Of a stretch of DNA of 64,000 nt, positions 1 to 64,000 are shown piece after piece. Where the stretch lies: contig NC_068988.1 of assembly GCF_001194135.2 (NCBI RefSeq), positions 3,743,245 through 3,807,244 of the forward strand, in the 5' to 3' direction. A model generated the notes under the pieces. It searched no databases and was not told the DNA's origin. It saw only the letters and a list, made by a program, of their open reading frames with translations. The stretch's first letter is position 1. Each line of letters opens with the position of its first letter. This stretch comes from Octopus bimaculoides. Its lineage: Eukaryota. The position numbers were made by a program, and so were the translations under genes.

Positions 1-12669: not shown

Positions 12670-13219
12670 NNNNNNNNNNACATCTGTATATATATATATA
12701 CATCTGTATATATATATACACATCTGTATTATTTGTATTATTCATTAGCAAGAATTGTATTAACAGTGACTTTGAAGAATCAGCCATCATTGAACTGCAA
12801 TACATTTGAGTTCATTGTTGGTTTTGTATAGTCTCTGTTTGGTTGAAATTTTCTGGAGTAGATTAAGCTTTGTTAAGTAATAATTAGATCTGAGGTCAGA
12901 TAATTCTGAGGAGCAGGGGCCATTTTCATTTCAAAAACATGAAGTGGGGGACTGTATAGCTGTATATATAGGAGTGTGTATGAATGTGTAGTGTGTGGTG
13001 CATGTGTGTATGTGTGCATGCATGTGTGTGTGTTTGTGTGTGTGTGTGTGTATATGTGTGAATTCTCTCTCTCTTGTTTTTTCTTACAGAGGCACTAACC
13101 TTTCACTTTGTGCTTATGTGTAACCCTGACTCTCCTCTTTTACCTTTGTGTTTGTGTGTGTGTGTGTGTGAGTGTGTAATTTAAATAACTTAGATATTTT
13201 TTAAGCGAAGATTGGCCCA

Positions 13220-13295
13220 GGATGATGTTAAGAACTATAAAATGTCTGTTAGAGTATGGATGATGTTAAGAACTATAAAATGTCTGTTAGAGTAT
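13220..13295. repeat. Perfect 38-bp tandem duplication
   Basis: ggatgatgttaagaactataaaatgtctgttagagtat occurs at 13220-13257 and 13258-13295. Confidence 0.95.
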
Positions 13296-15229
13296 TGAAA
13301 AAATATGGAAAAGTGTTCCAATGCTGGAACTGAAATTGACATATGTAAAAATAGGTCAAGGGACAATAAAAAAAAAACATGAAAAGCAAGCAAAAAACCG
13401 TTGGAAATGTCCAGTTGAAGTTGCAGTCGACTGGTTTGAAGAGAGTGATAAATAGCAGGTTGACTATTGACTTATGTTCTGCAATGAGCTTCCACTTGTG
13501 ATATTGATTTTGTAGCAGAAATAAACAAATAAATGCAATGTCGAATAGTTTAGGATCAATGGAAACTGTGATAGCTAATGGACAGGCTCTGGCAATTGGA
13601 TCGCTGAGCAACAGAACTGACTTCCACTTACCAATCACCCACCATAACAAAAACCAAAAACGAAAAGAAAGCAATATGTATCAAACTATAAAATATAAAA
13701 GAAAGAGCTGATGTAAAAATAAAATATGATAGACTAACAGAAGCATATGAATTATAATTTCATGCTAGCTTGCTAAACTGTTGAGAGAATAGAGAGACAT
13801 GCATTTATAGATTTGCAAATTCAACTGTGACCAGTGACTACTATCATTTCAATAGGCAACTGTTTATCTTCTCAGCCGTTTCATGGTCACTGAATGTTTG
13901 CCTTGCAATTTTTGCTTCTTGTTTTTGCTTTCTATTATTTTGTTTGTTCCTTTTCCTACACCTGTCTCTTTTGCTATTTTTCATTCATTTCATTTGCTTT
14001 TGTTCATTTACTGAGTGTATGTGCGTATACATACATATATTTACATACAAATATATACATACACAGATATTCATATACATGTATATGCATACATACATAC
14101 ATGCGCATGCACACACACACACACACACACACACATGGGTGCATGCAAACACATACATGCCTATATCTGGAGATGGGTGTTAGGAGCTCCTCGTGTCTCT
14201 GTTGTCCTACTGAGAAACATTACTGTTAGGTGAAGAACTATATGTATAAATCAATATCTCCAGAATCCCTTGCCAAACCTGAGAAGCAAAATATATTTTA
14301 GGAGAAGGTAAAGAACGTACAAATAAAAGACAACATGCAATTCACTCGGAGGTGGACGTTAAATTCACTTAATGAACATAATAGTTATATTATGACGACA
14401 ATACTAACATAACTAATACAATATGCGTTTTTTAAAGCCAGCTTTATGTTTCTCTGTGGAGATGATCAGAAAAGAAGAGTAAATTTAGCCTCAAGGTCAT
14501 AAAACATTAACAGAATAAAACTCATTTATTATCATCAATGGCATAGAATAGATCTGCTTACAATAAGTTCAAATATCCTCTTATATTTTACAATCTCGTG
14601 CCATCTTCCCTATGACACTTTAATGTCAACTTTATTTTCGATTCTTCTAGGACCAATTAAAAAACATACCAGCTATATACTGGGATCAATAGAATTCTCA
14701 GGGATGACTTTTAAGGCTTCATTTGGATTTATCCGAAAAGATAAGAAATTCTGCTTTCCATAAAATGTGTTCCAGGGTATTTATATAAATATTTCCTAAT
14801 CAGTGACTGTTTGGTAGAAAGTCTGCTTCCCAAACACATGGTTCCAGGCTCAGTCCCCCTGCTCGGCACCTTGTGTGAGTGTTTTCTGCTATAGCCTCAG
14901 GTCAACCAAAGACTTGTGAGTGGATATGGTTGATGAAAACTGAAAGAAGCCCACCGTGTGTGTGTGTATGTGTTTAATCTCCCACTTTTGCTCGATGACC
15001 AGTTTTGGTATGTTTATGTCTCCATAACTTTGCTGTTCAGCAATAGAGACCAATAGAATAAGAAGCAGGCTTAAAAAAAAAGTACTTGGTTGTGGCACCT
15101 CTGTCTGGCCAGAGTCTAAGTAAAAGGTGAAGATAAAAGATTTCCAATCCAGCTAAGGCTAACCATCTTTCATTCATTCAAAATTATTGAAATGTCAATT
15201 ATGCTTCCTCTCTCCTTCCATATTTCTGA

Positions 15230-15900
15230 TAACAAAGCGGGTGTGCTGACAGAATCGTTTCCATGCCAGGCAAAATGTAAGCATTTAATCATTCTTTACG
15301 TTCTGAATTCAAATTCAAAGAAGGTTAATTTTGCCCTTCATCCTTCTTGGTGTCGAGAAAATAAGGACCAGTTGAGCACTGGGGTTGATTTAGTTCACTT
15401 ACCTTCAGCCCCCAAATATCAGGCCTTGTGCCTTTTAGTAGAAAGGGTTATTAATAAAACAGAACGGAAGAGTGATACAAGTAGAAGAGAATTGGATTAA
15501 ACATTAGTTTCAGATTTTGACACAAGGCCAAAAGTTCTGGAGAAAGGGTTAATTTGATTACATTGACCCCTCATATGCAACTGGTATTTATTTTATCAAC
15601 TCCGAGAAGATGAAAGGGAAAGACAACTTCAGCGGAATTTGAACTTAGAACATAAAGCCTGACTAAATACCACTAAGCATTTTGCCTGGTGTACTAACGA
15701 TTTGGCCAGCTCATTGCTTTAATTAAATTAAAAATTATGCATTGTTTGGTTGGTTTTCTTTATGTACTGGGTTCAAATACTGCTAAGGTCATATTTGCCT
15801 TTCATCTCTTTGGGGTTGGCAAAATAAAGTACCGTTCAAGAACTGGGATATAAGGGATCAACGAATCTCCACCCATCAAATCTGCTGACCTTGTGTTAAA
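15230..15900. mobile_element. Cluster of three family C SINEs in alternating orientation (+,-,+)
   Basis: Each carries the central motif gcc(t/c)ttcatc...gtcga/ttg...aaaataa.gtacc, or its reverse complement, seen in the better copies at 29913-30131 and 50462-50699. Confidence 0.7.
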
Positions 15901-17509
15901 ATCATGAACTGGCAAATAAATGAAATCCTTATTATTATCTGCTGTTGTTGTTGCTGCTGCTGCCACCACCGCCACTACCATCGTTGTTGTTGTTGTGAAA
16001 GAGTAAAGGAAATGGCAGTGTCAGATTATAAGCCTAGAATATTTAATTTCAACTTTCAGCATTCATAGTTTGGCTTCTGCAGAGGATAAACTGAACCCAG
16101 GATCAATTGAATTAATACCAGGCATATATTGGGGATCAATAGACTGATAATTTGTGTAAAAAAAACCCAAAAGTTGTCCATAATATTGTAGTAATGGATG
16201 ACATCCTTGTTACTGCCTGAAGAGTATGTCCTTTAGATTTGAAGACATCACACTCTGATAACTGTTGATTCCTCTTCTTGCCATCATTTAGCAGCAACAG
16301 AGTGAGAGAGTAGCACCACGTTTACAGAAATGGTACTCTAGCTTATGCTTAACACCTGAATACATGTAAAAGACAGAAAGAATATGTGCTGCAAGATCAT
16401 CATCATCATCATCATATAAAGATCAAATCTGATTGAAAGTAACTATACACATATGATGGGGTTTTGCATTCACTCTGACAAGATTTTGGTCACCCCTGAA
16501 GATATGGTAGAGCAGACTTGCCCTGCAGCCAGTGATGGCAAAGTAAACTACCAACCACATGGCCATATTTGGCAAAATATATTTGTTAAAGACAGAAAGA
16601 CAGTTTTTCTTTTTTTTTTGTGTAATTTGAAGACATCATTTGCAACAATATTTTCTCCATTACCAAGTAAATAAATGAATAAAATGACAATGCTACAGGA
16701 CAAGAAAACAAAAGAGAAATAGCCATAGAAATCAGGAGACAATTCGATATTTTGCATTCTTTTGTTGACTTGTTTCAACAAATATTATCCTCATTCTGTT
16801 TTGTTACACAAACAAAACAATGACTGTTGAGTGACATAATTTACCAATAAAGAAGGAAGAGAAAAAAAAACTGTAGGAAGAAAATGAAAGACGCAGACAC
16901 AAAAATGGAATGAATAAAGTAGATTATTTTTCAATGTACTGCAACAACTTTAAGCTAGATTGATCACTGACTAAAATTCCCAACGAAAGTTAATTAGAAA
17001 TGTAAAGACCATTCAGAAAAAGCCTTCTTGAATATAAAGTTTCATGTAATTGATAAAAGAGACCATGAAAGAGTCTTGTTAGTTGTCTATATATGGTAAA
17101 TATCAGAGCAGTAATGGGAGAGAGAGAATTTAATTGTTGATACACTGTAAATATGAAACTGATAGCAAGAAAGTTTAATAGTTTGATATAGAGTAAATAT
17201 GATATTGGTTATGAGAGAGAGAGAGAGAGAGAGAGAGTTTAATAGTTAATGTAGTGTCAATATGAGAGCAGTAATGAGAAAGATTAATACTTGATATAAA
17301 TATAAATATGAAATACGTGAAGTGAGAGGCTAGTAATTGATACAAAGTAAATATAAGAAAGATGAAAACCAGTTTATTAGGTCAGTTGATACAATTATTC
17401 AAATCAGGCAAAAACCTTAAGAATGTTGTTGTTGAGCCTCCCTGGGCCAGCTTTCATCTATCAGAGCTATGATTAAAGACATTCAAGCCATGAGTATCCT
17501 ATTTTTATA

Positions 17510-17887
17510 TTATTACCGTCGCCTCGGCAAAGGCAGAGGTATTGTTTTTTCAGTAGCGTTTGTTCGTTTGTCCATGGACAAGATATCTCAAGAACCACTG
17601 GATAGATTCAGATGAAACTTTCAGGGATGTTTGGCCTTGTGACTGCCACGAAACTGATTAGATTTTGGGATTGATTGATCCAGTATCAGACAAGGATTCT
17701 GGATTAATTTTCCTGTTTTTTTACTTAATTTTTGAGAGCGGTCGGGTTCATTTTTAGTATTCTCGTTTGTGAGAACAGTCAAGTGTATTTCAGATATTCT
17801 CATTTTAAAAAAATCATCTCTGGCTAATCATCGAAAGAACATTGGTGTTGCCTTGGCAGAGGTTTGCGCTCTCTGAGTGCTCTTGTT
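17510..17887 (+). mobile_element. Non-autonomous Helentron-associated (HINE/DINE-1-like) element
   Basis: 5' ttattacc..gcctcggcaaaggcagagg, then a short (gttt/gtct) tract, gatatctcaagaacc...gatgaaactt, 3' subterminal ccttggcagaggt, and terminal hairpin gcgctc-tct-gagtgc followed by tcttgttt in T-rich flanks. This is the recognised architecture of the class. Confidence 0.7.
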
Positions 17888-18559
17888 TATTTTACTTTAT
17901 TTTATTTTATTTTATTTATATGATTTCAATGTCAAGTATGACAATTTGTTTAAGACAGCAGTTTGTGATTTGAGGCTTATCTGATCTGACTGCTATATTT
18001 AGCAAGTCAAGTGGTTGCATAAGAGCCCCATCCTGTTGTAGCATTTGTGGTATTTGTACAGGTGTTTGGGTACTGAAGGCTAATGGTACCAACAATGAGG
18101 ACAATTATGTTGGTAGGACCCTACTGCAGAACTGTGCCCCTGTATACTTGGGTAGTCTCTCATATTTAGCATGTTTTATTGTAGCTGTTGTCATTTGGCC
18201 TCAAGTCAGCTCTGATTGGACATGATTTGATTAGAGATACTCCATCCATGACCATCCTGTCATTATCTAATATAACATTATCCAATTTGTCCTTCCTAAT
18301 GGATGCTGGCCAAAATGCTTAGCAGCATTTCATCTACCATTATGATCTGAGACCAAATTCCACCAAGGTTGACGTTGCCTTTCATCTCTTCAGGGTCAAT
18401 AAAATATAAGTATCAGTTGAACATTGGGTCAATGTAATTGACTGACCCCTTCTCCTGAAATTTCTGACTTTATGCCAAACTTTGGAAACAACAGTGTTAA
18501 GGATGTGTGTTTCAAGGGTTTAAGGTATGCATAAAGAGAGTGATTGGTCCCTGTGATGC

Positions 18560-19400
18560 TGCTTCAGCTGGATTGATATTAACTTGTAAAATATTGCAAG
18601 GTTTTTGGTGTATCGAATTAGTGTGTGTCCCCAGGCTCAGCAAATGGAAGTGTTTGTGGATTCATACTTTGCCAGTGTTTGGTTTTCTTCATAGGTAACC
18701 TAATTAAGGTTGAGCAATGCTTAGATATTGGTGTCTAGTTTTGGGAGGTTCTGTGGCATTATGTTTAAAACGTTGCCTTATGGGATACGTTTTTTAAAAG
18801 AGTCTATAATAATTCTGTTGAATGCCTGCACTGGATTCTTTAACCCCTATCACCCTTGATCAGATACTTCATTATTCAGGATGTGACAGAAACATTTCCC
18901 ATATTTTAAACCGATGTGTGCTATTAGTGAAGTTAAGCAAATGCTAATAGTGTCATCATTTGGCTAAGGTTTAACTATTTTTTCTCTTTTCTTCAGTTGC
19001 CAGCTTGACTTAGACCGGTGCACTTTGTACATTTGCTGCTGAATCATTTAACAAGAATGGTAAAACTGATGTTTGGGTGGCACCCAGTATTTTCTGCAGA
19101 AACTTGATGAAGGAGATTTTCTTTGTTATTCTTGATTTGCAATTTTGAATTAGCTTTATTGAGATGAATGATTTTATGTCTTGTCTTTTGTTGGGTTGCT
19201 GTTATCTTCTGAATATTTTGTTTTGTACAGAATCGTCACCTCTGAATTTCAATCAGACATAGTTCTGCTTGTTGCTGATGATGGTGCTAATCTGTCTGTG
19301 TCACTGCAAAGTGCTTTCTCTGTCAATATTCCTCAGCCAGCCACCCTGTCTGTTGCCTTTACTTTTGCCACCTCTGTTTGTTTTCCTGTCATAATTTAAC
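18560..19400 (-). mobile_element. Possible ancient LINE remnant: ORF1 zinc-knuckle-like piece followed by ORF2 endonuclease start
   Basis: Minus strand gives KCTKCTGLSQAGN* (decayed CX2CX4HX4C) near 19000-19040 and CNILQVNINPAEAAS near 18560-18605, resembling the ILQxNxN start of APE domains. Heavily degraded. Confidence 0.3.
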
Positions 19401-20094
19401 CAAGAGAATGAGAATAAAATACATCATTATGTAATCTATTTTATTTGTATTAAGACGGTGGATTGTATTCCAAGAGAGATTTAGCAAAGAATTCTGGCAG
19501 ATTGAGTCAGCGCATAAAGAGCCATTCAACTCAATTGTTTTGAAATGAATATAAAATACAGAATAAAGGGGATTCCACAGTTGATTTGGTAAAAGTATAA
19601 AGCAAGCGTTAAAGGGACTTTAGTGTCTGGTGTGATTCAATTACTACATCAGGTGTAAATATAGTTGATATCAATTGGAGAAAAAGGATAGGAATTTCGT
19701 TAAAGAGATAATAAAAACTATCAAAAGGAAATTGAGTGAAGAAAGTTTTCTTTTTATAAAACCTTGGTAGATAATGTATTATAAACAGTTGGCATTATCA
19801 AGACTATTATCTTCAGTAAGTTCTTTCAGAGAGAAAACACTATAAGCAAAAGCAAATGTGATTGAAATGATAAAGCAAGAGTAAAAGTAGGATGGAGAAG
19901 AGCGAGATTATAAAAGAAATGTGATTGAAGAAAAGTAAGAAGCTGGTTGTTGTAAAGATTTACAACAATATGGAGGGATGATGGATAAGAAAAATGAGAG
20001 AAGTAGCTGCGTGGAGATGTTGAAATTGCTTTCTGATAATGTAATATCAATATTGCAGGGAGAGGGAAAAAAATTAGCAATATATATATATTTG

Positions 20095-20139
<45 letters not shown>

Positions 20140-20211
20140 ATATGTATATATGCATGTATATATATAAGTACATCTACATATGTATATATGTATAAATATA
20201 TATATATATGC

Positions 20212-20260
<49 letters not shown>

Positions 20261-20362
20261 CATACATACATATATATATATACATACATACATACACACA
20301 CACATACACACACACACACATATATATAAGTATATGCATGCACACATATACATACACATATA

Positions 20363-22432
20363 TAGTCGTCCCTTAGTTTACACATTACTTGGTTTCAATG
20401 GTTTCACTTTAACATGTTTCTGGTTTGAGTTCAATTTTTTTTCCCCCCGTTCCCTTTAGATATCCAGAGACTTCATTTACTTGGATCCATTTCAGTTTTC
20501 TTATTGTTTTTCTTTTCATTACTTCAATTGTGAGGAAGATTCCATGCTAAACTAACACTTATGTCAGATATAGGTTTTATTCTTTTACATATTTTGTTAC
20601 ATATTTTTAAGATTGAAAAGCAAGGTTTCTAATATCAAAACAGAAAAGGATGAGAAAGTCGATTTGTCTAGAAATGAAAATTAAGAAATTAAATCAACTT
20701 TAAAATAGAAACATACTGACAAAAACTATGTAGCAACAGTTGAATGAATCAAATTATACAACAGAGATAATCAGATCAAAAGATTTTCAAAAATGTTTCA
20801 TAAACTATGAGAAAAGTGCCAAAGACTTTGTGTTACAATAAGTTGAAATAATTGAAGAAGGTTCCTAGTTTTAAAAATAAAGATTTAATGCATGAAAGTG
20901 ATTTCTTCTAGAAGAAAATGCCAAAAAAGAATTTTTATATCAAGAATAGATTCTAAAATGTTTTGCAGACTCAAAGCATCTAAAGATCTATTCTCAGTAT
21001 CCTGGTGGGGCCTGGGACCCATTCTTTAATACAAAAGAATCAGTGAATACTTTGTTTAAAATGGAAGGTTCCAAGATGTGGTTATGTGATGAAGACGAAA
21101 GGAAATCTCCGAACACTGCCATCTCAGCAAAGGAACTTTCGATTCATTCCTCCATGTTTCACTTGGTTTAGTTTGGCTTTAGTGCTTTGAGCCAAGAGAA
21201 GCAGACTTGAAATATGGTGATTTATGGCTGAAAATTGTCTCCTTAAATCAAGGAAATTTGCCATAGTCACCAGGCACAAGTTTCTCATTAAAGTGATTCG
21301 CTTTTTTGGCTGAGTCATTAATGTACTTGTTTTTTGTACTCAGTACTTAATAAATGAATCACTGTTAGATTCTTTTGTTTTAAATGATTGTGATAAGATA
21401 TTAAAAATGAAGTGTTTTCTTTTTTCCAACCACAGTTGGTGCATACATTTTTCTGGAAAGTCGTAGTGGGTCCTGGAGGGAAATGGATTGGGAAACACTG
21501 CTGTAAGGCATTCAGTGACTGCAGCATGAAGCTAATTATCAGTTAATCAAGCTCTTAATCCATGAGTGAACTGAATAAAAATACTCTAAAACTTTTTGAA
21601 TAGATATTACAAAATTCCAAAACTGGGTTTATCAAATTGCTCATTCAACAGGATTGATTGGTTTTGTTGACGAAGAAATTTATAAACTGTCTGGGGAACA
21701 GGAGTTGGAAAAGATTTAATTGATATCATCACCTTATTAGTAAATGATGAATGTGTGGCAGTGAGTATGATGTTGATGAAGCAAACTCACTGATGCCTGA
21801 AGAAATTGTAAGAAATGGGCTACAAATGGTAAGAAACCTAGAAACTCATTGTATTAAGGGTGATTGTAATACAGGGCCCAGTATAAAATTACGAAGAGGA
21901 TCAAAGCCCTTGAAAGCAAAGAAGGAAAATCTTTTCAATAATTAAAAAAAATCAGTTTTGCAACCTAAAATTACAGATATCATGCATTGGTTGGCTACAC
22001 TAAAAGTATAATTAGAAATTTTAAACATATAGAGATAATACTGAAGATTAGAAACCAATTAAGAAAAAAGAATTGATTTAATGTCTTCTAGTGGAAAGAC
22101 AAACAGTACAAAAACCATGTATGAATGTAGCTAAATGATCTACAGTTCAGTCATTAGATTATGATCATGTGGATTAACATCTTCAGGGATTTTAATTGAT
22201 TAAATCAACTCCATTACTTACATCTAAACGAAACTTATTTTGTTGAATTGCAAAGTTATGGGACATAGTGATGTAACAAGGGCTGTTATCTAAGTGTAAC
22301 ACATTGTAATTCATGTAACTCATATGTAAATATAACACAATATCACTGTAACACAGACACAGGCACACAACACATATACACACTCACACACAAACATTAG
22401 CGCTTACCTGTATTTAAAGCAAGGGGTGTCTA
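20363..22432 (+). mobile_element. Fossil Tigger/pogo-like DNA transposon
   Basis: KRMRKSICLEMKIK at about 20645 (HTH start), CDEDERKSPNTAISAKE near 21085, and GFVDEEIYKL...IVRNGLQMVRNLETHCIKGDCNTGPSIKLRR at 21660-21900 (Tigger-type C-terminus). Candidate TIRs tagtcgtcccttagttta (20363) and taaagcaaggggtgtcta (22415-22432) match 13/18; TA precedes the left end. Confidence 0.5.
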
Positions 22433-22891
22433 ATGAAAGGTGCAAAGCCAGTGGATATCTTTTAACAGAGCAAATGACAGCAATGTCACTGTGTCCTACA
22501 ATTAATCTGTCAGCTAACCTAACTCTGCTTTATTGTCCTTGAGTTCCGTTATCAGAATCCCTTCCATTGCTTGTATTTTGGCCAGGATTAAACTCTTGAG
22601 AACAAGACAATATATTGATGTGCTGCTTTGTATTGCAGTAAGATACAAACTAACAAAACTCCACCTGGAGAAACAGACAAACTTATTCAGTCAGATGCAT
22701 TTGTTTCATCATTATTGTTATGTTAATTAAAAAATGCTTGAAGCTAAATTCTAAAAGACTATTCTTGAGAAAAATTTACATTTGAAACAACAACGACAAC
22801 AAGAAGACAAGGAGAGGAGAGAAAGTATTTCTCTGGAAGAAAAATCACTAAGATAAGATGAGGAGATACATACACACATACATACATGCAC

Positions 22892-22946
<55 letters not shown>

Positions 22947-23274
22947 CGTTAGGAAGGGCATCCAGCTGTAGAAACTCTGCCAAATCAGACTGGAGCNNNN
23001 NNNNNNNNNNNNNNNNNNNNNNNNNNNNNNNNNNNNNNNNNNNNNNNNNNNNNNNNNNNNNNNNNNNNNNNNNNNNNNNNNNNNNNNNNNNNNNNNNNNN
23101 NNNNNNNNNNNNNNNNNNNNNNNNNNNNNNNNNNNNNNNNNNNNNNNNNNNNNNNNNNNNNNNNNNNNNNNNNNNNNNNNNNNNNNNNNNNNNNNNNNNN
23201 NNNNNNNNNNNNNNNNNNNNNNNNNNNNNNNNNNNNNNNNNNNNNNNNNNNNNNNNNNNNNNNNNNNNNNNNNN

Positions 23275-23353
<79 letters not shown>

Positions 23354-24597
23354 AGAGAGAGAGAGAGAGAGAGAGAGACTGACAAACAGATAGACAGACA
23401 GACGCGGATAGATGGATGAATAGATATGGCTCAAAATATACAACTCAAAACGCAGGTATGTGTGCTTGTCTGTATATGTACTGTGAACCTATACATGTGT
23501 GGGCATATGTGTATGTATGTATGTATGTATGTACATATGTATGCATGTGTATGTACGTTGTACACACACATATATATATATAATTGAATATATTCTTATA
23601 TCATATACCTTTATATCTTTTCTTATTTAGAAATGATTGTAAAATTATTTTGCCATGTTTCAACAGTCAAGTCACTCAGAACTCTGAAAATCATAGGTGC
23701 AGTTATACATTCAGATATGCTATGGAACAACAAAATCTATACAAGTAATTAAATATTCATATTATCTACTATACAAGCAGATATTAAGTATAAATATTTA
23801 ATTAAAATAGAACCAGGTATTAATTAATGTTTTGTGTGTCTGCTTATCCATGGAGAAAAGAAGTGAAACTGCACGCACGTTTGCTATATATAGCAACAAT
23901 ATGCCTGAGGGAATGCAGCTGAGGCAAGCATTCAGCTTAACTAAATGGAAATAAAGTAGCGTTTCTCAGATCTAATATATGATATGCGATATTTGTAACA
24001 TAGTTTATTGAAAATTCTTGATCAGTTCAGATTGTCCAAGCAATTAATAGACAAGAGTATCTTGGAATGTTTAAAATATTTTTTTAAATCAAGGGAAATA
24101 ATTGTTATAAAATCAATTAATCAAAATTTTCAGTCAATGCAGATTAGAGTGGATTTAGTCTTTCAAACTCATTGGTGAAAGTAAGAGACAAGTTTTGGTC
24201 TTATTAAACCTCTTCAGAGAAGCATATTCATAAGTAACATCGCTGTATTTGTTCTAGCATCATCATCAACATAACCTTTGTCATTATCATCATCTCCACC
24301 ACCATCATCATCTTCTTCATCATCTCGATATTTATTTGTTAATTATATGTAGTTTTGCCAATACTCTTCGATTTCTAACTCTAAGACAAGGGTTAGGGGT
24401 CGGGGTGTGTTTGTAAAGGATTTCCTACAATTCAATCAAGTAGTCTTTAATTTTGGAAACCTGTAGCAAGAAAGCCTTTATGTAGTCACTCAACTTGTTA
24501 GAAATAGCAGCCAATGTTTATCCCAAATCACATTCCACTGTCTTCAGAAAGAGGAAGAGACACATGAGATAGTTCAGTCATAGACACCAAAAACTAT

Positions 24598-24672
24598 AGC
24601 TGGATGGTCATGGCTGAAATATCTTTGCGCAAAGGTCTGTTCAGTCATAGTTGATCTGGAACTAAACAACAA
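24598..24672 (+). mobile_element. Short dispersed repeat tail (family E), ending ...ctaaacaacaac
   Basis: ggatggtcatggctgaaat...gttgatctggaactaaacaacaac. Related pieces lie at about 17430-17500, 18200-18260, 32040-32110 and 43770-43835 (all -) and 63020-63095 (+). Confidence 0.55.
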
Positions 24673-24966
24673 CTTGTTTGGTAAATGTCCAAGAAAGCTC
24701 ACAGATATATATGACTGAGTCTACAAGATGTGGTTTATACGCCATGGTATACAGTGGCTAGGAAATGAAGATTTCAAAAAATATTTCAAACCACAGAGCA
24801 GAGAATAATACATGGAAAAATGTTGCAGGTTAATGAATAGCAAAAATATAGAATTTCTGAGTTAATGGGGGTGGGGGGAATAGGAATATAGTAGGAAGAG
24901 TTAAGACACAACTAAATTGTTGACAAGTTCTCAGTGTGAATTTGTTATAGAAATCTTTCCTGCTGC

Positions 24967-25038
<72 letters not shown>

Positions 25039-28000
25039 CATTATTATTATTATTATTTTCCCCTCTAGCAGCAGATGGATTTAGATAAAATATATGTTTA
25101 TCTTGCAAATATTGATATGTTAGAAGAATTCTAGTGCAAAGAAAAAAAAAATGAAAGAAGACATTGTAAACATCTTTTTTGATTCTGCTGCTAAATATAT
25201 TTGAGAGGCTGAAGACTAAAACATAAAATAATTTGAATTTATTCCATTGTAAGTGTTGCCTGTTTAATATTGAGTTCATTCATTTCCAATCAATTTACGA
25301 TCATTTAGGAAAATGGATACTTGTGGATTGATCTATCAACCTTTGCTATAATTCTTCAATGTTATCCAACTTGCTAAATTTCGGTTTGGAATAGTTACAC
25401 TTTATGCTTATTGAACTTTGCCTATAAATGTAGGATATTAATCAGATGAAAATTATACACTTCCAATTGAAAAATTGTAAAGCAATTCTGTATGTCAACA
25501 GTATGAAGATAAAATCTTGGTTCTGGAATTGCTCTTATCATAATCATAAAAATGCACCAATCTCTAGATTTGTCTGACAAAAGGGTGGGTAAGAAAATAA
25601 CAATAAGCATAAGAAGAAAAAAAAAATTTAGACATATATTTTATTTGTATTGCAAGCAAAAGTATTGAACTTGAACAACTTACAGAATAAACAATTTAAA
25701 GTACATTTCTTTTTCTCATATTTAATATATCCTTGTTAATATTAAGTGACTTACTGAGAATTGAGTGGGAAATATGGCAAGGAACCAAAATCTGCAAAAG
25801 AAAATATGAAGGCCAATAAGTTAATTAATAACTATGATATGAGAAAAACCTTTAGAAATCAAAATTTGGCTTTAGTGTATAGAAACGATGAATACATGGA
25901 TTAATAAATAATGTAGCTAATTAACTAAAGTAGATGAAACTGAAATATATACAGAATCTAATTTATAGATTTCATTTTCTCTGCAGTTAGGGGTCAGTAT
26001 TTTAGAGAACCATTCGGTAAATCTGCAACATATATGGCAATTGTCTGGTTATAAGACATATTGTAGAATATATGGTAAGTGAGAGTGGAGAGATAGTTTA
26101 TGTTATTGAAGGAGAGAAGACTAATAGAAGTAGTTGATGGGGGGGGGCATTGATGAGAATGACAGAAACAAGATTAGAATGTTTGGCATTTACCACAACA
26201 ACAGCATCAACAACACAATATAAAATCAAGCAACACCACAACCGAAACAGACACACTTTAGTTCTCTTCCTATAAAGAAAATATATACTTACATATTATC
26301 ACCATTACTTTTGTTCTTATTGTTTATTAGTTTTATTTGTTATATATTTTATCATTTGTATTTAACATTTTAACTCTTGAGGCTAAAAGCTAAATGAAGT
26401 TGGTTGATTCTCATTGCAATAAAGATTTATTTTACTTTGTATAATGCTAAATGGAATTTCTCATGTCCATTGAAAGGAATACACCAAGATGCCAAACAAA
26501 GAGTGAAACAAATTTGAAGTATTAACAGGCAAAAGAAGTACCACTAAAATGGTGTGAATATGTTAAATAGCCAGAAAAATTTGCTTCAGGTACCACTAAA
26601 ATGGTGTCAGTGTGAATAGAACCTGGCTAGTGTCAGATTTAAGGATCACCAAAGGGTGTAAATATGAATGTATTACATAGAGAGAGTCATTTAGATTAAA
26701 ATACCACAGAACATTGTAGATATGAAGAAAGTAAGATAGTTTCTGTTGATGTCAGTTCTCTAATATTGTACAATTCTATAAATTTGGTTGAACACAGAAG
26801 GTCAAACCAACACCATACAACATATACACAGAGAAAGATGAAAGCCTTGAGGAATTTAAGGAACTCAAACCTGCTGGGACTTAACACATAAAATAAAATT
26901 CTCTAATTTTCTTTAATTATTTTACTCTTTTCAATCATTGAACATTGGCCATGCTGGGGCACTGCCTTGAAGGGTTTAGGTGAACAAATTGATTCCAGTA
27001 CTCATTTTAAACCTGGTATTTATTTTATTGGTTTCTTTTTCCTGAACCATTAAGTTACTGGGATGTAAACAAACTTATACCAGTTGTGAAGCAGTGATGG
27101 AAAGGAAACACACACACTTTATAAGATGGGCTTCCACACAGTTTCCATCTACCAAACTTATAAGGCATTGGTTGGCCCATAGTACAAAGAAGATACTTAG
27201 CTAAGGAGCCGCCCATTGAGACAGAACCTGAAAGCATGGTTTTGGGAAGCAAACTTTTTAACCTGCAAATAACATTTCTAGAGCTTACATCTATTTCCAG
27301 CAACCAGGTGAGGCAAAGCATCTGGAATTAATTCTTCCATTCATACATAACAAAATACCTGCAAGAAGACTCAAACCATGGACAGGTTGCTAGTTAAATA
27401 TGCTATTCATTTCCTTAATTTGCTGTGATATTGCACTCATCATTTATGTTTTTACATTGTATACAATGTTTTTACATTAACAATGATTTCTTTTGACTTA
27501 GTAGAAAACCAATTTTGTAGACAAGTGAACAAAGTTGATTGTATTAACCAGAATATGTCTGGTATTGTATTGATGTCACACTACGTTAACCCAGGGGAAA
27601 TTTTAACAGCTGTGTTTACATGAATGGTAGGCAGATTCAGCTAATAATGTGGTCACCTCGTTTTGTAGCTAAATATCAGTTATGTCTCCTTAAATAATGT
27701 TTATGACTTCAGCCATTGTTATTTATATATTTAAGGAAACCAACAGCATAAAGCAAAAATACTACAACTACAATAAATTCTAGCTTTGCTTCTTCACTTT
27801 TACTTATAAATGAGTGAGAGAGCAAAAGTTCAGGTCATTGTTCATAAACTGAGTTTATCACTCAAAACCAGAATCGTATTCAACAACTGATCCTTGAAAT
27901 AACAACCATGTATCCGTCTTGATTTAGTTTTCCTTTCCTGCTAATTTTACATTTAGTGTTATTACAATACATCCAGCTTTCTCTTGTCTTTCTCTCCTTC

Positions 28001-28759
28001 ACTTAATTTCCTTCCCCAATTCTGCAAACTGTGACAGCTTCCCCCAACAGACATCAATTATTGATTGACATTTTCACTGACTGAACATTCATCTTTCTCT
28101 TTAACTTAAAACCACTCTTAACAACATCAAATTTCTAAAGTGACAGAATTGTTACTCTTTTTAAAACAAATTCTATCACTTGAAATTTAAACTTTGCACT
28201 GTAAGCAATATGTCTCATTTATCACATCTCTGCTTTTATCATGATTCAGCATCCTAAAGATGTTTTCCCCACTGGCATACATCGGTAACATGACTTCCAC
28301 TTCTAAAACTGCAATCTTATCAGTAGAATAATTACTTTTCACCAACCAGGTGTAAAACACAACACCATCAGTCTGCTAACCACATTAACGACTGCCCTTA
28401 AAAGCATTCACTAAGGATGCAGAAATTCTGAGCCACAAACTATGAAAGACTGCAAGTGTCTTTAGATGTCGTTGCAACTATCATCTTCAATGTCTTTGTT
28501 TCCACGGGCTTGCAGGTAACCATAGATATATACTTTTGACAATTGAGTATGGTACATTTACTCACCATTCTGACCCAGATTTTTCTGTGTTAAATCTTTT
28601 CTACACACACACAAACAGAAACACACGCACATACCTGCCCACACGTGTGTGTGTGTGTGTGTGTGAGTGTGTGCTTGCTCTCAAAGCCACTCACCTACTG
28701 ATGTGCAAGTACACACCTACTGCTGGATCATATTTATATAAAATTCATATAATTTCTGT

Positions 28760-29047
28760 ATAACCATGAGTAGAATATGGAGATAAGGACAAATGACTGA
28801 GATCTTCAGCGATGTGCCATGCTTGAGTAGAAGATCTATCAAGCCAAATGAAATGAAAGTGCAGACATGGCAGATACTGGGGTCATGCAATTGGCACCCA
28901 TTACACTCTCAAAGTGGTTGGCATTAGGAAGGTCATCCAGCAGTAGAAACCATGCTAAATCAGACTGGGGTCTGGTGCAGCTGGCCAGCCCTGATCAAAC
29001 TGTCCAACCCATGCCAGCATGGACAATGAACGTTAAATGATGATGAT
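28760..29047 (+). mobile_element. Family A element with RTE-type tail
   Basis: ...cacccattacactctcaaagtggttggcattaggaaggtcatccagc...gaacgttaaatgatgatgat. Confidence 0.8.
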
Positions 29048-29912
29048 ATATATATATATATGCACACGTATATGCACAGAAATGTTTGTGAAGAGAGAAA
29101 AATAGATTGTCATCATTGTCATGGACTTTTTTTATTCACTTTGAATTTAAATAGGATTAGTGGTTGGGGCTTAGTGGCTAGATTCATCTCTTGTTATCAG
29201 CCCTTTTTGTTACTTCTTATGACATGCACGTGTATCGTGTACCTATTGTAAAACTGGAAGACACAGCATATTATAAATACATATATGTATGCATATATGT
29301 GTGTGTGTATACATATATGAACATATGTATGCATATATATATATATAAACAGACACACACATGTATTTATGTGTGCATACACAGGCATACACATGTATAA
29401 TTTCTAAATTGTAGGAATTTCAGAAAATTTTATGCAAAATTCTTCAAGTTCAGAATATTTCGGAGCATCAAAATTTAAAATTGAAATAGGATGAATTGCA
29501 AATTTTATTCATGTCTCATTCATTGAAAATATAGTACTTTCAAAATTATTTTTAAGTATAACTGAACATGACAAAATAATTGCTTTACCAAAATTAATTT
29601 ATATCATACTTATTTTGTTTTATTTAATTTGTTTTAATTTGAAAAGTATTTAAGTGTTTTTAACTGAATATATTGCAAAGAATTACCCCAATTTTGCACA
29701 GTTCACCTTGAATTACCATAAATTACAATTCATTAGCATAAATGAAACTCATGGATTGGTAAGCTTTCCTAAACAACGAAATTGTGTTTCCAAAGAAAAT
29801 TTCATGCTCGGATATAAGGATTCTCAGCCAGCTTAAAAAGAAAAAGGAAATTAAATTGTATTTTTAGGCATAAATCCAGTTCTGTTCACGGATGATATGA
29901 ATGAAGAATATT

Positions 29913-30131
29913 CTTATCTACTCTAGGCACGAGGTCCAAAATTTTGGGGAGAGGGTCAGTTAATTAAATCGACCCCAGTATACAACTGGTGCTTAATTTA
30001 TCGACCCCCAAAAGGATGAAAGGCAAAGTCAACTTCAGTGGAATTGGAACTCAGAACGTAAAGACAGACGAAATACTGCTAAGCATTTTACCCGGTCTGC
30101 TAACATTTCTGCCAGATCGCTGCCTTTTAAT
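29913..30131 (-). mobile_element. Family C tRNA-derived SINE with 11-bp target-site duplication
   Basis: TSD tgaagaatatt at 29902-29912 and 30132-30142. Internal aaaggatgaaaggcaaagtc...gaactcagaacgt...ctaagcattt. Confidence 0.85.
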
Positions 30132-30238
30132 TGAAGAATATTACTGATGTCTGAGATACATAAGATATAAGTTGATCTTTCAGGTTGAATTTTGATCTGA
30201 AATTGGGAGAATTAAACAAATAAAACAAATGAAACCAT

Positions 30239-30442
30239 ATTGGTCTGCAATTTTGGCATAAGGCTAGCGAGTTCAGAGGAAGGGGAAAAGTCGATTACAT
30301 CAACGGCAGTATTCAACTGGAACTTATATTATCAATGCCAGAAGGATGAAAGCTAAAGTCAACCACACTGGAATTTGAACTCAGAATATGAAAGCCAAGC
30401 ATTTTGACCAAAGTGCTTATGTTTCTGCTAGTTCACCGCCTT
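30239..30442 (-). mobile_element. Family C SINE with 15-bp target-site duplication
   Basis: TSD aacaaatgaaaccat at 30224-30238 and 30443-30457. Confidence 0.85.
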
Positions 30443-31794
30443 AACAAATGAAACCATTTTACATTGAAGACATCATCAACTGCTTTTTTTAACCATTTTC
30501 ATTACCTTAAGTCTTAGAGTGGCACTGTTGTTGTTATTGTTATTGATAGTTATGAATGTTAATATTTTAATGATAGTCAGTAACCACTGGTCAGTATTTG
30601 AGCCATCGAATGGGCAGTTGCTGCATTACTTCAGTTCTGCAAAACTCACCTTTAAATGACACCCTATAAATTTGACTTGTGGGAATGCATTGGATAATGT
30701 AGTCCTAGATACATAATGTCCAAGAAAAAAACCAGACAGTTACGTTGTAATGTCACTGGACATTGGTCTACTCAATCAAAGCTGATCAAAGACAAAACAA
30801 CAACTGACAGTATTTGTCTATTTAACTTATTTCATTTTGTCATTTATCTTATTTCATTCCAATAAATTGTTTCATTAATTCTGTAAGTGTTACTGACATG
30901 CTGTAATTATTTATGACAGATGCTGTAGTGTTTAATATAACATTCGTAACATATTTGATGAGGGGAGAAGGAATAAGTGTCTCAAGAAAGTCTGAAGGAA
31001 GCAGTTATGGTGTTTACCAGCTCAGAGAAACATGTTATTCCAATGGTAGAAGAAATATTGTTTGGTTGGATTCTGTTGCTAAGATTATTGAAGAAATGTA
31101 AGACTTGCTAAATTAGTGATTCCAAATCTTCAACAAAATACATTTGTATAATCAGTTATTGTTGATTCCAAATTCTCTGTTGCTGGAGTTGACAAGATTT
31201 CTTTCGCAGCAAAGTGCCTTCACAGTAAAGGGCTTCACTAGATTTCCTTCACAGCAAAGGCATCACTATTGCAGGGAGGTTTAGTTTACTCTTATCCAAA
31301 TGGAGACAGTCCCACAAATGGACATAGCACTACCATCAGATTAATTTCTTCAATGCAAACATGGAACTGAACTGCGGCATAACACATATGATGGTTTCAT
31401 GTGACATGTATTTGGTTTGTCGATTCCAAATCTATGGATCTCAGTGAAAACCAATCGAATACAGAGAAATTTTCTGTCATGAGCCTAATATATTTTGCCA
31501 AAATCTGCTGTAGGAGATGAAGAGAAACTGTATACCATCGTGGTTTTTCACATATCTTCTAAATAGTTGTCCAGCTTTTCCTGTAAAGGTAACAACTCTA
31601 CCTTTTCATTGGATCCTTAAAGCCAGGAATTTTTCAGCACCTTTTCTATATTTTTACTTGTTTCAGTCATCTGACTGCGACCAGGCTGGAGCACTACTTT
31701 GAGGTTCTTAATCGAACAATTTAGCACATCTCATAATCAGTTTAATAAGTAAAAAATGACCGCATGGGTAAATAGCTCGGTAAAAGCGTAGCTT

Positions 31795-31842
31795 GTTACT
31801 ATGGAAACAGACATGAATGTGTCTGTTGTTTATGATTGGCTA
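31795..31842. promoter_or_regulatory. Candidate RFX X-box plus inverted CCAAT (NF-Y) module
   Basis: GTTACTATGGAAAC at 31795-31808 fits the X-box consensus GTHNYY-AT-RRNAAC exactly. TGATTGGCTA at 31833-31842. Several CpGs just upstream. No transcript evidence. Confidence 0.35.
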
Positions 31843-34536
31843 AAATTAACCAAAATTTGCAAACTTTAAAAGATATTAACTCTTTTTTTATTGGTTTGTG
31901 GGGAAAATGAATTTCATGTCAATGATTAGAATACAAAACTACATCATTACGCCCAACATGAAATCAATTGGAACAGAAATTGAAGAAACTGTAAAATGAA
32001 CAGCCAAATAGAAAAGATCAGTCCATTTCTTTTACTGTGATGTTTAACCCCAGCTCAACTGGGATGAGTAGATCTTTGGGTAAAGGCTTTCTAGCCATGA
32101 CTATCTCCCCTGTTTCTCAAACATAATGCATTTATGATAATATTATATGATTTTTGTTATAAGTAGGTAGAGTTGAATTTGGAGTAGACTTAGCTGTTAT
32201 TTTCAGCAGGTCAAACAACTTAGATGTTTCTTTCTTGATGTGAATGCTGAATTTCATATATTTGTAAGCGTATGTGTGTGTGTGTATATATAGCTGTTAG
32301 TTTGAGTAAATGTGCATGTATATCAATAGATGGTTATCTATGTGTATGTATGTGTGTGTATCATCATTGAATATTAGTTTTTATTCTTTAGTCGAGCAAA
32401 TTGACTCCAGGACTTATTCTTTGTGAGCCTAGTACTTATTCTATCAGTATCTTTTGCCAAATCGCTAAGTTACGGGGACATAAACACACCAGCATTGGTT
32501 GTTAAGCGATGGTTGGGGGACAAACACAGACACGCACACACACACACANNNNNNNNNNTATGACAGGCTTCTTTTAGTTTCCATCTACCAAATCCACTCA
32601 CAAGGCTTTGGTCAGCCTGAAGCTATAGTAGAAGACACTTGCTCAAGGTGCCATGCAGTGGGACTGAACCCAGAACCATGTGGTTCGTAAGCAAGCTACT
32701 TACCGCACAGCATGTGTGTGTATAGATGTTAGTTTGTATGCAGAAGTTAGCTTGTGTGTGTGCTTGTGTAGAAATTAGTTTTTGAGTGTTTGTGTGTATT
32801 ATTGTATATTGAATGTATGTTTATAATCAGTCACTTTGATATTTCACTTACTCAAACATCATCAACAATGGGAATTTAAAAACAAAGTCGATTCACCTAA
32901 TCTGCAGGATTCTTACGCAGCACAAATCACTACATTAAATTATTTAACAGTTCACACTTCAAATTAGTCCATAATTGAATACACTCATTGACAGATTATT
33001 TATGTAAATGAGACAGTCTGTGTAGATAAACATGAACTATTGTACATTTTGATTTATTATGTATTGTATGCTATATCTAAACTTTTCTATATAAATACAC
33101 TGTTACCTCATATGTACACCAAATTATTATTATTATTATTGTTGTTGTTGCTGTTGTTGTTACTCATAAGATGGCAAGCTGCCAGAGTCATTAGCATGTC
33201 AGGCAAAATGCTTTGTCTGTGGTTGGGAAACTTGCTTCCCAACCATGAGGTCTCAGGTTCAATGCCACTGCATGCCACCTCATGCATATTTATATTTGTA
33301 TATATATTTTTATATATATATATACACGCACATATATGTATGTATATGTGTGAGTGTGTTTGGGTGCGAATACTCAGGTCTTAACATTAGGGAACGGTTG
33401 CAAACAAGCTTTACAGTCATACAGTCTTCACTTTGACATTCAGAGCATTGGGCAGAAATCACATCGCATTTGTACGTTTTTTTTTTTTTCTTGTTTCAAG
33501 TTATCTATGAAAAACATGCTTGGAAACTGGTGAGATTTAGCAGCATGAAGGGCATCTGCCCAATAAAAGCTGCCATGACAACTTTTGTCTGACCCATGCA
33601 AGCATGGACAAGTGGATGTTAAACAATAACGATGATGATGATGATGACCATTAAAGTCTATATATTTTGTGTGCTTATGTCTCCCCATCCAAATCTATAT
33701 CAACATATACATGTATATATATATATATAGCATGTTTTAAGCCAGTTATTTAGGTTTTCCAATGTGACAACCTTGATTCTTTGAATACTGTTTCCAAATA
33801 TTTCCCTTGAAAATAAATTCTGATAATCCAACAAAAGCTGTGTGGAATTTTTATTTGCATCACAACACAAGATTAGGTTGTAAGAGCTGTATGTGATGAT
33901 TAGCATCTTAATTTGAGCAGCACTCAGTGGTATTTGAAGCCTTTCCTAAAATATATGGTAAAGCACTGATATGGCCTTCTCATTCGATGCCATTACGATC
34001 ACTAATGAGATACCTAAATGTAACATATATCAGAAGAGAAGCTAAAGAAGCCATAAGCTGAAAATCCAAATATCTCTTGAGCAGGCTATTACAGACGGAA
34101 TGTAACGAAATTAAAAAGAATCTCTTGAATTTCATTTTCTTTCACATCAATTTGTTGATATGTATGCAAAATGGGCTGAACTCACCAACATGTAAATCTT
34201 AGTCACATCCTTCAGCCTCCTTACAGCATGCATTCTATTTTAGTGCGCAACTAAGGACAGAATGAAAAGCAAAATAGAGATCATTATCACCATCACCGGT
34301 TTTATGACTCCTCGTTGCTATGAGGTGGATGAGTTAGCAACAGCAGAATATTTCCATTTGTCTTCATTTTATGTTGCTAATACTATGAGGCTCAGCTTCT
34401 TAAATCTGATTTTAACCTATATTTCCATATGTTCTCCATCTGCTATTACATTGATTACTACCTGCCCCATTAACCCTTTCTAGTTCTCTCCCCTCACCAT
34501 GTATCAACCTTTTTGTACTGCATATCCTTTGTCCAT

Positions 34537-34900
34537 GGAGGTGCAAATGGCCCAGCGGTTAGGGTAGCAAACTCGCTGTCGTAGGATCGTGATTTCGATT
34601 CCCAGACCAGGCGTTATGAGTGTTAATGAGCAACAACACCTAAAGCTCCACGAGGCCCTGGCAGGGGGTGGTAGAAAACCCTGCTGCACTCTTTCACTGC
34701 AACTTTCTCTCACTCTTTCTTCCTGTTTCTCTTGTACCTGTAATTCAAAGGGCCAGCCTTGTCACACTCTGTATCACGCTGAATCTCCTCTGACAACTGC
34801 TTTAAGGGTACATGTGTCTGTGGAGTGCTCAGCCACTTGCACATTAATTTCACAAGCTGACTGTTCTGGAGCCCTTGCTGTCATAACCAACGGAGTGCCA
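34537..34900 (+). mobile_element. tRNA-derived SINE (family D), older copy
   Basis: Aligns along its length with 43235-43622. A-box tggcccagcgg, B-box-like atttcgattcc. Confidence 0.85.
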
Positions 34901-35940
34901 CGATCCTTTGTCCCCTAGCTGGCACCCCTAATGTTCACCAACCGATACCCCAGACGGTCAGCTGCACAGAGGAAAAAAAATCTCATTAAATATTTGAAAT
35001 ATTCAAACAAATCTGATTTCACAAAATTGTAAAAATAAGACTATTTCACGAAAATAATCCACATGAATATCATTTGTGATGTAAGTAAACTTGAATATGG
35101 TTGTTTAAGAAAACAGAGACAAATGCATAAAAAAGAAAACAACTGTATTTTTTTTTCAACAGAGACATTTGGCTTATGTGATTTAGAAAAAAACATTTTT
35201 CTTGAAAGAAGATATAAAGTTCATTTCAATAACAAAGCCAGTACATAATAAAACAATCTACTTGAGAGATCTCTGAAACTCCACCAAGTCACACATCTTC
35301 CAACTCCATCCATCTTTGTTTCTCTCACTAGTCTCTTCTCTCTTCCATCTTCCCTAATATACTCTATTTACATCTTCTCTTCTTACTTACACTCACTTAT
35401 CCATCTACCTAGAATCCTTTCTTACAGTCTCTTCAATTCTCCTTCAGTTTTAGGTCCTTAACCTTGCAAGTTATAAAGTGTTGTAATCGAAACATCAGAC
35501 TGTTATAACCCCCACTCTGCTATAACAGTGTCGTTAGTTAGACAAGTAAGACATGATTATCGATGACCAACTACTACAACTTCTCGACTGACACTCTCTC
35601 AACTTCCTACATCACAGTATTTGTAATGACTAACACATACCACTCATCACATGGAAGGGGTGTTCCATTATCATTATCCCCACAACATAAAGTGTGTCCC
35701 AACAGTGATAGAATCGTATCTAGCAGTAAAAACAATGCCAAAAGCAAATTTGAAGAATAATGGCGACCTCTGGAAAAAATCATGGTTGCCGAAATATTAG
35801 AAAAAATACTTTTTACAAATTATAAGTTTGATACAGCATCAACCAAATTATGTTAGCCCCAGTCCCTTTTCATATTTATAGGACGTCGTTAAAGAAACAG
35901 AAAGCTGAATAAGAAAAATGGTTTTAATTTACACCAACTG

Positions 35941-36560
35941 GACATAATTACAGAATGGCACCCCCTCTGATTCCAATTTTGTTTCTACATAACTTTCAGA
36001 AAATTGAGAATATTCTAATGAAATTTTCTACAAACACTTTTCGGACAGATTAAAATTATATCAGAATTTAATGACAAAAAATGGGGAGGAAGATATTTCA
36101 AGCATCTCAGTTTGGTTCTCTTCATAAATCTTTGATGAGTTCATTACAATTAAGTTGGAAAAAATCAATTTTAGGGACGATCTACCCTTTTCCAAAAACA
36201 GTTTTTGAAAGAACTCTTTCTATAAATATTATTTTCATTATTTTTCTGCAATCTAAATCTCTCTCTTTTAAACGAACTCAAAAGTGGTCTGTCCTTTGTA
36301 TGACCATTTAGTATGCTAGAAATAGTGGGGATCACAGGGTTGTCAAAAGGGCTAGGGTTACGGTTAGTAATTGTTTTCAACATTCTTGTAATCAAATCAT
36401 CAAAATAATCATTTCCCTCCCCGTTTTTCTGACATTAAATTCCTATATAACCATAATCTAAACTACCTGAAAGTTAACTGCAGAAAATTTCAGTAAAAAC
36501 AAAAAGATTTCCTGAGAGTTATCAGGAAATAAAATCAAGGCATGTGAATTATCCAAAGCT
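35941..36560. mobile_element. Old foldback/MITE-like element with roughly 120-bp inverted arms
   Basis: 35969-36088 is approximately the reverse complement of 36416-36537 (...tcagaatttaatgacaaaaaatggggagg vs cctccccgtttttctgacattaaattcc...). A partial third arm lies at about 36590-36695. Confidence 0.55.
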
Positions 36561-37399
36561 CTTCTCTTCAAAAGCTTTTAAGCACAAATTTCAATTTAAT
36601 CTTAATTTACACTATCTGGAACAAATTTGCAGAAATTTTCATTAATAAATATCCATTTTTTAAAAAGTTATGTGGGAACAAATTTTGATGGAGCAGAGTT
36701 CTGCAGTTATACCATAAATTTACTAAATGAGTGATATGAAATGAATAAAGACTTCAAAGAAAAATTAGACGTAACATATCAGAAAAATTATAGAAATTGG
36801 GAATCCAATGTGTAAATATTATTTAGTGATGAGCAGAAAACTGCCCAGAGTATCCGATACATGTGTCCATCTTATTCTTTCACTTACATTGGTCACTGGA
36901 TTGTGGCCATGATGACATGTTGCCTTGTTGGAGTGGGGTTAGCTGGTCAGACCAATGCCAGTACTAGCACACACACATCAAATTCATCAGATTCTGTCAA
37001 ACTATCCAACTCATGCTAATATGGAAAACAGATGTTAAATGGTGATGATGAAGATGATTGTGATGATATCTATATATATATATATAATGGCGGTGCCCCA
37101 GCATGGCCACAGCTCATGAGCTGAAACTAGATAAAAAATGAAAAATATATATATGTATGTGTGTGTGTGTGTGTGTGTGATCATCAACAGTTCACATATC
37201 TGTAACAGATAATTATAAATCCCAGCCAACATAAAACGCAGCATGGTAATTTATTTATCCAAACAAATTATATCAATGATCAATTGGAGCGGACATGTCT
37301 GTGCATTGGTGTGTATGTGTGTATCTAACAGTGTATATAATGAATGTCTAGTTGGGTGTATAAGTATGTATGTATATGTATAGTATCTATAGTGTATGG

Positions 37400-37589
37400 C
37401 ACGTAAAAAGCACCCACTACACTCTCAAAGTGGTTGACGTTAGGAAGAGCATCCAACTGTAGAAACCTTGCCAGATCAGATTGGAGCCTGATACAGCCTT
37501 CTGGGTTTCCAGCCCTCAGTCAAACCGTCTGACCCATGCCAACATGGAAAGCAGACGTTAAACAACAACACTGACAATGATGATGATGT
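37400..37589 (+). mobile_element. Family A RTE-tail element inserted into the left arm of the RPB1-associated inverted repeat
   Basis: cacgtaaaaagcacccactacactctc...gacgttaaacaacaac...gatgatgatg. Removing it rejoins gacca|ccatacacta, which is contiguous in the right arm at 38607-38621. Confidence 0.85.
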
Positions 37590-37610
37590 TGGTCCTAATT
37601 CTCCATAAGC

Positions 37611-38567
37611 TTATGTTTCTTTTTCATCATCATTAGTTGAGTTGTAAATCAGACTGGCTGGAGAAGGTTTTGGTAAACTAGGAGAATATGTGGGACTGGC
37701 TGGAGAATATTTAGGACTTGTGGAGCTGGATGTAGGGCTGTGTTTCAGACTGGTGGGTAAGGAACTCAGACTGCTAGGACTGTAGCTAGGAGAGCCAGGA
37801 TTATAGTTGAGGTTGGTGGAAGAGTATGAAGGACTAGTTGGAGAATATGAAGGGCTGGTAGCACTGTAATTAGGAGAGGAAGTAACTGGGGCTTGCTGGA
37901 CTATAACTAGGGCTAGTCAGAGAATAAGATGGACATGTTGGGGAATAAGAAGGACTGTTTGGAGAGTTAGAAGAAGTGGGGCTGTAGCTAGGACTGGTTG
38001 GAGAATACAAGGGGGGAAGTAGGATTAAAACTAGGACTGGTAGGAGAGTATGATGGACTAGTTGGGGAGTAGGAAGGGCTGGTTGGAGAATGAGTGTGAC
38101 GTTGGGCTACAAGAAGGACTGATCGATGAGTAAGATGGTGATGTTGGGCAATAGCTTGGTGAAGATGGAGAATAAGCAGGACTTGGAGGGGAATATGATG
38201 TGCTTGATGGAGGATAGCTTGGGCTGTGTGGTGTCATAGCTGCTGACACAGGTACATAAACAGAAGATTTAGGTGAATAAGTTGGAGACAATTGCTCCAC
38301 CAGGGCTTGGAATGTAAGCACTGGCTGGCAATGACGGAGATATCCACTAAGGGACGACCAGTATGTGGTGTAGCCAGGACTGCAACTACTTTCACTTGCA
38401 GCTGACGGTGAAAAGCCAGCACCACCAGGAGTCATTCCACTTCCAATAACAGGGGACCAAGGGCCGATATAACCAGGTGTGGCATGTGTGAGCCATGGTG
38501 TGGTGACATTCTAGTCACAAGACTTCCACCAGATCCAAAGAACATTCCAGTGCTCACACCAGTACTG
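37611..38567 (-). pseudogene. POLR2A: Frameshifted orphan copy of the RNA polymerase II largest subunit 3' end (linker, CTD heptad repeats, acidic tail)
   Basis: Across frameshifts the minus strand reads GVSTGMFFGSGGS...MSP/TPWLTHATPGYIGPWSPVIGSGMTPGGAGFSPSAASESSCSPGY.../SPSLPASAYIPSPGGA/LSPTYSP..., then about 28-30 heptads (several exact YSPTSPS), ending [11 protein letters not shown] (TAA at 37611-37613). This matches the conserved RPB1 linker TGMFFGS...TPW...WSP...GMTPG.AGFSPSAAS and the CTD. At least five frame disruptions; no upstream catalytic domains in the window. Confidence 0.92.
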
Positions 38568-38718
38568 ATGATGATGATAAAGAAACATGAGGTTATGGAG
38601 AATTAAGACCACCATACACTACATAAACTATGCATATACATATGTACTTACACACACACACACACACACACACACAGAGACACACACACACACACACACA
38701 CCAATGCACAGACATGTC
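38564..38718 (+). repeat. Inverted second copy of the RPB1 terminal codons, stop and downstream sequence
   Basis: act gat gat gat gat aaa gaa aca TGA ggttatggagaattaagacca matches the minus strand of 37637-37590 at 43/48. The next block matches 37/44 and the final block acacacacacaccaatgcacagacatgtc 28/29. Both arms stop at GACATGTC (37292-37299, 38711-38718). Confidence 0.9.
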
Positions 38719-38796
38719 TGAGAAAGAAGCACACTCTAAAGTATTAGAGCAGCAAGTTTTTAGAAAGTTAACTTTTAACTTCCTGGAACCTGATGC

Positions 38797-39077
38797 CAGT
38801 GGTGAACTGGGTCTAAAAATATTGGTTGCCAGGAGACTAAGGGGGCCCACCTGCAACTACAGTGCTATCATCTAATTTAATTGTTTTTGTTTTTTTTGTT
38901 AAAAGTATTCTTTTCAACTGTCTACAAACACAGCCAGGCAGAAATAATTAATGCATTCTTCCAGGAGTGAATAAAGAACTCTCAAACTTGAGGGGATGGG
39001 CCCCCATATATGGATTCTAATGATACAGGGGCCCACTTGTCATCGGGGAAGCTGGCAACCTGGCCAGTCCGCCACTG
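38797..39077. mobile_element. hAT-like MITE, 281 bp
   Basis: TIRs cagtggtgaactgg / ccagtccgccactg match 12/14. Flanking 8-mers cctgatgc and tctggtac differ only by three transitions, consistent with a decayed 8-bp TSD. Confidence 0.6.
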
Positions 39078-42000
39078 TCTGGTACAACCCTCTGGCTTAT
39101 CAGTTTTAGTCAACCCGTCTAACACATGCCAGCATGGAAGCCAGACGTTAAGTGATGATGATGAGGATGATATATATTTGTGTAAATAAGTATATACATG
39201 TATACGTAGGTGTACTCGAGTTCAATGACAACTACAACCAGTTTTTTTCCCTCACTTAAGATTGATAGAGTTGGAAAGAAAACTTTTATTTTGAAATATA
39301 TATCTTGAAGTTCCACCTGAGAACATATTAACTGACATATAGTAAAGACACAATTACAGATGATGAGTTTAATATTTGTGAAAGCTTATATTAGTAGAGA
39401 GTGAATTCAGTTGAAAAATAAACACATGCCTTCAAAAACTGTATTTAATGAAGTGAGTCAGATGTGATTTTGAAATATTTATTTACAAGCTACAGACTTA
39501 TAATGTTTCAATGGCTTCAAGTTATTCACCCAAAATTTAATATTTTAAACCAGAAATGGTTCTGAATTATGTTTTATAACAAGAAATATGTTTTTATTTT
39601 TCCTTTCTTTTTTTATTTCTGTGATGCTGGAGAATATAATTCAAATTGATAAAACTATGATATTTTCATAGATTGAAAAATGGGTAAGGAACTTAAAAAT
39701 TGAAAATTCATTTTGAATTTTGGTTTTATTAAATTTCAGTTTGAAAATATTCCCAGCACAATTTTTTGTCTGCATTTGTTGGTATTTAATGCTTTTTAAA
39801 AAAAAACATTTTGAAATGTCCAAGTCAGAATTTTCTAAGTAATATATATTTTTATCTGAAACACATCAATTTGATAGACTTAGTCAATGTGAATGTCAAA
39901 ATATAGCAGCACGGCCTTAGCCAGCAGAAAGAAACAAGAGTAGGGGAAGAAGGGGTTTGGCAAACCATGGTGAAAGTTGAATCACACCTTTATCAGTAAA
40001 AACAAAAATCTGGTAAGGATTGAGCTGCCATCTTATAAGAACCTTTTACACTACTTTTGGACTCTTTTTTGGTATCAAGTTGCGGCAGGAGCTTTCTCAA
40101 GCTTACAAAAAGATTTCCTGCTTTTCATATCTGAAAGTTAGATGTTCGCACTTTAGGAATATTTAGTCTGTTTAGAAAATACTGGGGTTAGAAATAGATA
40201 TTTCTGGTCTGATGGTGGTTTAAAGGAAAGTAATTGGTATGGAGCAGGAAGTAATTTGTCTGTTCTGATTTGTACTGTGTGATTTTGCATATATTTTCCT
40301 ATATAGTGGCATTTCGGCCATCTTTATGTTCTGAGTTCAAATATTGTTGAGGTTGGCTGTGTCTTTCACCCTTCCAGGGTTAATGAAATAGGTACCTGTG
40401 AGTACTGGTGGTTGATGAAATCGACTAATCCCGACCCCATCAAAAATTCAGGCCTCGTGTAGAAAGGATACACTGTGGTCATTATTACATGAAGCTAGCT
40501 GGGATTTGATGAGTGAGGTTAGATGGAGCATGTTCGAAATGACCTCACTATCAAAAGGTACACAAGCACATGTTGTAGCACTAATACACTGAAAGGGGGT
40601 CAGGACGTTGGTATTTCAATATGTGGGTTAATTTTATTTGAAGATACCCCAATCTTGAGTAGAGAATAAAAGTGGTGCAGGTAAAACTTAGTTGCATCAT
40701 TATCTTAAGAAACCCAAGAACATAACTGTGGAGACCATTCAAATGGAGGAAGATCCTTCAAATGAAAGGTGGCTGTATTCTTATGTATTTTACAGAGAAG
40801 CAAAAGGCACACTGTTTTTTTCCAGTGGTTGATGAAATAAATAAAGGCGATGAGGTACCAAAGAATATCTTGAAATGTGTTTCAAGTAAAGCTGAATGTG
40901 TACAAATTTCTGCATCATCTCTATTCTGACTGCTTCATAGTACGGTGGAGAAACAAGCTTTCATAAGTAGAAATCGAGTTTCCTATTGATGTGTTATCTC
41001 CAAGCCAGAGTAAAATGGAAGTTGTGTTGACCAATAAACCTTTAACTATAAGTGACAATCATATCTGGAATTAAAAATTGAAAAAATCGTCAATATCAGT
41101 TCTGGTTTGTGCTGTAATTACTGGTATATTTCAATATGCTCCAAAATATGTTCCCACTTACTACACCGTGGGGGGCCAGGTTGGAATGTTTAGAATTAGT
41201 TAATAAAAATTTCTTTTCTCAGTTATTTCTCTCGGTCTCTGCTGAACACATTTGCTGAGTCTGTTAAACACAAATCTATCTATAAAATATATGACAAAGT
41301 AGATTTATGAATAAGTCTTTTCAGAAAGTGTGTTCCAACTAAATCCACCTTCCTCTGTATTATGAAGTAAATTTTCAAATGTTGAATCTACTTCACTCAT
41401 TTCATATAATTCATTGCAAAACTATTAAACGGTGTTTTTCTTTTTAACACAAGCAAGGATTACTGATTGTGGCTGTCTTGCATATAATTCCGAAATTGAA
41501 TGCTTCCTTCTAAAATTCATTTAACTCTATCATTCAAATACAACTTACTTAAATAGAAAATAAGAAAATTCTTCAAGTAAAATTAGTATTTTTACTATTT
41601 TACCATTTCTATGTATTACTACTTCAATATATCAGAATGGTAACTGATTAAATATTAGAAATAGCTGAATATTCTACATATTGAGAGTTAAACTCTCAAT
41701 TAAACATTTTGTGAAACTGAAACTTCTTTAGACATAAATATATTATGTTTACAATGATGGAAAGATCGTATTGTCAGGCAAGACTAACAAACATATCATC
41801 AGAAATCAGTGGGGAAATGTAAACCTCTTACAAGCTTATAAGTGAATTTTTGTTAAAGAGTAAAACTAACTTTGGGAATGAGTAACATTGGTTTCACCAT
41901 CTCCCTATCCCAAGCCTGATCAAGTTTGTTTCTAGTCTCTAAGAATGTGTTATTCTTTTATATGGAGACATCCTAACTTTACTAACTCATTTGGCATTAC

Positions 42001-42936
42001 CATAATTAAAAGAATCACAAAATGTAGTTTAGTTTTCACTTTCAGTTCAAAACTTTTATGTAGTCCTGTTATCTATTTTAGCCTGTCAAAGGACAAAAGA
42101 TGAAAAGCAAAACAGATGTGAGATTTTAACTCTATACTCTACAGAGTATCAAAATATAGTTAAAGCAATTAGTTTTCTTTGCCAACCAAAATTACCATAT
42201 TCTGACTTTCTTCGGCAATTAGCTACTGAGTAGAGCATTTGAGTTTTTGACATCTCAATTAATAATGGATGAAACTGTTTAACATATTAAACAAAGACAA
42301 AAATCTTAAAGTTCAGCTTGTTAAAATAAACCCTCCGCCCAATAAAATAATAATCACTGGTTACAGGTGATAAAATTGTTACCATGATACTTTTGAAAGT
42401 AACACAGCAATTATTTTCTTACAGATGAATACATGTTGAATTTGCTGTTGAATTCTTTGTCATAATTAGCTTTCAATACTATCAACAGAATCCTTTAATC
42501 CTAACAGAAAAAAACATTTAATCCTGCTTCTGAAGTTCATTTTTGGTGATAAGATTGGATACAAACTACAAATAGAATTAACTTGTGTTTCTTCTGTAAT
42601 TACTGAATTAGCAATTTAACAAATGCTTTTTAATTACTTTGCTAAATTTCAAAAGCATACAAGAGAAAAGTATGGATTGGAAAACATAGAAGAAACTACT
42701 ATGTCAGCCCAGGTGTTTTTTAAATATTTTGAAATGTCTTTGCCACTTATCTAAACAATGGAAATAAAGATAATTGATAATTGTCTCATTAGCTTTAAAT
42801 GAAGGACTGAAATCTTGCTCTAAACAACTGGAGAATTTCCAGAACCTTGTTATAGACAACAAGGGAGTCTCTGGAAACGGTCAGCATGAGCAGCTGCATT
42901 ATGGTATGTGTGGCATCTGTTTTGGATACATAGATG

Positions 42937-43130
42937 TCATCATCATCATCATCATCGTTTAACGTCCGCTTTCCATGCTAGCATGGGTTGGACGATTTGA
43001 CTGAGGACTGGTGAAACCGGATGGCAACACCAGGCTCCAGTCTGATTTGGCAGAGTTTCACAGCTGGATGCCCTTCCTAACGCCAACCACTCAGAGAGTG
43101 TAGTGGGTGCTTTTACGTGTCACCCGCACG
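42937..43130 (-). mobile_element. Young family A element (RTE-type tail, CpGs retained)
   Basis: (cat)n cgtttaacgtccgctttccatgctagcatggg...gctggatgcccttcctaacgccaacc...ttttacgtg. Confidence 0.85.
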
Positions 43131-43234
43131 ATGTAGTCAGTCCAATTAATCCAAGCCTGTTAATGTCTCTGAGTGTTGCTCAAGAGTTCCAGATTCAGTT
43201 TTCCATTTCTTAAGTGTTTATAGAGCTGATGAGT

Positions 43235-43622
43235 GGAGGCGCAATGGCCCAGTGGTTAGGGCAGTGGACTCGCAGTCATAGGATCTCGGTTTCGATTCCC
43301 AGACCGGGCGTTGTGAGTGTTTATTGAGCAAAAACACTTAAAGCTCCACAAGGCTCCGGTAGGGGATGGTGGCGAACCCTGCTGTACTCTTTCACGACAA
43401 CTTTCTCTCACTCTTACTTCCTGTTTCTGTTGTGCCTGTAATTCAAAGGGTCAGCCTTGTTACATTGTGTCACACTGAATATCCCCGAGAACTACGTTAA
43501 GGGTACACGTGTCTGTGGAGTGCTCAGCCACTTGCACATTAATTTCACGAGCAGACTGTTCCGTTGATCGGATCAACTGGAACCCTCGACGTCGTAAGTG
43601 ACGGAGTGCCAACAACAACAAC
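43235..43622 (+). mobile_element. Full-length tRNA-derived SINE (family D) with (AAC)n tail and 12-bp TSD
   Basis: A box tggcccagtgg, B-box-like gtttcgattcc, tail caacaacaacaac. TSD atagagctgatg 43220-43231 / atagaggtgatg 43623-43634 (1 mismatch). Confidence 0.9.
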
Positions 43623-45162
43623 ATAGAGGTGATGTGACAACAGAGCAATCTACACCTTAAAATCATGTATTTTATTAAATACAAACAACAACAATATATT
43701 CATTATCAAGTTGGAAATATGGAAATTTGTCTGCTGAAAACATACACTATGCCACATGGTGGCAATTTATAACAGATTTTCCCCAAGTCAACCCTGAGAG
43801 TAGACTTGTGATCAAAGACCATCCAGTCATGACCTTATTTTTTATTTTTGCAGCTACAAGATAGCCTAGAACTACATCATAATATACTGTTCGAGACAAC
43901 TTTTTAAATGACATACATGATACAAGAGATAATTAGTTTCTCTTTCTAGCAGGTCAAATCATCACATAAAGACTTTCTCATTGTCCCACTGATGGTAATG
44001 TCAGTAACAGAGAGGGTGAAAGAATAATTATCCAGAGTTAAGAACTGGCAAAGAGCATAGAACATTGACAGAATAATAGAGCAATTCTTTGCAGAATAAT
44101 TGGGATATCCACTTTTTAATGTTCAGTTCCCCTCTGACCCATGCAAGCATGAGAAAGTAAGCATTAAGACTAATGACAATAATAATGATGGTGGTGGTGG
44201 TGACAATGATGGTGATGATGAAGATGGTGTAGGAAAAGCAAAATAGCTTGAAACCAAATGGTCAAATTTCTTCTAATGATGCAATGTGTCTAAGAGGATC
44301 CCCACAATGAGAAAACTTTAAAATATTCTTTAAATCTACAGAAAGAATATTAGAATTATTGTTCTTAGTTTATGAAAAATATTTCCAATTTCATGGAATA
44401 AAATATTTTTGTAGTTATATTTAAACACAAAATTTTGTCATGAATATTTTGTTGGCCAAATAGTAAGAGTTGGGTGTTTTATGATAACTAAAATATAGTT
44501 CTAGGCTCTAAGAACTACACCATAAATGTTCCACCGTATTTTGGAAAACATTATTAATGTATATTTTAATACAATCATAAATCTAATATATAATTTAAGT
44601 TTCACAATAATTTTTAATTTAATGATCAAGAAATAGTATATGGCTCACATTTCATAAATTTTGATAAAATGGTAAAAATACAGCTGTCAATATGTTTTAA
44701 TAAATCAATACAAAATAAACAGTTTTTATCAACTGTTTTAAAGAATACTCGAATGCAAACCAAGTGGCAATCTACAATGTTGTAAGATAAAAATTCTTTA
44801 CATATTCCCAGAAGACACCATTTTCAACAAATTGGCCCTAAAGTCATGTTATTTGGAAACAACAATTCTTCTAGTCACTGATTAGTCAGTTATCATTAAC
44901 AAGTCAATAGACAATACTAAACAAAGTATATATATATATACATGCACACACGCACACTCAAATATTTTATTTTATATTTTTGCTCATTATAGGTATAGCA
45001 GTGTAATTAATAAATTTGCTTAGCAACCACGTGGTCTTGGGTTCTGTATCACTGCAAGCCATCTTGTACAAGACACTTCAATGAAAGCCATGAGCTGACC
45101 AGTTCCTTGTGAGGGAAATTGGTGGACAGAAACTGTGTGAGAGCATGTTTTGTACGTGTGTG

Positions 45163-45202
<40 letters not shown>

Positions 45203-45387
45203 AATGTATATATTAAGGGTGATAAATTGAAAAATAAAGAAGGAAATAAGTAGAAATTTTATCGGTGAGTGTGTTAAATTATGAGGTACAAAAAGAAAAT
45301 GACTCTCCCCAGACACAGCAGTATATGCTTCAGTACACGAACTCACATAAAGAATCTTGCAAACCAAATCCCAAAATGAAATGTATT

Positions 45388-45418
<31 letters not shown>

Positions 45419-45869
45419 ATGTGTATCTGTGTGTGGGGAGGGTGCATGTGTGCGTATACATATGAGTGTTCATGTGTGTATATAAATAAATATATCATCT
45501 CATTATCACTTTACATCTCCTTTCCATGCTGGCATGGGTTAGATGGGTTGTCAGAGTCTGAGTCATTTCTTACTGAGAGGTACATTTGCTGAGATGATTA
45601 AAGAGAAGATTCAAAGACAAAGCAATAACATCAGAAGGATGAGGATGGTTGGGTTGAAGAAAAGGGCAGTTGTATTATGTAAACTGCAGTTATCATCGCT
45701 TTTCCATGCTGGCATAGGTTGAACATTCTGACAGAAGTACTGCAGGACTGTATCAAGCTCCAGTGCCAGTTTTTGCATGGTTTCTAGGGCTGGATTCCAT
45801 CTTAATGCCCAGTGGTTTGTCAGGTGGATCAATGGTGACAAGATATTGCAAAAAGCTGGCAGTAAACAG

Positions 45870-46300
45870 CATTCATCAAGGTCGAGAAGGTTACCTGAGA
45901 CAGAAGGAGAAAGCTTCGAATGATAACTGGGATGGAGTTTGGAAGGTGGCAGCAGATCTTGTAGTGTGTGAATGTGGCTTTCCAGTACCAACATGGGAGA
46001 AGCCTGATATGAAAAATAGGTATGAGGATTGTACACCATGTTGAATTAACTGTTCCACCTGAAAACAATATAGAGGCAGCTCAGGTTAGCAAAGAAGTTT
46101 TATGAGATTAAACTAGGAGACTGTGTAAATGCTGGTTGGAAATCAGTACACCTTCCTGTAGAAGTTAGATGGAAAGGTTTTATAGGAACCAGAATGAGAT
46201 AGTGTCTGCTATCAAGTGGTATCAAACGTCACCAATAAATACCATCTTGAAAAAGATCCAGGTGACTTTTGAGAGAGCCCGTTATTGGATATAGATGTAA
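45870..46300 (+). mobile_element. Remnant of the restriction-like endonuclease domain of an RLE-type (HERO/R2/NeSL-like) non-LTR retrotransposon
   Basis: WKVAADL...FPVPTWEKPD, then IVHHVELTVPPENNIEAAQVSKEV and DCVNAGWKSVHLPVEVRWKGFIG, match the PD...ELTxPxExNIExA...K / GW...PVEVG.RGF pattern. Frameshifted. Confidence 0.6.
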
Positions 46301-48011
46301 TGGTATAATGAAACCAGAAGATACGTATGTGAAAAAATTTGGTGGATAGAAATTGTGGAAGACAATCGAACGGGTTGATAAGTGCTGTAAATGAAGATTA
46401 CCACATTGTCACACATTGTGTCTCACTCATTCGGCTTAGAAATTGTTGTCTGTGGAATACCCACCTCCTTTCACATGAATTTAATGATTGGAGAGTTCAG
46501 TTAAGACCATCAGACAAACCATCAAATATTTCTGAGAAAAATGAAAATAAACGTTTTTGCTTTTTAGTTTTTTGCAAACATTTCAAATGGGGATAAGCTA
46601 CCAATAAATTTAGACTTAACTAAAGTCTTTTTTACTTCCTGATTGTACCATTTTATTTAATCACACCTCACACCTGTGATGGTCAAAATTAGTCAATGAC
46701 GATGAGGAACATAATCTTCTAGGCTCTTTTTATTTTCAATATACAACAACAACAAGATGAAGACTTGTGTGGTCCTCCTCTTCTTTTTTGTTATCCTTAA
46801 AATAAATAAAAAGTTAAAGCGTCTTTTGATTCTCAAAGTTGCTCAAAGTTAACAGGGGATTTTCGATGACCTAAAATTTTATTCATGTTAACATCTAATG
46901 GTGTCTCAATTCATGAAAAGTTTTTAAACAGAATAAATTTGGTCTAGTCAAGAGACAGACAAAAAGATATTACAAGACTAACTCAGTGTTAAAAAAAGGA
47001 AAAATAAAAGGAATAGTTTGACCATTTAATGTGCTGTTTCAATCAGAAGCATCTGAAGGAATATACATTATTCCTTGAGCATTTAGGAAGCATTTTATGG
47101 AACACTTTAGAATATATTTAATGCTATCTTTTCTGTGTTTTTAGGACAAATATTAAGGTTTTAAAATTTTGTAAATCTAATATTAAAACTGAATGAAGCA
47201 GGGAACTCTTTAGAAAATATAAAATGAAACATCATTCTTTCTTTTTTCCCTTTTCCCTTCTCATTAACTTTTTATTCTTTGAAAATTTTTGAAATTCCAA
47301 ATTTGAAAGCAGTTTTAATAGTTTGACCTTTTTTCACATCATACGCATGAATTTAATGCTACATTTTTGTATATTCTGAAGTGTTGCTATAGAAACCAAA
47401 AGGGATGACGGTATTCTAAGTGACTTCTTACAAGGGATTTATAAAATGAGATTAATATCTCTCAAACGATTGATGTAAAGATTTTTAGAATCCAACCATG
47501 CATCCATTTGCTTTATTTCCTATCTTCAAAGTTGTTTGATTCTTTGAGATGTATAACATGGAAAATAGATTGCAAGTAACCAAGTGACACATAACTCAAG
47601 TCTAGCATCTCTTGTGCAGCTACTGCTACTGGCTCACACCCATATCGTGGTTAAGCTGATAACAATACTAGAATGAAACTGTATTTTAAATCAATTGCAT
47701 GTTTCTTTGTTTTTTTTCCTTGTTTTTTGTTTTTTTTAACAAGAGATACATGTGCGTGAAAGTCCAAGACAAACGGAAGGAGTTTGGTCAGAAATTCATT
47801 TTGATATGTGATATCCAGATTATGAAAATCCACTGACATCTTTCAAAAGCATGGAGAGTGCTTATTATTGTGCAGTGGAATGGAAAAACAAAGAGTATAT
47901 TTAGTATAGAGCAAGACTGTTTGAAAATGAACAATATCAAATTAGACAGAAAATATTCAGTAGAGACTTATACACATACAACATATATTTGTGAACATAT
48001 ATATGTATATT

Positions 48012-48110
<99 letters not shown>

Positions 48111-49349
48111 GACAGGCTTTGTGTAGTTTTTTCCAGCCAAATTTGTTCCCAAAATATTAGTTGGCCCAGAGCTATAATAAATGATACTCACCCAAACTGC
48201 CATGCAATAGGATTGAACTAAAGACCATATGGCTGTAAAGCAAACTTCATAGTGAAGCCATGCCATTACCTCTATCTATCTACCTATCTGTCTATCTATC
48301 TGTCTAGCTATATGACTGTCAGTCTGTTTGTCAACCTATTTGTCTGTCTGTCTATCCATCCATCCATCCAACCATCCCTCTGTCTATTTATCTATCTATG
48401 TATCTATCTATCTCTCTATCTATGTATCTATCCATCTGTCTGTCTACTTATCTATCTGTTTATATGTGCATGGATATTTGTGTGTGTGTGTGTGTGTATG
48501 TGAGAGATAGAGAGAAATATTCTATCATGCTATATTATCTACATGTATAACTATTAAACCAAAAAAAGTATCATTGTAAATATTTATACAAAGCAAAATA
48601 ACAAATGTATGTCATACCATCAAATAAAATACAACACACAGACAATATCATTTAAAAATTATTTATGGCTCCATAAGTTTCATAGTTTAAAACTTTGTTT
48701 TTTTGGAGAATATTTTTTTTTTTTTTTTTGAGAAAGATTTCTTACTTGTTTCAAAATAAAAAATAAATATAGAAATAAAATTGGATGGTAAATAAAAAGA
48801 ACTGTTCAGAAATATAATTTTATTACGTATAGAAGAAAAAAATTGTTAAGCCATGACAGTATATGAATTAAAACAATAGCAATTCACATGAAACATTGTA
48901 ACGTTGACAAAAAAGTATGTAAAATCTGATAAGACTGTTTAAGCACAGGAAAGGGTGAAATGAAAGTTAAAAAAAAGCATTTAAGAAGGAAATGTAATAA
49001 AAAAAATAAATAAAACCTACATAAATAATAATAAAACTATGAAAAATCATTTCAGTTTAAAGTCTTAAGTCTTAGTAAAAAAATAATAATTTTGTGAAAA
49101 AACTGTAATACAAGGGAAATTTGAGAGAAAATTTTATGAAAATCAAAACATGCATTTATTCGTAAATTCAACTGAATTAGTTAGAATTAGCTAGAAAAAT
49201 TAAATAATAAGTCTTTATTGCTCCAAAAAACTAAAACAGAAACAAACTCAAACTAAAACGATCCTACCCTTATACGCATACATAAATTTACACACACACA
49301 CACACATAAATTTGCATATGTATATATTTATATATATATATGTATATTT

Positions 49350-49430
<81 letters not shown>

Positions 49431-49790
49431 AACACACACATATACACATGCACACTAATATATGTTATGTTTGTGTATATGTGTGCATGACTGTTTGTGT
49501 GTATCAGGTGTTATGTATAATTTTCTTTATTTAATATATTTCCAAACTTTTTAGGACGTTTATGAAATATTTGTTCAGAGATTTAAACTTGAAAGAAGAT
49601 AAGCTGACTTTGAGAAAGTGCAAAGTCATAAAACTTCAAGTAGCTTTATTAAGATGGAATTGTCTTTATTAACATTTAAAGTGGGATATTTAATTTGACA
49701 AGCCATGTCATCAAAGCAGAAACTTATCATTATGTTGTGTGAGTAAATGTATCTTTGCAAACAGACACACACAAATACAGCCACAGATGT

Positions 49791-49845
<55 letters not shown>

Positions 49846-49856
49846 ATACATATATC

Positions 49857-49916
<60 letters not shown>

Positions 49917-50461
49917 TACATACATACATATATACATATGTGTGTGCATGTGTATGTATTATAAGAAAAGAAATGAGAAATGAATAAACAGTTATTCCTT
50001 TGTCATCTCTTTTCTTATTACTGCTCTGTACCGAACTAACACACTTCATTCAGAAGTATACTGAGTTAGATAGCTTTCCAGTTGAGTTGTGGTATCTACC
50101 TTTACGGTAGACATTAAAAATAATTATTATGAAATATCTTGAAAATCGAGTAGGATCCATTATAGCATCTTGTTTGACATCACCACAAACACTAATTAAA
50201 AAGAAGGTTTTGGTATTCTCCAACAATTACAGAGCATGTTCTTCCAAATAATGAAAGAATTGATAACGTTTGGAGATTTGTCTTAATTGTGCACCATAGA
50301 GTCCCTACAACACTGAAGAAAGAAATGCCTCAAACATTATTTCATGTTTTTACCACTTTTTCCTTTGTAAAACATGTTCTGCAATGCATCCCTCAAATCT
50401 TGAAAAACTGGATCAAGTCCTCACAAATTATATCAAACATTGTGCAACAGAAGACCTAGCA

Positions 50462-50699
50462 TTCTTATTTCTTTATTGCCCACAAAGGGCTAAACATAGA
50501 GGGGGCAAACAGGGACAGACAAAGGGATTAAGTTGATTATATCGACCCCAGTGTGTAACTGGTACTTAATTTATCAACCCCGAAAGGATGAAAGGCAAAG
50601 TCGACCTCGACGGAATTTGAACTCAGAACATAGCAGCAGACGAAATACCGCTAAGCATTTTGCCTGGCATACTAATGATTCTGCTAGCTCACCACCCTC
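50462..50699 (-). mobile_element. Well-preserved family C SINE
   Basis: Reverse complement contains gagctagcagaatc...gcttagcggtatttcgtc...gttctgagttcaaattccgtcgaggtcgactttgcctttcatcctttcggggttgataaattaagtacc. Confidence 0.85.
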
Positions 50700-51438
50700 A
50701 TTCTGTTTCCTCTAATTTGAGCACTTCTGCCAGAATACCATGAATGCCAGGAATTTTTCCATTTTTAAGTTTGTGTAAAACATTGTTTCAGTAGGTTGCT
50801 GATAGCATATTTTACCGGAATTGGTGGAGGTGTGAGATGGAGGTGTAAAGAATGGACTGAAAGACAGTGGGGGTTAGACACACCTTAAGAAAGCTTAACT
50901 AACCTCAGTTCTTAGTTTATATCAAAAGGGTTTAAGAATCACACTGTATACACTTCATGAACCCTACTTCTGATGCTAAATTTGTCGCTTTTGAACCAAA
51001 AGCCTTGTGGAATATTAGAAACCATGTGTGAAGCTCATGTGACCAATGATGGGGAATGGGGAGAGAGAGAGATTGTTAATGTGACACTGATTGATAATTT
51101 TGTAAGATTGTCATGACAGAGTGGTTTGGAGACATTTATGAATGAGATAGAAACCTTGCTTAGGATGTAGCCAATAAGATGGCGGAAGATAGATGAACAA
51201 GAAGAGAGAGACTGAGAGAACCTTTGTGGGAAAAGCAGTGAAGAATAGAGGAATAATTTAAGGGACATGGGATAAAAAGCATCATGGCCGCAACAAAATG
51301 ACTGAAACAAGTAATAGATAAAAGATATATTTTTGTGCTGTGTGCACGTGTGTGTGTATGTGTGCTTAAGAAGCTAAGTTTGCAACTTCACAATTAGCAA
51401 CTAGAGTTGCTATGAATGCAAATAAAAATCCAAATTAA

Positions 51439-51752
51439 GGGAGTGGAATGGTTAAAATCCAGGCTACATATGTTTCTTAGCTAGCCAAGCCTCTGGAATG
51501 GGAGCCCAACTAATCTAATCATCAGGCCAAGAATACTTTCATTACATAAAGGTTGCATTGTTGCTTCAACTCACATCTAGAGTAAGTTAACTTGGAATTC
51601 CAAGCAACAATGTAACCTTCATATAATTAGGGCATTTTAAACCTGACGATATGATCAACTGAGCACTTCCCATGGAGTAATTATTATATCAAAGGATCAG
51701 CTAGCTAAGAGGCATATGTAGCCATAGCCTGGATTTTACCCATTCCACTCCC
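51439..51752. mobile_element. Near-palindromic MITE, Kolobok-like
   Basis: TIRs of about 47-53 bp, gggagtggaatggttaaaatccaggcta...cttagctagc and its reverse complement at 51700-51752 (6-bp indel). Flanks TTAA / TCAA. A second internal inverted pair: attacataaaggttgcattgttgctt vs aagcaacaatgtaaccttcatataat. TTAA targets with purine-purine termini are typical of Kolobok. Confidence 0.6.
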
Positions 51753-51758
51753 TCAATT

Positions 51759-51804
<46 letters not shown>

Positions 51805-51836
51805 NNNNNNNNNNNNNNNNNNTATATACAAAACTA

Positions 51837-52386
51837 AGAGGAATGACCAGCAAAAGTGAAATTATTTTTGTAAGTAATATAATTTTAATCTTCGGATTTT
51901 TTTTTAATATGCTAGACCAGTGGTTCTAATTGATTAATATCAATTTCTACCTTCATAAATAAATTTTATACAATAATGTTCTCAAACCGGCAAGTTAGCT
52001 GCAAAAATTTATTAACTACAGAATTATTTCCGGATTTAGCAGGCCAGATTGAAGACATTTGAAAGGATACACTGAATGTAATTTGTAGAACTCTACACGT
52101 GCTCCCTTTCGGGTGGACGTCCTGTGTCTAGTTCTGGAAATTACATCGTAAATCAACAGACTACGCTGACGATCCTGCAGATATTTACTTATGTAAATTT
52201 TAACAGGTGAAACCATGGTACGTAGGTTAATCGTTGTTTTTATTTAGTATTTTTTCATTTGTCTTGCCCTTTTACAGTCTGTTGTGTCGCTGAATTTTTA
52301 CTGAGAACATATAATTTTTTTCGTGGTTAGATGATTCGGCATCTATTTCTAGCATATAGGAGTCCACTTTTGCTGGTCATTCCTCT
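51837..52386. mobile_element. 550-bp element with perfect 22-bp TIRs flanked by TA
   Basis: TA-agaggaatgaccagcaaaagtg (51835-51858) and cacttttgctggtcattcctct-TA (52365-52388) are exact reverse complements. Confidence 0.7.
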
Positions 52387-53459
52387 TATTTTTGTATGTA
52401 ATATAATTTTAATCTTCGGATTTTTTTTAATATGCTAGACTACTGGTTCTAATGGATTAATATCAATTTCTACCCTCATAAATAAATNNNNNNNNNNNNN
52501 NNNNNNNNNNNNNNNNNNNNNNNNNNNAAAGAGAGAGATAGAAAAAGAGAGTGAGAGATAAAGCCATGTTTTTTTCAATGTTTATTACCTCAAAATCTAA
52601 AAGCATTCTGTTCTCACCTTCCATAATTGTTTGTAAAATTCAAAATATGAAGATGTGTAGTAACTAATCCAACACAACTATAGCCTTATACTCGCTGCCA
52701 TCACACACACACACACACACACACACCAAGGTAGTTATTAAATCACCTCTTTCTGTACAGCATTTCTTATTGCTTGTGAAACATGACAGACTATTTTAAA
52801 ATCTATTTCATATTTCTCTTCATATTAATTTTCAAACAGAATCATTTTGTTGAGCTTAATTTCAATTGATTGTTTTAAAGATTTAAACAAAATAAAAATT
52901 AAACAAACAAACAAGAGCCTGTCAAATGTTCATCAAATATTTGGAAATGTTTAGTGTTGGAATAACACTTGATAATCACTTCAAGTAAAATAAGAATCTA
53001 AAATATAACAAATAAATTGATTACCTGGAAATCTTTTAGTAAAGAAAAATCTGATTAGTGTCATTAAGACAGATTTTTGAAGTGTTTTTACAATATCACA
53101 TTTTAATTACTTATGCATATTTATTTCAAGATTGGAGATACAATTGGTTGATGCTGTAAGATGGGTGACTAACAGGCTAACAGTCACTGGTTCAGGTTTA
53201 GTTATCTGATTTGCACTCTTGAGTATGGCCAAGATTCGCTGGCTCAGTATATCTCATTGTAAATAGGTACAACAGTAAAGTACAACTACAAACAAAAATA
53301 GTTTGTAATTAATAGCTGTAATTAGTAACTGTTTGTTAGTTTAATTTTTCTGTAGGACATTGGGAAAGTAGTCCTAACTTTTCTCTAATATTCAGCTTCA
53401 GATTGAATACCTTAATTATCTCAGTAAAGCTCACTATTGGATACAAACCCTGTGGTTCG

Positions 53460-53497
<38 letters not shown>

Positions 53498-54841
53498 AAG
53501 CTTTATGGAATTGTGGGAGTACAACTGACTCTGATGCAATAGATGAAGACATCAAGATCTGAAATTTTACTTCTTCGTTAACTTTTGTAAAGTCATACAT
53601 CTATAAATACCAGCAGACTACGTATATTTTTTGAGAAATTTTGATATATGCAGTCAGTGAGAAATGTGTGCAAGAGGACATTCAGACATGGAAAGCAATT
53701 ATAAGCCCAAAATGTCAAATCTTACAGTTGGAGTTAGATGTTGTAGTGCATAAGCAGTAGAAGTATATAACCCATAACATCATAATAAAAAGACAGACAT
53801 TAAAACAATTTGTAGTGCCACCTGGTGATTAGTTAGTGCAAGGGAGATAATCATTTCTACATAATATTTGGAGGGATTAGAAGTTTGAATTTGAAATTGA
53901 GGAAGAAAAAAGATGATGCATACAATAAACTTATTTAGATTATTTAATACTGCAAATTTAGTGGAAAGACGTTATTTGAATAAACAACTGTCTTTTGAAA
54001 AAAAAAAAAACAACTGGAAAGATAAAAGGCAAAGTCAGTTCTACATAGATTTGAACTCAGAATGTAGGCTGGTGTAGCTATTCAATAAAAACTGCTGCAA
54101 TGATTCCTACCACTCAGCCATTCTAAATAAGAATCATAGAACAAAAAAAAATATTAAAAAATACATCACTAAATCTAAATCAACAGATATTTCTGTTGAA
54201 AACTGGTAATTTCAAGTCATCATAATAAAACTTCACAAAAAGGTCTAAGTCGACTGACTGAAATGATGCAGGACAAAGAGAGTGGCAGCCAAGACCAGAA
54301 TACAAAGGTTATGGCTAGCTTCCAGATTTTATTTAATTAATTCATTATATTCATTATAAAATATGATACAAATTTACCAGGCTTTTACATTCATTCAAAC
54401 TTAAATGTTTGATCTTTAGAGAAATGAAAGCTAATATTATTTTTATCGCAATTTTTTATTGTATTCTATTATATTAATCCTTGTAGATTACATGTTATTT
54501 TTAAAGATTTACTATTTTGAAGTTCTAATTTAATATGAGTTTACATATACATACAGATGTATGTTTGTGTGTGTGTGCACATGCTTGTGTGTGTGTGCTT
54601 GCATGTATTACATACATATGCACATATACATAAAGACACACATACATATATACACACATAGGAACACACACACACAGACAGACACTCATAGGTGCAGATA
54701 TAACTGTGTGGTTAAGATGTTTTCTATCAAGTCACATGGTTTCAGTCATGGTTCAATCCCATAGCATAGCATATTGGGCCAATGTTTTCTCTTTTAGCCC
54801 CAGCTCAACCAAAGTCCTGTGAGTGCATTTAATAGACACTC

Positions 54842-54873
<32 letters not shown>

Positions 54874-55023
54874 NNNNNNNNNNNNNNNNNNNNNNNNNNN
54901 NNNNNNNNNNNNNNNNNNNNNNNNNNNNNNNNNNNNNNNNNNNNNNNNNNNNNNNNNNNNNNNNNNNNNNNNNNNNNNNNNNNNNNNNNNNNNNNNNNNN
55001 NNNNNNNNNNNNNNNNNNNNNNN

Positions 55024-55068
<45 letters not shown>

Positions 55069-55105
55069 GATAGAGAAAGCTTATCTATCTATTGGTTTAC
55101 ACACA

Positions 55106-55605
55106 CACAAGAGTTGGCTGAAGAGTCAATAGGCTGACCAAGACACTCCCATGGAATCTGACCAAATGAGACCCCCTTGCAGTTCTCACACTTCTTCCAT
55201 CCGTTTTGCAGTATTTGGATCCCATTGGTCAAGAAGCTTTCATTCTGTCGGTCAAAAAACTCATAAACAGCAGATATGGCATCATCATCATCACTGCGAT
55301 AATGGTTTCCAGCCAAGTGTTTTTCCATGTTGGGGAACAGATGTAGCCATATGGGGGTGGGGTGATCAACCACTTCAAGGCTGCAGTCATGCACAGCATC
55401 CAATGAAACTAAGGACTTATGTACTGGAGTATTATCTTGATGAAACAAGACCTCTTCCATCAGTTTTCTTGAGCATTTGGTCTTGATAACCTTTTGTGAC
55501 TGCTTCAGTAAGTTGGCATAGTAGACATCATTGATGGTGTGGCCTTTTTTGAAGATAGCCAATAGACACAATGCCTTTTGCATCCCAAAAAACCGAGGCC
55601 AAAAA
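55106..55605 (-). mobile_element. Mariner (DD34D-type) transposase 3' remnant with one TIR
   Basis: ASVFWDAKGIVSIGYL/HTINDVYYANLL...VLFHQDNTPVH...VVDHPTPIWLHLFPNMEKHLAGNHYRSDDDDAISAV...GWKKC. The YSPDLAPSD motif is deleted. TIR-like cacaagagttggctgaagagtcaatagg at about 55106-55133. Confidence 0.85.
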
Positions 55606-55796
55606 TTGAGGTATCAATGGGTAAGCAATCTCCACGGCTGGATTCAGGCAAATATGTCCTCAGGCTAAGCTGGCCAGACAACAACATTGGTAACAGTTGA
55701 ATGTGATGACAAGCAACAAGTAGTCCTCATGAGAAAATGCAAAATGTTTTTTGGCAACAGGGTATATATATATGAATGTTCATGCATCCACACACC

Positions 55797-55832
<36 letters not shown>

Positions 55833-55924
55833 GCAACCAAACATCTCTCTCTCCCCACAAATGAAAGGATGATTGTATGATTCATGTATACAAACAACAA
55901 TTCTACATGCAAGTGAAACCTGGG

Positions 55925-56490
55925 CCCTGAATGCAGGGGACATGTGGAGACTAGAGAGGAATGAAGCTCGTATGTTCCACTGGGTGTGCAGCCATTAGTG
56001 CACATGTATAACGGAATACTAGTGTATTGAGGGAAATAGATGCAGTGTGCAAGAGAGAATACTGTGCTGGTTTGGTCGTGTGATGCATATGGAAGTAGGT
56101 AGTTGCATACAGAAGTGCCGATCACTTAAAATGGATGGAACTGATGAAAGGAAGACATGAGATCGAGAACTGAAGCCTGGGATATCCAGTGCTTTACTAT
56201 ACCTAAGATGATGTGTCCACTACAGCAGTATTAATACTGATAATGGTGCCATGTAAACAGCACTGGTGCTGGTCTCACATTAAAAGCATTGGTAGTTGTG
56301 CCATTGAAAAATCCCCCACTGCACTCTTTAAAGTGGTTGGTGTTAGGAAGGGCATCCAGTCATAGAAATCACACCAGGGTAGGCAATGGAATCTGGTGTG
56401 GTACCCGGTCTTACCAGCTCCTGTCAAATCATCCAACCCATGCCAGTATGGAAAACGGACGTTAAATGATGAGGATGATGGTGCTGATGA
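55925..56490 (+). mobile_element. 5'-truncated RTE-clade LINE: end of ORF plus 3' UTR and (GAT)n tail
   Basis: DMWRLERNEARMFHW and VQERILCWFGRVMHMEVGSCIQKCRSLKMDG match the RTE RLxWFGHVxRM C-terminal motif, followed by the family A tail ...ggaagggcatccag...ggacgttaaatgatgaggatgatg. Confidence 0.8.
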
Positions 56491-59319
56491 TGATGATAAT
56501 GATGTATGTGTGGTACTGGTGGACCATATATATATATATATATCAACACCAGATGAAGGCTCCTCAACTTTTTCCTGCACATATAATTCGTTTGTAGTGA
56601 CGATCAAATGTTTGTGCTGTACATTAGCTCTCACTCTCTCTCTCCATCAAACTGACATTACCTGTACAGGTGTGACAGTATGCTACATCTGACATGTAGC
56701 ACCAAAAGGAAGTCTTCTGTGATCTAAACCTGAAAAAGTATGTCTAAGACACTGGTGAGCCAGTTCATACATCATAGATATTTCTTCCACCGTTACATTT
56801 GGTGCCTAGCTTCCACTTCTATGGAAATGTTAAATGCCAGTGAATGGGCAAGAGACATGAAGAGGAGTATCTTCAGACTGACCATATGAAAATGTAACTT
56901 ACATAAACACAAATATATGAGAAACATACTAAGCAATTTAGTTTCCAATCAAACATACACGTAGTTACACACATTCACATAAACAAGCTTCTAATCAGAA
57001 TTCAGCTGGGAGAAGCATTAATAATAATAATAATAATAATATTGCCCATCACAAGCATCATCAATAGAAGGAAGGGAGTGAACAAAGCTATTAGAGCAAA
57101 CACTGGCTGTGACAACAACAAATATATAAACATTATGTTAGTGAGGTAGATTATAATGATAATAGTATTTATACGAACTAAACAATAATTACAGCTAACG
57201 AACAAATATCAGGCGCTTCATTGTAATAACACAAACAACTACCATCCCATCACAGTTGTCACTAGAATATTTATTGCTACTTGGTAATATGTTTGAAAAA
57301 TTTTTGTGGTTTTATATAAAATTTAATGTCATTCTCGCTGCTGACAGCAAAATTAAATGTAAAAACATAATTTAAGTACATATTTTTAGCTGTTTTATTT
57401 CATTATATTTTTCATCTTTCTTCTAAACTATTTTTTTTTTTTTTTTACCAGTTTGATATATTCTTAATATTTTGTTGAAATAATGACACTAATAATACAC
57501 AGCAACAGTGACAATAGAAACAAAAACCTCAGTGAAATGTGTTTAAAAGAAAGATGTTTTAAAAGATGTTGTCGTCATATGGTTGAATACAATATGACAC
57601 TTTTTAAACACCTATTTTAGATTTTGTGTCGTGGTTAGACATGTTTATCAAACATTTCCTTTATCAACAATTAAAAATCTATTTGTCTTTGTCAGCAACA
57701 GGATATATATGTTTATGTGTAACCACATACACAAATACACACATTTGTGTATACATATATATATGTGTGTATATGTGCATGTGAGTACACTTGTTTTCAT
57801 GTACAAATGGAAAAAAGCATTCATTATATGAAGCAGAGTTTATAACAATTGGAAGAGATTCGGTATGTTACTAAGTTACTCAAAGTTTCACACAAGGTGT
57901 GTAATTGTGATCTTTCCAATGATATTTTGAGAGTCAATGGAAGATGTAATGTCCGTTGGTGTACATGCATGGTTGGCCTCATTTATCAAGCATATTGTGA
58001 TCGGAAAGGCTACTATTGTTTGAATTAGTCTGCTGCAATGGCCAGTGACTTAGAGTTATCTTTAAAGACAATCACTTGGTGAAGCTGATTTTTAGATGCC
58101 ATGTTTTGGCATTGATTTCAGTGTGTTAGAGAAATAAATTTCTATCCCACTGGCAACAATGGAACACTTTTTTCCAGTAAAAAGATGTCTCAGGATATTT
58201 CATGATTTGAAACTTATCAGTTAAGTTTGGCCTGCTGTTCCATGTCTCTAAAATATGGTTTGCCCTCCCCTCTTTCCCTCTCCCCCCTTATCAATGTACT
58301 ATGTTAGACTCTTGTCATTGAGTTTCCAGACGTTTTAAGACAGACATGGAATTCTTTCCAGGTTTTTTTAATTGAACACTTACATGCTGGAGGAACTAAC
58401 CCTTGAAGGTCTCCTCTATCAAACCCATAATATATTTTACAATATCATCTGAAGATGTTACATTTCTTAGAATATGGCCTTTTAAAGAGGATGGAACCAC
58501 TATCAAAAATCTATTTACGTGAATGGACATGTAAGTAGATTTTGACAGCAACAGGTTAACTGATGCAATGGTTATTGTGTATAGGTGTATTTTGTGGTGA
58601 TAGGTGTGTTTGTGGTGAGAGAGACAGAAGTGAGTGAGGAGGGAGGATAGATCAGAAAGTATGAGGATGATGTGCAAGGTATAAGAGTGGTGAGGAGGGA
58701 GATGTAGGGATACATAAGGGTGGCTGTAGTGAGTGGATATGAGAGAGCACTGAAACTGATAGCAAATATGAGAGGTGTTAAAGATGAGGCATAGCAGAAA
58801 AGAAAGGAGGATTACTGAAGACACAAAAAGGACAGGAAGTGCTTGGAGAAAATAATGTGGGAAGAAATGATACTGATGAAGGATGGAAGTCATTCAAGGG
58901 AAGAAGGAGGGAACTAATAGTGTACAGAATGGGGGTGGGGAATGTAATACTAATTCTGCTCTTAAGGAATAACGGGAGCTCAGTGGTGCCATAGACAGAA
59001 GAGTGATGGAGGAATAGGTGTTAGGATTAAGAATTTCAGGGAATACTTGATGAAGAGAATGAGTGCAAAGCTTCATAATGTGGCTAATCTATATATCAGC
59101 TGGAAATTAAAGCCAACAGGAGAAATGAATCTGGAGTATACGCAGCCTTTCCATTAGGTAAGGGCATGAGGGAGAGAGAGAGAGAGAAGGAGAGGGAAAG
59201 AGAGAGAGATGTGATGCAAATGATGAGGAGTTACATATGAGTGATTGAACAAAACAAAAAACATAGACTTATCTGGCTGGAGATTCGCAAAGGTGTGTGT
59301 GTGTGTGTGTGTGTGTATT

Positions 59320-59366
<47 letters not shown>

Positions 59367-59454
59367 GAAAATTAAAAATAACAAAACAGCAAACATCAAA
59401 AGGACGTACACATGGAATAGATTAGCTTGACACTCAGAGTATAAAATGGAAGAA

Positions 59455-59500
59455 AAAGTGGGTGTATAATGTTTTGAGCATGGCTCTTCATCAGAAAGAA
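59455..59500 (-). ncRNA. Decayed minimal hammerhead motif in a Penelope-like terminal repeat
   Basis: Minus strand ttctttCTGATGAagagccatgctcAAAACAT. Core CUGAUGA intact; stem II GAGC/GCUC. Two CpG-type G>A changes separate it from ...ctcGAAACGT. Confidence 0.45.
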
Positions 59501-59689
59501 AAGAGAGGAAAGGTCCAGAGAAGGAAAGAAAAGACCAAGAGAAGCATGTGTGCGGTTTCATGGCTCAAACACTTACACACACACATATATGCACACACAT
59601 ATATATACTCATATATGACGGGTTCCGCTGTCAAAGACGATGTATGACAGGTTTTTTTTTTATGGAATGGTCTGCACAAATGAATTCTT

Positions 59690-59917
59690 TATCGCAATGA
59701 AATGTTCATGCTGCACATTAGCTCACTCTCTCCATCAAATGAACGTTGTCTGAAGAGGTGCAACAGGTGTGCCATGCATCAGGTGTTGAAGTGATCGCAG
59801 ACCAACACAAGATTAAGTTTTTGCTCAAGAACACAATGCACCACCCAGTCTAGGAATTGAAATCATGATCGCTAGGTTGTGAGTGCAACACCCTAACTAC
59901 TAAGCCATGTGCCTACA
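59690..59917 (-). mobile_element. tRNA-derived SINE (further family)
   Basis: Reverse complement begins gtaggcacatggcttagtagttagggtgttgcactcacaacc...gatttcaattcctagac...gtgttcttgagcaaaaac. A related fragment lies at about 56590-56690. Confidence 0.65.
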
Positions 59918-59981
59918 CTATACACACACACACACACACACATACATGCATACATATATATATATATATATNNNNNNNNNN

Positions 59982-60014
<33 letters not shown>

Positions 60015-60029
60015 TCTCTTTTTATTCTT

Positions 60030-60176
60030 TTTCTGTTCATTTCCTCGTGTTCCTTTCTGTTGAAGAGTGTAGACTCCAGATGTAACAGACTTTCTCACCT
60101 TCCTGAGCATCAAACTAATACGCCTGCTTGTTGTTTACACACCAACCTTCGCCTTTTGTTTTTCTGTAAATTTCAA

Positions 60177-60179
<3 letters not shown>
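60030..60179 (+). mobile_element. Second copy of the Penelope-like terminal repeat with a more decayed hammerhead
   Basis: cctttCTGTTGAagagtgtagactcCAGATGTAacagac...ctgagcatcaaactaat aligns with the minus-strand copy (ctgagtgtcaagctaat at about 59420-59440). Confidence 0.45.
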
Positions 60180-60235
<56 letters not shown>

Positions 60236-60236
60236 N

Positions 60237-60590
60237 NNNNNNNNNNNNNNNNNNNNNNNNNNNNNNNNNNNNNNNNNNNNNNNNNNNNNNNNNNNNNNNN
60301 NNNNNNNNNNNNNNNNNNNNNNNNNNNNNNNNNNNNNNNNNNNNNNNNNNNNNNNNNNNNNNNNNNNNNNNNNNNNNNNNNNNNNNNNNNNNNNNNNNNN
60401 NNNNNNNNNNNNNNNNNNNNNNNNNNNNNNNNNNNNNNNNNNNNNNNNNNNNNNNNNNNNNNNNNNNNNNNNNNNNNNNNNNNNNNNNNNNNNNNNNNNN
60501 NNNNNNNNNNNNNNNNNNNNNNNNNNNNNNNNNNNNNNNNNNNNNNNNNNNNNNNNNNNNNNNNNNNNNNNNNNNNNNNNNNNNNNNNNN
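60237..60590. other. Assembly gap (largest of 11 N runs)
   Basis: Other N runs: 6724-6733, 9479-9488, 10157-10433, 12670-12679, 22997-23274, 32550-32559, 51805-51822, 52488-52527, 54873-55023, 59972-59981. Most abut TA/TG microsatellites. Confidence 0.95.
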
Positions 60591-60643
<53 letters not shown>

Positions 60644-61703
60644 GTATGTATGTATACTGACAGAGACAAAATCAACCTGGTTGACAAATGTAGAGGAACG
60701 AACTCAAATAATTACAGAAATATTTAGTCTGCTGCACTTTATTTTGTACTAAATGCCACATCATCATCATCATGCTTAATATTCTTTTTTTCCCCCATTG
60801 ATATGGTTGAGTTTCATCATCTGTCTCAGTTATGTGTTACAGGAAAAAACCCAACCGGTGCATATATGAGAGTATTGCATGAGTGTAAGAGCCAGGGCGC
60901 CTTTGGGGTGTCAGATGACACAATTTGGTAAAGGGTACAAATTTGATCATACCTGCAGGGGTTTGAACTTAGAAGGTAAAGGGACTTTACTTACTACTAG
61001 ATATGACATTTTATGTGGTGTTGGTAGTCTGATGTGGTTATCATACAGCAACGATATTGACGCTGATGATGATGATGATGACAATGGTAACAATGATGAT
61101 GATGCTGATGACGGGGATGTCGATGATGACGATGATGATGATAATGATTGTGAAAAGAAATTGTAAAAATATTCTAAAATGTTTATCTATCTGAAACCAA
61201 GAAAATAAATTGATTTTTATCATTGTCCCTTCATTAATATTAGACTAAAATATTCAAAACAATTTATCTTAGTATCCTGAAAAATAGTTTACTTTTTATT
61301 ATTCAACTCAACTCTTCTATACCCCCCCTCCACACACACACACATAAACACAGCACACACACGCACATACAAACACAATACAAATAATGCACACACAAAA
61401 ATCTAGCCAAACGTGATTTGCTTGTTGTTTTATATTTAAAATAAAATGACATTATTGTTGTTGTAAGTTTTTCTTGAAATTGGGAAGTAAATCTTCAAAG
61501 TTCAACAGTTCTGTCTGTGTTTCTGCTGATATATTTGCAAAGTATTTCAAGAACAATACAAATGATTAATCTTGTGAAATGTAGCAATTTATAAACGTTT
61601 GATTAATTCTTCTTACAGGAACCTATGCAATATGTCACTCAGCTATTAGGGAAAAGATATACTACACACTATGGAAACAGTGACCATTGTCAAGATTTAT
61701 CAT

Positions 61704-61737
<34 letters not shown>

Positions 61738-62217
61738 CCACCACCATCATCACAATCATCATAAGCATCATAAGCATCACAATCAGCATCAGAATTTAAT
61801 TCAATGACTTTAACATCCATTTTCTTACCACCACCAACCCTGCCACTGCTACCCCACTGCCACTACCACCACTAACTTAGCTGATTTTTATCTCAGAAGG
61901 TTTTATATAATCTTAGGTGGAAAAAAACAAAATGAAAATTCAGTTAAATTTATAAAACACATTTGATAATATTTTGTAAATTAAATTGTAGGAAAATAAA
62001 GAGGAAATATCTATTTTTATAACTAAAACCTTCTCAACAGACCTGGGTATCTACGTTGAGTACACCAGTTGGTTATCCATTTCAACAATTTTGTTTATTC
62101 TTCTCTTAGAACATTCTTTCTAGCAAAATAATTTCATGGTTATTTCTTTCTGCACAAATGAAAGAGAATGGATATACTTTCTCAATTTGATACAAATAGA
62201 AACCAAATCAAACACTA

Positions 62218-62520
62218 CTATCATCATCATTTAACATCCATTTTCCATGCTAATATGGGTTGGACATTTTGATACCAGGCTCCACTTGTCCATCTTGGCA
62301 TGGTTTCTATGGCTGGAGGCCCTTCCTAATGCCAACCATTTTACAAAGTGTACCGGGTGCTTTTCATGTGGTACCAACACAGGTACATTTTACATGGCTT
62401 CAACACAGGTGCTTTTCATGTGATCCAGCACAAGAGCTTTTAACATGACACCTCCACAAATGGGTGCTTGCGTGACACCAACACCAGTGGTGTCACCCAG
62501 CAGCTAGCAAGACAAGGATC
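62218..62520 (-). mobile_element. Family A element with an internal array of 21-26-bp subrepeats
   Basis: (cat)n ttaacatcc...ggcccttcctaatgccaacc, then repeated ggtgcttttcatgtggtaccaacaca-like units at about 62356-62490. Confidence 0.7.
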
Positions 62521-63907
62521 TCTCAGCTGAAGGTGGGGGAGTTCTATCTTAAAGAAAATAAGGACACATTATAGTCAAATGATACGTGATCCTTTTCATT
62601 TTAGCATCCCCTTTTTCCATGCTTGCATGGGTCAAATGGAATTTGATGAGGCAGATTTCTACAGCTGTTACTAAGCCTTACTTGTTTCCAAGCAAAATGA
62701 AATTTCTCCATCGCCAGACATATATTCACAGAATATTGGAAATAGATGACACCACTAATGTGAAAATAACAATCATTTAACTCTATCTCACAATACCAAT
62801 ATAAGGATGTGCGTGCACACACACACATACACACAGAAATACATATATGCTGATGTCTACCATGTTGAAAAGTAAAGCTTTAGTCAGCCCAAGGCTACAG
62901 TGGAAGATACTTCTCCAAGATTCCACACAGTGGAACTGAATCTGAAACTCATACATGGTTGAGAAGCAAACTTCTTAACCACACAGCCATTCCTGTGCCT
63001 ATTTTATCTCCAATAAAAAAGACAGGGTGGTCATGGTAAGAATATTTTCATTATAGACCTGCTCAATTAATATTAACCAGGAGACTAAACAAAAAACTTT
63101 ATTTTATATCCTGTCTGAAGGCAGCGATATGGCAGAACCATTAGCACAGCAGACGAAATGCTTAGCAGCATTTCATCTGTTTTATGCTCTTAAGGTCACC
63201 TGAGACAACTATATGTTGTTTTGTTTAGACAAATCACAAAGACTGTAATTAGATTTGAAGTTGGAACAATGTCACTGCCTAAAATCTTAATATATTTTCT
63301 CTCAGGATTTTAAACCAAAGAGTTTATCCTATTTCTATAATTTTGGATGAAAGAGAAGACAAAACATATTTAACAAATCTAAAATACTGTTAAAATTATA
63401 AGACATCATGGTTGAATGATGAAATAATGAATAATATAATGGAGTTTTAAAGGTTTGTAATGGATTGCAAAAATGGTTTGCCAAAATCTGTAGAGTTTAG
63501 TATAGCAAGAACATATCTGAGAAGAGCAAATTAAAACCATCTACTATCCACTGGCACATATTATAGCCATATATTGTATACAGACATTTTTAAATAACAC
63601 ACACACACGCATGCATGCACACATGTACATACACACACAGTGAAAACAATAGCTAAAAAATATATATTTCCACATAGTGAACTGTAGTGAAAAAATAAAA
63701 AGAAGCACAATGCACAGATTTTTTATGATGGACAAAAAATATTGTTTTTATGAGATAAAATATTTACATAGTCGACCAGTTTCACAAGTACTAATCATGA
63801 CTATGAAGTTATTTCATGCTATCGTTAGAAGTTTTCATTCCATGTTAGTAGGAGGAAGATATGTATAAATATACATCCATACACACATATATATATATAT
63901 ATACATG

Positions 63908-63942
<35 letters not shown>

Positions 63943-64000
63943 ATGCACACACACACATATATATATAACCAAAAGTTTAAAAATAAATGGTATTGGCACA

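What the first reader, a model, noticed from the sequence alone, without database searches (positions are those of the whole stretch)
37292..38718. The CTD copy is bracketed by an inverted duplication of its own 3' end, with 8-bp palindromes at the junction and both termini
Seen: a 155-bp plus-strand arm (38564-38718) repeats the last codons, stop and downstream sequence of the minus-strand copy (blocks of 43/48, 37/44 and 28/29). The two pieces meet head-to-head at CAGTACTG (38560-38567), which reads into RPB1 linker sequence on one strand and into the terminal codons on the other. Both arms end at the same palindrome GACATGTC. There is no poly(A) and no obvious TSD. A later RTE-tail insertion split the left arm. 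Inference: standard twin priming inverts but does not duplicate the 3' end, so this suggests reverse transcription primed from the same 3' end at both target nicks and joined by microhomology. Penelope-like elements are known to leave inverted terminal copies, so a host mRNA mobilised in trans by such machinery is one candidate. Alternatives are a fold-back DNA repair event or capture between TIRs. A read-through transcript would form a hairpin matching the RPB1 stop/3' UTR region.
Basis: partly seen in the sequence, partly recalled or inferred. Interest (0 to 1): 0.8.

Follow-up and report, generated by a model that had tools for sequence, protein, structure and literature searches.

The report
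Dead RPB1 retrocopy with inverted tail copy
This is an old, dead copy of the tail end of the RNA polymerase II large-subunit (RPB1) mRNA, with a second 158-base copy of its own 3' end attached upside-down to its cut-off front; that is an unusual but explicable by-product of reverse transcription, not a mobile element with designed ends.

Summary
The sequence features are real. A decayed RPB1 linker/CTD copy lies on the minus strand (38565 down to at least 37255). A plus-strand arm (38564-38721) repeats its last 8 codons, its stop codon and about 130 nt of 3' UTR in inverted orientation. RNA reads show that the arm is the true RPB1 3' UTR and not a dispersed repeat. Independent runs of the same species and contigs from two related species carry the junction.

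GACATGTC is not a shared terminus. It lies inside a 12-nt palindrome native to the parent UTR. The right arm ends 1 nt after that palindrome, while the direct copy runs at least 35 nt further. The junction palindrome is simply what a 2-nt (AC) overlap join produces.

The copy carries 5-6 nt of the upstream exon, where the gene itself has an intron, so it came from spliced mRNA. Each arm has 5 private changes against the parent and none shared, so the arms arose together or nearly so.

Best reading: two cDNAs were primed at internal sites with no poly(A), one on each side of a single break, and joined 5'-to-5'. Fold-back self-priming and a later DNA-level repair event remain possible. No poly(A), TSD or expression was found. 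Interest is moderate to low.

The parts
37611..38565 (-). Decayed, 5'-truncated RPB1 coding copy: linker (STGVSTGMFFGSGGS...), CTD heptads and the end T-N-D-D-E-K-E-T-stop (stop codon 37611-37613). It has several frameshifts and stops, and lacks about 320 nt of CTD repeats that the parent gene has.
   Evidence: Translation. RPB1 homologues carrying PF04998/PF05001, E=3e-53. Parent mRNA reads lie on it at 90-95% identity, with every variable site showing the parent's letter. Parent-gene contigs of species A and E carry about 320 extra nt at 37728/37740.
38560..38565 (-). GTACTG, the last nucleotides of the upstream (penultimate) exon of the parent mRNA. This marks a spliced-mRNA origin. The 5' truncation lies only 5-6 nt upstream of the last exon junction.
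   Evidence: mRNA reads fit the window up to 38565 and then continue CAAGCATGCC.... Genomic parent contigs of species A, B, D and E diverge after 38560 into TGCAAATAAATTT..., whose reverse complement ...tttatttgcag| is an intron 3' splice site.
37255..37610 (-). 3' UTR of the direct copy (the 'left arm' plus its continuation). The part paired with the right arm is 37586-37610 plus 37290-37399. The copy then continues to at least 37255, and possibly to about 37207. The true 3' end is unresolved. An AATAAA (reverse complement) lies at 37250-37255.
   Evidence: Parent mRNA reads cover 37335-37376 at depth about 66. About 8 reads run on to roughly 37255 with 6 differences in 37 nt. Two reads and one species D contig match 37207-37257.
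37400..37585 (+). Later insertion of a SINE-like dispersed repeat with an (ATG)n tail, splitting the left arm. It is flanked by a short ATG(G) duplication.
   Evidence: The parent mRNA is continuous across this site (loose end GTTTCTGTAGTGTATGTTGGTCCTAATTCT). Other copies lie at 42938-43122 (81%), 3805-3961, 28894-29037 and elsewhere.
38564..38721 (+). Inverted second copy (right arm) of the parent mRNA: ACT(GAT)4 AAA GAA ACA TGA (stop codon 38588-38590) plus about 130 nt of 3' UTR. A (CA)26 microsatellite has expanded inside it at 38650-38701.
   Evidence: About 120 parent mRNA reads fit 38566-38638 with 5 differences. Their loose end beyond 38638 matches the reverse complement of the left arm at 37337-37366. 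Microsatellite from TRF. The end of the match to the parent is inferred.
38564..38565 (.). Head-to-head join. The 2 nt AC are shared by the linker copy (...CCAGTAC) and the arm (ACTGATG...). The 8-nt palindrome CAGTACTG (38560-38567) results from this join.
   Evidence: Linker reads fit up to 38565. Arm-read depth rises over 38565-38574, and the parent's ACT(GAT) run matches the window from 38564. Palindrome check. Species B has 38562 G>A.
38709..38720 (.). CAGACATGTCTG, a 12-nt perfect palindrome native to the parent 3' UTR. The right arm ends 1 nt after it. The left copy has the mutated form CGGACATGTCTG at 37290-37301.
   Evidence: The parent's letters at 37289 (T) and 37291 (A) come.

Best explanation
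A single ancient retro-insertion of spliced RPB1 mRNA produced two cDNAs, one from each side of the same chromosomal break.

- The long cDNA (now on the minus strand) started at an internal site at least 165 nt into the 3' UTR. It ran about 1.4 kb and stopped 5-6 nt past the last exon junction.
- The short cDNA started about 130 nt into the 3' UTR, 1 nt after a native 12-nt palindrome. It ran 158 nt, to the (GAT)4 codons.
- The free 3' ends of the two cDNAs annealed at a 2-nt microhomology (AC/GT) and were filled in. This gave a head-to-head structure with both 3' UTR ends facing outward.
- No poly(A) was used. That points to an enzyme or repair route that primes internally, such as two-strand priming of the Penelope-like type or a non-L1 LINE reverse transcriptase, rather than classical L1 poly(A) priming.
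- Later events: frameshifts, loss of about 320 nt of heptads, a SINE insertion in the left arm, a (CA)26 expansion in the right arm and, in two related species, a 1-kb deletion that removed the left arm.

Shown: parentage, splicing signature, join, extents, equal and independent divergence of the arms, and sharing across species. Inferred: simultaneity, the two-sided priming itself, and the enzyme.
For: - Parentage: the arm and the direct copy both match parent mRNA reads.
- Spliced origin: 38561-38565 match the mRNA where the gene has an intron.
- Timing: in a three-way comparison over 69 columns the right arm has 5 private changes, the left arm has 5 and none are shared. Both arms keep the ancestral (GAT)4, which the parent genes of species B, D and E also have (no gaps in those contigs). 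Arm divergence from the parent (about 7%) equals that of the coding part (29 of 395).
- Position: the inverted piece sits exactly at the truncated 5' end of the copy, as expected if it formed while the insertion was being resolved.
- Age: the junction is present in species B and C, so the event is old and germline-fixed.
- Precedent: a PLE protein nicks and extends both target strands and starts reverse transcription at two internal sites (PMC11167929). PLE insertions often carry an inverted 5'-truncated copy at the 5' end and a 30-40-bp extension on one end only, and can move host genes in trans (PMC8557442).
Against: - Evidence for spliced origin rests on only 3-5 informative nucleotides.
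- There is no TSD and no poly(A), and the left end of the copy is not defined, so hallmarks of target-primed insertion are missing.
- One RNA cannot easily template both cDNAs, because the long one must pass through the region copied by the short one. Two RNA molecules or strand displacement are needed.
- No reverse-transcriptase gene or hammerhead motif lies nearby.
- In species D I saw copy-type contigs for 37586-37739 and 38392-38552 but none across the junction or right arm. A D contig of the right flank also has 542 nt to the left of 38797 that do not align with the window. The arm may therefore be younger than the copy.
- The count of zero shared changes only limits a shared history to roughly the first third of the copy's age. 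This is my own Poisson estimate from 10 changes.
Confidence: 0.45

Rival explanations
1. Fold-back self-priming. Only one cDNA was made. After the RNA was removed, its free 3' end (...CCAGTAC) annealed to a GT about 950 nt back in the same strand, next to the (ATC)4 run. It was extended for 158 nt along its own 5' part and was then ligated to the other side of the break.
For: - This gives exactly the observed order and the 2-nt join.
- Inverted duplications formed by self-annealing of 3' overhangs at 2-bp microhomology are documented at L1 insertion breaks (bioRxiv 10.1101/2024.12.14.628481).
- It needs only one RNA and one priming event.
- It explains why the arm is shorter than the direct copy's UTR.
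Against: - The published inverted-duplication cases involve small hairpins of genomic DNA, not a loop of about 950 nt.
- Nothing explains why synthesis would stop 1 nt after the palindrome, at least 35 nt short of the end of the single strand.
- After about 7% divergence the sequence cannot distinguish this from two-sided priming.
Confidence: 0.22
2. Later DNA-level rearrangement. An ordinary, longer 5'-truncated retrocopy was inserted first. Later a break or stalled fork at 38565 was repaired by microhomology-mediated template switching (MMBIR, FoSTeS or fold-back repair). This copied 158 nt from 950 bp away in inverted orientation and deleted the copy's more 5' part.
For: - Species D shows no contig over the junction or arm although it has the copy, and its right-flank contig does not continue into window-like sequence.
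- The join has 2-nt microhomology.
- The arm ends next to a 12-nt palindrome, a plausible break or switch site.
- No TSD is found.
Against: - The arms share no derived substitutions (5 private to the right arm, 5 to the left, 0 shared).
- The arm is as diverged from the parent as the coding copy is.
- The arm lies exactly between the copy and the flank, which would require a coincident deletion.
- The evidence from species D is an absence among short contigs, not an observed alternative structure.
Confidence: 0.17
3. Capture of two separate RPB1 cDNA fragments during end-joining repair of a spontaneous double-strand break, in opposite orientations, with no retrotransposon endonuclease involved.
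For: - There is no TSD and no poly(A), and only minimal microhomology at the internal join.
- The two outer ends fall at different internal UTR positions.
Against: - Two fragments of the same mRNA, both starting within about 35-85 nt of each other in the 3' UTR, is an unlikely coincidence unless priming was coupled.
- The tools available here offered no direct test.
Confidence: 0.08
4. A DNA transposon or foldback element whose terminal inverted repeats captured an RPB1 fragment. Alternatively, the arms are a dispersed repeat present twice by chance.
For: Only the superficial appearance: inverted ends that finish in a palindrome.
Against: - The arms are the parent gene's own codons, stop and UTR.
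- They are unique in the window apart from the microsatellite.
- They are at single-copy depth in DNA contigs.
- There is no TSD.
- The left 'TIR' continues as parent UTR beyond the supposed terminus.
Confidence: 0.02

Closest known systems
L1 twin priming (5' inversion of L1 insertions and processed pseudogenes; Ostertag and Kazazian 2001, as summarised in PMC12016303)
   Same: Two cDNAs of one RNA species in opposite orientation within one insertion. They are joined at their 5'-truncated ends by microhomology, and one of them is primed internally.
   Different: - In twin priming the inverted piece covers RNA further 5' than the direct piece, and any overlap is short (median 12 bp, quartiles 4-17).
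- Here the inverted piece (158 nt) lies wholly inside the direct piece's range and at its 3' end.
- No poly(A), L1-type TSD or T-rich target site is seen.
Penelope-like element insertion architecture (PMC8557442; PMC11167929)
   Same: - An inverted 5'-truncated copy directly adjacent to the 5' end of the main copy, giving inverted repeats around the unit.
- No poly(A).
- Reverse transcription started at internal RNA sites on both target strands.
- An extension present on one end only (here at least 35 nt).
- A microsatellite next to the insertion.
- Reported trans-mobilisation of host genes.
   Different: - The cargo is a host mRNA with no PLE sequence, pLTR or hammerhead.
- The extension length is not known to be 30-40 bp.
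- The copy is spliced, whereas PLE-moved host genes were reported to retain introns.
- No PLE reverse transcriptase was shown to act here.
Inverted duplications from remodelling of L1-induced break ends (bioRxiv 10.1101/2024.12.14.628481)
   Same: An inverted duplication formed at an insertion break by self-annealing at 2-bp microhomology and fill-in.
   Different: Published cases duplicate flanking genomic DNA through small hairpins. Here the duplicated segment is part of the cDNA itself and the loop would be about 950 nt.
Inverted-repeat pseudogenes that yield hairpin RNAs and endogenous siRNAs (known from mouse oocytes; cited from my own knowledge, not checked here)
   Same: An inverted duplicate of gene sequence that could fold into a long hairpin if transcribed. 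The predicted duplex energy of the arms is -170 kcal/mol with the SINE removed and -126 with it.
   Different: No transcription of the copy was detected in the one RNA run sampled. The arms are 13% diverged and interrupted. Two species have deleted one arm, so nothing suggests selection.

Membership tests
Processed pseudogene (retrocopy of a spliced mRNA) | Lacks the parent gene's introns | tested here: met
   38561-38565 (AGTAC) follow the mRNA, whereas the gene has intron sequence TGCAA... at that point. This is only 3-5 informative nt, because the rest of the copy lies within one parent exon.
Processed pseudogene (retrocopy of a spliced mRNA) | 3' poly(A) tract at the parent's cleavage site | tested here: inconclusive
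   No T-run lies to the left of the copy on the plus strand. However, the copy's 3' end (37207-37255) and the parent's cleavage site could not be fixed.
Processed pseudogene (retrocopy of a spliced mRNA) | Target-site duplication flanking the insert | tested here: not met
   No direct repeat was found between 38716-38770 and 36880-37300 at 8-14 nt with 0-2 mismatches allowed. Age and the uncertain left end weaken this test.
L1-type twin-priming inversion | The inverted segment derives from RNA upstream of the direct segment, with at most a short overlap | tested here: not met
   The inverted 158 nt (last 8 codons to about UTR +130) lie entirely within the direct segment. Typical overlap is a median of 12 bp.
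L1-type twin-priming inversion | Microhomology at the internal junction of the two cDNAs | tested here: met
   2-nt AC overlap at 38564-38565.
Penelope-like element (PLE) insertion | Encodes or derives from a PLE (RT plus GIY-YIG ORF, pLTR, hammerhead ribozyme) | tested here: not met
   The unit is RPB1 sequence throughout. Rfam found no hammerhead or any other family in the 64 kb. No ORF of 130 aa or more looks like a reverse transcriptase on reading the translations; only one of them (55089-55583) was scanned against Pfam. It is therefore not a PLE. It could at most be a PLE-mobilised host RNA.
Penelope-like element (PLE) insertion | Inverted 5'-truncated copy adjacent to the 5' end, giving flanking inverted repeats | tested here: met
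   Architecture as described in PMC8557442.
Penelope-like element (PLE) insertion | A 30-40-bp 'tail' on one end, reflecting two internal reverse-transcription start sites | tested here: inconclusive
   The direct copy extends at least 35 nt beyond the point where the arm ends. The true length may be up to about 85 nt.
TIR DNA transposon or foldback element with captured cargo | Family-specific terminal inverted repeats found at many loci, plus a TSD | tested here: not met
   The arms are parent-gene sequence at single-copy depth and are unique in the window. No TSD was found. The left 'terminus' is not a terminus.

The most novel reading that the evidence does not exclude
A host mRNA (RPB1) was reverse-transcribed in trans by a Penelope-like element protein. 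The protein nicked both target strands and started at two internal 3' UTR sites next to an AC-rich, palindrome-bearing stretch. This left the PLE signature on a cellular gene copy: head-to-head copies, a one-sided tail and no poly(A). If so, such 'PLE-type retrocopies' would be an unrecognised class of gene copies in PLE-rich invertebrate genomes, one that poly(A)/TSD-based pseudogene finders miss.
Probability: 0.18. Interest if true: 0.6.

Novelty: new variant of a known kind. Interest (0 to 1): 0.35.

Why it matters
As it stands this is one dead pseudogene with no sign of function. Its value is as a mechanistic fossil.

The structure is a spliced host-mRNA copy with no poly(A). Its 5' end carries an inverted copy of its own 3' end, the two outer ends lie at different internal UTR positions, and the internal join uses 2 nt of homology. 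Classical L1 twin priming does not predict this. Either two-strand internal priming, recently shown for a Penelope-like element protein in vitro, or fold-back of the first cDNA does.

If a genome-wide screen found more such copies, it would show which reverse transcriptase makes gene copies in a genome where L1-type machinery is not dominant. It would also give natural products against which to check the in vitro PLE model.

The locus also shows long inverted repeats decaying: two species have deleted one arm, and a microsatellite has expanded inside the other.

Tried and rejected
1. Retrieving the parent RPB1 gene and its 3' UTR through protein searches. This failed.
   - The frame-corrected copy was swamped by CTD heptads.
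   - The linker alone found no candidates.
   - A read-corrected linker found nothing above 61% identity.
   - As a result the copy's 3' end and the parent's poly(A) site stay unresolved.
2. TSD search: nothing found.
3. Rfam over the whole window: no hammerhead, tRNA or other family.
4. Pfam on the pseudo-CTD and on ORF 55089-55583: no family reported, so RPB1 identity rests and on the RNA reads.
5. Empty orthologous site: attempted with contigs of four other species. The joints table was flooded by microsatellite and SINE joints, and no clean empty site was seen. Species E shows only parent-type letters and may lack the copy.
6. Left-flank mapping: the TG-rich sequence attracts noise and gave little.
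7. Dispersed repeat or TIR reading: rejected.
8. Assembly artefact: rejected.
9. Hairpin transcript: no copy-specific RNA reads in the one run sampled at about 6%. Small-RNA data were not examined.
10. Shared indels between the arms, (GAT)4 and a 6-nt unit, as evidence for a later duplication: rejected. The parent genes of species B, D and E also have the (GAT)4 length, and the 6-nt region varies by slippage in every lineage.
11. All 8 read-laying runs were used, so the structure in species D could not be followed further.
Full report
**What is in the sequence**

The minus strand from 38565 down to 37611 reads as the linker and C-terminal heptad domain of the RNA polymerase II largest subunit. 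It begins STGVSTGMFFGSGGS and runs through many YSPTSPS-like repeats to T-N-D-D-E-K-E-T-stop. The reading frame is broken by several frameshifts and stops. A frame-corrected translation finds RPB1 fragments carrying Pfam PF04998/PF05001 at E=3e-53.

- 37586-37637 against 38564-38615 (52 nt, 88%);
- 37353-37399 against 38612-38658 (47 nt, 83%);
- 37292-37322 against 38688-38718 (31 nt, 97%).

blastn E-values are about 1e-13. The right arm encodes T-D-D-D-D-K-E-T-stop followed by UTR.

The left arm is interrupted at 37400-37585 by a repeat with an (ATG)n tail. This repeat has several other copies in the window. A (CA)26 microsatellite lies inside the right arm.

**Is it real DNA?**

Thirteen runs of the same species (organism A), from at least four studies, hold 70-93% of the sampled words of 37200-38800. 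A contig from a 2015 run matches 38524-38648 exactly. Contigs from two related species span the junction:
- species B: 38396-38825, and 38562 G>A in two contigs;
- species C: 38413-38600.

The inverted junction is therefore not an assembly artefact, and it predates the split of these species.

**Is the arm the true RPB1 3' UTR?**

Yes. RNA reads of organism A were laid at 80% likeness.
- They cover the CTD copy at 90-95% identity.
- At every variable site they carry the other letter, for example 153 of 153 reads at 37675. They therefore come from the parent gene, not from this locus.
- About 120 reads of the same parent-type kind (90-95% alike) cover the right arm at 38566-38638 with five differences. 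Beyond 38638 they continue TACTTATACACACAACTAGACATTCATCAT, which is the reverse complement of the left arm at 37337-37366.
- On the left arm they cover 37335-37376 and then continue GTTTCTGTAGTGTATGTTGGTCCTAATTCT. The parent UTR is thus continuous where the copy has the SINE-like insert.

In DNA contigs the arms are at single-copy depth. Apart from the microsatellite they are unique in the window.

**RNA or DNA origin?**

- The mRNA reads fit the window up to 38565 and then continue CAAGCATGCCAGGGCC. Its reverse complement encodes PSNVGPGML, joined to GTGVSTGMFF.
- Genomic contigs of the parent gene in species A, B, D and E fit only to about 38560. They then read TGCAAATAAATTTAAAATG, whose reverse complement ...tttatttgcag| is an intron 3' end.
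- The copy therefore carries 5-6 nt (GTACTG) of the upstream exon directly joined to the last exon, which is the mark of a spliced template.
- Only 3-5 of these nucleotides are informative. The rest of the copy lies inside one parent exon.
- A DNA-level duplication would have to break exactly at the exon edge and add a filler that happens to match the mRNA. I therefore treat RNA origin as strongly favoured.
- When the read-derived changes are applied, an open parent frame is restored across the linker, and the parent C-terminus reads ...SPASPIYSPTDDDDDKET-stop.

**The termini**

- Parent reads cross that motif on the left. They keep matching to about 37255 with six differences in 37 nt: 37264, 37265, 37270, 37274, 37289 and 37291.
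- The parent therefore reads ...CAGACATGTCTGATCCAATTGA...
- The right side reads CAGACATGTCTGA and then unrelated flank (GAAAGAAGC).
- So the right arm ends at 38721, 1 nt after a perfect 12-nt palindrome (CAGACATGTCTG) that belongs to the parent UTR.
- The direct copy continues at least 35 nt further. Two substitutions in the left copy (TGA to CGC) created the illusion of a common end.
- The direct copy's true 3' end could not be fixed. Two RNA reads and one species D contig match 37207-37257. An AATAAA (reverse complement) lies at 37250-37255. No T-run and no TSD is seen.

**The internal junction**

- Linker reads fit up to 38565, and the arm sequence (ACT GAT...) begins at 38564. The two pieces therefore overlap by AC.
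- The palindrome CAGTACTG is native CAGTAC plus TG from the arm.
- In species B it reads CAATACTG, so it is not conserved.
- Perfect 8-nt palindromes occur about 21 times per kb in this window, counting microsatellite tracts.

**Timing of the duplication**

Over 69 alignable columns of parent, right arm and left arm, there are 5 changes private to the right arm, 5 private to the left arm and none shared by the arms against the parent.
- Both arms have (GAT)4. Organism A's parent has (GAT)5. The parent genes of species B, D and E align to the copy without a gap there, so (GAT)4 is ancestral.
- Arm-to-parent divergence is about 7%, the same as for the coding part (29 differences in 395 nt).
- The arms therefore separated from the parent, and from each other, at about the same time. 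By my own Poisson estimate, zero shared changes out of ten limits any shared history to roughly the first third of the copy's lifetime.

**Comparative structure**

- Species B and C contigs join the left flank (about 36888 and 36851) directly to 37893. A roughly 1-kb deletion has removed the left arm, the end of the CTD and the neighbouring repeats.
- Species D is more distant: its left flank shows about 7% substitutions and further indels. It has both parent-type and copy-type contigs over 37586-37830, so the long direct segment is ancestral and the B/C deletion is derived.
- In species D I found no contig over the junction or right arm. A D contig of the right flank has 542 nt to the left of 38797 that do not align with the window. 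This is unresolved and is the main threat to the view that the arm arose at insertion.
- Species E shows only parent-type letters and may lack the copy.

**Mechanism**

The layout is two cDNAs of one mRNA species lying head-to-head. Their 3' ends face outward, the outer ends fall at different internal UTR positions, there is no poly(A), and the 5'-5' join uses 2 nt of homology.

Classical L1 twin priming is the nearest textbook model but fails on a defining point.
- The inverted piece should come from further 5' on the RNA.
- Overlaps should be short (median 12 bp; PMC12016303).
- Here the inverted piece lies entirely within the direct piece's range.

Two published processes predict the observed form.
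1. Two-strand priming. A purified Penelope-like element protein nicks and extends both target strands. It starts reverse transcription at two internal RNA sites with no homology to the target, which explains the one-sided 30-40-bp 'tail' (PMC11167929). PLE insertions often carry an inverted 5'-truncated copy at their 5' end, favour microsatellites and can move host genes in trans (PMC8557442).
2. Self-annealing of a single-stranded 3' end at 2-bp microhomology, with fill-in. This has been seen as inverted duplications at L1 insertion breaks (bioRxiv 10.1101/2024.12.14.628481).

I favour two-sided internal priming in one integration event (0.45). The alternatives are fold-back of a single cDNA (0.22), a later DNA-level template switch (0.17), break capture of two cDNA fragments (0.08) and a TIR element (0.02).

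Which enzyme acted is not shown. There is no reverse-transcriptase ORF or ribozyme in the window.

The repeat content and the run dates suggest an octopus genome. That is my guess only, since organism names were coded. If it is right, such genomes hold active Penelope, RTE, Dong-R4, CR1 and L1-Tx1 families (PMC13282606).

**Function**

None is indicated.
- No read carries the copy's own letters in the RNA run sampled.
- The arms are 13% diverged and interrupted.
- Two species have lost one arm.
- The arms could still pair if transcribed (-126 kcal/mol with the SINE). Small-RNA data were not examined.

**Verdict**

The finding is a real and carefully observed structure. It is an ancient RPB1 processed pseudogene whose truncated 5' end carries an inverted copy of its own 3' end. 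The palindromes are incidental, and the 'same terminus' claim is wrong. I class it as a new variant of a known kind, of moderate to low interest unless more examples are found.

Noticed in passing
window 36889-37892 (against contigs of species B and C): The orthologous loci in two related species join about 36888 (species B) or about 36851 plus 43 nt (species C) directly to 37893. A roughly 1-kb deletion has removed the left arm, the CTD end, the SINE and the neighbouring repeats. TTG microhomology lies at the breakpoints. This is consistent with instability of the long inverted repeat.
   Followed up: partly
window 38560-38565: The retrocopy's 5' truncation lies only 5-6 nt upstream of the parent's last exon-exon junction. 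Chance is plausible: a few per cent, by my own rough estimate assuming about 28 junctions in a 6.5-kb mRNA. I have no mechanistic explanation.
   Followed up: partly
window 37728-37740: Parent-gene contigs of species A and E carry about 320 nt (about 15 heptads) more CTD sequence here than the copy does. Either the copy lost repeats or the reverse transcriptase slipped.
   Followed up: no
window 37620-37634 / 38567-38578: The parent gene of organism A has (GAT)5, encoding five aspartates before K-E-T-stop. Both arms and the parent genes of species B, D and E have the (GAT)4 length. This is a recent codon-repeat gain in a highly conserved protein's tail. The same triplet repeat forms the tail of the local SINE family.
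   Followed up: partly
window 38650-38701 and 37154-37179: A (CA)26 microsatellite has grown inside the right arm, where the parent UTR has only ACACACA-type seeds. An unrelated (TG)n tract lies about 30-75 nt to the left of the copy. Both flood read mapping with spurious joints.
   Followed up: partly
window 36986-37075, 37400-37585, 39079-39175, 42938-43122, 3805-3961, 28894-29037, 56307-56466, 62273-62370: Many copies of one SINE-like family ending in ...CAGACGTTAAA followed by a (GAT/ATG)n tail, at 70-81% identity to one another. RNA reads pile up on them to thousands-fold depth. Rfam recognises no tRNA, 5S or other RNA family in the window.
   Followed up: partly
window 55089-55583 (minus strand): A 164-aa ORF with motifs that recall a mariner/Tc1-type transposase C-terminus (FHQDNTPVH ...). 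This is from memory only. Pfam reported no family.
   Followed up: partly
window about 10100-10450, 22900-23300 and 60000-60700: Runs of N (assembly gaps), each embedded in (TA)n / (TG)n microsatellites, seen as X-runs in ORF translations.
   Followed up: no
species D contigs over 37619-37625 and 37781: The species D orthologue of the copy has its own deletions: 5 nt and 2 nt in the K-E-T/stop region, and one 21-nt heptad unit. This confirms independent neutral decay in each lineage.
   Followed up: no

Follow-up and report, generated by a model that had tools for sequence, protein, structure and literature searches.

How did the C-terminal end of RPB1, a gene that is usually single copy, come to stand by itself in a 64,000-nt stretch of Octopus bimaculoides DNA (the window), and does it still do anything there? 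An earlier note, made from the letters of the window, had described a linker, about 30 heptads and an acidic tail without the polymerase core, and this description is confirmed by translation, tblastn and HMMER. Between about 38567 and 37611, the minus strand translates as STGVSTGMFFGS / TTPW..GMTPGGAGFSPSAAS / YIPSPGGA, followed by heptads and NDDEKET with a stop. It begins with 6 nt that match the penultimate exon (GTACTG, 38565-38560) and passes directly into the equivalent of the last exon, which comprises the linker, some 30 degenerate heptads, the tail TNDDEKET and a stop codon at 37613-37611. The heptad region encodes 213 amino acids, or about 30.4 heptad equivalents, with YSPTSPS occurring exactly four times. 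Six changes of frame interrupt the reading path, near positions 38498, 38340, 38291, 38091, 38011 and 37880. A 125-amino acid open reading frame noticed earlier at 38058..38435 is present on the minus strand.

The linker region (38495-38220) aligned in tblastn with residues 232-333 of the RPB1 fragment P0001. A full HMMER library scan returned RPB1 C-termini as the best matches, led by P0121 with E=5.9e-23 over linker and heptads together. By these comparisons, homology to RPB1 goes beyond low-complexity resemblance. Other searches were less productive. With the stitched translation as a word-index query, only heptad-rich protein fragments of at most 539 amino acids were returned, and the linker alone found no protein match; the full HMMER scan offered only distant or chimeric gene models for the RPB1 C-terminus. 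The degenerate heptads of the copy went unscored in Pfam, Rfam gave only sub-threshold chance matches on microsatellites, and an exact-product look-up of the 125-amino acid frame found no recorded gene. In two public gene models among the matches, P0121 and P0126, the C-terminal part of RPB1 (domain end, linker and CTD) follows an unrelated N-terminus, peptidase-like in one and transporter-like in the other; both are probably annotation chimeras. Separately, annotated proteins of Mytilus spp. (P0010, P0018, P0026, P0033 and P0071) combine MATH/USP7-type domains with RPB1 CTD heptads (Pfam PF22486/PF00917 plus PF05001); these may be genuine polymerase-detached CTD-like arrays in molluscs.

The copy is real DNA. 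Contigs from the DNA runs of three studies tile 37593-38666 with zero differences from the window, at depths over the copy (~10-15, 41-56 and 60-69) equal to those of the unique flanks, and the stretch is present in DNA runs of at least nine samples of the same organism across the three studies. A second version, about 92% identical, occurs at equal depth in the same runs and is the parent gene, which sits on separate contigs with its own intron. At 80% identity or more, copy and parent are the only two loci in the genome (eight contigs at 99% or above, four at under 95%). Since independent DNA runs reproduce the window with zero differences at single-copy depth, the frameshifts are genomic. 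The earlier note had itself raised the alternative of a mis-assembled last exon of the true RPB1 gene, an account that would explain the similarity between the two sequences and nothing more. Against it, the same DNA runs contain the two versions side by side, each at single-copy depth; three studies agree to the letter on the window version, including every frameshift and an inverted junction described below; and the parent contig enters an intron at the point where the window enters an inverted tail. This explanation is refuted, and we give it next to no credence. Tblastn detected no other RPB1 exon linked to the copy within the 64 kb, and the orphan status proposed for it thus holds. The assembly of the window is of draft quality and rich in microsatellites, with runs of N (assembly gaps) at about 10150-10450, 22990-23280 and 60230-60590, each between (TA)n / (TATATA)n microsatellites.

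The parent was reconstructed indirectly, from DNA and RNA reads and contigs matching the copy at 80% identity or more. It is expressed and in frame, and differs from the copy by about 7-8% substitutions (56/752 nt; 71/888 nt). In parent mRNA reads, an indel relative to the copy lies at each of the six frameshifts (+7 at 38498, −2 at 38340, −1 at 38291/2, +2 at 38091, −1 at 38011 and +5 at 37880); it is therefore the parent that is in frame and the window copy that is broken, and the 'several' frameshifts of the earlier note become six. At 38560 the parent DNA contigs depart from the mRNA path into ..tttatttgcag/GTGTGAGC, and at 38565 the parent mRNA reads go on into the upstream exon, ..GCATGCTTGGTACTG/GTGTGAGC. 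From 37593 to 38550, parent DNA and RNA show identical structure, and in an outgroup (organism E) one contig spans acceptor site to stop. Linker, CTD and tail are thus one terminal exon of the parent. The lack of introns had been taken as a sign of a retrocopy; the copy is indeed intronless, but because the copied part of the parent is a single exon, this says nothing about retroposition.

Some features of the parent are worth recording in their own right. Its tail, as reconstructed from mRNA reads, ends in ..YSPTDDDDDKET and a stop. Near 37623, the acidic tail of this species' parent has five D, with one additional GAT (Asp) codon, while the parents of organisms B, D and E, and the short inverted arm of the copy, have four; the length of the tail thus differs among species. 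Parent mRNA depth falls about fourfold at ~37335 (the equivalent of 37330-37340) and stays low down to ~37204, which could reflect a proximal polyadenylation site in the parent or a loss of mapping in an indel-rich microsatellite stretch.

Is the copy itself expressed? Our evidence covers three raw RNA runs from one study and the k-mer shares of older runs. Nearly all RNA reads that match at 80% identity or more do so at 90-95%, and the numbers at 99% or above are 0/1283, 0/892 and 1/780. At diagnostic sites, about 100% of RNA reads show the parent letter. The unique flank at 36847-36972 collected essentially no RNA reads, and the older RNA runs contain just 0-2% of the copy's 31-mers. The copy is transcriptionally silent in the runs examined. 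Nor does it bear marks of constraint: among the 54 substitutions listed (of ~90), 42 are nonsynonymous and 12 synonymous, a nonsynonymous share of 78% compared with 75% expected at random, so that its decay is neutral. Many of the substitutions destroy heptad Tyr1, Ser2/5 or Pro3/6. With six frameshifts, a neutral substitution pattern, at most one read per run at 99% identity or above and one frameshift in common with the copies of two other species (B and D), the locus is a fixed, dead, non-functional fossil, and the earlier note is upheld in calling this orphan piece of RPB1 dead and truncated on its 5' side.

The earlier note had also suggested a function, either as a CTD-like decoy peptide made from the 125-amino acid frame or as antisense or hairpin RNA that regulates RPB1. 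That frame does exist, and the two inverted arms of the locus could pair if they were transcribed. The decoy peptide has against it the near absence of matching RNA, the neutral substitutions, the lack of any gene record and the fact that both limits of the frame are set by frameshifts peculiar to this species, which makes the frame a recent accident. The RNA idea fares no better, given the lack of pseudogene-specific RNA in three RNA-seq runs, the silent flanks and the small share of 31-mers in older runs. A functional element of either kind is very unlikely; a hairpin RNA made from the arms in some other tissue and directed at the RPB1 3' end is far less likely than the cDNA snap-back discussed below.

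The copy is ancient. Contig sequence carries on across the boundary of linker and inverted tail in two other species, organism B (38517-38605; 38524-38605) and organism C (38440-38600). Organisms B and D each have two contig types at about equal depth, one parent-like and the other of pseudogene type, and the latter carries the 2-nt deletion at 38091 together with many window states. In organism E, only the parent was detected. Because B and C share the junction, and B and D the 38091 deletion, the copy had acquired its inverted arm and one or more frameshifts before these speciations; because B and D share derived substitutions as well as that frameshift, it was already dead before the species split. 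In organism D, 19 of the 38 informative rows are substitutions shared with the window and 19 are window-specific; the copy is roughly twice as old as the split between this species and D. Lesions found in this species only are the 7-nt deletion at 38498, those at 38340, 38291 and 38011, and a large loss of heptads. As a separate observation, the substitutions shared with the B and D copies cluster in the heptads (37640-38057), whereas differences in the linker (38243-38512) are nearly all species-specific, and the B and D copies are without the linker frameshifts. This pattern may reflect conversion by the parent gene in one lineage, or uneven decay.

The comparison with the parent also bears on the length of the CTD array. 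The earlier note had proposed that the copy preserves an older state of the array, and here the evidence points the other way. The parent array is longer, with an extra ~320 nt at 37740, 21 nt at 37833 and about 43 nt at 37973, and the same interval measures 1355 nt in organism E against 946 nt in the copy, a difference of about 19 heptads (~30 in the copy vs. ~49 in functional RPB1). The long form is common to the parents of this species and of the outgroup E, and the copy in organism B is still parent-like in continuing through 37739/40. The large (~320-nt) loss thus arose in this species' copy, and the shorter array is the product of later deletions. The copy resembles a functional RPB1 CTD in its linker motifs, its YSPTSPS-type heptads and its acidic tail; it is unlike one in being off the polymerase core, frameshifted, short of heptads and unexpressed, with many tyrosine, serine and proline positions mutated.

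Two features of the locus were not part of the earlier description: an inverted duplicate of the tail and 3'UTR, about 160 nt long, at the 5' end of the copy, and a SINE that entered the 3'UTR later (Table 1).

Table 1. Parts of the RPB1 copy and adjoining repeats, in window coordinates.
Feature	Position	Strand	Evidence
Short inverted arm: second RPB1 tail (TDDDDKET, stop TGA 38588-38590) and ~130 nt of 3'UTR	38564..38721	+	Inverted repeats; parent 3'UTR reads; junction in organisms B and C
Main RPB1 pseudogene body	37611..38565	−	Sequence; translation; parent mRNA indels; parent intron/exon boundary 38560/38559
Copied 3'UTR, first 25 nt (long arm, proximal)	37586..37610	−	Inverted repeat; parent mRNA loose end GTTTCTGTAGTGTATG/TTGGTCCTAATTCT joining ~37392 to 37589
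SINE-like high-copy repeat with (GAT)n tail, within the pseudogene 3'UTR	37400..37585, limits ± ~3 nt	+	Parent reads skip it; k-mer depth; other copies
Copied 3'UTR, distal (long arm)	37204..37399	−	Parent mRNA reads align to ~37204; 3 differences over 37204-37257
(CA)n(TA)n microsatellite	37143..37183	.	Sequence; microsatellite depth; ~20 nt past the last parent-mRNA homology

The short arm adjoins the 5' end of the main copy in opposite orientation, and within it, at about 38650-38702, a (CA)n tract has expanded. Reads from the parent 3'UTR align with either arm, and the parent proceeds ..gacatgtcTGAtcc. The inner junction has a 2-nt microhomology (AC, 38564-38565) and the outer junction a 3-nt ambiguity (TGA, 38719-38721), where the short arm tracks the parent for 3 nt beyond its match to the long arm. 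The long arm runs at least 85 nt past the end of the short arm (37292), and holds at least ~220 nt of copied 3'UTR in all. Between them, the arms have different private changes and no shared derived change relative to the parent, and the junction is shared across species; both observations argue that the inverted duplication arose when the copy was made or shortly afterwards. The SINE, missing from both the parent mRNA and the short arm, arrived after the copy had formed.

We looked for the usual traces of retroposition around these boundaries. No A-run occurs at the end of the parent-mRNA homology (~37204), and the poly(A) end of the parent could not be located from RNA loose ends; speculatively, the (CA)n(TA)n tract might be the remnant of a poly(A) tail. 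No direct repeat, as expected of a target-site duplication, was found between the sequence beyond 38721 and that below ~37204, where boundaries are uncertain and flanks repeat-rich. Part of the upstream flank is unique and part consists of short repeats, and a search for an empty site through copies of this flank found no second copy in the window and no coherent consensus for the sequence before the junction.

The neighborhood is dense in repeats of several kinds, and its SINEs and microsatellites give a cephalopod-like impression. The SINE-like family is about 190 nt long with a (GAT)n tail, and has a k-mer depth 10^4-10^5 times that of single-copy sequence. Further copies lie at 36981-37142, ~39050-39170, 42938-43119, 3805-3953, 28894-29037 and 33587-33646, and three in the same orientation fall within 2.2 kb around the pseudogene. 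A sharply bounded, MITE-like repeat of 82 bp (38797-38878), with TA-rich sequence before it and T-rich sequence after, is present in thousands of copies in organisms A (this species), B and D, and a separate segment of about 60 copies (38714-38755) begins at the outer junction of the inverted arm. Farther away, a 164-amino acid open reading frame on the minus strand (55089-55583) looks by eye like the C-terminus of a mariner/Tc1-type transposase (..HQDNTPVHKS..LFPNMEKHLAG..); it had no Pfam match at E<=0.01, and an exact-product look-up was empty.

What process produced this arrangement? The reading we hold to be the probable one, with a good measure of doubt, is that spliced RPB1 mRNA was reverse transcribed into a processed pseudogene, which is truncated at its 5' end and has a non-canonical inversion there. 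From flank to flank, the copy consists of an inverted piece (tail to UTR position ~+130) followed by a sense piece (6 nt before the exon junction to UTR position +220 or beyond). This topology is that of a product of target-primed reverse transcription by a LINE with 5' inversion, and fits such an origin. Twin priming was reportedly described by Ostertag and Kazazian in 2001 as the source of 5'-inverted L1 insertions. In its canonical form, the template of the inverted cDNA is RNA that lies upstream of the part copied into the sense cDNA, with a small gap or overlap between the two; overlaps have a median of 12 bp. Inversions of the 5' end are found in 13% of human polymorphic processed pseudogenes and in about 20% of L1 insertions, and such an inversion with microhomology at the junction is a known LINE hallmark (PMC12016303).

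The copy shares with 5'-inverted L1 insertions and pseudogenes an inverted 5' segment, two pieces derived from the same transcript, and microhomologies of 2-3 nt at both junctions. It differs from the canonical products of twin priming in that its inverted piece, the tail and proximal 3'UTR, lies wholly within the range of the sense piece, an overlap of about 160 nt. With processed pseudogenes at large, it has in common that it is an orphan copied from the 3' portion of an mRNA and unlinked to its parent, that it carries 3'UTR and apparently reaches 6 nt across an exon-exon junction, and that it is frameshifted, neutrally decaying and unexpressed. It is unlike them in having no recognizable poly(A) tail or target-site duplication, and the usual intron test is inapplicable to a part that is intronless in the parent.

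Much of the decision rests on six nucleotides. GTACTG (38565-38560) matches the upstream exon of the parent at 6/6 positions and the intron at 3/6, and the loose end of the parent RNA lies at 38565, compared with 38560 for DNA. This match is to be read with its limits: only 2-3 nt discriminate between exon and intron, two of the six are equally assignable to the inverted arm, and in the copy of organism C one discriminating base is in the intron state. At the other end, the copied 3' sequence is, as far as can be detected, entirely covered by parent mRNA reads. Because of the exon-junction match and the confinement of the 3' sequence to transcribed UTR, we favor the RNA route. The same two observations lend support to the retrocopy claimed in the earlier note, while the poly(A) tail and target-site duplication that were not found speak against it, and a 5' end that falls within 6 nt of an exon boundary is, for a retrocopy, an unexplained coincidence.

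That coincidence is one reason to consider a duplication at the DNA level, in which the terminal exon of RPB1 and the sequence downstream were copied by FoSTeS/MMBIR-like template switching and then decayed. The copy begins almost at the parent intron/exon boundary, and lacks both poly(A) and target-site duplication. Events of this type typically yield inverted duplicated segments joined by 2-3 nt of microhomology, so that the inverted duplication and its junctions suit replication-based rearrangement as well as they suit reverse transcription, and the full overlap of the inverted piece departs from canonical twin priming. Yet the 6 nt upstream of the exon boundary agree fully with spliced mRNA and only by half with the intron; the copy includes no intron sequence and nothing that has been shown to come from outside the transcript; and a breakpoint so near the acceptor would be just as coincidental for DNA as for RNA. 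We regard duplication at the DNA level as rather unlikely, and capture by a DNA transposon (Pack-MULE or transduplication-like) as highly improbable. In the latter, the arms would be terminal inverted repeats of ~155 nt around an RPB1 fragment, and they do bound a unit of ~1.3 kb. These 'TIRs', however, consist of sequence from the RPB1 tail and 3'UTR, and the unit occurs once in the genome. Neither a target-site duplication nor, between the arms, any sequence of transposon origin could be identified, and this reading is close to refuted.

We therefore return to reverse transcription of spliced mRNA, where we infer both the RNA-mediated origin and an inversion at the time of insertion. A LINE enzyme would have copied spliced RPB1 mRNA from its 3' end to a point 6 nt past the last exon-exon junction, where cDNA synthesis would have halted. 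To that 5' end a further, short cDNA (tail and ~130 nt of UTR) would then have been joined in inverted orientation through microhomologies of 2-3 nt, either in an event like twin priming or because the enzyme took its own nascent cDNA as a new template. Full overlap of the two pieces would require two template molecules, strand displacement, or a nascent-cDNA 3' end that snaps back onto its own 5' part, and the 2-nt AC/GT pairing would permit such a snap-back. In the snap-back variant, the enzyme would meet the end of the RNA, or a block, near the exon junction, after which the cDNA would fold onto its own 5' part. That the full-overlap inversion and the truncation 6 nt before the exon junction together represent a non-canonical outcome of reverse transcription, such as long-range cDNA snap-back, we consider improbable but worth stating. 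The shared 2-nt frameshift followed before the species split, and the remaining changes came later, in this species: five more frameshifts, the loss of ~19 heptads, the insertion of the SINE into the 3'UTR and growth of the microsatellite.

The copy is an ordinary ancient pseudogene of a well-known kind, with a mildly unusual inverted 5' junction, and its importance overall is small. It does carry a caution: where the parent region is a single exon, a copy that looks intronless offers no argument for retroposition. As a dated, neutral heptad array, it may show, on a small scale and in nature, how CTD repeats degrade and drop out when selection is absent, and its inverted junction adds a data point on the mechanics of retrotransposition beyond mammals. 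If the snap-back outcome is true, and recurs among retrocopies of this lineage, it would be a signature of the LINE enzymes at work there. For RPB1 itself, the locus means that a gene usually kept as a single copy left behind a partial copy, now dead, which is older than the split among at least three of the sampled species.
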